A stretch of 64,000 bases of DNA from Longimicrobiales bacterium (lineage in GTDB: Bacteria; Gemmatimonadota; Gemmatimonadetes; Longimicrobiales; Gaopeijiaceae): the NCBI GenBank assembly GCA_965219445.1, contig CBDCNQ010000004.1, positions 640,001-704,000 on the forward strand, given 5' to 3'. The notes below the pieces were generated by a model. The model saw only the letters and a list, made by a program, of their open reading frames with translations. It made no database searches and was not told where the DNA came from. Of the stretch, positions 1 to 64,000 are shown in pieces. Position 1 is the first letter of the stretch. The number at the start of each line of letters is the position of its first letter. A program made the translations under genes and the position numbers.

Positions 1-736
1 GACGAATCTCCCCCTTCGCACGGCCCCAACGCACCGGGCGAGGATTGAAATCCGCCTCCCAGTAGGATCGGATACGGGGCTCGAAGCCCTCCTCCAAGAT
101 CAGACAGGAGGCTCTTGGAAGTGCTCGTGTGTTCCGGTAAAACGTCCCGGGAGTCGGCACGTATCCGAAGGCGAGGTAGGACGGAAGCGAAGAGGAATTC
201 AGTCCGGCATCGAGGCCGGGGCACTGCATCAGCCCCTTCAGCTCGGAGGCCCAGGCCACCCGGTCCCCATCGTGGTATACGAAGAGGGGCTTGATCCCCA
301 TTCGATCGCGCCCCAGCAGAAGCCGGCGTGTCTCGTCGTCCCAGATGGCGAAGGAGAACTGACCGCGGAGGTGCTCGACCAAATCCAGGCCCCACTCCTC
401 GTAGGCGTGAACGACGACCTCGCAGTCCCCCGACGAGCGGAACACGTGGCCACGATCCTGAAGCCGACGTCGAAGTGACTGGAAGTTGTAGATCATCCCG
501 TTCACCACGGTCGCGATCGAGCCCGTTTCGTTCAGGATGGGCTGCCCGCCCGTTTCCAGATCGATGACGGCGAGTCGGGTGTGACCAAGGACGCAACGAC
601 CCGAAGGGGCGGCCCAGGACCCCGACGAGTCCGGACCGCGATGACGCATCCGGGCGGCCATGCGCTCAACCTGGGATCGGGCTTCGGGGGCCAGCGGGTT
701 CTGGCCTCGAGAGACGATTCCGGCGATGCCGCACAT
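1..736 (-). CDS. asnB: Asparagine synthase (glutamine-hydrolysing)-type amidotransferase, 3' end outside the window; probably polysaccharide-associated
   Basis: Hand translation (absent from ORF track): MCGIAGIV...RHRGPD...LGHTRLAVID...GGQP...NGMIYNF...RGQFSFAIWD...RDRMGIKPLF...ASELKGL. This is the class-II glutamine amidotransferase N-terminus with catalytic Cys2. Confidence 0.9.
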   Translation of the reverse strand, partial: MCGIAGIVSRGQNPLAPEARSQVERMAARMRHRGPDSSGSWAAPSGRCVLGHTRLAVIDLETGGQPILNETGSIATVVNGMIYNFQSLRRRLQDRGHVFRSSGDCEVVVHAYEEWGLDLVEHLRGQFSFAIWDDETRRLLLGRDRMGIKPLFVYHDGDRVAWASELKGLMQCPGLDAGLNSSSLPSYLAFGYVPTPGTFYRNTRALPRASCLILEEGFEPRIRSYWEADFNPRPVRWGRAKGEIR

Positions 737-861
737 CTTCAGGCCACCGCCCGTAGGGTTCCCACGCACTCCTCCACTATACCTCCTGGGTGAACTCTGC
801 CATTAGAAAGGTCATGTCATTCATGGTCGTGGGCGACCCGCTGTACTTCTTCAAAGCCTTC

Positions 862-2199
862 CTAGGTTCGGTAACGCAACCGAGTCCTCGTCCGCCACAC
901 CCGCGTCTGGCTGATGACCCGGTCCTTGAACCAGGAGAGGCCGACGCCCGAAAAGGTGAAGAAGAGAGGCATGATCTGGGCCCGATGTCGATACGCCGTC
1001 CCGAAGTTGCCCTCCACCAAGGCATAGCTCGACACGACCACGAGAAGAACGGACACCGGAAAGAGCGCCGTGGTCACGCGACTTCGGAGTGAGATTCGGA
1101 ACCCGAGAATCGACAGCAGGAAAAGAGGATACCAGAGGAGCGATTCCCCCGCGGCGGTCGCCTGTAGCGTGGTTTCGATCTCCCAGGGGAAGGGCGCGAA
1201 GAGTAGGTAGGTGCTCCCGACCGGTATGTAGCGGAGGGCGGCCCCGATGGTTCGGGTCTCCACTCCGACGCCGAACGCGGAGGTAGCGTCCTGCTGTAGC
1301 CCAGTCCGCAGAGCCTGCGCCGTCTCGAGGAGCCCCTCGGGGCGTACGGTCGAAAACAGGCCGATCTGGTCTGCGAAATAGGTCAGGGCCACCGCCGCCG
1401 CCGTACCGAACAACATCGTAGGGAACATGCGCTCCGGACGGAGGGCGGTCACACTTCCGATCACGAGCCCCATGACGACGAGGAAGGCCATATAGTCCCG
1501 GAGTAGAGCCAGGCCGAGTAACGCCACGGAAAAAAACCAGAGGTACGAGGGCCGGAAGCTTTTCGCCAGGCGCATACCGTACAGGACGAGCACCACCGTG
1601 CAGAGGGTGGCTAACGAATCTCGAATGTTCAGAACCGACCAGAGCATCAGGGACGGAAAGGTCCCGCTGAGTACCGCCGCCACCTTGGCGGACGCGAGAG
1701 GCAAGAATTCCCTGGTCACATAGAACGTGATGAGCGCCGTCCACACTCCCGCAAACATGTTGAGCACGACCAGTGCGAGCCGGGAATCGCCAAACAAGGA
1801 GAAGAACAGGGCGTTGAGGTGGTAGTATCCAGGGCGCCACCCGTCGCGGATCGGGGTCGGGACAACGACACCACCGGCCCAGTAGTTGCTGATCTCCTGC
1901 CCGATTCTCTCATAGGCCGCGGCATCCGGCGCGAAGAAGTATGGCGAATACCTGAACTGAACGACCAAGACCAACAGCAACCGAAGTGCCAGGGTGGCCA
2001 GCGCCAGCCGAATCAGCCACTTCCGGATATCGAGGTCGCGCTCTCGCGCGAGTCCCGCCAGAGTGAGCGCCAGCAGAAGGATCAACTCGATGGAGAACGG
2101 GAGAGCAACACCAGGGCGCTCAATGACAGAGAGGCCGAGCAGTGCCGAAGCGACCACTGCAAAGAGCACAAGGGTTACGCCGCTGATCGAGCGATTCAC
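862..2199 (-). CDS. Polytopic membrane protein, GT-C/polysaccharide polymerase-like
   Basis: About 11 hydrophobic segments; motifs PDAAAY, PSLMLWSVLNIRD, FAPFPWE, GNFGTAYRHRAQ. GTG at 2199 overlaps the upstream TGA. Confidence 0.65.
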   Translation of the reverse strand: MNRSISGVTLVLFAVVASALLGLSVIERPGVALPFSIELILLLALTLAGLARERDLDIRKWLIRLALATLALRLLLVLVVQFRYSPYFFAPDAAAYERIGQEISNYWAGGVVVPTPIRDGWRPGYYHLNALFFSLFGDSRLALVVLNMFAGVWTALITFYVTREFLPLASAKVAAVLSGTFPSLMLWSVLNIRDSLATLCTVVLVLYGMRLAKSFRPSYLWFFSVALLGLALLRDYMAFLVVMGLVIGSVTALRPERMFPTMLFGTAAAVALTYFADQIGLFSTVRPEGLLETAQALRTGLQQDATSAFGVGVETRTIGAALRYIPVGSTYLLFAPFPWEIETTLQATAAGESLLWYPLFLLSILGFRISLRSRVTTALFPVSVLLVVVSSYALVEGNFGTAYRHRAQIMPLFFTFSGVGLSWFKDRVISQTRVWRTRTRLRYRT

Positions 2200-3560
2200 T
2201 CGTGGGATCCCTCTTCTTTCCACCACTGCCCTTGGGCCCACTGCGGGACGCCGGCTAAGCCGACGAGGCCCAGCAACGCCCATAGGTGCCGGAATTCCTC
2301 GTTGGCGATCGCGATCCCGTGGACTCCAGCCGCCAACAGGGCCACCACCAGCACCGCATGCCTACGCGTGGTCCCCTCCCGAACCAGCGTCCGCATAAGC
2401 ACGGCGAGGGCCCCGGCGAACAGGGCCGCCCCGACCAATCCGAACTGGCCGAGGATGCTCAAGTAGACATTGTGCGCATCCCAGACGGCCGCGGCACTCG
2501 TCGAACCGAGCGGGTCGGCCGCTACCGCCAGGATTGGGTTGGCGCCTACACCGCCGATCGGCGCCTCCTTGAACGCCTCCAGAGCTGAGAGCTAAATAGT
2601 GGGCCTGATGCCGCTCCCCGTGATCGACAGCCCCGCGACCTCAACACTCATCGGGATGAGGAGGCCCGCCAGTGTCATCGTGAAGAGGATGACGCCCGCG
2701 ACCACGAAAATGACCGGCACCGGCCGTTGCGACTGGACCAATAGGCGCCCATCCCGCTGGCGCATGTTGAGGAGACCCATGGCAGTCAGTAGTACGCCGG
2801 CGCCGAGCCAGGCAGAGGAGACCGTCATGACCAGGGTCCCAGCCACAAGCCATACGGTGGCAATGGCACCCCACCCCCAACGCTCCCGTAGCGTCTCCCA
2901 TCTCGCCCAAAGGATGGCACCGGACACCACCAAGAAATCTCCGAACATGTTCGGGTGAGGGAACGGTCCCGAAACGCGCGGCACCGGAAGGCCACGTACG
3001 GACCCTCCGTCATAAAGCAAGCGCGTCTGGAGCCCATCGGAACCCAAAAGGACACCGACCCAAGTCACGACCAGGCAAATCAGGGTCCCCAGGAGCCACG
3101 CATCGGCGGCTTTACCCCACGCGGCGCCACACCACACGATGGCCAGGGCGCCCATGCCCAACGCCGCGAAAGCCAAGCCCTTGGTGACCGCATAGGTCGG
3201 GTTGAAGCCCCAAAGCGCGCCGAGCGCCACCCACGCGCTGAAGGCCATCATGAAGAGCGCCGCGATATGAAAGGCGCGGCGCCCTGGAAGCATCGGAAAT
3301 CTCTCTCCCCCGGTGAAGTAAGGGCCACTCGCTCGGCCGAGATCGAGAATCCCCGCGAGCAGGACCAAAGCGAGGAATACGTCACTCCCCCTGGCCAACG
3401 TGCCGTTGACGGGCATAGCGAAGAGGTGGCCTACTGGCAAAACGACCAAATAGGTGAGGACGGCGAATCGGAGAATCACCGGGTCCAGAATCGCTGTTGG
3501 CGTCAGACCCTCGGTCCTGCCCTCCGCCCCCGCAACCCGAGACGAGCCCAGGTCACCCAT
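2196..3560 (-). pseudogene. O-antigen ligase/Wzy_C family membrane protein interrupted by an in-frame TAG
   Basis: ORF 2592..3560 (RVSGPFPHPN motif) reads in frame through TAG 2592-2594 as GIRPTI*LSALEAFKEAPIGGVG...DAHNVYLSILGQFG, joining ORF 2196..2462. Confidence 0.75.
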
Positions 3561-4362
3561 GTGCCTCCTCTTCGAAGTGACTCGAGATCGCCTTTACCAA
3601 CCCCGGAATCGTGAATGGATTCGCCTCCACCGCAACCCGATACCCCAATTCGCGGGCTGCGCCGGCCGTCACCGGCCCGAGCACGGCCGCGTTCGCGACC
3701 ACTCCACCACCCACCAAACGATGGAAGCTCCGCACAGTGGACGGAGAGGTGAACGTCACAAGATCCACGCCCTTTTCGAGCCTTTCCAATAGGCCCGGGC
3801 CGGCCGCTTCGACGGCGACTGTCCGATACGCTATCACGTCATCGACTTCGGCACCCAGTTCCCGCAAGCCGGCTCGTAGGACGAGCCTGGCCCCGGCCAC
3901 CGTAGGGATCAAGATTCGTTGGCCACGTAGCGGCGTCCGTGCCGAAAGCACCTCGACGACCGCTTCGGCCCTGTGGGTTTCAGGGACGACCTCAACGGTC
4001 AGGTCCAGAGCCTCGATTGCACTCGCCGTGGCCGGCCCTACGCAGCACACACGTGTCGCCGCGAGCGCGTCTTTCACTTCAACCCCGATGTCCTCCGCCG
4101 CCTTTCTGAAGAAGTCGACACCGTTCGCCGACGTAAAGATCACCCATTCGTAGCCTTGGGCGTTCTGCACTGCGCGCCGCAGTTCGTCCTGATCCAGAGC
4201 GGGCTCGACTCTGATGGTCGGAAGACGAACCACCGTCGCGCCCAGGGCCTCCAGGGCCGCGACCAACCCATCAGCCTGCGACGCCGCCCTGGTAACGACC
4301 AGGGTTCGACCGATCAGGGGATGAGACCTGACGGTCGGGTCTGCGGATCCGGTGGCGTTCAT
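3553..4362 (-). CDS. hemD: Uroporphyrinogen-III synthase
   Basis: VVTRAASQ, WVIFTSANGV, VGPATA, AYRTV, VTFTSPSTV motifs; start placed at ATG 4362. Confidence 0.9.
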   Translation of the reverse strand: MNATGSADPTVRSHPLIGRTLVVTRAASQADGLVAALEALGATVVRLPTIRVEPALDQDELRRAVQNAQGYEWVIFTSANGVDFFRKAAEDIGVEVKDALAATRVCCVGPATASAIEALDLTVEVVPETHRAEAVVEVLSARTPLRGQRILIPTVAGARLVLRAGLRELGAEVDDVIAYRTVAVEAAGPGLLERLEKGVDLVTFTSPSTVRSFHRLVGGGVVANAAVLGPVTAGAARELGYRVAVEANPFTIPGLVKAISSHFEEEAHG

Positions 4363-4487
4363 CCGCCCAATATACACGCCCGGTCGGTCACAGGTCGAAC
4401 CGAATAAGAGGCTGGTCCCGAAGAAAATAATGCTCCTCAGAGCCTGAGGCCCCAGGAGCACCACGTACCAGAGATCGCCGGTGGGCT

Positions 4488-4703
4488 TTACACCTCGGCC
4501 ACGCTCACCGGTGGGGCCTTTTCGATTTTCCCACCCTTGATGCATGTCGTGCATACACGCACACGACGCCGATCCCCCTCGGAGGTAATGATCTTGACCG
4601 TTTGAAGATTCGGCAGCCAGCGGCGCCTGGTCTTGTTGTGGGCGTGACTGACGTTATTTCCGGTCTGCGGTCGCTTACCGCACACATAACATACTCGGGC
4701 CAT
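4488..4703 (-). CDS. rpmB: 50S ribosomal protein L28 (Cys-containing form)
   Basis: [34 protein letters not shown]. Confidence 0.97.
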
Positions 4704-4739
4704 GTCTCTTCTCCACGGATTCCGCCAGTTCTGTTCGGG

Positions 4740-5303
4740 CTAGGGCTGGCCCGTGACGGTCACTTCGTCGATCTCGAAGAACGACTCGGCGAAAACGGCG
4801 AGAGCCCTATCGGCCTCTGCAAGGCCACCGGTATAGATCCACGCATCGGCCACACTATCCGACATGGCATGCACCCTTCCGGTCACCGACACTGTCGCAC
4901 CGTTCTCAACCTCCACCCCTTCGGCAATCGCCTCGGGAAGCATCTTTGCAAGGTATGGGGCGCTCTGATTGGGAATCTCGACAAAAAATGCCTGCGTTCC
5001 TACGAGGCTCTGCACGGGTAGCCCGTGCAGTGTGATGAGCATGTCCGCCTGTGCCATGGGATCAGCACCGAAGACGTCGGTGGCCACCACCGTCGGTGCA
5101 TCCTCCTCGATGCCCGAGCCCCCTTCGACAACCTCGACCTCCACCGGCACGGCGCGTACGAACAACCAAGCCATTAAACCCGCCACCGACAAGAACGCCC
5201 CAGCCATCAAATACACGGATAAGGCGCCAGCCTCACCTCTTCGGGACCCGAACGAAAACATGACTAATCGTGCTCCTCGTTTTGATCTGCCCTCGATGTT
5301 CAA
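4740..5303 (-). CDS. Hypothetical membrane-anchored protein
   Basis: One N-terminal TM helix followed by an acidic beta-rich domain; co-oriented between rplQ and rpmB; start uncertain. Confidence 0.6.
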   Translation of the reverse strand: MNIEGRSKRGARLVMFSFGSRRGEAGALSVYLMAGAFLSVAGLMAWLFVRAVPVEVEVVEGGSGIEEDAPTVVATDVFGADPMAQADMLITLHGLPVQSLVGTQAFFVEIPNQSAPYLAKMLPEAIAEGVEVENGATVSVTGRVHAMSDSVADAWIYTGGLAEADRALAVFAESFFEIDEVTVTGQP

Positions 5304-5315
5304 GACGCCGCCAGT

Positions 5316-5669
5316 CTAATCGACCAACTCGATCAGCGCCATCTCAGCGGCGTCGCCTCGCCGATTTCCCAGCTTCAGAATGCGTGTATAGCCTCCGGGC
5401 CGTTCCGTAAAACGGGGCCCGATATCATCGAATAGTTTGCCGAGGACCTGGCGATCCGCGATCCAGCGACCCGCGAGCCGGCGGGCGTGGAGATCCCCGC
5501 GTTTGCCAAGCGTGATCAAGCGCTCGGCGAACGGACGCAGTTCTTTCGCTTTCGCCGTCGTCGTCTCGATCCGCTCGTGGCGAAAGAGGGACGTCGCCAT
5601 ATTCCGCATCGTCGCCTTCTTGTGGCTTGCCGTCCGGGAAAGGGTCCGGCCCTTGTTGCGGTGCCTCAT
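5316..5669 (-). CDS. rplQ: 50S ribosomal protein L17
   Basis: [12 protein letters not shown]...[12 protein letters not shown]. Confidence 0.98.
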
Positions 5670-5678
5670 GCTCGAATG

Positions 5679-6737
5679 CTACTCCTCGGTCGTCTCTGCG
5701 GCTTCCACCGCGTCTTCTTCGACCATGAACAGTTGGCCGTCGTCACCAGACTTGAGGCTCATTCCGAACTTCAGCTCATGCTCGTCGAGGAAAGCTGTGA
5801 TCTCCGTGAGTGATTTCTTGCCGAAGTTCTCGATCCCGAGCATCTCGTCTTCCGTGCGCTGAACGAGATCGCCCAATGTCTGGATGTTCTCCTTTTGAAG
5901 CGAGTTCCGGGATCGGACGCTCAACTCTGCTAGATCCTCGATAGGACGATCGAACAGATCGCGCAGCCGCTCCGGCACTTCAACCGCGCCCGGAACGGTC
6001 ACCTGCGGCACCCCACCCTCTCCGAAATACAGCATGAACTCGAAATGCTTACGAACCAACGCGGCCGCATACTTGACCGCCGATTCCGCGTCCAGCGACC
6101 CGTCCGTCTCGACCACAAGCGTGAGCCGATCGAAGTCGGTACGCTGCCCGACCCGGGTTTCCTCAACCGAAAAGTTGGCACGACGGACGGGATTGAAGAT
6201 GGCGTCAATCCGCACCAAGTCCACCGTGGCTCCTCGCGGCAACTCGTGCTGATCGGCCAGTACGAAACCCCGTCCCTTCTGGACATATAACTCGATGTTG
6301 ACCTTGCGCTTGTCGTGGACCGTCATCACGTGATGATCCGGTTCGTGAATCGTCACGCCACTCACAGGCCCAATATCGGCAGCAGTGATTGGCCCCGAGC
6401 GATTCACCTGGATCGCGAGCGTCGCCTCGGACACATCGTCGTCCAAGCTGACGACAAGAGACTTGAGGTTTTGAATGATCTGATGAACGTCCTCGACCAC
6501 CCCTTGGATGGTCTGGTGCTCATGCACGACACCATCGATTCGGAACGCCCAAACCGCGGCCCCGCGAAGCGATGAGAGCAGGACTCGCCTCACCGAGTTT
6601 CCGAGCGTATGGCCAAAGCCACGCTCGAGAGGTTCAATCACAAATTCCGCCCGGCTCCCATCCTGCGAGGCCTGGGAGACCTCGATACGCTCGGGCAATA
6701 CCAAACCTGTCAAATCGATCTGCACGGGGGTCTCCAT
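5679..6737 (-). CDS. rpoA: RNA polymerase alpha subunit
   Basis: EPLERGFGHTLGNSVRRVLLSS; CTD LSVRSRN...NFGKKSL. Confidence 0.98.
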   Translation of the reverse strand: METPVQIDLTGLVLPERIEVSQASQDGSRAEFVIEPLERGFGHTLGNSVRRVLLSSLRGAAVWAFRIDGVVHEHQTIQGVVEDVHQIIQNLKSLVVSLDDDVSEATLAIQVNRSGPITAADIGPVSGVTIHEPDHHVMTVHDKRKVNIELYVQKGRGFVLADQHELPRGATVDLVRIDAIFNPVRRANFSVEETRVGQRTDFDRLTLVVETDGSLDAESAVKYAAALVRKHFEFMLYFGEGGVPQVTVPGAVEVPERLRDLFDRPIEDLAELSVRSRNSLQKENIQTLGDLVQRTEDEMLGIENFGKKSLTEITAFLDEHELKFGMSLKSGDDGQLFMVEEDAVEAAETTEE

Positions 6738-7372
6738 TACTTCGAGTAGAGCTCCACGATGAGCTGTTCTTGAACGGCCAGCGGGATATCCTGACGTGTA
6801 GGCTGGCGAGTCATCCGCCCGACACGATTCTTCTCATCCAGGGCGAGCCACTCCACCAAGGACAGGCGAGTTCTGGCCTCCAGGCTCCCCTGCACAGCGG
6901 CCAGGTCCTTGGACTTGGCCTTTATGGCCACCTCGTCCCCGGGACCCACCTGGTAGGACGGTACATCCACGACACGCCCGTTGACCTCCACGTGACGGTG
7001 CCGCACAAGCTGCCGGGCGGCGTTGCGGCTCGGTGCGAAGCCCATTCGGAAAATCACGTTGTCCAACCGTATTTCCAGAGAAATCAGCATGTTCTCGCCA
7101 GTGATTCCATCCCGCGCGGAGGCCCGCTCGAACAGGTTCCGGAACTGCCTTTCATGGAGTCCGTAAATCCTTTTCACCTTCTGCTTCTCGCGAAGCTGGA
7201 CGGCGTAGTCGGATTGTTTGCGCCGGCGCGCGTGCGCGGGACCGTGCTGGCCCGGGGGATAGGCGCGACGTTCGATGCCGCACTTCTCCGTGTAGCACTT
7301 CTGTCCCTTCAAGAAGAGCTTCTGCCCCTCTCGGCGGCAGAGTCGGCAAACTGGTCCCGTGTATCGTGCCAT
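6737..7372 (-). CDS. rpsD: 30S ribosomal protein S4
   Basis: MARYTGPVCRLCRREG...LIVELYSK. Confidence 0.98.
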   Translation of the reverse strand: MARYTGPVCRLCRREGQKLFLKGQKCYTEKCGIERRAYPPGQHGPAHARRRKQSDYAVQLREKQKVKRIYGLHERQFRNLFERASARDGITGENMLISLEIRLDNVIFRMGFAPSRNAARQLVRHRHVEVNGRVVDVPSYQVGPGDEVAIKAKSKDLAAVQGSLEARTRLSLVEWLALDEKNRVGRMTRQPTRQDIPLAVQEQLIVELYSK

Positions 7373-7383
7373 ACTCTTCTCTG

Positions 7384-7773
7384 CTAAACCCGGCGCTTCT
7401 TGGGTGGGCGGCATCCATTGTGAGGAAGCGGCGTTACGTCTTGGATCGATTTGATCTGGATTCCGGCGGCCGCCAGAGCCGAAATGGCCGACTCTCGCCC
7501 CGAGCCCGGTCCCTGAACACGTACATCCACGCGCCTGACACCCAGGGCGAGGGCCTCACGGCCACATTGCTCCGCAGCGACTGTGGCGGCAAAGGGAGTC
7601 GATTTCTTGGAGCCCTTGAAACCGGCCTTTCCGGCGCTACCCCAAACCACCGTATTTCCGGCCTTATCGGTGATGGTGATCAGCGTATTGTTGAAGGTCG
7701 CCTTGATGTGGGCGAGCCCTTCCGCCTCGACGATTTTCTTACTCCGCCTGCGCGGTACTTTCTCATCGGCCAC
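7384..7773 (-). CDS. rpsK: 30S ribosomal protein S11
   Basis: [13 protein letters not shown]...[13 protein letters not shown]. Confidence 0.98.
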
Positions 7774-7835
7774 TCGGTACCGTCCTCACTTCCTTGTGTT
7801 GAAACTTCCCTTCAGAACCCTGGATTCTCGTCGGC

Positions 7836-8216
7836 CTATTTCTTCGGCGGGGCCTTCTTCCCCGCGATTGCCCGTCGCTGACCTTTGTGGGTCCTGGCAT
7901 TGGTGTGGGTGCGTTGCCCCCGGACCGGAAGGCCGCGTCGATGCCGAAGACCCCGGTAGCAGCCAATGTCCATGAGACGCTTGATGTTCATCGACACTTC
8001 GGTGCGCAGTGCACCCTCGACCTTATAGTTACCTTCGATCTCCTGGCGAAGTTTGTTCACGTCGTCATCGGTGAGATCGAGCGCTCGGCGATCCGGATCC
8101 ACTCCGGTGTTGTCGAGGATCACTCGTGAACGCGACGGACCGATCCCGTATAGGTAGGTCAAAGCCACCTCGATCCGCTTTTCCTTCGGAAGATCCACAC
8201 CCGCGATTCGTGCCAT
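7836..8216 (-). CDS. rpsM: 30S ribosomal protein S13
   Basis: [10 protein letters not shown]...[15 protein letters not shown]. Confidence 0.98.
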
Positions 8217-8329
8217 ACGGACTTCTTCTCAGTTCTCTGGATAAAACCCGCGTCTGCGGGGTCAAAGCTATATACACCAACGAGTTACGCAGACGTCTTT
8301 CGAGGCGCCTCCGGGTCAGTATCGCCAGT

Positions 8330-8446
8330 CTACCCCTGGCGTTGCTTGTGCTTGGGATTGCGACTACAGATAACCCGTACGACTCCCCGCCGACGGACGA
8401 TTTTACAGTGCTCACAAATCGGCTTGACGCTACTACGCACCTTCAT
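8330..8446 (-). CDS. rpmJ: 50S ribosomal protein L36 (Zn-binding form)
   Basis: Hand translation (below ORF cutoff): [38 protein letters not shown]. Confidence 0.97.
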
Positions 8447-8539
8447 TTTCAGCACCCTGACGTACGTTTATTGCATAGCAGGTAATGATAGTGGAACGAT
8501 TCAGCACGCTCAAGTCGGGATGCGGCCAACTCAGGGTTC

Positions 8540-9310
8540 TCATGCCGGAGCCTCCGCTGGCGCGGCAGTGAGAATTCGGGGTCCGGCCGAGGTAACGGCC
8601 ACCGTGTGCTCGAAGTGGGCCGACCGCGTCCCATCCCGTGTGACCACCGTCCAGCGATCGTCGAGGGTCTGAATGTCGGACGTCCCGCAGGACAGCATCG
8701 GCTCGATCGCCAAGACCATGCCCTCCCGAAGCGCAGGTCCCGTACCAGGAACGCCAAAATTCGGCACCTGCGGTGCTTCATGTACTTCGCGCCCCACACC
8801 GTGCCCAACCAGATCCCTGATGATGCTCAGGCCTGTCCCCTTCACCCTCTTCACAACGGCCGCACCGACGTCACCGACGGTGCCCTCGAGAACGGTAGCG
8901 GACACCGCCCGGTCGAGTGCATCCTTCGTCACCTCCATAAGGTGCCGCTCTCTCTCGTCGATCTCACCTACCGGAAAGGTCCAGGCGGAGTCGGAGCACC
9001 AACCGTCCAACTTGACCCCAACGTCGATCGAGATGATGTCCCCTTCCTCCAGGATCCGGTCGCCCTTCGGAATGCCGTGCACGACCTCCTCATTCAATGA
9101 CGTGCAGACACTCCCGGAAAAACCGTACAGGCCCTTGAACGCGGGCACCGCGCCGTCATGGGCACGGATGAACCCATCCGCGAAGCCGTCGAGTTCCAGA
9201 GTGGAGATCCCGGGTTGAATCCGTGGACGAACTTCAACTAGAAAATCGGCGATGATCGCACCGCCCCGTGCAATCGCGTCGACCTCATCCGGAGTCTTCA
9301 GGTGGATCAT
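8540..9310 (-). CDS. map: Methionine aminopeptidase type I
   Basis: CTSLNEEVVHGIP, SIDVG...DSAWT, GHGVG..VHE, AIEPM, SAHFEHT. Confidence 0.97.
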   Translation of the reverse strand: MIHLKTPDEVDAIARGGAIIADFLVEVRPRIQPGISTLELDGFADGFIRAHDGAVPAFKGLYGFSGSVCTSLNEEVVHGIPKGDRILEEGDIISIDVGVKLDGWCSDSAWTFPVGEIDERERHLMEVTKDALDRAVSATVLEGTVGDVGAAVVKRVKGTGLSIIRDLVGHGVGREVHEAPQVPNFGVPGTGPALREGMVLAIEPMLSCGTSDIQTLDDRWTVVTRDGTRSAHFEHTVAVTSAGPRILTAAPAEAPA

Positions 9311-9963
9311 GGGAGCACCAATCCCAAAGCGCTGCTGACCTCAGCCTGGACCTCCTCCACCCCCTTGTCGCTCTGGACGTAGTGCACTGTGGCTTTGCTG
9401 CCCTCATAATAGGCAATCAGCGGCTCCGTCTCTCTATGGTAGACATCCAGTCGATTCTGAACCGTGGCGGCCGTGTCGTCAGCACGGTGAACGAGTGGAA
9501 CCCCGTCGTTGTCGCACACGCCCTCCGTCTGCGGCGGAGCGAGGACCGTATTGTAGACAGATCCACACGATGGGCAGGAGCGTCGACCGGAGATCCTCAT
9601 GATCAGCACTTCGTCGCTCGCCTCGAGAACGACGACCTGATCGATGGCCAGTCCAAGAGCCTGCAGCATCATACTGAATGCCGAGGCCTGCGCTTCGGTC
9701 CGGGGAAAGCCGTCGAATAGAACGCCTGTTGCGGCGGGAAGGGCGGTCAACTTCTCCTTCACCATCTCGATGATGAGGTGATCGGGCACAAGCTCACCAG
9801 CGGACATGTAGCGTTGCGCCTCAAGTCCCAGTCCGGTGCGTGCGTCCGTCGCCGATCGCAGAAGATCACCCGTAACCACCCTCTGCCATCCCATCGCATC
9901 CGCGAGCAGTACACCTTGGGTGCCCTTGCCAACTCCCGGAGGGCCCAACAGGATGACGTACAT
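9307..9963 (-). CDS. adk: Adenylate kinase with Zn-type LID
   Basis: ILLGPPGVGKGTQ P-loop, DGFPRT, RRSCPSCG...CDND. Confidence 0.97.
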   Translation of the reverse strand: MYVILLGPPGVGKGTQGVLLADAMGWQRVVTGDLLRSATDARTGLGLEAQRYMSAGELVPDHLIIEMVKEKLTALPAATGVLFDGFPRTEAQASAFSMMLQALGLAIDQVVVLEASDEVLIMRISGRRSCPSCGSVYNTVLAPPQTEGVCDNDGVPLVHRADDTAATVQNRLDVYHRETEPLIAYYEGSKATVHYVQSDKGVEEVQAEVSSALGLVLP

Positions 9964-10066
9964 TCCGGATTCCCCTCTTAAAAGGCTGTCGTCGTTCGTT
10001 GTCTGAACGCGCACAAGCGCCGTGTGCGCGACCCGTTGTACTTCTTCAACAGCCTTCTGGGCCCGA

Positions 10067-11380
10067 CTATACGTATCGAGACCGACCACGCATCTTAACG
10101 CGGCCCTTCTTCATGAACCCGTCGTAGTGGCGCAACAAGAGGTGTTGCTGCGCCTGTTGGACCGTATCGAGTCCAACGCCCACCACGATCAGCAGGCCCG
10201 TTCCTCCGAAAAAGAACGTTTGGATGTTGAAGAGGCTGAAAATCCAGAAAGGCACCAAAGCAATGAGCGCCAGATAGACCGACCCCGGTAGTGTGACACG
10301 GGTCAGAACGCGATCGATGTACTCGGCCGTCCGCGCCCCGGGCTTCACACCCGGGATGAAGGCTCCTTGCTTCTTGAGGTTCTCGGCCAGATCGACGGGG
10401 TTGAAGATGATGGCCGTATAGAAGTACGTGAAAAATACGATCAATAAGCCGTACGTGACGTAGTAGACCGGGCCGGGTTGAAAGATGTCGGCGACCATAT
10501 CGAGGAATCCCCCAGTCTGCCCGGCGAGTTGCGCGAATGTCCCCGGTACCACGATGAAGGATTGAGCGAAGATGATCGGCATGACGCCCGCCGAGTTGAC
10601 GCGAAGGGGAACGAAGCTCTTTTGTCCTTCGCGGATCCGCCCACGTCCTACCACCTTTCTGGGAATCTGAACGGGAATCTTCCGGGCGCCCATCGTCATC
10701 GCCACGACAGCGGCGGTAATTCCCACCAGCACGACCACCAGCCCGACGAGGGCGAAGATCTGAATCTGCCCAGCGATGAATGACTCCCAGGTCCTCGCCA
10801 CGGCAGCGGGGAAGCCCTCGATGATGGAGAAGAAGATCAGAAGCGACATTCCGTTGCCTATCCCCCGCTCGGTTATCTGCTCCCCGAGCCACATCACGAA
10901 TATCGCTCCCACCGTGAGGGTTACGGTCGTCGTAAGATTGAAGATGAACCCGGGAGCCCGCACGGCCCCAGTGGTGTTGAGGAATGCGGCGTAGCTGAAG
11001 CCCTGGATGACACTCAGGATTACCGTTGTGTAGCGGGTCCACTGAGTCAGCTTCTGCCGACCGTCCTCGCCCTCCTTCTGCATCTTCTCCACTGTGGGGA
11101 AGACCGCAGCCAGCAACTGGAACATGATGCTGGCCGAGATATACGGCATGATCCCGAGGGCCAAGATGGTGGCCCGGCTCAGGCCCCCGCCCACGAACAT
11201 GTCGTAGATGCCCAGAATTCCACCCTGAAGCGCTCCGAACTGCTGGCGCAGGATCCCCACGTCTACGCCGGGCACGGTGATGTGCGCACCGACCCGATAG
11301 ATCAACAGAATGAACAGCGTAAAGAGAATCTTCTCTTTGAGCTCCGGAACCCGGAAAAGATTCGGGATCGGGTTAGCCAT
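10067..11380 (-). CDS. secY: Preprotein translocase SecY
   Basis: ALGIMPYISASI, WLGEQITERGIGNG, FIPGVKPG, GGTGLLIVVGV. Confidence 0.98.
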   Translation of the reverse strand: MANPIPNLFRVPELKEKILFTLFILLIYRVGAHITVPGVDVGILRQQFGALQGGILGIYDMFVGGGLSRATILALGIMPYISASIMFQLLAAVFPTVEKMQKEGEDGRQKLTQWTRYTTVILSVIQGFSYAAFLNTTGAVRAPGFIFNLTTTVTLTVGAIFVMWLGEQITERGIGNGMSLLIFFSIIEGFPAAVARTWESFIAGQIQIFALVGLVVVLVGITAAVVAMTMGARKIPVQIPRKVVGRGRIREGQKSFVPLRVNSAGVMPIIFAQSFIVVPGTFAQLAGQTGGFLDMVADIFQPGPVYYVTYGLLIVFFTYFYTAIIFNPVDLAENLKKQGAFIPGVKPGARTAEYIDRVLTRVTLPGSVYLALIALVPFWIFSLFNIQTFFFGGTGLLIVVGVGLDTVQQAQQHLLLRHYDGFMKKGRVKMRGRSRYV

Positions 11381-12032
11381 CGTTCTCCACTTCTGCTGGT
11401 TCGTCGGGGGAATCCGCTTCTGCCGGTTCCTCGGAAGGATCTTCATCTGCCGGTTCGGCGGGCAGATCTGCATCCGTCGCTACCTTAGGCGGCTCCGCAT
11501 CTGCCACTGCCACAGGCGGCTCCGCATCTGCTGCTGCCACAGGCGGCTCCGCATCAGCCGCTGCAGCAGGCGAAGCTACAGCCACCGCCGGACCTATCGT
11601 GGTGACGATCCCGCCGGCCGCCTCAATCTTGGCCGCTGCACCTCCACTGAACTTATGCGCCTCCACCGAGTACGCCTGGCTCACCTCGCCCATGGCAAGC
11701 AGCTTGATCAAGCCCTTGACGGAGCGGATCAAGCCCGCGTCCCTCAGCGTTTGAGCATTGACGGCGGTGCCCTCCACACGGGCAAGGTCCCCCACGTTTA
11801 CGATCTGGTAGACGTGGCGCTTCCGGGGTGTGAACCCGCGCTTCGGAATGCGGCGTTGAAGGGGCATCTGGCCGCCTTCGAAGCCCGGGCGGACGGAACC
11901 GCCGCTTCGGGATTTTTGTCCGTTCTCCCCTCGTCCGGCGGTCTTGCCCTTCCCGGACCCCGGGCCTCGACCCTTGCGCTTAGTGCTCCTGTGGGACCCG
12001 GCAGCGGGCCGTAGTTCGTGTAACTCAGCCAT
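11373..12032 (-). CDS. rplO: 50S ribosomal protein L15 with acidic repeat C-terminal extension
   Basis: GRGPGSGKGKTAGRG, FEGGQMPLQRRIPKRGF, followed by a ~70 aa A/D/E/P tail. Confidence 0.97.
   Translation of the reverse strand: MAELHELRPAAGSHRSTKRKGRGPGSGKGKTAGRGENGQKSRSGGSVRPGFEGGQMPLQRRIPKRGFTPRKRHVYQIVNVGDLARVEGTAVNAQTLRDAGLIRSVKGLIKLLAMGEVSQAYSVEAHKFSGGAAAKIEAAGGIVTTIGPAVAVASPAAAADAEPPVAAADAEPPVAVADAEPPKVATDADLPAEPADEDPSEEPAEADSPDEPAEVENDG
11394..11567. repeat. Two sets of three 27-bp tandem repeats in the rplO 3' end
   Basis: aggcggctccgcatc... x3 at 11487-11567 (ADAEPPV) and ctgcYggttc...atc x3 at ~11394-11474. Confidence 0.85.
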
Positions 12033-12217
12033 TACTCAATCTCATTGACTTGAACGAGGTGGTGGACCTGTCGCAACATACCCCGAATCGCCGGGCCATC
12101 GTCATGGACCACCGTCTGCTGGTGTTTCTTGAAACCGAGCGCCGCTAGCGTACGGCGATGCTTGAACTTCCGCCCCACACCACTGCGGACCTGCGTGATA
12201 GCCAGTTTCTTAGGCAT
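12032..12217 (-). CDS. rpmD: 50S ribosomal protein L30
   Basis: [16 protein letters not shown]...[14 protein letters not shown]. Confidence 0.96.
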
Positions 12218-12743
12218 CGTCGGCAATCCCCAGAATAACCTCCACGGGCACACCTCGTTCCCGTGAAGCTTGCTCGGCCGTGACCAGGTTGGTGAGACCA
12301 TCCATCGTGGCACGGACCACATTGATCGGGTTGTTGCTACCCAGGCTCTTGGTAAGGATATCCTTGATCCCCACTGCCTCGAGTACCGACCGGACCGGTC
12401 CGCCGGCGATCACGCCAGTTCCGGGCGCTGCCGGACGAAGCATGACACGGCCAGCACCCCACCGGCCGACGATCTCGTGAGGGATGGTCCCGTTCTGGAC
12501 GGGAATCTCCACTAGCTCCCTCTTGCCCCGTTCGAACGCCTTTCGGATGGCCTCCGCGACCTCATTCGCCTTGGCGAGCCCGATACCGACACGGCCCTTC
12601 TGATCTCCGACGGATACCAGCGCTGTAAAGGAGAACCTGCGGCCACCCTTTACCACCTTGGCCACCCGGTTGATATGAATCACGTTCTCGGCGAACTCGG
12701 ACTCGCGCGCTCGACTCTGTTTGCGTTTCTGTTCCCTGGCCAT
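12210..12743 (-). CDS. rpsE: 30S ribosomal protein S5
   Basis: [25 protein letters not shown]. Confidence 0.98.
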
Positions 12744-13126
12744 CAGAACTTCAATCCTCCCTCTCGGGCGCCCTCCGCGAAGGCTTTCACCCGGCCATGA
12801 TACTGGTATCCCCCTCGATCGAACACGACCGCTTCCACCCCAATCGCTTTGGCCCGATCAGCGAGGAGCTTGCCAGCGGCTCTGGCCCGCTCGACCCTCA
12901 CGTTCTGACCCTCGGCCTTGAAGTCGGAGAGATCCGCACAAAGGGTGGAAAGACCCACCAGCGTCCGCCCCGCATCGTCATTAACGACCTGACCCTCGAG
13001 ATTCTTCAGCGAACGGAACACCACAAGTCTCGGTCGCCCCGCTGTTCCCCAGATCTTCTTGCGAACGCGGGCATGCCGTCGTCGCCGCTGGCCTTCACGT
13101 GTCTTACCGGCTTTCTTGCTGCTCAT
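12743..13126 (-). CDS. rplR: 50S ribosomal protein L18
   Basis: [25 protein letters not shown]. Confidence 0.97.
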
Positions 13127-13136
13127 CGTCCTACCT

Positions 13137-13679
13137 CTATACTGTTGTCGCCGTCTTGCCGGCTTTACGCCGTACATGTTCACCCTGGTACCGAATCCCC
13201 TTGCCCTTGTACGGCTCGGGCGGACGGAAGGAGCGGATCTCGGCCGCCGCTTGGCCCACCTTCTGTTTGTCCACCCCTGTGACGACAATCGTAGTCTGGT
13301 CCGGGAGCTCCAAGCTCACCCCATCCGGAGCTGGATACTGGATCGTGTGCGAAAACCCCAGGTGCAATTCGACGCCCGAGCCCCTTTGGATGGCACGATA
13401 CCCCACACCTTGAATCTCGAGTGTCTTTCTGAAACCGGTCAGGACGCCCTCGACCATGTTGGCCACCAACATTCGGGTCAGACCGTGTAGAGCGCGGTGC
13501 TGGGGCTCATCCGACGGCCTCGTCACCGTAACCACTCCGTCGTCCATGGTCACGGTGATGTCCGGGTGCACATCCAAAGAGAGCTCGCCCTTTGGACCCT
13601 TCACTCGCACTACCTGCCCGTTGAGGGTCACGTCAGCCCCTTGGGGGACTTCAATCGGTTGTTTACCAATCCGCGACAT
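13137..13679 (-). CDS. rplF: 50S ribosomal protein L6
   Basis: MSRIGKQPI...[13 protein letters not shown]. Confidence 0.98.
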
Positions 13680-13717
13680 CTGCTATCTCCTTCAATAGCC
13701 TTCTCCTCGGTTCCGGT

Positions 13718-14110
13718 TCACCAGACGAGGGCCATGAGTTCTCCGCCAACGCCCTGCTTACGAGCCACCCTGTCCGACATCAGGCCTCGCGACGTGGAGA
13801 GGATGGCCATCCCCAACCCATTCCGAACCCTTGGAATCTCGTCGACGGCCACATAGCGTCTCCGCCCGGGACGGGAAACCCGCTTAAGGTGCCTGATCAC
13901 AGGCCCCTCGTCGTGATACTTGAGATACACACGAAGCACCCCGAACCGGCCGTCGTCCAAGATCTTGAAGTCATAGATGAAGTGGTTGTCCTTCAGTAGG
14001 TCGGCAACCTTGGTCTTGAGCTTCGAGACCGGCATGTCCACCCACTTGTGCCCTGCGCTTCCGGCATTCCGGATGCGAGTGAGCATATCCGCGATCGGGT
14101 CAGTCATCAT
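13718..14110 (-). CDS. rpsH: 30S ribosomal protein S8
   Basis: MTDPIADMLTRIRN...VGGELMALVW. Confidence 0.98.
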   Translation of the reverse strand: MMTDPIADMLTRIRNAGSAGHKWVDMPVSKLKTKVADLLKDNHFIYDFKILDDGRFGVLRVYLKYHDEGPVIRHLKRVSRPGRRRYVAVDEIPRVRNGLGMAILSTSRGLMSDRVARKQGVGGELMALVW

Positions 14111-14127
14111 CGTTCGATTCGATCCTT

Positions 14128-14313
14128 TTACCAGCTTGATTTCCGGACGCCCGGAATTTCACCCTGAAGCGCCTTTTGGCGGAAACAAATACGGCAGATT
14201 CCAAACTTCCGGATGAACGCACGGGGGCGTCCGCACCGGTTACAGCGATTACGGTGCCGGCCCGGAAACTTGGGCTTGCGATTATTTCTTTCGATCAGGG
14301 CCTTCCTGGCCAT
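14128..14313 (-). CDS. rpsZ: 30S ribosomal protein S14 type Z (Zn-binding)
   Basis: 61 aa, RCNRCGRP...CRICFR. Confidence 0.96.
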
Positions 14314-14331
14314 CGACTTCCCCTATCCGTG

Positions 14332-14907
14332 TTAGTTGGCAGTCTGCTCGATCACAACCGGAATCTCCCCCTGGAAAGGGAAGCCCATCGCCCTGAGCAG
14401 GGCCAGCGCCACATCGTCTTTGTCCGTGTTCGTGACAACGCTGATGTCCATGCCGTGAATCTGACCGACCTTGTCGAAGTCGATCTCTGGAAAAATGATC
14501 TGCTCCCGAATCCCCATCGTGAAGTTACCCCGGCCGTCGAAGGAGCGCGTAGGCAATCCGCGAAAATCTCGGACACGAGGGATGGCGACGCTTACAAGAC
14601 GATCCAGGAACTCGTACATCCGACTCTTTCGAAGCGTCACCGATGCTCCGATAGGCATTCCCTCCCGCAACTGGAAATTCGAAACGGACCTCCGCGCCCT
14701 CGTCACCACGGCCTTCTGTCCCGTGATCACACCCAATTCATCGACCACGGCGGTCAGGAGCTTGGCGTTCTTCGATGCCTCACCCACACCCACGTTCAGG
14801 ACAGCCTTCTCAATTCTCGGGATCTGGTTCGGGTTGGACCATTGGAACTGCTCGGCCAACTTGGGCCGCGCATATGCCTTGTAATGTTTCAGTAGTCTGG
14901 GTTCCAT
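14332..14907 (-). CDS. rplE: 50S ribosomal protein L5
   Basis: [25 protein letters not shown]. Confidence 0.98.
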
Positions 14908-14923
14908 CTCCCTACGCTCCCAC

Positions 14924-15262
14924 CTACGGTTTAGGGATCGGATTGCCGGTTTTCACAGCGATCCTCTCCCTTGCACCATCATCCTCTATGCGAACCCGGA
15001 TCCGACTCGCCTCGCCTCCAGCGGTATCCACTAGCATGACGTTAGATACGTGAATTGGCGCCTCGAAAGTCATGATTCCACCCTCGGGATTCGCTTCACT
15101 TGGTCTCTCATGACGTTTCCGCATGTTGACGCCCTCCACAACCACTCGCTCCTTGGAAGGAATTACCCTGAGCACCGGCCCTTCCATGTCACGGAAGTTA
15201 CCTCGAATGACCCGGACACGATCCCCCTTCACGATGCTCCACGACGACTTTTTCTTGGCCAT
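14924..15262 (-). CDS. rplX: 50S ribosomal protein L24
   Basis: [13 protein letters not shown] motif, EAPIHVSNV. Confidence 0.97.
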
Positions 15263-15630
15263 CAAAGCACCTCCGGAGCCAAGGAAACAATTTTCATGTA
15301 CCGCTTCTCGCGAAGTTCACGGCCTACCGGGCCGAAGATACGAGTTCCCCTAGGATCTCCCTGGGGCGTGAGTAGTACCGCTGCGTTGTCGTCGAAACGG
15401 ATATAGGTCCCGTCCTGGCGCCTCACCTCCTTGGCAGTCCGCACGATTACCGCCTGTGTGACCTCACCCTTTTTCACGGGTGAGTTCGGAATGGCATCCT
15501 TGACGGTCACGACGACCACGTCGCCGACACTCGCATAGCGCCGCTTCGAGCCTCCCAGAACGCGGATACACAGTGCGCTCTTGGCTCCCGAGTTATCGGC
15601 AATCTTGAGCATCGATTCCTGCTGAATCAT
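15262..15630 (-). CDS. rplN: 50S ribosomal protein L14
   Basis: MIQQES...ADNSGAK...SLAPEVL. Confidence 0.98.
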
Positions 15631-15645
15631 CGTGTTCTAGTCCTG

Positions 15646-15999
15646 TTACTCAGGGCGCTCGAGCAGCTCCATGACACGCCATCGCTTCGTTTTCGACAGC
15701 GGCCGCGTTTCAGAAATCCGAACCACATCCCCCGTCTGATATTCGTTGCTCTCATCGTGCGCCCGGTATTTCTTGGTCTTCTTCACTTGTTTCGTATAGA
15801 GCGGATGGGCGAATTGCCGTTCTACGAGGACCGTTACCGTCTTGTCGTTCTGGTCGGAGACCACCACTCCAGTCCGAACCTTGCGCCGCACACGCGCTCC
15901 GCCCGTTTCCCGCACCTCAGCCTGCTCGACCTCAGTGTGCTCGACCTCAGTCTGCTCGACCTCAGTCTCTTCGACCTTCTCGGATGTCTCTTCTGCCAT
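15646..15999 (-). CDS. rpsQ: 30S ribosomal protein S17 with acidic N-terminal repeat extension
   Basis: [22 protein letters not shown]-terminal EVExT repeats. Confidence 0.97.
15914..15973. repeat. Four 15-bp tandem repeats in the rpsQ 5' end
   Basis: acctcagNNNNNtcg x4, encoding E(E/Q/H)(T/A)EV. Confidence 0.85.
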
Positions 16000-16011
16000 G
16001 GCTATTTCACT

Positions 16012-16332
16012 CTATTCTGCCGTCTCGGGCACCTCCGACGTCTCCGTCTCGGGCACCTCCGACGTCTCCGCCTCGGGCACCTCCGACGTCTCCGCCTCGG
16101 GCACCTCCGACGTCTCCGTCTCGGACGTCTCCGACGTCTCGGAAAGCTCTCGCTCCCGAAGAATTGTGTTCAGGCGCGCAACGTCACGCCGAATGTGCTG
16201 AACCAACTTGGGATTCTCGAGCTCCATCGTCCCCATTCGAAAACGAAGGCGAAATCTTTCCTCCCTCAGCTCTTCGAGTCGTGCCCGGATTTCGACATCG
16301 TCCCAATCGCGAATCTCTTCCGCCTTCATCAT
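16012..16332 (-). CDS. rpmC: 50S ribosomal protein L29 with acidic repeat C-terminal extension
   Basis: LREERFRLRF...IRRDVARLNT, followed by an ETSEVPE(A/T) tail. Confidence 0.97.
   Translation of the reverse strand: MMKAEEIRDWDDVEIRARLEELREERFRLRFRMGTMELENPKLVQHIRRDVARLNTILRERELSETSETSETETSEVPEAETSEVPEAETSEVPETETSEVPETAE
16021..16116. repeat. Four 24-bp near-perfect tandem repeats in rpmC
   Basis: cgYctcgggcacctccgacgtctc x4, followed by 9-bp sub-repeats to ~16140. Confidence 0.95.
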
Positions 16333-16339
16333 TTCCTCA

Positions 16340-16759
16340 CTAACCGAGTTGCCGCTCGCGAGAGACGAACTGTGTGGCCACCGGCAGCTTGGCCGCCGCC
16401 AACTCCATGGCCCGCCGTGCCGTCTCCTCGGGCACGCCCTCGAGCTCGAACATCATCCGGCCGGGCTTGACAACGGCCACCCAACCCTCGGGATTGCCCT
16501 TTCCCTTCCCCATGCGGGTTTCGGCGGGTTTGGAGGTGATCGGCTTGTCCGGGAAAATCCGGATCCAAACCTTCCCATCGCGCTTGATGTGACGGGTCAT
16601 CGCCACACGGGCAGACTCGATTTGCCGGTTCGAGATCCAGCCGCACTCCGTTGCCTGGAGCCCGTATTCACCGAAGGAGACCTTATTGCCGCGATAGGCC
16701 TTGCCACGCATCCGGCCCTTATGGGTCTTGCGGTGCTTTACTCGCTTGGGCGCTAGCAT
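16340..16759 (-). CDS. rplP: 50S ribosomal protein L16
   Basis: [11 protein letters not shown]...ETRMGKGKG. Confidence 0.98.
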
Positions 16760-16775
16760 TCTCTATTCCTCTCCG

Positions 16776-17435
16776 TCACGAGCCTGTGGAGTACGTGCGC
16801 CCGCGGCGTTCCTCCACCACCTCACCGGTGAAAATCCAGCACTTCACCCCGACGACCCCGTACGTCGTTGCCGCGTGAATCTGCGCGTAGTCGATGTCCG
16901 CGCGGAGCGTGTGCAAGGGCACACGTCCCTCGTTGTATCCCTCGGTTCGCGCGATCTCCGCACCACCCAACCGTCCGGCACACTGAATCTTGATGCCTTC
17001 CGCCCCACCGCGAATCGCCGACTGGACTGCTCGTTTCATCGCTCGCCGGAAGGAGATACGCTGCCTCAATTGGTGGGCTACGTTTTCCGCCACCAGGCGG
17101 GCATCGATCTCGGGACGCCTAATTTCCTCCACGTTCACCGAGATGTCGGCGTTGGTGACCAGCGCCAACTCGTCCCTCAGTTTATCGACCTCGGCACCAC
17201 GCTTACCGATGACGACACCGGGTCGGGCGGTGAACAGGGTCACGACGATCTTCGACGGCTTCTGCTCGATCTCCACCTTGGACAACGCCGCGTGCGCTAG
17301 GCGCCGCTCGAGGTACGTGCGGATTTTTTCGTCCTCCTGAAGCAGACGAGGAAAATCCCGCTCGGCATACCAGCGGGATCTCCAATCCTTGACGATGCCA
17401 AGTCGGAATCCCAACGGGTGAGTCTTTTGTCCCAT
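16776..17435 (-). CDS. rpsC: 30S ribosomal protein S3
   Basis: [27 protein letters not shown]. Confidence 0.98.
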
Positions 17436-17436
17436 G

Positions 17437-17793
17437 CTATTCCTCGGTGTCCACGACGACTGTGATATGGCTCGTCCGCTTCCGAAGGGGAGCCGCCCGA
17501 CCCATGGCCGCCGCTCTCCATCGCATTTGCGTCGGTCCCTCATCGACGAACGCGGTCGTTATCCTCAATTCGTCTGTATCGAGAACATCCCCCGAATCCT
17601 CAGCTCTATTCCGCGCATTCGCCACGGCCGACCGAAGTGTTTTGCCGACCGGATCCGCAGCGGCCTTCTTCGAAAACTGAAGAATCGAGTATGCTTCGTT
17701 CACCGACTTTCCGCGGATCTGGTCCACCACCAGGCGGACCTTCCGTGGACTCATCCGCACCTGCCGGGCAATCGCCTTGGCCTGCATGTCCAT
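17437..17793 (-). CDS. rplV: 50S ribosomal protein L22
   Basis: [24 protein letters not shown]. Confidence 0.98.
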
Positions 17794-17801
17794 TCTCCCC
17801 G

Positions 17802-18089
17802 CTACTCTATCTTGGACCGCTTGTCGGAAAGCTTTCCACCGTGACCCCTGAAGAGGCGCGTCGGGGAGAACTCTCCGAGCTTGTGGCCCACCATGTTTTC
17901 CGTGATGTACACGGGAATAAACTTGTTGCCGTTGTGGACCGCGACCGTGTGCCCGACGAAGTCTGGCGAGATCGTCGACGCTCTCGCCCAGGTCTTAATG
18001 ACCTGTTTCTCATTGCGGGCGTTCATGGCGTCGACCTTCGCAAGTAGTTTGTCGTCGATGTACGGGCCCTTCCTAACGCTACGTGGCAT
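17802..18089 (-). CDS. rpsS: 30S ribosomal protein S19
   Basis: [13 protein letters not shown]. Confidence 0.98.
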
Positions 18090-18128
18090 AAAATCGACCT
18101 CTACTAAAAACCGTTGGGACCCGTGACA

Positions 18129-18974
18129 TCATGATTGCGTCGCCTTACCTCGCTTACGTCCGCGAATGATGTACTTGTTCGACTGTTTCTTTCTTTTCCT
18201 CGTCTTCTTGCCCTCACGCTTACCCCAGGGCGTTACCGGGGGCCGGCCACCCGAAGCCCGCCCCTCACCGCCACCAAGCGGATGGTCCACCGGGTTCATC
18301 GCCACTCCCCGAACCTTCGGCCTCCGGCCGCGCCAGCGGTTGGCTCCTGCCTTGCCGAGATTCTGGAGGTTGTGCTCTATGTTGCCGACCTGTCCGATTG
18401 TGGCCGAGCAGGTCTTGAGCACCTGCCGTACCTCGGTCGAAGGTAGGCGGAGGGAGACATATTTACCTTCCTTGGCAACCACCTGCACACCCGCTCCGGC
18501 GGAGCGCGCCATCTGCCCCCCCTTGCCCGGTTTGAGCTCGATGTTGTGCACCACCGTACCGAGAGGAACTTTGGCCAGAGGAAGCGCGTTGCCCACCCGA
18601 ATGTCGGCGTCCGGGCCCGACATTATGGCAGTACCGACCTGGAGCCCTCGCGGGTGAAGAATGTAACGCTTCTCTCCATCGGCATAATGAACCAGGGCGA
18701 TGTTTGAACTGCGATTCGGATCGTACTCGATCGCGGCGATCTTCCCCGGAACGCCAAACTTGTCTCGGCGAAAGTCGATGCGGCGGTAACGCCGTTTGTG
18801 TCCACCCCCCCGCCTGCGAGACGTCACCCGACCATGATGGTTACGGCCGCCGGATTTCGACGCGCCCTCGAGAAGCGACTTCTCCGGGGCCTTCTTCGTC
18901 AGTACATCCGAGTTGTCGACGATGGAGCGGAATCGCGTCCCGGGCGTCATCGGTTTGAATTTCTTGATAGCCAT
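18129..18974 (-). CDS. rplB: 50S ribosomal protein L2
   Basis: [26 protein letters not shown]. Confidence 0.99.
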
Positions 18975-18979
18975 CGGTG

Positions 18980-19291
18980 TTATCCGACCTCGTAGAACTC
19001 GATGTGGTCACCCTCGGCCAACTGAACAACGGCCTTCTTGAACGCCGGGCGTCGCCCGATCTTCGGGTTCCGGGACAGCCGCCCCATCAGAGCCCGCTTC
19101 GCCTTGCCACGATACTGCATCGTTCGTACGTCGCTCACTTTCACGTCCCAGATGCCCTCGATCGCCCTCGAAATCTCGATCTTGTTGGCTTTTCGGTCCA
19201 CGATGAACGTGTAGACGTTGTCATTTTCGATCGCATCCGCCGATTTTTCTGTCACGACCGGTGCATAGATCACATCATAAACGTCGCTCAT
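18980..19291 (-). CDS. rplW: 50S ribosomal protein L23
   Basis: [20 protein letters not shown]. Confidence 0.96.
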
Positions 19292-19301
19292 CGTCGCCTC
19301 C

Positions 19302-20432
19302 TCACTTCTTGCCCTTGGCCGAGCCCGAAAGCTCACCCAAGCGAGCCTCGTAGAGGGCCCGGGCCGTCTTTCGTGAATCACGCGCCATCACCGTCTTGAT
19401 ATCGGATACGTTGTCGAACTGAGCGAGGAATTTCGCCATGTCACCCACCTTGGGTAGCTTAATGGTCGAAAGATCCAGATCACTGGCGGACGCCGCCGAA
19501 GATTTTGGTGCTGCCTTGGCCTTTGGTGCCACCTTCGCCTTGGGTGCTGCCTTTGCCTTAGCTTCGCTCTTTGCCTTGGGCGCCGCCTTTGCCTTGGGTG
19601 CCGCCTTTGCCTGAGATTTGTGTTTAGCCTTGGCTTCGGCCTTCCGTTCGGGCTGGACTTCAGCCTTGACCTTCACCCCCGTGACCCTCCTCGACTTCTG
19701 CTCGTGGCCCGGTCTCAGATTCCTTCTCTCCGCCTGTGCCTCCTCAGCGGCCCGTTCCCTTACCCTTACGGCCGGCTCGCCTCGTGACCGCGATTCAATC
19801 GCGGCCTTTTGCGCAGCAGACGGCTCGTAACTCTCGAGCGCAGCCTTCTCGATGACGAGAAGGTTGGCCCAGAGGATGTCGTAGGCGGATTCTTCGCCGA
19901 AGGGTCGCACTACAACCGCCGAGAGGTTGCGTGACGAAAGGTGGACGTTTTGCTTCGGGCCATCGGTGAGGAGAAGCACCTTTCCCGCGGCTCCGAGTTT
20001 CCCGAGCATTTCCACAAGATTCTTGGTCTTGGGAGTGTCGTACTCGAGGGAATCCACCAGAATCACGTGGTCACCCTGGGCCCTGGAATTGAACGCGGAT
20101 CGCCGAGCCAGGGCACGGACCTTTTGAGGCACGCGCTGCCTCCACGAATGTGGAATGGGTGGAAACGCAACCCCGCCACCCGCGAACTGTGCGGCGCGAA
20201 TCGTTCCTGCCCGGGCTCGGCCGGTCCCCTTCTGCCTCCACGGCTTGCGCCCCCCTCCCTTGACCTGGCCCCGGGACTTGGCCGAAGCGGTGCCCTGGCG
20301 CTGATTCGACAGGTAGGCCTTGATCACCTGGTGCAGGACGTCCTCGTGGACGACGCCGTCGAATAGCCATTCAGGGAGAACCTGAGCCTTCCCCTCCGAG
20401 CCGTCGTTTTGGTAGTAGCGCGCCTTAAGCAT
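19302..20432 (-). CDS. rplD: 50S ribosomal protein L4 with ~170 aa C-terminal extension
   Basis: RQGTASAKSRGQVKGGGRKPWRQKGTGRARAG core, then KAKAAP repeats and a terminal helical module. Confidence 0.96.
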   Translation of the reverse strand: MLKARYYQNDGSEGKAQVLPEWLFDGVVHEDVLHQVIKAYLSNQRQGTASAKSRGQVKGGGRKPWRQKGTGRARAGTIRAAQFAGGGVAFPPIPHSWRQRVPQKVRALARRSAFNSRAQGDHVILVDSLEYDTPKTKNLVEMLGKLGAAGKVLLLTDGPKQNVHLSSRNLSAVVVRPFGEESAYDILWANLLVIEKAALESYEPSAAQKAAIESRSRGEPAVRVRERAAEEAQAERRNLRPGHEQKSRRVTGVKVKAEVQPERKAEAKAKHKSQAKAAPKAKAAPKAKSEAKAKAAPKAKVAPKAKAAPKSSAASASDLDLSTIKLPKVGDMAKFLAQFDNVSDIKTVMARDSRKTARALYEARLGELSGSAKGKK

Positions 20433-20435
20433 GTG

Positions 20436-21056
20436 TCATTTCTGGATCAACAGATAGCTGTTTCTGGACCCCGGTACTCCACCCTTGATGAAGAGGAGAT
20501 TCCGCTCCAGGTCCACTCTCACGACCTTCAAATTACCGATGGTGGCACGAACCCCACCCATACGGCCCGGAAGTTTCTTGCCCTTGATCACCCGGGACGG
20601 ATCGGTACCGGGCCCGATCGACCCGGGGTTTCGCGACATCGGATGCCCGTGCGAAGCAGGACGGCCCGCGAAGCCCCAGCGCTTCACTACACCCTGAAAG
20701 CCTTTACCCTTGGTGGTTCCCACAACTCTCACTGTGTCACCCGCCCCGAAGATCTCGACGGTGATCGCCTGCCCGATCTCATACTCATCATCGTCGGAGA
20801 TGTCGAACTCCCGAACGAGACGAGGCGCAACGTCAACGCCCGCCTTGGCGGCATGCCCCTTTTCAGCCTTGTTCGCCCGCTTGTCCTTCTGGGCACCAAA
20901 ACCCAGCTGAACGGCGGTATAACCGTCGGTCTCCGCGGTCTTGATCTGAAGCACGGGGCATGGCCCCGCCTCCACGATCGTCACGGGCACCGCGGCGCCT
21001 TCGTCATCGAAGATCCGGGTCATCCCGATTTTTTTCCCAATCAATGCAGCCATCAC
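20436..21056 (-). CDS. rplC: 50S ribosomal protein L3
   Basis: GKKIGMT, KGKGFQGVVKR, KGGVPG. Confidence 0.98.
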   Translation of the reverse strand: MMAALIGKKIGMTRIFDDEGAAVPVTIVEAGPCPVLQIKTAETDGYTAVQLGFGAQKDKRANKAEKGHAAKAGVDVAPRLVREFDISDDDEYEIGQAITVEIFGAGDTVRVVGTTKGKGFQGVVKRWGFAGRPASHGHPMSRNPGSIGPGTDPSRVIKGKKLPGRMGGVRATIGNLKVVRVDLERNLLFIKGGVPGSRNSYLLIQK

Positions 21057-21070
21057 TCAGCCCTGTTTCC

Positions 21071-21379
21071 CTAATCGACCTTGATCTCGACGTCCACACC
21101 GGCCGGCAGATCAAGCTTGGTAAGCGCGTCAACGGTCTGCGATCGGCTATCTACGATGTCGATGAGGCGCTTGTGCGTTCTCAGTTCGAACTGCTCACGG
21201 CTTTTCTTATCGATGTGGGGCGAACGAAGCACCGTCCATCGTTCGCGCCGCGTCGGCAACGGAATCGGACCACGCACACTTGCGCCTGTCTTCTGTGCCG
21301 TCCGCACAATGTCAGCCGCAGTCTGGTCCACGATCCAATGGTCGAAGGCCTTCAGTCTGATCCGAATTCTGTCCGCCAT
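21071..21379 (-). CDS. rpsJ: 30S ribosomal protein S10
   Basis: [29 protein letters not shown]. Confidence 0.98.
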
Positions 21380-21573
21380 ATTTCCCCCCATTGCGAGCCG
21401 CGTGGGCACCGCGTGCATCTTGCTAAGGCCCGCGATGGGCCTCGCGGGGCCAAACTGCGCCCCGTTCTTCGTATCATCTGCGCTTGACGGGCTGCTTCTG
21501 CCCGTCGGTACTGCTTCGTGCCGCCGCCCGCGCGCCCAACAGGGCGTCGCGACGGAGCCCCAACTATATGCAA

Positions 21574-21644
21574 GGATTCAGTTTTTTCTCTCTCTCCTTC
21601 GCTACTCTTCGCGACGCTGCGGGAGAGAGAGAAAAGCTGAATCC
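21574..21644 (-). terminator. Long hairpin immediately downstream of tuf (also at 41456-41526); function uncertain
   Basis: ggattcagttttttctctctctcc / gggagagagagaaaagctgaatcc arms; no clear U-tract follows on the minus strand. Confidence 0.45.
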
Positions 21645-21647
21645 GCC

Positions 21648-22838
<1,191 letters not shown>

Positions 22839-22878
22839 CGCTCCTTCCTCGTGACTCCTTGTCTGAAAAAAGGGGCCG

Positions 22879-24978
22879 TCAGCGACCACCGCCATTCGCA
22901 TTGATGATCTCTTCGGCCTTACTCTTCGGTACTTCCTCGTAGTGAGCGAACTGCATCGTATAAACAGCGCGACCCTGGCTCAGTGAGCGCAGGGTCGTCG
23001 CGTATCCAAACATTTCGCCCAGCGGAACGCTCGCCCCGATGACCTGGGCGTCGCCGCGGTCAGTCATCCCACCCACCTTACCACGACGGGCGGAAAGGTC
23101 GCCGATAATGTCCCCCATGTAGTCCAAGGGGGTTACCACCTCTACATCCATGACCGGCTCCAAGAGAACGGGAGCCGAGCGTTTCACTCCGTTCTTGATC
23201 GCTATGGATCCGGCGATCTTGAAGGCCATTTCGCTCGAGTCCACATCGTGGTGGGAGCCGTCGATCAACTCCACTTTCAGGTCAATGACCGGGTATCCCG
23301 CCAAAACCCCCGAGTCGAGGGCCTCTTTGATGCCCTGTTCGACTGAACTGATATATTCACGTGGGATCACACCGCCCTTGACTTGATCCTCGAACACGAA
23401 GCCGCCCCCGGACTCCAGCGGCTCTATGTTGATGACGACGTGGCCATATTGCCCGCGTCCCCCGGACTGCCTCACGAACTTGCCCTCTATCTTCTCTGAG
23501 CGGCTTCGGATCGTCTCCCGGTAGGACACCTGCGGACGCCCGACATTAGCCTCCACGCTGAACTCACGCCGAAGCCGGTCGACGATGATCTCGAGATGCA
23601 ACTCACCCATACCACTGATGATGGTCTGGCTCGTTTCCTCGTCCGTGTAGACGCGAAATGTCGGATCCTCATCGGCCAGCTTGACTAGCCCGCTGCTGAG
23701 TTTGTCCTGGTCGACCCGGGTTTTAGGTTCGATCGCTACCGAGATCACAGGCTCAGGGAACTTCATGGCCTCAAGAATGATCGGGTGGTCCGGATGGCAG
23801 ATCGTGTCACCCGTCTTGACGTTCTTGAGACCGATGACCGCAGCGATGTCGCCCGCGAAGACCTCGTCCCGCTCCTCCCGCTTGTTGGCATGCATCTGGA
23901 GCAACCGTCCCACGCGCTCCTTACGGTCCTTCGTCGCGTTGAGAACGTAGCTGCCCGCCGGGAGAGACCCCGAATACACCCGTACATACGTCAGCTTCCC
24001 GACGAACGGGTCGGTCATGATCTTGAACGCCAGCGCGCTGAAGGGCTCGTCATCGGACGCCTCTCTGGCAACCTGTGTTTCGTCGTGCTGCGGCAAGTGG
24101 CCCTGGATCGCGGCAACGTCCAACGGTGAGGGGAGGTAGTCGATGACCCCGTCTAGGAGCGCCTGCACCCCCTTGTTCTTGAAGGCCGAGCCACAGAAGA
24201 CCGGGAACAGCTTGCCGGAAATCGTCGCGCTGCGGATCGCCTGCGTGAGCTCCTCTTCGGTGAGCTCTTCTCCACCCAGGTACTTCTCGAGCAACGTGTC
24301 GTCGTGCTCGACAGCGGCCTCCATGATGTCGTGCCGCAACTCGGCGATCTTCTCGACGAGCGAGTCCGGCACCTCACCCTCCTCCACTTTTGAATCGAGC
24401 TCTTCTTGATAGTGGAGTGCCTTTCGGCGTACGACGTCGATAATACCCGTAAAAAGTTCGCCCTCGCCGAGCGGGTACTGCACGGGGAAGGCGTTGGCTC
24501 CAAGTCTGTCTCGCATCATGCCAACAACGTGTTCGAAGTCGGCACCGACTCGGTCCATCTTGTTGACCAGCGCGATGCGCGGGACGCTGTAGCGATCGGC
24601 CTGGCGCCAAACCGTCTCCGACTGGGGCTCGACCCCGCCCACGGCACAGAACACGGCCACGGCGCCATCGAGTACGCGCAGAGACCGCTCGACCTCAGCA
24701 GTGAAATCGACGTGTCCCGGTGTATCGATGATGTTGATACGGTATTCGGTTTCGTGGCGCTCCCAATGACAGGTCGTGGCGGCAGACGTAATCGTGATCC
24801 CCCGCTCCTGTTCCTGCTCCATCCAGTCCATGGCGGCCGCGCCCTCGTGGACCTCGCCGACCCGGTGGAGCCGGCCCGTATAGTAGAGCACCCTTTCCGT
24901 CGTCGTCGTCTTACCGGCGTCGATGTGCGCCATGATCCCGATATTGCGCAGGTGCTTGAGTGGAGTTCGTCTGGGCAT
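22879..24978 (-). CDS. fusA: Elongation factor G
   Basis: [23 protein letters not shown]. Confidence 0.99.
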
Positions 24979-25199
24979 CTATGATCTCGATTGGGTTCGT
25001 TTCTTCTCGGTCTTAAAAAACTCGTCAGTCCAAAAAAAACGCACGAACGGTTCAAAGCAGGAAGCGCGATCTCCCCTAACTGCCGTATTCGATACCGCCG
25101 GCAGCCTCCGCGCTTCGTGCCTCGACGCTCATGCGCGAGACAGCGAGTTGGGTCCCCTCGACCGCAGCTACAGGCGGTCAGGACCCGAGCAGATTTTGA

Positions 25200-25670
25200 C
25201 TACCAGCGATAGTGGGCGAACGCCTTGTTCGCCTCCGCCATCCGATGCGTGTCGTCCTTTTTCTTGATTGTCGCTCCCTCTCCCCTGGCTGCGGCCAGGA
25301 ATTCAAACGCGAGACGCTCGGCCATCGTCTTCTCGCTTCGACTGCGAGCAAAACCAATCAACCAACGGCTCGCCAACGCGGCCCGACGTTCCGGTCGGAC
25401 CTCAATAGGAACCTGATATGTGGCACCGCCAACCCTGCGACTCTTGACCTCGAGCGCGGGCTTGGCATTCGTCAGCGCCTGCGTGAAAACGTTCAAGCCG
25501 GGCTGCCCCGAGCGCTCCTCACATAGGGTCAGGGCCCCGTAAAAGATCTTCTCTGCCAGAGATTTTTTCCCATCGACCATGAGATTGTTGATGAACTTCG
25601 TGACCTCGGTCGATCCGTATCTCGGATCCGGAATGAGCTCCCTGCGAACTGCTCTTGAACGACGGCTCAT
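25200..25670 (-). CDS. rpsG: 30S ribosomal protein S7
   Basis: [24 protein letters not shown]. Confidence 0.98.
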
Positions 25671-25680
25671 CCTGGATCCT

Positions 25681-26052
25681 CTATCTAGGCCGCTTTGCGC
25701 CGTATTTCGACCGTCCCTGCCGACGATCACTCACGCCCGAGGCGTCCAACGTTCCCCTCACGATGTGGTACCGCACACCAGGCAGGTCCTTCACTCGCCC
25801 GCCCCGCATGAGCACGATGGAGTGCTCCTGGAGATTGTGTCCCTCTCCGGGGATGTATGACGTCACCTCGTACCCGTTCGTCAGACGTACCCGAGCCACC
25901 TTCCTCAGCGCCGAGTTCGGCTTCTTCGGAGTGGTCGTATACACCCGTGTACAGACGCCCCTTTTTTGGGGGCTCTTCTGCAACGCAGGGGACTTGTTCT
26001 TCTTCTGAAGCTCGCGACGTCCCTTGCGAACGAGTTGGTTGATGGTAGGCAT
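25681..26052 (-). CDS. rpsL: 30S ribosomal protein S12
   Basis: [23 protein letters not shown]. Confidence 0.99.
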
Positions 26053-26259
26053 ACGAGCCTGGGTTCAATGATCAAAGAAAAGCGCCACTCAGCGCGAATT
26101 CGACCGGAGCCGCCGGCACTTCAGGCAACTCCACTGGATAGCCAGAAAAATTTAAAAGAGGGCTATCGGGGTGTCAACGGGCCTCGACACCCCGAAATCG
26201 GCGCAGGATGGAGGATTCCGAGGGGTCGGGTGATGATCGGGCAGAGCCGCGATTCCTCG

Positions 26260-27443
26260 TCATGCCTTCGGCCTTCCCACTCCTTGATTCCCTACTTCCT
26301 TTTTTCCCCCGCCTGTCGCTACCGGAGCTGTTCCCGACCCCCCCACTGGACTGAAGGATCTTTGTCGGATCAGCATCGGCACCTGTGTGATGAAGTGAGC
26401 CGTTCGCAAGACACATTCCCACAGCTGAAACGGCCACCTAGGCAGTTCGTTGAACGGCCCCCCGACCCGTGCGGTCGCCTGGATCGGATTAGGCCAACGG
26501 AGGCGAAGCGCTCTCAGCAGATGGGCGGGGTGCCGGAAGGAGTACGCCATCGACGGACTATCCAAGATATAATGCTACTTTGTCGACCACTGGCTGAGCA
26601 CCGAGGGAAGGAGCCATCGGGGCACGTGTCTGTCCCTCTCCTCCGCTGGAATGCCGTCCAAACGGGCACCGAGAAGCTGGTGCGCCAGACACACGGTGGA
26701 TGCCACCCAACCCGCCCGCCGCCGATCTCCCTGCAGTAGATACCTCCAGTCAAAGTCCACGCGCAGTGATTCCAGCACGACGGCGACGTCGCATAACCAC
26801 AGGGCACGGTGCAAGCCGTGGCACAACATGTGGATGCACATGTACCGGAGATGATCCTCGGGCCCCAGTATCCGCACGTCGATGTCACCCAGCGGTACGA
26901 GCTGGGAACGCCCGTAGACATCGTCCAGCGAAGGGCGGTGGAGCTGCGCCAGACCCTTGTGCAAATCGACTGCGACCGGCTCGGCCGTCGGAGCGGCAAG
27001 CGCAGCCACCGCGGCCGTATGCTGTTCCGGCCGAACACAGAGGTCGATGTCTCCATGGGGTCGCAGCCCACGTTCCGGATAAAGGCGAGCGACTGCCCAG
27101 CCCTTGACCAGCAGCGGCTCCACACCCGCCGACCGAAGCCGCGTGATCGCCTGGACGATCTGGTGCTCCGCTCGGGCATTCTGAAGAGTATAGTGGCGGT
27201 ACGCCTGCCGAAGTTCGTGGGCAGCGGCCGACGTGCGTAGCTCGGACGATCGCACCCGCCACCATCCCAGGCTTGCCGCTCCCGTGCCGAGCAGCAGCGG
27301 TGTGACCTCATTGAGGGCGGCGGGCGAGAGAGACTGGGGTGGGGGGGGGGAGCACGCCAGGCCTGGTTGAGGACTGAGGCTATCAGCTTACCGCGTCGTC
27401 GGGGGTCGGTGTCAGTGCGCGGATCGGGAGGCGACGATCTCAA
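26260..27443 (-). pseudogene. Nucleotidyltransferase (NTP_transf_5-like, pol-beta superfamily), disrupted by a frameshift and an in-frame TAG
   Basis: Motif LLVKGWAVARLYPERGLRPHGDIDLCV, then VDLH and LWLCDV. The N-terminus (27443) changes frame at the G10 tract 27341-27350. TAG at 26575-26577 is followed in frame by ORF 26260..26565. Confidence 0.8.
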
Positions 27444-27467
27444 TACACCTATTTCACCACCCCAAGC

Positions 27468-28001
27468 TCAACAACCACATTGTTGTCTCGCCTGACCGGC
27501 AGGCAAACACGCACCGTTGCAGCATTCTCTGTTGCAATTGGTGCCGGTCGTGCATGGGTTGCAATTCGGAACGCCGCTACAATTCGTAACGCACGAGCCT
27601 TGTGCCGCCGCAAGTGGCGCCACGACCGACTCGATCACCGGCAGGAGGAGCGAGATCCCCGCTGCGCGTCCCAGGGTTCGTAGCATTTTCCGCCGCGAGT
27701 ATTGGGCGCTATCTGCCGGCAGTGTCACCGGGTCACTCAGCAAGTGTGCCCGGCTCAAGCGGTCCAGCGCCATCCACACGACCGCCTCGTCTGGCGGGGT
27801 TGCTGAATTCTCCCCCAAGAGCGCAGCCACCTCGGCCACGCTCGTTTGTCCATCGCAGCGCCGCCAGACCAGAGCGGCCGTGCGATTCAGGCAACGGGCC
27901 TTGTGGCGCTCCAGGTCGTAGACCAGGGTTTCGTCCTGAAGCTCCTCGACAATAAGCTTGTCTTGCCTCGCCCGGGGCATTACCGCTGTTGTCGTTTCCA
28001 T
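27468..28001 (-). CDS. PqqD/RRE-domain protein fused to a Tat-like leader and Cys-rich core (putative RiPP precursor fusion)
   Basis: RRE-like ETLVYDLERHKARCLNRTAALVWRRCDGQTSVAEVAALL...LDRLSRAHLL; leader SRRKMLRTLG...LPVIESVVAPLAAAQGS; 41-aa tail with 10 Cys. Confidence 0.8.
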   Translation of the reverse strand: METTTAVMPRARQDKLIVEELQDETLVYDLERHKARCLNRTAALVWRRCDGQTSVAEVAALLGENSATPPDEAVVWMALDRLSRAHLLSDPVTLPADSAQYSRRKMLRTLGRAAGISLLLPVIESVVAPLAAAQGSCVTNCSGVPNCNPCTTGTNCNRECCNGACLPAGQARQQCGC

Positions 28002-28051
28002 AGGTATCTCATTCCAAGTCGATGCGCGTGTGAACACTACAAACGTTCACC

Positions 28052-28095
28052 ATTCATGCATGGCACACAAGATTCATGCGTGGCACACATGCCAA
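28052..28095. promoter_or_regulatory. Candidate operator: 18-bp direct repeat with 20-bp period plus a small palindrome, upstream of the RRE-peptide gene
   Basis: attcatgcatggcacaca (28052-28069) and attcatgcgtggcacaca (28072-28089); tggca-caca-tgcca. Confidence 0.45.
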
Positions 28096-28135
28096 AAGTA
28101 GTCCCGAGCCAGCCTTTTCAGGAACCTCGGCCCGC

Positions 28136-28960
28136 CTATTCCGCTAACCGGTCCAGAATTGCTTCGGCGACTTCTTCGGCTTCACCACGGGCCCCCTTTA
28201 GCAGCATCGGCTCGGCCGTGGCGGAACGCAGCGTCGCGAGGGCCCGCTCCGGATCACGTCTGGCAGAGACGGTGTGGGCAAAAAGTTCCAACACCGCCCG
28301 CCCAGGCGAAAGCGTGCGCGGTCGCCAGCGAACACCGGGCCGGTAACTGGTCACGACGACCAAGCCCAACGGAAGCGGTCGGACACCGGTTGTACCGCCC
28401 AAATCTTCCGGGAGGATCTTCTTCGCGGGTCTACCCCCGTCCTGCCGCATCGCCAAAGGCCTCGGATAGGGATGCACCCGACCCCGCTCATCCAAAACGG
28501 CATACTCATCGGAATAATACGTCGCACCGGCCCTTAACAGGGCCCTGACCAGGGTTGACTTGCCGCTCATACTACTCCCCGGGATGACGATTGCCCTGCC
28601 ACGCCAGCCCACGACGCAGGCATGGACAAACACCCTTCGGCGGGCATAGTCTGCGACGTATAGCTGCATGTCCCTTTCGAGGGCTTCAAGTACCGGGTCC
28701 GTGTCCTTCGATCGTGCCAGCCGCACCGTGTCCCCATACAAAATATTGAAGCGGCGAACGTTCGAGCCGACCTTGGTTCCGCTTACGATCAGCGAATACA
28801 GACGTCCCACGCGGGGCCCGCGAGCCGGCTTGGCACCCGGTGGAAGCACGGATGCAATCCGATCCATGATCTCCGGGCTACTCGCCCGGATCCCAATGCG
28901 TAGCCCATAGGAGACGAACGAGATCCCTGCCGCCCACCCGAGGCGGTCGATTTTCTCCAT
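28136..28960 (-). CDS. HPr kinase-related P-loop kinase
   Basis: FVHACVVGWRGRAIVIPGSSMSGKSTLVRALLRAGATYYSDEYAVLD: His, Walker A and SDE signature of HprK-like kinases. Confidence 0.85.
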   Translation of the reverse strand: MEKIDRLGWAAGISFVSYGLRIGIRASSPEIMDRIASVLPPGAKPARGPRVGRLYSLIVSGTKVGSNVRRFNILYGDTVRLARSKDTDPVLEALERDMQLYVADYARRRVFVHACVVGWRGRAIVIPGSSMSGKSTLVRALLRAGATYYSDEYAVLDERGRVHPYPRPLAMRQDGGRPAKKILPEDLGGTTGVRPLPLGLVVVTSYRPGVRWRPRTLSPGRAVLELFAHTVSARRDPERALATLRSATAEPMLLKGARGEAEEVAEAILDRLAE

Positions 28961-29152
28961 TCAGGTGGATCCCGGCACTAACACCATCTCGTCGACGTCG
29001 CACGCCTGCATTGGAGATCCTGCACGCTGTTTCAGTGCCAGAACGTCGCTCATGGGGCTGCCTGAGGAGGAGTCGGGCGGTCAGATCTCATGCACAAAGG
29101 TAAGATCCCGAGCCAAGAACAGGGAGATTTACGTGACCCGCAACGCACTCGA

Positions 29153-29388
29153 AGCCTCGCGCCCACGCCCTCCCCCCCAACATAGTTGAGGTGAGCGTCG
29201 TCGCGGCCCCGCAGAGACGGTCCGCGGCGAAGCCGTGGAGCGAGCGTCGATCCCCCCGCGCGCGTAGCCTCACGCAAACGCCCCCCCCAACATGATTGAG
29301 GAGAGCGTCGTCAGGGTCCCGTGGCGACGATCCGCGGCGAAGCCGTGGAGCGAAGCGCCGGCGCAACGGGACCCTGACGACGCTCTCC
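29153..29388. repeat. Two degenerate ~110-bp tandem units; the second contains a perfect 23-bp inverted repeat (REP-like element)
   Basis: Shared core ccccaacat..ttgagg.gagcgtcgtc...tccgcggcgaagccgtggagcga at offset 110; arms 29300-29322 and 29366-29388 are exact reverse complements. Confidence 0.85.
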
Positions 29389-29394
29389 TACCAC

Positions 29395-33693
<4,299 letters not shown>

Positions 33694-33697
33694 GGAT

Positions 33698-36600
33698 CTA
33701 TTCCTCCCGCCCGAGCGTGACGCTCAAGCCAAGCGCCTGGAGCTCTTTGACAAGCACGTTGAATGACTCCGGTATTCCTGGTTGCGGGAGGTTGTCTCCC
33801 TTCACGATGGCCTCGTATACCTTCGAGCGGCCCGTGACGTCGTCCGACTTCACCGTGAGAATCTCCTGCAGAGTGTGCGCGGCACCATACGCCTCGAGCG
33901 CCCACACCTCCATTTCCCCGAATCGCTGCCCGCCGAACTGTGCCTTACCGGCAAGGGGCTGCTGGGTAACCAGGGAGTAGGGGCCGATGCTCCGAGCGTG
34001 GATCTTGTCGTCCACCAGATGGCTGAGCTTCAGCATATAGATGATGCCCACCGTGACCGGAAAGTCGAACTGACGCCCACTGCGTCCGTCACGAAGCATG
34101 ATCTTCCCGTTGGGCAGGATTTTCGCGGCGTCCATGATCTCCAGCGAAGCTGCATCCAAGCCCTCGTCCAGCCTTCTCTTTCGAGAGAGGTGGGCGATGG
34201 CGGGGAAAGCCTCCGCGAGGGCCGTCTCTTGCCGTTCGGCCAGTTCCTTTCCTGCCTCGATCAGGTAGTCCTTCAAGCTGTCGAAAAATCCCGCCTGGGC
34301 TTTCGTGAGCTTGAGGGCCAGGTAAGCGTCGACCGTTCGTCCGATGCCGACCCTCCGTGGGTCAATGCCGTTCCCGTTTCCGTTCCGGGCATGCGTTGCC
34401 TCTCGCTGCGGTAGATCGTGCGCCAGGTCGATCAGCCCGGTTGTCGATTCCGCGTCGAATGAGGGCATCTCGGCCTGGATGCCGAGGCTCTGATGCGCCC
34501 AACGAAGGCCGGCGAGCTTGAGGAGAAGACCAACTTCATCCTCCGAGCCACCGTGGAACACCGGACTCTTCGCTTCAAAACCAAGTACCCGCCCCGCCCA
34601 TCCGAGATGGGTCTCAAGAACCTGTCCCACATTCATTCGAGAAGGCACGCCAAGCGGATTCAGCACGATCTCGACAGGGGTGCCGTCCGGGAGGAACGGC
34701 ATGTCCTCTTCCGGCGCGATCCGGGCGATGATTCCCTTGTTTCCATGCCGACCAGCCATCTTGTCGCCCACGGAGATCTTCCGCTTCTCGGCGATATAGA
34801 CCTTCGCGAGCTGAACCACACCCGGCGGAAGCTCGTCTGGCTGGAACACCTTGTCGATTGACTCCTCCGTCTTCCGCTTGACCCGCTCGATGCGGCGCTC
34901 GGCCTCGTCCACCACCCGGCGGATTTTCACGTTCGCGTCTTTGCTCTTCACCTTGAGCGTGCTCAGGTCGAGTCGGGAGAAGTCCAGAGCGGCGACCGAA
35001 TCCTGAGTGAGCTTCGTACCCTCCTCGACGAGCGGCTCCACCGTCCCCTTCCTGAGGGCCAGCGCCACCGTATTGAGGTGCAAAGTCTCTCGTAGCTCGT
35101 CATCCCTGGCCATCGTGACGCGCTGGATCTCGTCGCGCTCCAGTTGCCGGAGTTCTCCAATGCGGGCACCGTGTTCCTTCTCCAGAAGGGGATCATCAAT
35201 TCGGCGCGAGAAGATCTTCACGTCGATGACGGTGCCGCTCATTCCCGGGGGGACCCGCAATGAGGAATCCTTCACGTCCTTGGCTTTCTCTCCGAAGATG
35301 GCGGTAAGCAATTTTTCTTCGGGGGAGAGCTCGGTCTCGCCCTTCGGCGTGATTTTACCGACCAGAATATCACCACTTGTGAGGCGTGCGCCCTCTCGCA
35401 CGATCCCGCGCTCGTCCAGGTCGACGAGGCTCTCCTCCGCCACGTTCGGGATCTCGCGTGTGATCTCCTCCATCCCCCGCTTTGTGTCCCGCACATGAAG
35501 CTCGAGCTCCTGAATATGAATGGACGCAAACACGTCCTCCTTAACGAGCTTCTCACTGATGACGATGGCGTCCTCGTAGTTGTATCCGTACCACGGCATG
35601 AACGCCACGAGGACGTTACGGCCGAGGGCGAGCTCACCGTTGTCGGTGGAAGGTCCATCAGCGATGATGTCTCCCGGATTGATCTGCTGGTCGTCCGAGA
35701 CCAATGGCCTCTGATTGATCGCCGTGTCCTGGTTGGTCCGCCAGTACTTCTTCAACCGATAGCGGTCGTACTGAGCGAGCTTCGCGAGAGGTTGCTCGGT
35801 CTGTCCGGACCCAATGGTTCCGGTATCGACGATGACTTCATCAGCGGTCACTCGGACGATCTTGCCACCCCGGCGCGCCGTGATTACAGCCCCGGAGTCC
35901 CTAGCCACTTTGAACTCGAGGCCCGTCCCCACGAGCGGGGCATCGGGGAACAGGAGCGGGACCGCCTGCCTCTGCATGTTCGAGCCCATGAGCGCGCGGT
36001 TCGCGTCATCGTGTTCGAGGAACGGGATCAACGCCGCCGCCACCGATACGAGCTGGTCCGGCGCCACGTCCATGTAGTCGATGTCGTCCGGCCCGAGTAG
36101 CGGGAAATCACCACGCTCCCGACACAGGACGAACTCGTTTACGAAGTTCCCGTTTCGGTCCAACGGAGCATTGGCCTGAGCGATCCGGACCTCTTCCTCT
36201 TCGTTGGCCGAAAGCCAATCGATCTTGTTCGTGACTTTCTTGTTTACCACCCGCCGGTACGGGGTCTCTACGAAGCCGAGTTCGTTGATTCGGCTGTACG
36301 TCGTGAGTGACGTGATGAGGCCGATGTTCGGGCCCTCCGGCGTCTCGATCGGACACATCCGCCCGTAATGCGAGTAGTGTACGTCCCTCACCTCGAACCC
36401 GGCGCGCTCCCGTGTCAGACCGCCCGGACCCAAGGCGGAAAGACGTCTCTTGTGCGTCAGCTCGGCCAGCGGGTTCGTCTGGTCCATGAACTGGCTGAGC
36501 TGGGACGAACCGAAAAATGCCTGGATGACCGCCGACACGGTACGGGCATTCACGAGATCGTCGATGTTGATCTTCTCGGGGTCCGTGTTGATCGACATGC

Positions 36601-37903
36601 GCTCTTTGACCAAACGAGCCATCCGAGACAACCCGACCGAGAACTGGTTGGCGATGAGTTCGCCCACGGTGCGGACTCGGCGATTTCCGAGGTGGTCGAT
36701 ATCGTCCGTGGAGCCACGCCCCTCGCTCAACTCGATGAGGTAGCGAAGAATCTCGGTAAAGTCCTTCTTCGTGAGGACCGCCTCATGCGCCGGAACGCTC
36801 AAACCCAGTCGCTTGTTGATCTTGTAGCGCCCCACCCGGCCGAGATCGTAACGTTTCGGATTGAAGAAAACGTGCTCGATCGCCGCCCTCGCCGTCTCCA
36901 TGTTCGGCGCGTCACCAGGTCTCAGTAGTGAGTAGATGGCAGAGAGCGCCTCTTCCTCACTGTCGGTGGGGTCCTTCCGTAGGGTGTTCTTGATGATCGG
37001 ACTCTCTCGTCCGGTCTCCTGCCGGCTGGTGTAGATCTTGACCTTCTTTCGGCCAGCCCGTTCCAGGAGCTCGGCCACATCTTCATCGACCTCCGTGGAC
37101 TCCTCGACCAACACCTCGCCCGTAGCACGGTCGACGATCTCCTCCGCCAGGACGTTCCCGAGGATTTCCCGGTGGCCCTGCTTATCGACGGCCAGGGGAT
37201 TGACGGTCTTCGTCGTGAAAAAGAGCTGATAGATCTCCGCATCCGTTCCGGCACCGAAGGCCCTCAGGAGCGCCGTTGCCGGAAACTTCTTCTTCTTGTC
37301 GATGTGGACATAGCAGATGTGGTTGATGTCGACGCTGAATTCGACCCACGACCCCCTGAAAGGAATGATCCGGGCACTGTGAAGCCTCGAGCCGTTCGGG
37401 TGGATGCTTTCCTCGAAGACCACGCCTGGAGAACGATGCAACTGACTTACCACGACGCGCTCGGCACCGTTGATGATGAACGTGCCCAACCCGGTGAGGA
37501 GCGGCAGATCTCCGAGGTAGACTTCTTTCTCGATGATATCTCCCGGACGCTTTTCCCCCTCGCTGCCCTCCTCCGGACGCTCCCAAACAATCAACCGCAG
37601 CGTCGCCTTCAGAGGCGCTGCATAGGTCATATCACGTTCAATGCACTCTTCGACCGAGTACTTCGGCTCACCGAGGGCGGCCGTCACGTACTCCAGAGTA
37701 AAGTTCTCGTTGACGTCTGAGATCGGAAAAATTTCCGCGAAAACGCGATCCAGGCCAAAGTCCCACTGTTCCTTCGGATCGACATCCTGCTCGACGAGCT
37801 TTTCGAAAGACCGGAGCTGGACGTCCAAGAGATTGGGCATCGGCATAACCGACTCGAGCTTGGCAAAGCTCACTACCGGACGGGCATCGTTCCTAATATC
37901 CAA
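33698..37903 (-). CDS. rpoB: RNA polymerase beta subunit
   Basis: [63 protein letters not shown]; probable TTG start at 37903. Confidence 0.99.
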
Positions 37904-38112
37904 GGGAGTTCCCCTTTGCCGGCCTGTGCCCCGATGGGGAGGCCGAACAAGCATGTGGTCGACGACGACAACGGGAACGGACCACGGTAAAACACGAAGG
38001 CGCCACCAGAAGCCCACACGACGTGAGACTGTGTCGGCGGCGTCGCGGTTTCGCGAGTCCGATCCGAGATCTCTCGGCCAAACCGAGAGTGCGAGTCACA
38101 GGGACTGGCCGG

Positions 38113-38490
38113 CTACTTCAGGGCTACCGTCGCGCCCTGCTCCTCCAGCTTGGCCTTTACCTGCTCGGCTTCCTCCTTGCCAACGGCCTCCTTGACTGCG
38201 CTCGGAGCACCGTCGACCAAGTCCTTGGCCTCCTTGAGACCCAGGCTCGTGACCTCTCGGACCACCTTGATCACCTGGATCTTCTTATCACCAACACCCT
38301 CGAGGATGACGTCGAACTCGTCTTGCTCTTCGGCGGCCTCTCCGCCAGGCACGGCGGCACCACCCGCCACCGCCACCGGCGCCGCAGCCGTCACGTTGAA
38401 CTTGTCTTTGAACGCGTCTACGAACTCAGACAGTTCGAGAACGGTCATGTTCCCAATGGTTTCGAGAAGCTCTTCTTGGTTGGTAGCCAT
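38113..38490 (-). CDS. rplL: 50S ribosomal protein L7/L12
   Basis: [21 protein letters not shown]. Confidence 0.98.
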
Positions 38491-38574
38491 GATGGTGGCT
38501 TCCTCCTGGGTTCACCCAGCATAGGGCCGGGGTTGGACTAAGGATTCCTAGTTCTCATACTCACGGTCAGGCGG

Positions 38575-39105
38575 CTACGCCCCTTCACCTTCCTTTTGCT
38601 CCCTCAATGCATCCAGAAGTCCCGACATTTCCTGCAGCTTGGCCTCGAGGGCACTGGCCAAAGCGGCCACCGGCGCCTCCAGCGCCCCAGCCAACTCCGC
38701 CAGGAGCTGCCCACGGGGCGGAAGCTTGGCAAGCCGCTCGATCTCGACGGCGGAGACGACCTTCTCGTCGAGAATGCCCAACTTGAAGACCGGTTTGTCG
38801 TCGTGTTCCTTCGCAAAATCTCTAACTGCCTTTGCGGGTTCGACAGTCCCCGAGTAACCCAGCACCACACCAGTGGGGCCCAGCAATGCGTCGGAGATGT
38901 CCGGTAGATCCAGGTCAGCGAGGGCAAGCTTGACCAGTCGATTCTTCACCACCAGGTACTCGGCCCCGGAGTCCTTGAGCCGTTGGCGGAGGATAGTCAT
39001 GGACTTTACGTCGAGACCGGAAAAGTCCGTCAGATATAGCACCGGAGCTTCTTGAAGCTTCTCGCGGAAGTCGCCTACGAAGGTCTGCTTTTCTGTGCGG
39101 TTCAT
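38575..39105 (-). CDS. rplJ: 50S ribosomal protein L10
   Basis: DFSGLDV, VVKNRLV, LAKLP. Confidence 0.97.
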
Positions 39106-39803
39106 TTAGCGACCCGGCGAAACAGATTCGGATCGATGGCCACCCCCGGTCCCATCGTGCTGGACACGGTGACGCTCTTGACATACGTGCCCTTGGCTGC
39201 CGAGGGCTTGGCCCGGACGATCGAATCCATGATCGCGCCCAGATTCTCGTCGAGCTGCTCCGGAGAAAAAGAGACGCGCCCAAACGGCACATGTACGTTC
39301 CCGGTCTTATCCACCCGGTATTCGATCTTTCCGGCCTTGATTTCGCTTACCGCACGACCGACATCGAACGTCACGGTTCCACCCTTCGGCGTCGGCATCA
39401 AGCCACGAGGCCCCAAGATCCGTCCGAGCGGCCCGACCTTTCCCATGAGGTCGGGAGTGGCCACGCACACGTCGAAGTCCATCCATCCTTCCTGGATCTT
39501 ATCCACGTACTCCGTGCCCACGTAGTCCGCCCCGGCCTCCGAAGCCTCGGTTTCTTTTTCGCCCTGGGCGATGACCAGCACCCGTATGGTTATGCCGGTG
39601 CCGTGAGGCAGCACGACGGTGCCCCTCACGATCTGATCGGCTTTACGGGGATCGACGTTCAGACAGGTGGCCACCTCCACCGTCTCGTCGAACTTAGCGG
39701 AAGCGAGGTCTTTGACCATTTGAACCGCCTCATCCGGCCTGAACTGTACGCCGGGCGGCACCTTGGCCTGGGCCTCACGGAATTTCTTGCCGTGTTTTGG
39801 CAT
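39102..39803 (-). CDS. rplA: 50S ribosomal protein L1
   Basis: [25 protein letters not shown]. Confidence 0.98.
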
Positions 39804-39805
39804 AT

Positions 39806-40285
39806 CTACAACTGACTTGTTTCGTCCTGCTGGCTCTGTTCAAGTAGTTCTTCGGGTGTTGGCTCCCCGACCTGGATGCCCATCGACCGCGCGCTGCCAG
39901 ACAGCATGCGGACTGCGGCATCCATGTCGTTAGTGTTGAGATCCTCCATCTTGATCTGGGCGATCTCCTCGAGCTGCGTGCGGGTCACCCATCCAACCTT
40001 TTCGCGATTCGGCTCGCCGGACGCCTTCTGTACACCTGCGGCCTTCTTGATCAGGAACGACGCCGGTGGCGTCTTCGTGATGAACGAAAAGGAGCGATCC
40101 GCGTAGACCGTGATCTCCACCGGAATCGTGACCCCGGTCTGCTGCTGGGTCTTGGAGTTGAACTGCTTACAGAACTCCATGATGTTCACGCCCTGCTGAC
40201 CCAGTGCAGGGCCTACCGGTGGCGCCGGGTTTGCCTGCCCACCCGTAACATGAAGCTTGATAGAACCGATGACCTTCTTCGCCAT
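39806..40285 (-). CDS. rplK: 50S ribosomal protein L11
   Basis: [23 protein letters not shown]. Confidence 0.98.
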
Positions 40286-40315
40286 TCTCTATCCTGGAAC
40301 CTTGCCTAAAGGATC

Positions 40316-40870
40316 CTAAAATCCTTTCAGCTGCGTGTAATCCAATTCGACCGATGTGGGCCGACCGAAGAGCGACACCTCGACCTTTACCTTGCCCTTC
40401 TCGGGGTATACTTCCTTGATGGTCCCTGAAAAATCGCTGAAAGGACCCTGTATGACCTCCACCACTTGCCCGAGGTGGAACGGAATCTCTTCGTGAGTCT
40501 CGTCGTCGTCTTTCTCAACCTCGATTCCGAGAATCTTGTTGATCTCTTCCTCGTGCAGGGGCTGCGGAGCCTTCCCGCTGCCTACGAACTTAATCACACC
40601 TTGAATATTGTTGACCGTGTGCATGGTCCTTTCGTTCAGGTCCATGTTCACGAGTACGTACCCGGGATAAAGCCGCCGAGTCACGGTAACGCGCTTGCCA
40701 TTTCGAATCTCGACCACGTCTTGGGTCGGGACCACGACGTCGCGGATTTCCTTTTCGTCCCCAGAGCCCCCCTGTTCCTCGATACGCCGCTGAATCAGCT
40801 TCTGGACCTTGTTCTCGTGCCCGGAATAGGTCTGAATCACGTACCATGTGGACTCGGCCATTATTGTCAT
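40316..40870 (-). CDS. nusG: Transcription termination/antitermination factor NusG
   Basis: WYVIQTYSGHE, YPGYVLV, KOW GPFSDFSG, LFGRPT. Confidence 0.98.
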   Translation of the reverse strand: MTIMAESTWYVIQTYSGHENKVQKLIQRRIEEQGGSGDEKEIRDVVVPTQDVVEIRNGKRVTVTRRLYPGYVLVNMDLNERTMHTVNNIQGVIKFVGSGKAPQPLHEEEINKILGIEVEKDDDETHEEIPFHLGQVVEVIQGPFSDFSGTIKEVYPEKGKVKVEVSLFGRPTSVELDYTQLKGF

Positions 40871-40883
40871 CGTACCTGCAGGC

Positions 40884-41096
40884 TCACGCGCCGAAGATTC
40901 CCATGATGAAGCCGATGACCGTCCGAGACGCCACGTCCATGATCCAAATGACCGCCGAAATCAGGATCACGAACGCGATTACGACCAACGTCGCGCTCTT
41001 GAGCTGCGCTTGATCCGGCCACGTCACCTTGGAGAGTTCTTCCCAGCACTCCTCGATGAAGTCGCGCGTTGCCGTGATCTTCGATCCGATCGCCAT
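40884..41096 (-). CDS. secE: Preprotein translocase SecE
   Basis: ELSKVTWP motif, a single TM helix, and position upstream of nusG. Confidence 0.96.
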   Translation of the reverse strand: MAIGSKITATRDFIEECWEELSKVTWPDQAQLKSATLVVIAFVILISAVIWIMDVASRTVIGFIMGIFGA

Positions 41097-41107
41097 CCCC
41101 CGATCCG

Positions 41108-41257
41108 CTACTTGGTCTCTTTGTGCATCGTGTGACGCCTACAGCGACGGCAGTATTTCTTGTACTCGACCCGCTCCGGGTGCAGACGTTTGTTCTTCGT
41201 CTGGTTGTAGTTCCGCTCTTCGCACTCGGAGCAGCCCAGCGTAATCTTGTCGCGCGC

Positions 41258-41260
<3 letters not shown>
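41108..41260 (-). CDS. rpmG: 50S ribosomal protein L33 (Zn-binding form)
   Basis: Hand translation: [50 protein letters not shown]. Confidence 0.97.
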
Positions 41261-42723
<1,463 letters not shown>

Positions 42724-42782
42724 TCATCCCTCACCGTGTTGGAAATCGCCTCCTCGTCGCCGATCCCCCTACTTCTTCTCAG

Positions 42783-42854
42783 AGCTCCGACCGGGACTTG
42801 AACCCGGGACCTCCTCCTTACCAAGGAGGCGCTCTACCACTGAGCTATCGGAGC
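42783..42854 (-). tRNA. tRNA-Thr(GGT)
   Basis: gctccgatagctcagtggtagagcgcctcctTGGTaaggaggaggtcccgggttcaagtcccggtcggagct cloverleaf, anticodon GGT. Confidence 0.96.
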
Positions 42855-42896
42855 GCCGCCTTGAAGGCTGCACCCCTTCAGCAGCCTTCTTACTAG

Positions 42897-42970
42897 AGCG
42901 GGAGACGGGACTCGAACCCGCGACCCTCAGCTTGGAAGGCTGATGCTCTAGCCAACTGAGCTACTCCCGC
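42897..42970 (-). tRNA. tRNA-Gly(TCC)
   Basis: gcgggagtagctcagttggctagagcatcagcctTCCaagctg...ggttcgagtccc. Confidence 0.96.
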
Positions 42971-42989
42971 AAAGCCTTTGTTATTCCAA

Positions 42990-43071
42990 TGGTGGGGGTA
43001 GGATTCGAACCTACGAAGGCTAAGCCAGCAGATTTACAGTCTGCCCCGTTTGACCGCTTCGGTACCCCACC
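42990..43071 (-). tRNA. tRNA-Tyr(GTA)
   Basis: ggtggggtaccgaagcggtcaaacggggcagactGTAaatctgc with a long variable arm. Confidence 0.96.
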
Positions 43072-43127
43072 GGCTATCGATCCGGGGTATCTCAACCCCG
43101 TATCCCACCCTCCCCGGAACAAAGTAA

Positions 43128-43144
43128 GCCGCCCGTTGGGCGGC
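43128..43144 (-). terminator. Possible terminator hairpin after the M3 peptidase gene
   Basis: gccgccc-aac-gggcggc followed by ttactttgtt on the minus strand. Confidence 0.4.
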
Positions 43145-43212
43145 CCTTTCCAAGTAAGCGTAATAAGTTAACCGGTGCCCAAAGCCTCATCAAGTCCTGA
43201 GTTGAAGCGTTT

Positions 43213-45276
43213 TTAGGGCGCGCGGGGGGCCGATGAACTGCCCTCCAGCGACGGACCAAAATTGCGGTCCAGGAGAGGCTGGAGATCCGGATCCCGTCCC
43301 ATGAATTCGCGAAAAAGATCCTCGGGTTCATCGCTGTCGCCCCTCGTGAGAATCGCACGGAGATAGGCCTCTCCTACTTCGCGGTTGAAGATCCCTTCGA
43401 GGCGAAACCGTCCAAAAGCATCAGCATCGAGTACTTCGGACCACAGATACGAGTAGTAGGCAGCCGCATATGCCCCGGAAAATAGATGCGTAAACGACGT
43501 TGCGGAGTGCATGCGGGCGAACCCGGAGGACGGCGCATACTCCTTCAACAGCCCCTCGATGTAGGACATCAGATCATCGGTCACTTCATCGGGATGATCA
43601 CGGTGGAGCCGCAGATCGAGGTGCCCTAGCGAGAGCTGCCGCATTTGCTTCCAACCGCCCAGGAACGTGCGAGCGCTCCGGAGCTTCTCATAGAGGTCTT
43701 TGGGCAACGGCTCACCGGTCTCATGGTGCCCGGAAAAGAGGGATAAGGCCTCTTCTTCCCAGGTCCAATTTTGCATGATCTGTGAGGGAAGTTCGACGAA
43801 ATCCCAGGCGACGTTGATCCCTGCCATCGGAGCGATCGGGACAGTGGAAGTGAGGTGATGAAGGAGATGTCCGAACTCGTGGAAGACGGTCTCCACTTCT
43901 CTGTGCGTCAGGAGGGACGGGACGTCCCCTTTGGGCGGCGACAAGTTTCCCGCGATGATCCCGACGTGTGGCTCGAACCCTCCGTTACGGGGTCCTCGTG
44001 TCCTCAGATCGTTCATCCAGGCGCCTTGCCTCTTGTCGGATCGAGGATGCCAGTCGGCGTAGAAGAACCCTAGCAACGTGCCATCGTGCTCACGAACCAG
44101 ATCATAGTAATGAACGTCCGGATGCCAGACCTCGGCGATCTTCTGCTCCCGCACGACAAGGCCAAATACTTTGTGCACCACCTCGAACATTCCGTCTAAA
44201 ACCCGATCGAGCGGGAAGTATGGGCGAACGGCTTCGTCGTCGATGTCGAACCTCGCCCGGCGGAGACTTTCACCTACGTAGGCTGCGTCCCATGGCTCCA
44301 GCTCAGACAGGCCCAGCGCAGAAGCGTGTTCCCTTAAATCGGCCAGGTCGCGTTCCCAGTACGGACGCGTCCTCTGTGTCATATCCCCCACAAAGCCGAA
44401 AGCCCGCTCACCCGTCTTAGCCATATGATCTTCGAGGCGGTAGTCTACGAAGTCGGAGTAGCCGAGTACCTCAGCCAACTCCCTCCGAAGACGCAGCAGC
44501 CGGGCCATGATCTCGCCGTTGGCGAACTCACCCTCCGCCCCACGTCGGACAAAGGCGGTATAGATTTCCCGGCGAAGCTCACGATCGTGGGCGTGTTTGA
44601 TGATCGCCTCGACGGAGGGGTAGTCGAGGGTGAGGAGCCAGCCTTCCAATCCCTGCTCGGCCCCTTTGCGCCTCGCTTCCTCCCGGTCCGCTTCCGGAAC
44701 GCCCTCGAGACGGCTCCCGTCCTCGATCAGAAGAGAAAAGGCCTTGGTGGCGTCGATCACATTCTCGGAAAACTTGTGCTCGAGGCGAGAGATTTCGAGC
44801 CGGATGGCACTCAGCTTTTCCTTGTCCGCAGTCGAGAGGTCGGCTCCCGCCCGACGGAAATCCCGGAGGATCGTGTCCAGATGCCGTCTCTCGATCGGGG
44901 GCAAGGCATCGGCCTCATCGGTATCGGCAAGCGCCCTGATTCGAGTCCACAGCCCCTCATTCAATGTGACCCAAGTCCAAAATTCCGTGATCTCAGGCAG
45001 GACCTCGTTGAACGCCTTCCGCAGCTCCGGTGTCTCCGCCACCGACAACAGGTGCGTCACCGGGGCGGTGCGCTCCTTCACGCACTCCAGCGCAGCGTCG
45101 AGCCGCCCGATCGTATCGTCATAAGTGGGCACCGACTCGACGGACAAGAGGTCCCCAATCTCCGATCGCCCGTCTTCCAGAATCTGCCGCACCGCAATGA
45201 CGACGTGGGCGGCCTCGATTTCACCGAAGGGGATACGATCGTAATCGCGAAGCAGGGGATTGGGGGTCGAGGGCAT
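43213..45276 (-). CDS. prlC: M3 family oligopeptidase A
   Basis: NPLL N-terminus, KRQGAWM, FHEFGH Zn motif, DFVELPSQ, YYSYLWSEVLDAD. Confidence 0.93.
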   Translation of the reverse strand: MPSTPNPLLRDYDRIPFGEIEAAHVVIAVRQILEDGRSEIGDLLSVESVPTYDDTIGRLDAALECVKERTAPVTHLLSVAETPELRKAFNEVLPEITEFWTWVTLNEGLWTRIRALADTDEADALPPIERRHLDTILRDFRRAGADLSTADKEKLSAIRLEISRLEHKFSENVIDATKAFSLLIEDGSRLEGVPEADREEARRKGAEQGLEGWLLTLDYPSVEAIIKHAHDRELRREIYTAFVRRGAEGEFANGEIMARLLRLRRELAEVLGYSDFVDYRLEDHMAKTGERAFGFVGDMTQRTRPYWERDLADLREHASALGLSELEPWDAAYVGESLRRARFDIDDEAVRPYFPLDRVLDGMFEVVHKVFGLVVREQKIAEVWHPDVHYYDLVREHDGTLLGFFYADWHPRSDKRQGAWMNDLRTRGPRNGGFEPHVGIIAGNLSPPKGDVPSLLTHREVETVFHEFGHLLHHLTSTVPIAPMAGINVAWDFVELPSQIMQNWTWEEEALSLFSGHHETGEPLPKDLYEKLRSARTFLGGWKQMRQLSLGHLDLRLHRDHPDEVTDDLMSYIEGLLKEYAPSSGFARMHSATSFTHLFSGAYAAAYYSYLWSEVLDADAFGRFRLEGIFNREVGEAYLRAILTRGDSDEPEDLFREFMGRDPDLQPLLDRNFGPSLEGSSSAPRAP

Positions 45277-45464
45277 GCGGGGCAGGTGGCATATGAGTAT
45301 GAACCGGACCGCTTCTTATATGCGAGCGGAAAGATAGCGCGTTTCCTCGCCGCTGGCGATTGCCGGACAACGGTCAAAGGGTAGCAGCCGCCCCGCCCAC
45401 GGCTTGCCCCGGGCACCTGCGATCGGCATAGTGGGGGCCATTGCATCCACCCCCGGAGGCAGTC

Positions 45465-46157
45465 TTGACCGAGCCGTACGACCGTCGTGCTTTTCTCCGC
45501 CACCTGGCCGGGGTCGGCCTCGCAACGCCGGCCATCTCCATGGTCGGGTGTAACCTCGAGGAGATCCGGCGTGAAGACGAAGAGGCCCCGGCGTCCGGCC
45601 TAGCCGTCACACGGCCCGTTTTGCTCCCCTGGGCTGAAGATGACGTGCGTATCGCGGCGCCTCTCTCGGCTTCGCCGGTCGCCTATGTCTCCAGGGCATT
45701 GCGGAGGGTCTTCATCGAGTTGGATTCTCGAATCGAGATCCAGGTGATGCTTGCAGCTCACATATCGGTCAGCTCCGGCTTGTGGAGGATTCCCCTTCCG
45801 GGTGATGATCTGGGGATCCCAATCGACGCTGGAGATGAACTCCGGGAGTTCGAGGAGACCCCCGTCGGTGAGTGGAACCCGACCCTGGATCCCACTGAGG
45901 GAGACTTCCGGCTTCGACGCGGGCGGCGCGAAACAGTCGGGGTCGCCTTCGACTGCGTACCCATGGCAGCCAGAGAGGGGTTGTTCAGCGCCGGACCCTG
46001 GGAGATCGCGCAGTGCGTGGAGCCGTGGCCGGGCCTATGCCGAGAGGATTTCATGGAGATCGGTACCGGGTCCCACTATTCACGCAGGGACATCGGAACC
46101 TGCACCGAACCGGTGGGGAGCGTGCGTTATGTGACGTGGGCGTGCCCGGACCGGTAA
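45465..46157 (+). CDS. Hypothetical Tat-exported lipoprotein
   Basis: ggagg RBS before TTG 45465; DRRAFL twin-Arg motif; lipobox-like MVGC; five further Cys near the C-terminus. Confidence 0.65.
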   Translation: MTEPYDRRAFLRHLAGVGLATPAISMVGCNLEEIRREDEEAPASGLAVTRPVLLPWAEDDVRIAAPLSASPVAYVSRALRRVFIELDSRIEIQVMLAAHISVSSGLWRIPLPGDDLGIPIDAGDELREFEETPVGEWNPTLDPTEGDFRLRRGRRETVGVAFDCVPMAAREGLFSAGPWEIAQCVEPWPGLCREDFMEIGTGSHYSRRDIGTCTEPVGSVRYVTWACPDR

Positions 46158-46213
46158 TTCCGTACTATCCTCCGCCGCCGTTCGGTCACTGCCGTACACT
46201 GCAACCGCCCCCT

Positions 46214-47347
46214 CTACAGCCCCTCTACCCGCTGAAAAATGTGGACGTGACGGTCCTCGAGATGTTTCAGCACCGCGTCGAAGCAGTCGGCGTTCCGCCC
46301 CACGACCTCGGGCGGCGCCACGCCCGGCTCGTTCCAGAGCCCCCGGGCGAGCAGGTTCACCATCGCCGTGCAGGTGTAGCCGGTGGTGCGGGCCATCGAC
46401 GAGGTCTCGGTGTCGGGGTTGTAGTAGTCGAGCAGGTTGTAGGTGTGGCGGACGGATCCTCCGTTTTGCTGGCCCTCGACGACAATGCGCATGACCGTCA
46501 GGTCCGGCTCGCCCTCGTCGAATTGCCACGCGCTGAAGAGGAGCGCCTCGGTCACGTCCCGGGGGCGGACGACGCCGGAGGCCGCTTGGACCTCCTGGGT
46601 GGAGAAGAAACCTGCTTCCCGCAGGATTCGCATGCGCACTGCGTGACCAGGATAGCGCATGGTCTTTTCGATCATGTCCGGAGCCTTGCAGGTACGAAGC
46701 AGGGAGCGGAGGCCATCCGTGTTGAAAGCCTCCAGTGAGCCGAGCCCCGGGAAGTCCACCAACTCGACTTCGGAGAGCGCCGGCATCGTGATCTCCACTC
46801 CCTCCCGGCGCAGGCGGGCGGGCCGCACATATTCCTCGATCACATCACCCGGCGAAAAGGGCGCCTTGTACTCCCACGGCCATGTCCGCTCGACCGGAAG
46901 GCCACCGACGAGGCAATGGAAGGAGGACGTCTCGTCCAGGTGCTCCTCCATACGCCCGAGGATGAGGTTACTCAGGCCGGGAGCGATTCCGCAGTCGACG
47001 AGGCAGCACACGCCGGCCTCCCTCGCCAGCCGGTCGAGTCCGAACGCATCCTCGGGGAAGAACGAGATGTCGACGATCGGGATTCCTTCATGTAGCACGC
47101 GCTCAACGGTCCGATACCCCATGAATCCGGGCACCGCACCGACGACGAGGTCGGCGTCGGCAACCGCCTTGGACACGTTGCTGAGCTCCGAGAGGTCCGC
47201 GACCATTCCGTCCGCACCGCACTCCGTCATCCGCTCTACCCGCACGGGATCGAGGTCGACCCCACGTACGGAAAAGCCGTCTTCGGCGGTGAGGTCGCGC
47301 ACGATCGCACTCCCGACGCGGCCTCCGCCTAACACCACTATTTTCAG
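46214..47347 (-). CDS. Saccharopine dehydrogenase-like NAD(P)-dependent oxidoreductase
   Basis: KIVVLGGGRVG Rossmann motif, DCGIAPGLSN, LEAFNTDGLRSL, EKTMRYPGH, SMARTTGY; apparent CTG start. Confidence 0.88.
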   Translation of the reverse strand: MKIVVLGGGRVGSAIVRDLTAEDGFSVRGVDLDPVRVERMTECGADGMVADLSELSNVSKAVADADLVVGAVPGFMGYRTVERVLHEGIPIVDISFFPEDAFGLDRLAREAGVCCLVDCGIAPGLSNLILGRMEEHLDETSSFHCLVGGLPVERTWPWEYKAPFSPGDVIEEYVRPARLRREGVEITMPALSEVELVDFPGLGSLEAFNTDGLRSLLRTCKAPDMIEKTMRYPGHAVRMRILREAGFFSTQEVQAASGVVRPRDVTEALLFSAWQFDEGEPDLTVMRIVVEGQQNGGSVRHTYNLLDYYNPDTETSSMARTTGYTCTAMVNLLARGLWNEPGVAPPEVVGRNADCFDAVLKHLEDRHVHIFQRVEGL

Positions 47348-47377
47348 GATGATTCCTCTATTTTCAGGATGATTCCT
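47338..47377. repeat. Perfect 20-bp tandem duplication covering the RBS and start codon
   Basis: ctattttcaggatgattcct x2. Confidence 0.95.
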
Positions 47378-47634
47378 CCAATCTGATGTCTTCCGAACGT
47401 CTCCATGGCTTCGGAACGTCTCCAAATCAGGCCAGAATGGTCCACCCGTGCAAGGGGGCAGCAGGAGAGAGGAACGCCGCCGCCACAACGGCCTCCTCAA
47501 GGGTTTGGCCGTCTTTCAAGCACCCGAGTGATGAATGCTTTGCATCATTCGAAGGCAGGGGGCTATGCTTTCATGTAGAAAACGTGCACCCCGTGGTGGG
47601 AGCGAAGTCGGAATTCTAGGAGGCACAGCCCGGT

Positions 47635-48780
47635 ATGGCTGAGGAAGAACAGAAAGCACATCTAAGGGGCACGATGCGGGACGAGTACCTCAAGCTCCTC
47701 TTCGCGCAGGCGCCCCTGTCTATCATCCTCAGTCCGATAATCGCCGCGGCCCTTGCCTTGGCGATCCTGGAGGTCGTAGACGGGCGCTTCCTGTTCGCTT
47801 GGGTCGGAGTCATCACGTCGGCAGCCTTCATTCGGATGGGCCTGGTCGTCGCGTTCAGAACACAGCAGAACACTCTCGACCTTAAGACCTGGGAGGATCT
47901 CTTCACCGCCAGCATCGTTATGGTCGGACTGTGCTGGGGCGTAGGCGGATGGCTCCTACTACCGGAGGAACTCGCCTTCCGGGCGGTAGTCTTCTTTTTT
48001 CTGATCGGAATGGCGAGCGCGGCCGTGGCCGTCTATGCGATTCATTGGGTGGGAGCCATCCTCACCATACTGGCGCTCGTGCTTCCGATCACATTGGAGT
48101 TTCTGCTCCAAGACACCGTGCCGGAACGACTGATGGGCCTCGCGGCAGTGCTCTACGTGGTCGCCGCCTATCGTTCGTTGAGGATCACGGACCATTTTGT
48201 CCAGAGCTTCCACTCCTTGTCGTTCGAGCTGCGGAAGGCCAAGGAACAGGCCGAGACGCTTGCCCGCACCGACTTCCTGACTGGTATGAACAACCGCCGC
48301 TCCTTCTATGACCTGTGCGAGACCCAGTTCAGGCTCGCACGAAGGCACGGACAAGATTTGGCCGTCATCCTCTTCGATATCGACCAGTTCAAGACGATCA
48401 ACGATGCCCACGGTCATGCGGTCGGGGACGAAGTGCTCAAGAACCTGTCTCGGATCGTGGCCGAAACATGTAGGGAGTCGGATGTCGCGGGACGCGTAGG
48501 CGGAGAAGAGTTCGCCATTCTCGTGCCACAGACGAAGGCGGAGAACGCTCATGAACTCGCGGAGCGCCTACGTGAACAGATGGAGCGGTCCGTTCTCCAT
48601 CTCGACCGCGAGGAAGTCAAATTCACCGCGAGCTTCGGGGTCGCTCAAATATTTCCAGCTTGCGAGTCCCTCGAGGCCCTCGTTGCGGCCGCGGACGGCG
48701 CCATGTACGAGGCCAAACAGAGAGGAAAGAACTTTGTCTTCTCCGCCGCGACGCCCGCGCCGGAAGACGCCTCTTTCTGA
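47635..48780 (+). CDS. Membrane-bound diguanylate cyclase
   Basis: About 6 TM helices, TDFLTGMNNRR, DIDQFKTIND, RESD I-site, GGEEF active site. Confidence 0.93.
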   Translation: MAEEEQKAHLRGTMRDEYLKLLFAQAPLSIILSPIIAAALALAILEVVDGRFLFAWVGVITSAAFIRMGLVVAFRTQQNTLDLKTWEDLFTASIVMVGLCWGVGGWLLLPEELAFRAVVFFFLIGMASAAVAVYAIHWVGAILTILALVLPITLEFLLQDTVPERLMGLAAVLYVVAAYRSLRITDHFVQSFHSLSFELRKAKEQAETLARTDFLTGMNNRRSFYDLCETQFRLARRHGQDLAVILFDIDQFKTINDAHGHAVGDEVLKNLSRIVAETCRESDVAGRVGGEEFAILVPQTKAENAHELAERLREQMERSVLHLDREEVKFTASFGVAQIFPACESLEALVAAADGAMYEAKQRGKNFVFSAATPAPEDASF

Positions 48781-48947
48781 CCTAGTGAGGGGTGGCGGAC
48801 TGAAGCTTCTTTCGGTTCATGAAGTTCGCCGACGGCATCCGGCCGCTTTGCGCAGGCAAAGTCGCCGACGTATCATCCCTTCCCCTTGTTTGTTCTTGCT
48901 CGGCTTCCTAGGCTAACCCCATAGGATGGGCCAAGGATGGTGATATA

Positions 48948-49304
48948 GTGGCACGTGTACTCATCGTCGAAGATGAACCGACGGATCTGGCCATCACGAA
49001 AGGTATCGTGGAGCTACTGGGTCACGAGGTCCATCTCGCCTCGGATGGCGAGGAAGCCTTCAAGAAGTACCTGAGGAATGACATCGAGATCGTGGTCACC
49101 GATATTGGGATGCCTCGCGTGGACGGATTGGAGTTCATCGAGTCGTTGCTGGGGTTGTACCCTGATGCGGTAATCATCGCTGTATCCGGTGAAGGCCCGG
49201 ACCGGCTCCACGCTGCGAGGCGCGCGGGTGCCGCCGCGCTCATCAGCAAGCCCGTCGGCCCCGAGGAGCTGGGCAAGGCCTTCACAGCGGCAGGCCTCAG
49301 CTGA
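48948..49304 (+). CDS. Single-domain response regulator receiver
   Basis: LIVEDE, TDIGMP, DG, SG, KP motifs. Confidence 0.9.
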   Translation: MARVLIVEDEPTDLAITKGIVELLGHEVHLASDGEEAFKKYLRNDIEIVVTDIGMPRVDGLEFIESLLGLYPDAVIIAVSGEGPDRLHAARRAGAAALISKPVGPEELGKAFTAAGLS

Positions 49305-49351
49305 GTCGCGGTGGCCATGCCAGCCTACCCACATCCGAAGGGAGGAAAGGG

Positions 49352-50563
49352 ATGACGAGCCAGCGTAACATTCGTGTTGGAATCGCCTTGATCACACTCA
49401 TTATCGCGCTCGGAGTCGGTTGGGCCGCCCTCGAGAAGACCATGGCTGCTCAGAGCGGAGCGCAAGCGCCCATGTTCGAGGTGGATCCCCTATGGCCCAA
49501 GCCATTGCCGAACCATTGGGTCCTCGGATCGACCATCGGCGTGGCGGTCGATGGCGAGGACCACGTGTGGATCATCCATCGAGCCCAGTCGCTTGCCGCC
49601 GGCGAACGGCGCCTGGACGCGGACCCGCCGACCGGTGAGTGCTGCGCCGCTGCCCCGCCCGTCCTCGAGTTCGACCAGGCCGGTAACCTGGTCGGACACT
49701 GGGGTGGCCCCGGTAACGGGTACGACTGGCCCACGTCGAACCACGGGATCTTCGTCGATCACCTGGGGAACGTGTGGATCGGCGGGAACGGCGGGGGGGA
49801 CGCCCACGTCCTGAAGTTCACCCAGGACGGCACGTTTCTGGCGCAGTTCGGTCGTCCCGATGCACGCCGTGTCAGCGGTGCCGGCGCGGATGCGACGTAC
49901 ACCGGTAACAGCAACGACCCCGGGAGCTTCGGGCGAGTGGCCAAGATTTTCGTCGACCCGAATACCAACGAAGTCTACCTCGCCGACGGCTACCTGAACA
50001 AACGCGTGGCCGTGCTCGACGGGGAGACGGGCATGATGAAGCGCTACTGGGGTGCGTACGCCAACACGCCCGACGACAGTGACCTCGGGCCATTCGATCC
50101 GGATGCGCCACCGCCCCAGCAGTTCGGTAATCCGGTGCACTGCGCCGATCTGGCGCACGACGGGTTCGTGTATGTCTGCGACCGCCCTAATAATCGGATT
50201 CAGGTGTTCACGAAGGAAGGCGAGTTCGTGAAGGAGGTGTTCATCCAGAGACAGCCAGGCTACGCGTCGGCCTGGGACGTCGCCTTCTCGCAGGATCCGG
50301 ATCAGACGTTCCTCTACCTGGCCGACGCGCCGAACGCGAAGGTGCACATCCTGTTGCGTGAGACGCTCGAGGAACTTACGAGCTTCGGTGACGGCGGGCG
50401 TCAGCCCGGTCAGTTCTACGGCGTGCACAGCATCGTCACCGACTCGCAGGGCAACATCTACACGACCGAGACGTTCGAAGGAAAGCGCGTGCAGAAGTTC
50501 GTCTACAAGGGCCTAGGCCCGGTCACAAGCCGGAACCAGGGCGCGGTGTGGCCGGCACCGTGA
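49352..50563 (+). CDS. Secreted NHL-repeat beta-propeller (PAL-like)
   Basis: Signal peptide, VDPLWPKPLPNHW, HGIFVD, ADGYLNKRV, YVCDRPNNRIQVF, HSIVTDSQGNIY. Confidence 0.85.
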   Translation: MTSQRNIRVGIALITLIIALGVGWAALEKTMAAQSGAQAPMFEVDPLWPKPLPNHWVLGSTIGVAVDGEDHVWIIHRAQSLAAGERRLDADPPTGECCAAAPPVLEFDQAGNLVGHWGGPGNGYDWPTSNHGIFVDHLGNVWIGGNGGGDAHVLKFTQDGTFLAQFGRPDARRVSGAGADATYTGNSNDPGSFGRVAKIFVDPNTNEVYLADGYLNKRVAVLDGETGMMKRYWGAYANTPDDSDLGPFDPDAPPPQQFGNPVHCADLAHDGFVYVCDRPNNRIQVFTKEGEFVKEVFIQRQPGYASAWDVAFSQDPDQTFLYLADAPNAKVHILLRETLEELTSFGDGGRQPGQFYGVHSIVTDSQGNIYTTETFEGKRVQKFVYKGLGPVTSRNQGAVWPAP

Positions 50564-50814
50564 TCAGCGCGACAGCCAGATGCCGATGGGAATGCCTCAG
50601 AGTTCGCATTGAACATTGAAGCTGAATCACGACGACGAGGACCTTGAGCGATTGTAGGCGAGCGTTGACGTCACGAGCCCCCGAGCGCCCCAGCGGCGTT
50701 CGGGGGGGAGGCATCTTCCATCCCTATCGACAGCTATGGGCCACCGAACGGAAACTCATGGCCGACGTCGGTGTGGCGGCGGCCGGGGGGTGGGACACAG
50801 TCCCTTTTCACAGA

Positions 50815-50848
50815 AAGCGCCGCAGGCCCGAAAAGCCTTGCGGCGCTT
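50815..50848 (-). terminator. Hairpin terminator downstream of tRNA-Thr(TGT)
   Basis: aagcgccgca...tgcggcgctt inverted repeat. Confidence 0.65.
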
Positions 50849-50860
50849 CTCTTTACACCA

Positions 50861-50933
50861 AGCTGGCGAACGGACTCGAACCGTTAACCTGCTGCTTACA
50901 AGGCAGCTGCTCTACCAGTTGAGCTACGCCAGC
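50861..50933 (-). tRNA. tRNA-Thr(TGT)
   Basis: gctggcgtagctcaactggtagagcagctgcctTGTaagcagcaggttaacggttcgagtccgttcgccagct. Confidence 0.96.
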
Positions 50934-50994
50934 AAGTCGTAACTTTCCCGCACGACTCGTAAGATAGTCTCGGTATCTGCCTGTTGGTATGTCG

Positions 50995-51960
50995 TTACTG
51001 GAACGCGGCTCGACTTACGCTTGGCGGGTCCTCATCGGCGAAGTGGGGATGGACTATGTAAATCTGGTCACCCACCACGGCCGCGGTAGTCGCCTGAGTC
51101 TCGTAGGGCGCGACGCCCGCGAGTTGGGCTGTCACCCAATCATCGCTACTCGTCAGAGCGACGACCCGGTTTGAGGAATTGCTGACGATTGCGAGGCTGC
51201 CGTTGGGCATCCAGACCATGCCATCCTGGCCTGGGACAGCTTCGGGGAGCGCCACCGGGGTGGATTCATCGGGGGAGTCGAGCGGCACCTTCCAGAGCGT
51301 CTCACCTGCGGCCACCAGCAGATAGCCATCGGGATGCACTACGATACCGTTGAAGCCGAGAGCCTCGGCGGTGTCAGGCTGGTAAAAGACGGACGCCTGA
51401 TAGTCGGAAGCCACCCGATAAATGACGCCGGCAAAGGTGTCGGTGACGTATGCCGTACCATCCGCCGCGACCGCGACATCGTTCGCAAAGTGACCCACGT
51501 CGGCCGGAGCATCTTCGATGGTCGACGCGAGATCGATCATCTCGATGCGATTCCCGGTCGAGAGATCGTATACGCCGAGCATCGCTTGACCAGTGCCCAC
51601 TCCTTCAAAGACGGACCGGTCCGAGTTCGCGACCAGAAGGCGGTTGCGCTGCGCATCCACCTCGATTCCCACCGAAGAGACGAGATCCGGGTCGCTGACC
51701 ACCGTGGTCACTCTCCCGTCAGGATGGATCTGGAAGATCGAGCCCTCCGAGAGTGAACCTGTAAGGATGCGCCCGTTCGTAGCATCGTATTCGATCCCCT
51801 CCGGAATGAACCCGCTCCTCTGCGCGACGATATTGGCAGGCAGAGAGACCTCTTCCGGCACCATAGCTTCGGTCTGAGCGGAGGGAGGCATATCTGTGGC
51901 GGCATTGCACGCGGCCGCCAAAGTGATCAGGCAAGCGGCGCCTAATACTCGATTCATCAT
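50995..51960 (-). CDS. SMP-30/gluconolactonase-like beta-propeller lipoprotein
   Basis: Lipobox LAAAC, FIPEGIEYD, ANDVAV..DGTAYVTD, NGIV, DGMV. Confidence 0.75.
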   Translation of the reverse strand: MMNRVLGAACLITLAAACNAATDMPPSAQTEAMVPEEVSLPANIVAQRSGFIPEGIEYDATNGRILTGSLSEGSIFQIHPDGRVTTVVSDPDLVSSVGIEVDAQRNRLLVANSDRSVFEGVGTGQAMLGVYDLSTGNRIEMIDLASTIEDAPADVGHFANDVAVAADGTAYVTDTFAGVIYRVASDYQASVFYQPDTAEALGFNGIVVHPDGYLLVAAGETLWKVPLDSPDESTPVALPEAVPGQDGMVWMPNGSLAIVSNSSNRVVALTSSDDWVTAQLAGVAPYETQATTAAVVGDQIYIVHPHFADEDPPSVSRAAFQ

Positions 51961-52156
51961 AGATAGCTGATCCAGGTTGATTGGGTCGAGAAGGACGAGC
52001 GACTTCGGTGTACCCCCGAACGATCGACGTATCGTCGCGACCCACGTGCTCGGCCAGGACTTCGATCTCGTCCGCGAGCGAACCACTCTTGGAGAGGCTC
52101 GTGTCGAACGAAAGTCTCGCACGCCAACGGATGACCGGCAACCGATGGGGTACTCC

Positions 52157-53602
52157 TTACCTGACCCGCTTCCAGCGCGTGCCGCCCGGGGAATCCTCGA
52201 GCACGATGCCGCGCTCGCCCAGCTCGTCCCGGATGGCATCCGCGCGGGCGAAGTCCCGGTCCGCCCGGGCGGCTTTGCGCTCGGCGATGAGTGACTCGAT
52301 TTCGGACGCAAAGTCGTCATCCACCTCGCGGCTCTCATATGCCACGCTGAGAAGCCCCATCACCTCATCCATCGAGGCGAGCGCCTTCCGCGCGGCTTCC
52401 AGGTCGGACACGGTGACGTCCGTAGCCGCATCCAACTCGCCGTTCACGCGGTTTACGAAGACGAACAACGCGGCGAGGGCCTCGGCTGAGTTGAGGTCGT
52501 CTTCGAGCGCCGCACCAAACGCCTCGATGGCTTCATCGCCCAGACGGGCCAGAGGACCTGGGGAGTCTGGAGGCTCCTCCCCGTCCGCCCCGACGGTCTC
52601 CGCCAACCGCGCCTCGAAGTCGAGGAGGCGTTGAATGGCGGCGGCGGAAGCCGCGAGACCGTCTCGTGTGAAGTTCAGTTCCCTCCGGTACTGGGCACCG
52701 AGCAACTGATGACGGATAGTGGCCGGCCCTAACCCCTCTTCGAGCAGCTCGCGAACCGTAATGGTGTTGCCGAGCGACTTGGACATCTTCCCGCCCTCGA
52801 CGACCAGATGCTTTACGTGGACCCAGTGGCGGACGAAAGGCTTGCCGGTCACGCCCTCGGATTGGGCGATCTCATTCTCGTGATGAGGAAAGACGAGGTC
52901 TTCGCCGCCCATATGGATATCCAGCGTCTCTCCGAGCTCAGTGATGCTCATCACCGAGCACTCCAAATGCCAGCCGGGCCGCCCTCTTCCCCACGGAGAG
53001 TCCCAGGCGGCGCCCACCGCTTCGTCCGCAGGCTTGGTCGCCTTCCAGAGGGCGAAGTCGCGGACATTCTCCTTCTCGTACTCGTCGTCCTGCACGCGCG
53101 CACCCGGGTGGGTGGATTCGGGGTCCAGGCCCTTGAGGCGGCCATAGGCGGGAAACGCACCGATTGAGAAATAGACCGACCCGTCCTCCGCCGAATAGGC
53201 GAGTCCCTTTTCCTCCAGTCGTTCGATCCACGACACCATCTGTGGGATGTACCCTGTGGCCAACGGATAGCTACGAGCCGGAAGAATCCCGAGGGCTCGC
53301 GCGTCGGCCAGGATGTCCTCGGTGAATGGAGCCGTGTACTCCCGCACGTCCTTTCCTGCCTCGGACGCACGATCGATTGTCTTGTCGTCCACATCCGTGA
53401 GGTTCATGACGAAGTCCACGTCGTAGCCGGCCCACTTCAGGTAGCGGTGGAGTAGATCGTAGACCACAAAGCTCCGGTAGTTGCCGATGTGTGCGTGGTC
53501 GTAGACAGTCGGGCCGCATGCGTAAAGCCGGACACCGGGCGGATCGGCCGGCTCGAAATCCCTCACCGAGCGGGTCAACGTGTCGTAGAGTTTCAGGGCC
53601 AT
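52157..53602 (-). CDS. cysS: Cysteine--tRNA ligase
   Basis: CGPTVYD..HIGN, GRPGWHLECS, FPHHENE, KMSKS. Confidence 0.98.
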   Translation of the reverse strand: MALKLYDTLTRSVRDFEPADPPGVRLYACGPTVYDHAHIGNYRSFVVYDLLHRYLKWAGYDVDFVMNLTDVDDKTIDRASEAGKDVREYTAPFTEDILADARALGILPARSYPLATGYIPQMVSWIERLEEKGLAYSAEDGSVYFSIGAFPAYGRLKGLDPESTHPGARVQDDEYEKENVRDFALWKATKPADEAVGAAWDSPWGRGRPGWHLECSVMSITELGETLDIHMGGEDLVFPHHENEIAQSEGVTGKPFVRHWVHVKHLVVEGGKMSKSLGNTITVRELLEEGLGPATIRHQLLGAQYRRELNFTRDGLAASAAAIQRLLDFEARLAETVGADGEEPPDSPGPLARLGDEAIEAFGAALEDDLNSAEALAALFVFVNRVNGELDAATDVTVSDLEAARKALASMDEVMGLLSVAYESREVDDDFASEIESLIAERKAARADRDFARADAIRDELGERGIVLEDSPGGTRWKRVR

Positions 53603-53686
53603 GTCGTCGTGAGGGTCAGCGTTGGTCAGGGTGGGTTTGGGCTAGCCAGGGTTGATCGCCCCGCCAGCCGGCCGGATAGGATGACG

Positions 53687-54154
53687 TCAAAGCCGCGTCT
53701 GGGGAAGAACCCGAACCTCAGCCACCCGCCACACGCCATCCTCGTATACGAACGCCACGAATACGGTCCGCGTGACCATCTCGGACATCCCCCGGATCCT
53801 CGACTCCCACCGGATTTCGGCGAATCCCTGTGGGGGCTCACCACCCACCTCGCCGGTCCGAGACACGCGTGCCGACGCGGCCTCACGGTTTTCCAGGTAT
53901 TCCCGAATGGAGGCGCCGGCGCGCTGGGGGGAGAGAGCACCGAGAGGCCGCGCCTCCCATTGAATGCGAGCCCCACTCTGGGAAAAACGGCTCTGGAGCT
54001 GAGATACATCGCCGGCGGCCCACTGCGCCGCGAATCGGGCAGCAGCCTCTTCGAGGTCTTGTCCGAAGCACGCGGCGGGCGCACCGGCACCGACCACAAT
54101 ACCAAGCATTCCGACGACCAGCGTGCGCCGGAGAAATGCGGCTAGCGCCCTCAC
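53687..54154 (-). CDS. Hypothetical exported protein
   Basis: Signal-peptide-like N-terminus; co-oriented between pyrF and cysS. Confidence 0.6.
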   Translation of the reverse strand: MRALAAFLRRTLVVGMLGIVVGAGAPAACFGQDLEEAAARFAAQWAAGDVSQLQSRFSQSGARIQWEARPLGALSPQRAGASIREYLENREAASARVSRTGEVGGEPPQGFAEIRWESRIRGMSEMVTRTVFVAFVYEDGVWRVAEVRVLPQTRL

Positions 54155-54182
54155 AGCCGGATCCTCGTCGGCGCCCCAGCCC

Positions 54183-54890
54183 TCATGCCGTCGGTACCGT
54201 GCTTGGGCCGGCCGCCTGTGCGTAAACCCGCCTCAGCGCCTCGACAGGGTCGAGCGCCTGGGTTACGGAACGCCCGATCACCAGGTAGTCGGCGCCGGCC
54301 GCCACCGCCTCGGCTGGCGTCGAGACACGGGCCTGGTCGTGCGCATCGTCCCCCGCAAGGCGAATCCCCGGGGTGACGACCACAAGATCGGATCCTATGG
54401 CCTCCTTTATCGGAGCCGCCTCCCGCACGGACGCAACCACACCCCCGAGCCCGGACTGCTGCGCGAGCCGCGCCAAGCGCACGACCTCATCCTCGAGCGA
54501 ATCGACCTCCCGCCCCCACGAGTCCCCCACGTCGGACGCCGTCATCGACGTGAGCACGGTGACTCCGAGAAGCATGAGATCGGCGCCCGCCGCCTCGGCC
54601 GCCGCCTCCATCATGGGTCGTCCTCCCGTCGCATGGAGCGTCAGGATATCGACATTGAGATCACGGGCACTGCCAACGGCCCGCGCCACCGTGTTAGGGA
54701 TATCGTGCAGCTTGAGGTCGAGGAAGATGCGTTTGTCCCTCGCCGCGAGCGCTCGGACCAGGGAGGGGCCCTCTCGGGTGAAGAGCTCGAGGCCCACCTT
54801 GTAGAAGTCGGTCTGCTCGCCGAGGCAATCCACCAGGCCCATGGCCTCGTCGAGCGTCGGAACGTCGAGCGCGATGATCACCTGCGCCAT
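54183..54890 (-). CDS. pyrF: Orotidine-5'-phosphate decarboxylase
   Basis: IIALD, KVGLELF, FLDLKLHDIPNTV, TPGIR, VIGRS. Confidence 0.97.
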   Translation of the reverse strand: MAQVIIALDVPTLDEAMGLVDCLGEQTDFYKVGLELFTREGPSLVRALAARDKRIFLDLKLHDIPNTVARAVGSARDLNVDILTLHATGGRPMMEAAAEAAGADLMLLGVTVLTSMTASDVGDSWGREVDSLEDEVVRLARLAQQSGLGGVVASVREAAPIKEAIGSDLVVVTPGIRLAGDDAHDQARVSTPAEAVAAGADYLVIGRSVTQALDPVEALRRVYAQAAGPSTVPTA

Positions 54891-54891
54891 G

Positions 54892-55845
54892 TTAGCCTGG
54901 CCTTCCCGGAACACTCACGGGGCGGTCCACTCTATCGTACACGCCGATCAAGTCCTGAATTTTCTCGACTCCCATTTTTTCCCCGTACCTGGCGATCCCT
55001 TTTCCTACCCGCTGGGCCGTCCTCGGGTCGGCGAAGGTGGCGGTACCGACCTGAATTAACGATGCGCCCGCCAAAAGATACTGGAGCGCGTCCCCGGCGT
55101 CCGTGATTCCACCGACTCCGACGAGAGGAATCGACGTGCACGCCCTGGCCCGATGCACAGCGTGCACGCCTACGGCCCGCAAGGCCGGTCCGGACAGACC
55201 GCCCGAGCCTGCGCCGAGGGTGGCACTCCGCGAGGTGATGTCGATGACCAGGCCCGGCATCGTGTTCACGAGGGTGAGTCCGTCCGCGCCGGCATCCTCC
55301 GCGGCCTCCGCAACCGGCCCGATATCGGGAACGTTGGGGGCGAGTTTGACGAGGAGCGGACGATCGGTCCTCCCCCGGACTCCTTCAACAACGCTCCTGA
55401 GAGCCTCGGGGTCCAGGGCGAAGGGGAGCCCACCGAGGCGAGTGTCGTTGGGGCAGGAGAGATTGAGCTCGTAGCCCAGAAAACCGCGGACCGGCTCGAG
55501 CCCCTCGACGATGCTCCAATACTCGTCCGGTATGTAGCCGGCCACGCTCACGAACACCTGGATACCCGAGAGGTGTTCCCGCATCCAGGGGAGCTTTTCC
55601 GAGCACACGCGTTCCAAGCCGGGGTTCGCAAGACCGACCGAGTTCAGCATCGCGTTTCCAGCCTCCACGACGCGGGGCGCGGGATTGCCGAGCCGAGGCT
55701 CGAGCGTCACCGATTTCGTCACGATGCCGCCCACAGCGTCGAGGTCGAGGACATTCTCGAGTTCCTCGCCGAATCCGCACGTTCCGGCGGCCAGAAGGAC
55801 AGGGTTGTGAAAGGTCGCTCCGAACAGGGTCTGGCTCAGTCGCAT
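54892..55845 (-). CDS. pyrD: Dihydroorotate dehydrogenase family 1 catalytic subunit
   Basis: AAGTCG, MLNSVGLANPG, ELNLSCPN, VKLAPN, GGLSG. Confidence 0.93.
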   Translation of the reverse strand: MRLSQTLFGATFHNPVLLAAGTCGFGEELENVLDLDAVGGIVTKSVTLEPRLGNPAPRVVEAGNAMLNSVGLANPGLERVCSEKLPWMREHLSGIQVFVSVAGYIPDEYWSIVEGLEPVRGFLGYELNLSCPNDTRLGGLPFALDPEALRSVVEGVRGRTDRPLLVKLAPNVPDIGPVAEAAEDAGADGLTLVNTMPGLVIDITSRSATLGAGSGGLSGPALRAVGVHAVHRARACTSIPLVGVGGITDAGDALQYLLAGASLIQVGTATFADPRTAQRVGKGIARYGEKMGVEKIQDLIGVYDRVDRPVSVPGRPG

Positions 55846-55886
55846 CGTCGTCTAGAAGGGTGATCGGAAAGGGGGGTGGGTTGCCG

Positions 55887-57289
55887 TCACTCTTTCGGCA
55901 CGCCCGTGAGTTGCCGCCGGGCCGACAGTTCCTCGTCGACGCGCGCCAGCAGCTGGTCGAGCGTCCCCTGAAGCCCGGACTCCAACGCCCCTAGTTCAGG
56001 CCCAGAGTGGCCATCACGAGCATAGCGAACATAGGCATCCCCCGAGAGTGCCTCGATCCGCTGATCGAGCCACCTCCGCTGTGCCGGATCCGTCGTCAGT
56101 TCCCTGGACGCGAGGAGCGCCTTCCCGGACCACAGCGCGTCGGGCGCGGCAGCCGCATAGGCCTGAAAGAGTGCCGCCGAAAGCCGTCGGGCCGCCAAGA
56201 CATCTCGGGAAATCTCAGCAGCGGCGACCAGTGCGATGGGCTCCTCGTCGAGCCCGTACTCGGTGAGAAGCTCTACTCGGCGGATCGCGTTTAATATGGC
56301 CTGAGCTTCTTTAGACGTCACCGCCGGAAAAAGAACGGTCCGAAGCGGCGCGAGCTGTTCCACCGTCTCAGCCTCGGTAAGACTCCACCTCGCCAACGTC
56401 ACTCTGGCGCCTGCGGCCCTCTCCCCCAGGCCCGACCCGACCGAACGCGCGTCTTTCCTCGCACGATCCATATCGCCCGCCTCGTAGGCGAGCCAGGCGC
56501 GCGTCATCAACAAACGGTCCCGTGCATCCCGGGACCAACGGGCGTCCTCGGCGTTGTCCAAGAGGACCAGGGCGCTTCGCGGGCCCCATCGGTCGGCAAA
56601 GCGCCGGGCCAGCGAACTGATGGAGTCGCTGTATGCTTGGGCCCGGCTCATGAGGATCAGCGCCTGGATTCCCTGATGGATACGAGTCAAATCCGGCACC
56701 TCAAATCCCCAGGCGACTCGCTCGAGGTCGGCCGGCACAGCCTGACGGATATGCGCCTCCCCCGCCCGGTCCAGGTCTTGCCACCCCTGCTCCACCATCC
56801 CCTGCTGAAAGAAGGCACGTGCGCGCCAGAGATGGGCCTCCGCTCGGTAGGTGCGGGCATCGATGCCCTCAATCGCATCGTCGAGAAGAGCAAGCCCTCG
56901 GGCCGTCTCTCCAACCGACACGGCAAGGGCGCCGCGGTAGAGGGCCGCCTGGCCCCTCACGTCGGGATCGGTACTGATTTCGAGTACCTGTTCCAGCGCC
57001 CGGTTGGCGTCCGGGATCTCTCCCAAGCGAAGCTGAGCCTTGGCGATGAGGAGGAGTGCATCATCGGCCCTCGGCCGTCCTCGTCGGCCCGGTACCCCTT
57101 GGTGGCCTTGGCGACAGCCTCGTGATAACGGACCGAACCTGCCGAGTCCTGGCCGGCCAAGCGCAAGTTCTCGGCCTCTCCGTACAGGCTCTCCGCGTTA
57201 TGGATCGTGTTGTTGAAGATGCAACCCACCAAGAACCCCGAACCCAAGACCGTAAGGGCGACAACGTGTCTCGGGCGGTGGGTTCTCAC
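55887..57289 (-). pseudogene. TPR-like lipoprotein split by a 1-nt frameshift near 57070
   Basis: The N-part (lipobox LVGC, ...KGYRADEDGR) and the downstream frame (ADDALLLIAKAQLRLGEIP...) join if one base is restored (cga [t]gg gcc gat gat = R W A D D). Confidence 0.7.
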
Positions 57290-58680
57290 CGTGGCGGGCC
57301 TTGAAGCGCCACCCCCCGCCCCGGGGGGTATCGTTGGAAGAAATCCCGGACACCCTGGGCCAGGGCCGCGGCAACCCCACGCTGGAATTCGGCACGGGAT
57401 AGGACACGCTCCTCTTCACGGTTGGAGATGAATCCGACCTCCACCAATACCGCCGGCATCAAAGCATTCGTGATCACCGCGAAGGGTCCCTGCTTTACAC
57501 CGCGGTTGGGGCCTGGGTGGACTTCCTCCAGCTCAAACTGAATCCCCTCCGCCAGAAGTGAAGACCAATGCTGGTGGTCGAAGTTGCGCAGTTCCCGCAT
57601 GATGAAGCTCAGATCCACATCTTCCACCTCAGCACCGTCCAATTCGGCCTCGAGTTGGAGAGGCGCATTCTCGAGCGCGGCCACCCTTTGCTCGTGCTCC
57701 GTACGGGCCTCGGACAGGAAGTACGTCTCGAAGCCACGGATGGCGGGGCTCGATGGGGACGAGTTCACATGGATGGAGATGAAGATGCCGGGTCGGTCCC
57801 CCTTCCACAGCGTGGCCTGCGGACCTCGCTCCCAGAGCGGCACGAGCACGTCCCGGTCACGCGTCATGTACACCTCGAGGTCCTCATCTCCCCTGAGTTC
57901 CCGCTCTAGATAGCGCCCGATGGTCAGTGCAATATCCTTTTCTCGGCGCCCACCACGGCCCGTGGTGCCGGGGTCGCTGCCCCCGTGGCCCGGATCGATC
58001 ACGACCACGCGTTTTTCGGGGTTCTGTGCCTCTTCCAAATCCCGCTGTAGTGTGGGTGCGGAGAGGTTGTCCGTCGAGACCGGTTCGTCTCGGGAGAGTT
58101 CGTCTCTAGAGGGTTCGTCGGTCCGCATCCTTCGACCCACGATTTCCACCGGGCGGTATTCGGTGGCTGCTTCCGGCCACAGGGATGGGTCGAGGACCTC
58201 GAGCGACCCCCCACCGGGCGAAAACGCATACGCCTCGCTCGCCCGCGCCGGAAGGAAGTCGACCACGAACTGGAGAGGAATCTGAACGGAGCCGTCCCCT
58301 GAAAAAGGTGCGCTCACGAGTTGGAGCAGCTCTTGGTTCCAGTGGAAGAGGGGGCTGTCCAACGAAAACTCCACCATAGGCCCTTCCAAACCGAGTCGGG
58401 CGCGGAGCTTTGGTACATCCACCTCGATCGCCCAACCCAGCTGACGCAGCGCCTCATGAGACACTGTCGCGTATCCGCGCGACCGTCTGACGCTCAGCGA
58501 TAGAGACGAGTCATCTGGGCCGTGTACGAGGAGAGAATCGCCCGCTTGAGCCGAACTGGGAGTGGGTCCACTGAGGGCCATCACGAGCGCGGCCAGGATG
58601 CCGAGAATACCCGACAACCCGGATCCGCGACTTGCACGGAAGAAACCAACGACGAACGACGGCGCGGCAACACTGATCAT
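57286..58680 (-). CDS. N-acetylmuramoyl-L-alanine amidase (Amidase_3)
   Basis: VVIDPGHGGSDPG, EKDIAL, FISIHVN, PAVLVEVGFISN. Confidence 0.93.
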   Translation of the reverse strand: MISVAAPSFVVGFFRASRGSGLSGILGILAALVMALSGPTPSSAQAGDSLLVHGPDDSSLSLSVRRSRGYATVSHEALRQLGWAIEVDVPKLRARLGLEGPMVEFSLDSPLFHWNQELLQLVSAPFSGDGSVQIPLQFVVDFLPARASEAYAFSPGGGSLEVLDPSLWPEAATEYRPVEIVGRRMRTDEPSRDELSRDEPVSTDNLSAPTLQRDLEEAQNPEKRVVVIDPGHGGSDPGTTGRGGRREKDIALTIGRYLERELRGDEDLEVYMTRDRDVLVPLWERGPQATLWKGDRPGIFISIHVNSSPSSPAIRGFETYFLSEARTEHEQRVAALENAPLQLEAELDGAEVEDVDLSFIMRELRNFDHQHWSSLLAEGIQFELEEVHPGPNRGVKQGPFAVITNALMPAVLVEVGFISNREEERVLSRAEFQRGVAAALAQGVRDFFQRYPPGRGVALQGPPR

Positions 58681-59156
58681 CGGTGCTTGCTCATGGCTCG
58701 TTTGGCCTCCCTATCCTGAGTCTGCTTCTTCAGCTTTTCACGCTTGTCATACAGGCGGCGTCCCCTCGCCACCCCAAGAAGCACCTTCGCGTTCCCTTTC
58801 CGGAAGTAGATCTCGAGGGGGATCAGGGTGAGTCCCTTCGCTTCGGTCTTACTCAACAGACGGCGAATCTCCTCACGGTGCAGGAGTAGCTTCCGTACAC
58901 GGTCAGGATCCTGGTTGGCCCGATTCGCCTGTTCGTAGGGTGAAATATGGAGGTTGTAGAGCCAGACTTCTCCCCCCTCAACCCGGGCGAAGGCATCCCG
59001 AAAGGCCAACTGCCCGGCCCGAAGCGACTTCACCTCCGGTCCCTTGAGCACGATCCCAGCCTCATGGGTATCCAGGATCTCGTATTCGTGCCGAGCTTTT
59101 CGATTTCGCCCCACGACCTTGCGGCCGGTTTCACCGCCACCATTCCGGTCGCTCAA
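58677..59156 (-). CDS. smpB: SsrA-binding protein
   Basis: NRKARHEY, EAGIVLKGPEVKSLR, RKLLLHREEI, YDKRE; TTG start after ggagga. Confidence 0.97.
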   Translation of the reverse strand: MSDRNGGGETGRKVVGRNRKARHEYEILDTHEAGIVLKGPEVKSLRAGQLAFRDAFARVEGGEVWLYNLHISPYEQANRANQDPDRVRKLLLHREEIRRLLSKTEAKGLTLIPLEIYFRKGNAKVLLGVARGRRLYDKREKLKKQTQDREAKRAMSKHR

Positions 59157-59169
59157 CAGTCCTCCACCA

Positions 59170-59408
59170 TCACGCCGAGGTTCCGAGGGCAGTCCGAATC
59201 TGCACCTTTCGCGCTTTTCGCATGGTGTAAACCTGGTCGATTTCTCCGCTGAGGACAAACACTACCGACGCGTAATAGATCCAGAACAAGAGCACGACTA
59301 CGGTGGTGAGATTCCCGTATGCGGAGCGGTAGTCGGCTACAGACGTGACATACCAATGAGGCCGGCACGACGGGAACTGAGAGGGGAAGCTACGGTGCCG
59401 GCACTCAC
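59170..59408 (-). pseudogene. Remnant of a YihY/BrkB family membrane protein gene (C-terminal ~60 codons only)
   Basis: 59355->59170 reads WYVTSVADYRSAYGNLTTVVVLLFWIYYASVVFVLSGEIDQVY...*, matching the YihY YGxL...LLWIY...GE signature; out of frame with the GTG at 59408. Confidence 0.7.
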
Positions 59409-59427
59409 GAGCGTCCCGACTCGGTCA

Positions 59428-59856
59428 CTATTCGTCTACGTCTTCCTCCGGGGACGGCGTCGCGCCTACGGCCGCCTCCCTCGCCGCAGCGATCCCCGCC
59501 TTGGCGGCGGCCTTGGAACGCTCGAGTTTGTCTTCGAGATCCGTACGGGCCTCCTCGGCCGCCATACGTCCCGATTCTACCGCGTCGCGCACCAACTCGA
59601 CACGAGACTCCACGCCCTCCCGAACGTTCTCCAATCGATCTTCGAGGGTGAGTTGGGCCTCGCGCATGCGCTCCTCAGCTGCAGCGCGGAGCTTCTGGGC
59701 ACGGACCCGTATCTCCTCCTGTGTCTCTTCGCCGGATTGGGGAGCGAAGAGCAGAGCCAGCCCAGCCCCGACCAACGCACCGAGGCAGAACGACCCAAAA
59801 CTCCCGCCACTGTCCCGCTCGACGAGGATGTAAGGGAGGTCATCTTGATTACGCAT
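59428..59856 (-). CDS. YtxH domain-containing protein
   Basis: FCLGALVGAGLALLFAPQSGEETQ followed by a coiled coil. Confidence 0.88.
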   Translation of the reverse strand: MRNQDDLPYILVERDSGGSFGSFCLGALVGAGLALLFAPQSGEETQEEIRVRAQKLRAAAEERMREAQLTLEDRLENVREGVESRVELVRDAVESGRMAAEEARTDLEDKLERSKAAAKAGIAAAREAAVGATPSPEEDVDE

Positions 59857-59957
59857 GATGTGCACTCCTTCCGCAGCGTCTGGAAGCGGGGCAAGGCACC
59901 CGCAACCATCTCAAAATATACCGCCGAGGGGAGTCAGATCACAGGGAACGTCTTCGC

Positions 59958-61358
59958 CTATCCCTGTCCGAGCCGCCAACGGACATCCGGACCCCATCCT
60001 TTCGGCGGATCGTACCCCTTCCGACCCATCAGCCCATATGTGAGGTGCTTGCCCAGCTCGACTCCCGGTTGATCGAGCGGGTTCACGTCGTACAATGCGC
60101 CGGCGTAGACCGTAGCGACGGACATGAGCATGAAGAGCTCTCCGAGCGTGGACGCATCGAGACACTCCAGCTCGAAAGTCATGTTCGCCCGGCCGCTCCG
60201 GCGGAGTGCCTCGGCCGTCGCCAGTCGTTCGGCATCTATGAGCTGACCCAGCGTGTGTCCTCCGAGATAACCGGTAGCGGGCATCGAGGCTCGATGAGTC
60301 CCAATCTCTGTGTCGGGTCGTGACCCGGTGAGCGCGAGGAAGATGACGACCTTGTCCAGAGGTCCCTCGATGAACAGTTGTAGCTGGGCATGCTGATCGG
60401 TAACCCCCAACGCCGGAAGCGGCGTCGGTCCGGTGTGGACGACGTTGCCGGCACGATCGTGCGCCTTGCCGAGAGACTCGGCCCAGAGCTGCTGAAACCA
60501 GAACGAGAAGGACCGGAGGCGCTCCGAATAGGGCATCATCACGTGGATCGATGCGCCCGATTCGGTATGAGCCATGTGAAGCAGTGTAGCCATGAGTCCT
60601 GCCGGGTTCTCTGACAGCACCGGCGTTCGGCAGTATTCCTCGGCCCGCGCGGCGCCTGCGAGAAGTCCCGCCGCATCCAGGCCAGCGAGGGTGGCCGGAA
60701 AGAGTCCCACCGGCGAAAGCACGGAAAAACGGCCTCCGACGTTTTCCGGAATCGGCAGGCTTTCGATTCCCTCGGCCTCGGCTATCGAGCGCAGGGCTCC
60801 GTTCTGTGGATCGGTGGTGAACACGAAGTGCTCCCCCACCTTTTCCGTGCCTACCTCCTCGATCAGCAGCCCTTCGACGACCAGGTAGAGCGCCATGGTC
60901 TCGGCGGTGGATCCCGACTTGCTGACGACGTTGAACAGCGTACGGCGGAGATCGAGATGCTCTATCGCGTCCAAGACGTCATCAGGATCCACGTTGTCGA
61001 GGATGTACATCCGGGGCCTGCCCTCCCGTTCCTCGTTCGATCGCCCGTTCCACCACGGCCCCAGCAGCGCATCTCGCAGCGTCCGAGCGCCCAAGGCGGA
61101 ACCCCCGATCCCGATGACCACGAGATTCTCGAACCGCCCCTGCAGGCGATCCGCAAGGTCCTGCGCATGGCCCACCCCCCCTGTGTCGTACGGAAGCTCG
61201 AGAAATCCAGTCTCACCGGAACGCCGAGAAGACTCCACCTTTTCATGGGCCGCACGAAAGCGATCTGCGAGGTCTCCCCTGAGACGGTCCGGGTCGACTC
61301 CATCCACGCCGAGGCGCTCCATTACCATGTTCGAAAAATCGAGTGTGATGGGCGTCAT
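59958..61358 (-). CDS. pgi: Glucose-6-phosphate isomerase
   Basis: GIGGSALG, SKSGSTAET, GGRFSVLS, QLWAESLGK, DQPGVELGK. Confidence 0.96.
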   Translation of the reverse strand: MTPITLDFSNMVMERLGVDGVDPDRLRGDLADRFRAAHEKVESSRRSGETGFLELPYDTGGVGHAQDLADRLQGRFENLVVIGIGGSALGARTLRDALLGPWWNGRSNEEREGRPRMYILDNVDPDDVLDAIEHLDLRRTLFNVVSKSGSTAETMALYLVVEGLLIEEVGTEKVGEHFVFTTDPQNGALRSIAEAEGIESLPIPENVGGRFSVLSPVGLFPATLAGLDAAGLLAGAARAEEYCRTPVLSENPAGLMATLLHMAHTESGASIHVMMPYSERLRSFSFWFQQLWAESLGKAHDRAGNVVHTGPTPLPALGVTDQHAQLQLFIEGPLDKVVIFLALTGSRPDTEIGTHRASMPATGYLGGHTLGQLIDAERLATAEALRRSGRANMTFELECLDASTLGELFMLMSVATVYAGALYDVNPLDQPGVELGKHLTYGLMGRKGYDPPKGWGPDVRWRLGQG

Positions 61359-62134
61359 GAGATCTCGATACTCAGACCGTCGTAGGCCGGAGTCACGTTT
61401 TCGGGGAGCCTATCTATCAATTCCTGGTGCCGAACTCGATGGGTGAGATGGATGAGGAAGGTGCGCTCCGCTCCCACGGTCCTCGCCGCATCGACGGCCT
61501 CTTCGACGTTGAAATGAGTCGGATGCGGCCGACCGAACCACAGCGCATTGAGTACCAGAACGCTCACACCCCTCAGTGTTTCCAAGGCGGCCACCGGTAG
61601 TTCCTTCGCGTCGGTGACGTAACCCAGGGACCCGACGCGAAAGCCGTATACGGTGACCGGCCCGTGAGGCACCACCACCGGATCGAAGCGGTGGCCAAGG
61701 ATCATCGTGGCCTCGTCGGGCCCGAACGGCTGGAGGCGCACACGGGGCTTGCTCGTTCCCTCGGGGGGTTGAAAATCGTCGTCGAAAATATACGAGAACC
61801 GGGTTCGAAAGAGATCGTCATACTCCTTTGGAACGAAGGCAGGGATATCACGCCTCTGCCGAACCGTGAAGACGCGTAGATCGTCAATGCCGTGTACATG
61901 GTCGGCATGGCCGTGCGTATACCACACCGCATCGACATTTCCGGCACCGGCAGCAAGCAACTGGAGTCGGAGTTCAGGCGGTGTATCGATCAGAACCGTG
62001 CCCTCGTCTAACTCGAGTAAAGCCCCGTGTCGCGTCCGCTTGTCCCGGGCGTCCTCTGAGGTGCAGACGTCGCAGTCGCACCCGACCACCGGCACGCCGA
62101 AAGAGGTTCCTGTCCCGAGGAAGGTGAGTTTCAT
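61355..62134 (-). CDS. MBL-fold phosphodiesterase (PhnP/YcfH-associated type)
   Basis: MKLTFLGTGTSFGVP..CDCDVC, THGHADHVHGIDD, YVTD, THF, HLTH, AYDG. Confidence 0.9.
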   Translation of the reverse strand: MKLTFLGTGTSFGVPVVGCDCDVCTSEDARDKRTRHGALLELDEGTVLIDTPPELRLQLLAAGAGNVDAVWYTHGHADHVHGIDDLRVFTVRQRRDIPAFVPKEYDDLFRTRFSYIFDDDFQPPEGTSKPRVRLQPFGPDEATMILGHRFDPVVVPHGPVTVYGFRVGSLGYVTDAKELPVAALETLRGVSVLVLNALWFGRPHPTHFNVEEAVDAARTVGAERTFLIHLTHRVRHQELIDRLPENVTPAYDGLSIEIS

Positions 62135-62260
62135 AAGTCCCATACAGGCGGAGGGGTCCGTGGAAGCTGCCCTTGGGCGATCTGAAGAGCAAGGCTCTGC
62201 TACGGACCAAACCATGACCCGCTTGCGCGCGGGCGCCTCCGGACCGAAGCTCCCGGCATC

Positions 62261-63385
62261 ATGACGATACGACTGATCTCAGACGCGTCCTCTCTCCCCG
62301 AGTTGGGCGAGGGCCTGACGGGAAAATCCCGGATGGCCGTAGACCTCGAAGCCGCCGGCTTTCATCGGTATTCGGATCGGGTCTGTCTACTTCAGGTGAG
62401 CAGCGGCGACCATAATTTCGTCGTCGATACGCTCGCCGTCGATCCGTCTGACGTCCTCCGGGGCCCGTTGGAAAGCCCGACCGTGACGGTCCTCCTTCAC
62501 GGCGGCGATTATGATCTTCGACTCCTGGACCGGGACTTGGATCTACACCCCGTGAAGCTTTTCGACACGCAGACCGCTGCGGCGCTTGTGGGAGAGACGT
62601 CTCTCGGGCTCGCGGCGCTCCTAGAAAAGTACCTCGATGTCCACGTTTCCAAGAAATACCAGCGCGCAGACTGGGCGAAGCGTCCTCTGCCGGATGATAT
62701 GCTGGACTATGCGGCGTCGGACACGCGCTATCTGCATGATTTGGCTGACGTCCTCACTGAGCGGTTGGAAACACTCGGGAGAAGCTCCTGGGCGGAAGAG
62801 GAATCGACCCTCATGGAAGCGTTACGCTGGAGCGCCGACGGCGACGACGATCCCGTCACCAAGATCAAGGGTACGCGAGATTTCGAGCTCCGTGAGGTGG
62901 CCCTTCTCCGTGAGGCCTGGTTCTGGAGAGATGAGGTGGCCCGCGCCCGGGATCGCGCCCCCTTCCGAGTGGCTGGAGATCCGGCGCTCCTCAAAGTGGT
63001 ACGTGAGCGGCCGCGAGACATTTCAGCCCTTGGGGGCGTAAATGGTTTTTCGCCCCAGCTCGCGGAACGGTCGGGCAAGGAGTTACTCGATCGGCTCGAG
63101 CAGACCGACAGCCTCGACGATTCCAAGCTCGTGGGTTATCCCCCAGGTCCCCTCGCCCCACGCCGGCCCACGCCCGAGGTGGAGGACATCGCCAACCGCC
63201 TCAAAGCGATTCGTAACGAGACGGCTGAGGCCCTGGGGATCGCCCGGGGACTGCTGATGTCCAACACCGTGATCTTGGAGATCGCCCGTACCCAACCGAG
63301 TTCTGTTGATGAGCTCGCTGGGATGACAGGGGTGAGGCGCTGGCAAGCAGAGGCATTGGCGGATCGGATCTTGGCAAACCTCTAG
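62261..63385 (+). CDS. rnd: Ribonuclease D (DEDD exonuclease plus HRDC domains)
   Basis: AVDLEA, CLLQVS, FDTQ, DWAKRPL, YAASD, followed by HRDC-like repeats. Confidence 0.92.
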   Translation: MTIRLISDASSLPELGEGLTGKSRMAVDLEAAGFHRYSDRVCLLQVSSGDHNFVVDTLAVDPSDVLRGPLESPTVTVLLHGGDYDLRLLDRDLDLHPVKLFDTQTAAALVGETSLGLAALLEKYLDVHVSKKYQRADWAKRPLPDDMLDYAASDTRYLHDLADVLTERLETLGRSSWAEEESTLMEALRWSADGDDDPVTKIKGTRDFELREVALLREAWFWRDEVARARDRAPFRVAGDPALLKVVRERPRDISALGGVNGFSPQLAERSGKELLDRLEQTDSLDDSKLVGYPPGPLAPRRPTPEVEDIANRLKAIRNETAEALGIARGLLMSNTVILEIARTQPSSVDELAGMTGVRRWQAEALADRILANL

Positions 63386-63412
63386 AGTGGGTTCGCAGAA
63401 GGGGACCAGCCC

Positions 63413-63793
63413 CTAGGCCACGTCCTCCTCTTTCCGCTTGCAGTCGATGCAATACCTCGCATGTGGGAGCGCGTCGAGACGCTCATACCCGACCTCGGAG
63501 CCACAGGTGTGGCAGTTTCCGAAGTTCTTAGGATCATCGTACAGCCGGCGTAGCGCCTCCTCGAGGCGATAGATGTAGCGTCCCTCTTTAGTCGCGAAGA
63601 GGGCGGCCTTCTCACGCTCCATCGCTTCGGTCCCCTGGTCCGCCATGTGGTCCGTATAGGCGGATAAGTCGGAGTCCATCGACTCTCGATCGAGCTTGGC
63701 AATGCGGTCGAAGAGCCCCAACGCCTTGAGCGCTCTTGCCCGCTCATCCATGAGCCGACCCTCGATGTGCTGGAGCTGCTTCTTGGTCAACAT
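63413..63793 (-). CDS. DksA/TraR C4 zinc-finger protein
   Basis: Coiled coil with DHMAD tip; CHTC...ERLDALP..RYCIDC. Confidence 0.9.
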   Translation of the reverse strand: MLTKKQLQHIEGRLMDERARALKALGLFDRIAKLDRESMDSDLSAYTDHMADQGTEAMEREKAALFATKEGRYIYRLEEALRRLYDDPKNFGNCHTCGSEVGYERLDALPHARYCIDCKRKEEDVA

Positions 63794-64000
63794 TCCGAAT
63801 TTGTATCGCGTTCCGATTGTGGAAGAGCGCGGCCAACTCGCCCCAAGGCGAGGACCCCAAGGCGAGGAAATTAATCGAATCGGAAAATGTCGTCTACGTC
63901 AACGCGGCATCTTCACGTGTTAGTGTCCTGAGTCGGCGGTTCAGCAAAAATTCGCGGCAGAATCAGATCGGTCGGATCCCAGCCCCTACGTGAGGGTAGT

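Follow-up and report, generated by a model that had tools for sequence, protein, structure and literature searches.

Among described systems, the gene set studied here comes closest to two: linear polyphosphorylated peptides (LPP) and phosphorylated lasso peptides. LPP were described by Popov et al. (Nat Commun 2026; PMC13381572). In the parts of that paper on which we draw, their clusters comprise the precursor LppA, the RRE protein LppB, the kinase LppK, the NTP transferase LppN, the SpI-like peptidase LppS and the exporter LppD. LppK phosphorylates Ser3 of the core, the leader carries the motif YxxPxVLxHQxIxFETxxS, the clusters lie in polysaccharide loci, and the peptides are called restricted to Bacillota (PMC13381572). 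Precedents among lasso peptides are PadeK for paeninodin and PsmK/PsmN for pseudomycoidin (PMC9266682, as excerpted). The lasso tailoring set (PadeK/ThcoK; PsmK/PsmN) described there combines three parts that all have counterparts in the locus analysed here: a homologue of HPr kinase in which His, Lys and acidic residues are conserved, a homologue of nucleotidyltransferases, and a PqqD RRE of B1 type.

This locus occupies positions 26260-28960 of the window, which is the whole stretch of 64,000 nucleotides that was analysed. It consists of three co-oriented ORFs on the minus strand, between rpoC (29395-33693) and rpsL (25681-26052), as a preliminary description of this DNA had reported. The order of the genes is HprK/P-like kinase, PqqD/RRE fusion gene and NTP_transf_5 nucleotidyltransferase (NTase) (Table 1). 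The rpoC-rpsL interval contains these three genes only, and none of them is a dedicated peptidase or exporter. The cassette and LPP, as far as the excerpts go, both combine an RRE with an HprK-like kinase and an NTP transferase that is uncharacterised, and both lack a lasso cyclase; kinase and NTP transferase lie next to the precursor, although the NTase is a pseudogene here (PMC13381572). It contains neither an Asn-synthase-like cyclase nor a B2 (Transglut_core3) peptidase, which agrees with the preliminary description. The same description had regarded the system as a candidate for an undescribed one. This stands for the fused RRE-precursor form, of which we found no description in the literature, although the supplements of the LPP paper may list related clusters; it no longer wholly stands for the cyclase-less kinase-NTase-RRE gene set, which was published in 2026 as LPP (PMC13381572, in the parts drawn upon).

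Table 1. Positions of the features of the rpoC-rpsL interval within the window.
Feature	Position	Strand	Basis or remark
Sigma-70-like promoter match TTGACA-17-TAAATT	26149..26177	-	Upstream of rpsL, downstream of the cassette; mere consensus match
NTP_transf_5 nucleotidyltransferase, pseudogene in three pieces	26260..27443	-	PF14907
TAG codon within the NTase reading frame; Glu in relatives	26575..26577	-	Sequence; X1 and X6 keep TAG
C10 homopolymer, NTase frameshift	27341..27350	-	Sequence; X1 and X6 contigs agree
Fusion protein gene, 177 aa + stop, candidate precursor	27468..28001	-	Start as in homologues
Cys-rich tail, residues 136-177, 42 aa, 10 Cys, begins S-C	27471..27596	-	Alignment
Linker, Y-S-R-R twin-arginine motif and hydrophobic segment ending PLAAAQG, residues 91-135	27597..27731	-	Near-invariant in the alignment of close homologues
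PqqD/RRE domain, residues ~9-90	27732..27977	-	Pfam PF05402
HprK-like P-loop kinase, 274 aa, intact	28136..28960	-	ORF, profile, AF2 fold match
Two copies of a 72-nt repeat and a hairpin with 31-nt arms	29172..29389	.	rpoC-kinase spacer

The first gene of the cassette had been read as an HprK-like P-loop kinase, and its motifs FVHAC...GSSMSGKST...YYSDEY as well as its modelled structure bear this out. Its best NCBIfam match is TIGR04352, the HprK-related kinase A of the HPr-rel-A system, with 52.1 bits (E 5e-14) against a cut-off of 200 and with only the P-loop region covered; a divergent relative reaches 45.3 bits, also under the 200-bit cut-off. The HPr-rel-A system pairs its kinase with a PqqD-family protein, as found in this cassette. 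Residues H113, G133, K134, S150, D151, D157, H163 and R172 are invariant in 24 homologues, in which E152 is conserved to at least 90%. The AF2 model has a pLDDT of 88.2, and Foldseek retrieved PEPCK and HprK/P structures as its best matches (1kkl_B, E 5.5e-5; 1jb1, TMt 0.59). There were 47 PDB matches at E<=0.001 and, among the matches listed, all were PEPCK and HprK/P chains. Aligned by hhalign with the HprK of the same genome, the kinase has its H, GKS and [AS]D[DE] motifs in register, in a weak match (E 0.0017, probability 15%). It does not match PF07475; in this genome that model finds the true hprK, on contig 2, and nothing else. Searching PDB sequences with the kinase, the kinase profile and the NTase profile gave chance-level matches only. 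From the model, the kinase has the HprK/P-PEPCK fold, with conserved active-site residues.

The second ORF (27468-28037) extends to a GTG at 28037, while its homologues start from the ATG at 28001. The N-terminal part of its product matches PF05402 with 32.9-33 bits (cut-off 23.4), and the Pfam PqqD model matches 92/92 diverse members of the family, in line with the PqqD/RRE assignment made previously. Among the NCBIfam PqqD models, PqqD proper and ScmD alone matched at E<=0.1, both below their cut-offs. In the structural model of the fusion protein, which is of low confidence (pLDDT 58.7), the RRE part forms three strands followed by three helices. The ten best Foldseek matches of this model are all RRE domains, none of them at E<=0.001; they comprise the lasso B1 protein TbiB1 (E 4.6e-3, TMt 0.58) as well as RRE domains from CteB and LynD. 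Because of the low pLDDT, these fold matches are a consistent hint only. Taken with the profile matches, they support the identification of the N-terminal domain as an RRE.

Behind the RRE come an S-R-R motif with a hydrophobic segment, an AxA-like site and the Cys-rich tail. The fusion protein presents an S/T-R-R-x-x-L motif ahead of a hydrophobic stretch and an AxA-type site. The RR pair is found in 149/150 family representatives, 125 of which have S or T before it, and in most members the AxA-like site directly follows the Pro-containing end of the hydrophobic segment. The motif is internal and not N-terminal: it begins at residue 102 of 177, behind ~100 residues, and the Pfam TAT_signal model matches just 3/92 family members. 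TatC is encoded in this genome. The canonical [Y/W]xxP leader motif, to which lasso and LPP RREs bind, occurs in none of 120 close homologues and in 2/150 representatives anywhere in the protein (0 in the linker), and none of 270 family proteins matches YxxPxVLxHQ.

The preliminary description had suggested a test for core hypervariability. The mean pairwise identity among 120 close homologues is 38% in the tail versus 84-86% elsewhere, and these alignments support a hypervariable tail behind a conserved leader. The tails of the close homologues follow two frameworks, with 8 or 10 Cys; across the family the count is usually 6, 8 or 10. Among the family representatives, the Cys count is even and at least 6 in 108/149 tails and 78 have a CC doublet, while 13/149 hold fewer than two Cys. 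Some tails match knottin-type Pfam families, in few, sporadic and weak instances. Cys is the last residue in 108/120 tails of the close homologues, so the lasso kinases' rule of a C-terminal Ser does not hold here. Tandem fusion genes are present in loci L005, L006, L036, L058 and L073, and the tandem copies examined, in L006 and L005, differ in their tails. The dN/dS ratio is 0.42 in the tail and 0.24 in the leader (50 of 91 pairs kept), a crude estimate for the tail because its dS is ~3-fold higher, which may reflect tail swapping or misalignment. No pair exceeds 1 in this test for diversifying selection. The family itself is very large and unnamed: among clusters at 50% identity, 560 score E<=1e-30 and 4417 score E<=1e-10. 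It is found in Gemmatimonadota and, going by the Atlas, mainly in Acidobacteriota.

The third gene was correctly recognised in the preliminary description as a nucleotidyltransferase, with the motif KGWAV...RPHGDIDL and a PF14907 match of 99.8 bits (cut-off 31.2) on the 26575-27255 piece, but in this strain it is interrupted by a frameshift and a TAG codon. The genome holds no second PF14907 match. Intact relatives are 365-388 aa long. At the site of the C10 tract the Pro codons of relatives are interrupted, leaving no run longer than 7; all 14 of the 14 related copies examined are open through both lesion sites. Two samples of the same study (runs X1 and X6) gave independent contigs that both carry the two lesions. 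Compared with the window, contigs X2 and X3 carry 4 and 5 additional bases at the C10 site, respectively, and an A>C change at 26577 that gives GAG on the coding strand. A near-identical strain from another study has GAG in place of TAG and a longer C tract. These data show that both lesions are real and that the NTase of this strain is a real pseudogene. Since the NTase is broken, the full pathway cannot run here; at most, the kinase and the precursor alone could act.

As the preliminary description would require, the genes co-occur in other genomes. The kinase-fusion-NTase trio is found in 13/16 related genome loci, and rpoC and/or rpsL flank 7/16; the arrangement therefore exceeds chance. 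We also surveyed 80 metagenome loci, of which 38 were testable for the NTase and 40 for the kinase. The NTase lies 3' of the fusion gene in 28/38, and the kinase lies 5' of it in 16/40 and is missing from 24/40. The kinase is thus a less constant partner than the NTase. These counts show that the fusion gene is recurrently linked to an NTP_transf_5 enzyme and, more rarely, to the kinase. Several fusion loci sit within polysaccharide gene sets, and many have polysaccharide, TPR or Peptidase_C25 neighbourhoods. Peptidase_C25 adjoins the fusion gene in 8/22 metagenome loci, whether the NTase is present or not, and has no match in this genome (91.8% complete) or in the control genomes; it was rejected as a universal partner. 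A MauE-thioredoxin gene in L072 fits disulfide formation outside the cell. In L017 and L018 the fusion gene stands alone, next to a pair of opposite-strand ORFs that, read from their sequences by eye, encode a putative LytS-type histidine kinase and LytTR regulator. Loci L004-L007 contain an accessory gene of CxxCxxCC type (22 bits, cut-off 23), which is absent from the window.

On balance, we lean towards the following reading: the cassette encodes a precursor with its own RRE and a twin-arginine-type signal as a conserved leader, predicted to export a hypervariable, disulfide-rich peptide of ~40 residues. The fusion protein probably serves as precursor of a secreted mini-peptide, which the adjoining kinase and NTase would modify. 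In the cytoplasm, the kinase and/or the NTase would dock onto the cis-RRE. By analogy with LppK (core Ser3) and PsmK/PsmN, the kinase may phosphorylate a Ser or Thr near the leader-core junction and the phosphate would then be extended; S136, right before the first Cys, and S102, in the S-R-R motif, are candidate targets. The modified protein would insert via Tat (or Sec), with the RRE remaining inside, and housekeeping signal peptidase I may cleave past the AxA-like site. Outside the cell the tail would oxidise into a knottin-like peptide. In this strain the NTase step would be lost. In favour of this reading count the RRE, RR and Cys features of the family, its conserved leader and hypervariable tail, its size and tandem copies, the linkage with both enzymes, the fold and conserved residues of the kinase, the MauE-thioredoxin gene of L072, TatC, the polysaccharide surroundings of several loci, and the LPP and lasso precedents. 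Against it count the NTase lesions, the 24/40 metagenome loci that lack the kinase, the missing [Y/W]xxP motif, the tails that end in Cys, the internal signal with its few TAT_signal matches, the 13 tails with fewer than two Cys, the tail dN/dS of 0.42, the low-confidence fusion model and the lack of a dedicated peptidase or exporter.

The fusion protein could alternatively be a stable, uncleaved single-pass membrane protein that acts in sensing or regulation. Its PqqD-like domain would lie in the cytoplasm, followed by a conserved transmembrane helix and, outside, a Cys-rich knob of variable sequence, and the kinase and the NTase would switch it from the cytoplasmic side. Such a role would suit the very strong sequence conservation of the cytoplasmic domain and the hydrophobic segment, the lack of a dedicated protease in the cassette, the polysaccharide, TPR or Peptidase_C25 surroundings of many loci, and the putative LytS-type/LytTR pair beside the fusion genes of L017 and L018. 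However, the AxA-like site comes directly after the Pro-containing segment end in most members, and the outer part is just ~40 residues long. It also changes far faster and has tandem variants, which brings it closer to secreted peptide arrays than to receptors. We consider a membrane sensor unlikely. Somewhat less likely still is that the tail is exported while the kinase and NTase spare the core, either gating export, for example if a phospho-Ser of S-R-R blocked its reading by Tat, or acting on a polysaccharide or lipid carrier of nearby loci. In favour of this reading are the polysaccharide gene sets that surround several loci and the residue before RR, which is S or T in 26/26 kinase-linked fusion genes, compared with S in 13/25 and N in 12/25 genes of kinase-less loci. 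This contrast is confounded by relatedness, because the N-R-R genes all come from loci of one common gene layout and probably form one lineage. Moreover, S/T-R-R is the plain Tat consensus, which counts against this reading. From what the published excerpts report, deletion of LppN changed nothing detectable in the LPP study, which would fit enzymes that do not decorate the core (PMC13381572), but each of the described relatives (LppK, PadeK, PsmK) has the core peptide as its substrate (PMC13381572, PMC9266682).

It is also conceivable, though highly improbable, that the cassette is a decayed paeninodin-like lasso cluster that has lost its cyclase and B2 peptidase. A kinase, a B1-like RRE and an NTase do form the tailoring set of phosphorylated lasso peptides in the excerpted account (PMC9266682), and one gene is broken in this strain. 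Yet the layout is cyclase-less in all 13 trio-bearing genome loci, no lasso cyclase or B2 family was found among the neighbours in 22 metagenome loci, and the RRE shares its chain with a signal and a Cys-rich tail. The genome has a single Transglut_core3 match, a borderline one (26.1 bits) on another contig. The nearest Asn-synthase homologue, ~26 kb off and beside a PMT_2 glycosyltransferase gene, has a glutamine-amidotransferase domain. With its Asn-synthase matches of AsnB type and its Transglut_core3 match borderline and elsewhere, a lasso remnant was rejected.

The cassette shares further features with LPP. In both, as far as the parts of the LPP paper drawn on here go, the precursor is conserved at its N-terminus and variable at its C-terminus, one to several precursor genes are present, the loci are often embedded in polysaccharide loci and the phyletic pattern is patchy (PMC13381572). 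The LPP leader is cut by an enzyme of signal-peptidase-I type, a step that we infer here (PMC13381572). In contrast, the RRE of LPP is a discrete protein (LppB), while here it makes up the N-terminal part of the candidate precursor itself. The leader of the cassette is an internal twin-arginine-type signal without [Y/W]xxP, its core is Cys-rich, it has neither an LppS-like peptidase nor an MsbA-like exporter, and its hosts are those named above instead of Bacillota. With regard to lasso peptides, the best structural matches of the RRE are lasso B1 proteins (in the low-confidence model), but the tails have no conserved C-terminal Ser and the predicted product is a disulfide-rich exported peptide, not a lariat. 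The cassette thus differs from LPP and phospho-lasso systems by its cis-fused RRE, twin-arginine leader, Cys-rich core and absence of a dedicated peptidase or exporter.

A wider proposal is tentative, and we hold it with more doubt than confidence. The family may be a vast class of self-chaperoned ribosomal peptides that unite an RRE, a twin-arginine leader and a knottin-like hypervariable core in one polypeptide. Export and release would be licensed by phosphorylation and by nucleotidyl or glycosyl transfer beside the cleavage site. The cassette would long have persisted in the rpoC-rpsL spacer of Gemmatimonadota, being repeatedly inverted, trimmed or lost there, and in this lineage a poly-C tract prone to mutation would turn it off. 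Were this true, thousands of genes of soil bacteria would be ready libraries of small disulfide-rich peptides behind one conserved leader, which could be mined as simply as by a Pfam match followed by an RR motif. The kinase/NTP-transferase peptide chemistry of LPP and phosphorylated lasso peptides would extend from Bacillota to Gram-negative soil phyla, and an RRE fused to its own substrate would bear on how RREs hand over substrates to enzymes. The cassette's links to polysaccharide loci and to the core transcription/translation operons open its function and regulation to testing. In the spacer between rpoC and the kinase, portions of 24-30 nt of the 72-nt repeat match 5 further sites in the genome.

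The three genes of the cassette lie in one orientation between rpoC and rpsL, as the preliminary description had stated; their open reading frames fill positions 26260-28960, all on the minus strand, in a genome of 4.56 Mb and 5 contigs. No shift in GC content was seen across the region. The gap between rpoC and the kinase gene holds two direct copies of a 72-nt repeat (86% identity) and, just past rpoC, a hairpin formed by an inverted repeat with 31-nt arms. The rpoC-side repeat and hairpin resemble a small REP-like element or a terminator, and 24-30-nt pieces of the repeat were found at 5 further sites in the genome. A sigma-70-like consensus match, predicted only, lies between the cassette and rpsL.

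Coordinates of the features in the window and in two related loci
Feature	Position	Strand	Remark
Asn-synthase-type gene	2-2283		window start
ORF in L4 position, 376 aa	19302-20432		beside L3-like ORF
rpsL	25681-26052	minus	after NTase; then rpsG, fusA, tuf
Broken NTase ORF set	26260-27443	minus	after fusion gene
TAG in NTase	26575-26577		Glu codon in relatives
C10 run in NTase	27341-27350		site of frameshift
Fusion gene, 189-aa ORF	27468-28037	minus	after kinase
ATG start of fusion gene	28001		from homologues
Kinase, 274-aa ORF	28136-28960	minus	after rpoC
72-nt repeat copies	29172-29243, 29282-29353		
Hairpin	29299-29389		
rpoC	29395-33693	minus	first in order
CxxCxxCC gene, 383 aa	L004:6672-7823		related locus
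Two ORFs, 281 and 283 aa	L010:6947-8647		related locus

The start codon indicated by homologues gives a fusion protein of 177 residues, and its gene is intact in the window. Residues 24-73 match the Pfam PqqD family with 33 bits, and three strands followed by three helices are predicted for this region. The ten best PDB matches of a low-confidence model are all RRE domains (TbiB1, a lasso B1 protein, CteB, LynD), which agrees with the N-terminal RRE proposed earlier. Past this domain, a linker leads to Y-S-R-R-K-M-L and to a hydrophobic stretch ending in P-L-A-A-A-Q-G, after which S-C opens a 42-residue tail with 10 Cys.

A word-indexed search yielded 678 homologues, the best 120 of which are 68-100% identical and about 175 residues long. 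When 1.84 billion cluster representatives were searched with a profile, 6977 matched at E<=1e-3, and 4417 and 560 of them still passed at E<=1e-10 and E<=1e-30; the 150 best share the length and layout of the window protein, and the nearest clusters are, according to the Atlas, mostly from Acidobacteriota. Core hypervariability, which the preliminary description had proposed to test, is borne out among these 120: averaged over pairs, identity is 84% in the RRE domain and 86% in the linker, signal and hydrophobic segment, whereas it falls to 38% in the tail. Two cysteine frameworks are conserved in these tails (8 Cys in 48, 10 in 68), and 108 end in Cys. Among the 150 representatives, the RR pair is present in 149, with S in front of it in 105 and T in 20; an even number of at least 6 Cys was counted in 108 of 149 tails, a CC doublet in 78 and fewer than two Cys in 13. 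A crude codon analysis put dN/dS at 0.24 in the leader and at 0.42 in the tail, never above 1. Isolated tails weakly match the Pfam families UPF0506, Conotoxin and spider-toxin knottins, which we read as common cysteine spacing rather than homology.

The kinase, whose reading frame is intact, has no family match in Pfam. In NCBIfam, TIGR04352 (HprK-related kinase A) of the HPr-rel-A system comes out highest, but its 52.1 bits fall far short of the cut-off of 200. A confident model (pLDDT 88.2) has ATP-dependent PEPCK and the HprK/P catalytic domain as its best structural matches (1kkl_B, E 5.5e-5; 1jb1, TMt 0.59), and H113, G133, K134, S150, D151, D157, H163 and R172 are invariant among 24 homologues. 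These data uphold the HprK-like assignment. The true hprK lies on contig 2, and a weak profile alignment with its product (E 0.0017) lines up the His, the GKS and the two acidic residues of both proteins.

The third gene had been described as a nucleotidyltransferase. The family stands (PF14907, 99.8 bits, with the GDIDL motif; the sole match in the genome), but the gene is broken here. Its first 30-odd codons are in a different frame, the shift falling within the C10 run, and a TAG replaces the Glu codon of relatives; both sites are read through in 14 of 14 translated related copies. Logan contigs of sequencing runs X1 and X6, two samples of one study, match the window at both lesions, and the assembly may derive from one of these samples. 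The interrupted codons of the relatives' proline run contain no C run longer than 7. The NTase of the window strain is thus a pseudogene with two real lesions, in a lineage that has gained a long, slippage-prone homopolymer. In the otherwise near-identical contigs of runs X2 and X3, from another study, a coding-strand G in place of T turns TAG into GAG, and the C tract is 4 or 5 bases longer (14 or 15); counted by hand, 14 restores the frame and 15 does not. These differences may reflect slipped-strand on/off variation or mere decay.

Co-occurrence of the three genes elsewhere was also confirmed. The relatives to which the central protein led carry the labels Gemmatimonadales, Longimicrobiales or Gemmatimonadota MAG. 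The order kinase, fusion gene, NTase is kept in 13 of 16 genome loci, in one of them (L016) inverted relative to the flanks; the cassette is present twice in L007, and fusion genes stand in tandem in L006 (three) and L005 (two). More than 600 metagenome stretches matched, of which 80 were retained. An NTase is present in 28 of 38 with at least 1300 nt downstream and a kinase in 16 of 40 with at least 1000 nt upstream; where both flanks were available (27 loci), 9 carry both genes, 11 only the NTase, 3 only the kinase and 4 neither. These counts are not independent, because many of the loci are probably related to one another.

The fusion protein was detected at E<=1e-5 in 30 of 401 sampled genomes of the phylum and in 5 of 70 in the window's family. 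We surveyed 30 rpsL loci of this family, the window's own included. In 13 of these loci, rpsL is preceded by the end of rpoC at a distance of at most 1.5 kb, and the spacer holds cassette parts in 6: the window, a genome of the same genus, three inverted cassettes with a kinase of only 40-43% identity, and one lone fusion gene. Longer stretches of two further genomes contained, in one, a complete inverted cassette with a 6-Cys tail and, in the other, a spacer with a weak resemblance to the kinase (28% identity), an incomplete match to the fusion gene's PqqD part, and ORFs of 400 and 318 aa that look by eye like NTP_transf_5 and a methyltransferase. The spacer has thus hosted cassette versions in several genera, through either early presence with frequent loss or repeated insertion.

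Given the observed architecture, folds and linkage, we see a slightly better than even chance that the fusion protein is the precursor of an exported Cys-rich peptide; all chemical and cell-biological steps are drawn from relatives. The RRE and signal would form the leader. The RRE, retained in the cytoplasm, would recruit the kinase and/or NTase to a Ser/Thr close to the leader-core junction, while the twin-arginine segment would insert via Tat or Sec (TatC is present in the genome). Signal peptidase I would cleave after the AxA-like site, and the tail would fold outside through disulfides. All 26 kinase-linked genes have S or T in front of RR, whereas 12 of 25 kinase-less genes have N there; this contrast hints only weakly at a modification site, because every N-R-R gene comes from loci sharing one layout, probably one lineage.

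The best-documented relative is the LPP class, linear polyphosphorylated peptides described as restricted to Bacillota. In the available text of that paper, an RRE hands the precursor to a signal-peptidase-type enzyme, the core is polyphosphorylated at Ser3 by an HprK-like kinase, precursor without phosphate is a poor substrate for cleavage, and the NTP transferase has no detectable effect in a heterologous host (PMC13381572). The cassette shares this enzyme logic but lacks the LPP-defining discrete RRE, YxxP leader, dedicated SpI-like peptidase and exporter; the words twin-arginine, Acidobacteria and Gemmatimonadota are absent from the same text. A lasso-peptide cluster is ruled out, as the cassette has neither cyclase nor B2 peptidase, as previously noted, nor a C-terminal Ser. 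The literature searched yielded no published description of the fused form. The feature is real and conserved, best filed as a fresh variant among kinase/NTP-transferase RiPPs, and the window's copy is partly decayed.

Among 22 annotated loci, large proteins ending in Peptidase_C25 occur near the fusion gene in 8, and a TPR protein pair lies upstream in several. These gingipain-type proteins (890-1350 aa; L041, L056, L063, L080, L031, L034, L073, L090) adjoin the fusion gene, usually after the NTase; no match turned up in the window's genome (91.8% complete), nor in the control genomes. Polysaccharide genes also recur (Wzz/GNVR kinase, Glycos_transf_4, Poly_export, epimerase). A CxxCxxCC (YkgJ-type) gene, absent from the window, lies in L004 between fusion gene(s) and NTase and is shared by L005-L007 and L072, the last also with a MauE-thioredoxin fusion; it scores slightly below the Pfam cut-off and weakly matches a FliB-like NCBIfam model. 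In L010, two opposite-strand ORFs separate fusion gene and NTase. In L017 and L018, the lone fusion gene adjoins an opposite-strand pair that looks by eye like a LytS-type histidine kinase and a LytTR response regulator. Elsewhere in the window, the glutamine-dependent Asn-synthase-type gene (GATase domain), which adjoins a PMT_2 glycosyltransferase, is unrelated to the cassette, and the ORF in L4 position, with a long Lys/Ala/Pro-rich C-terminal extension, is judged from sequence and position to be ribosomal protein L4.
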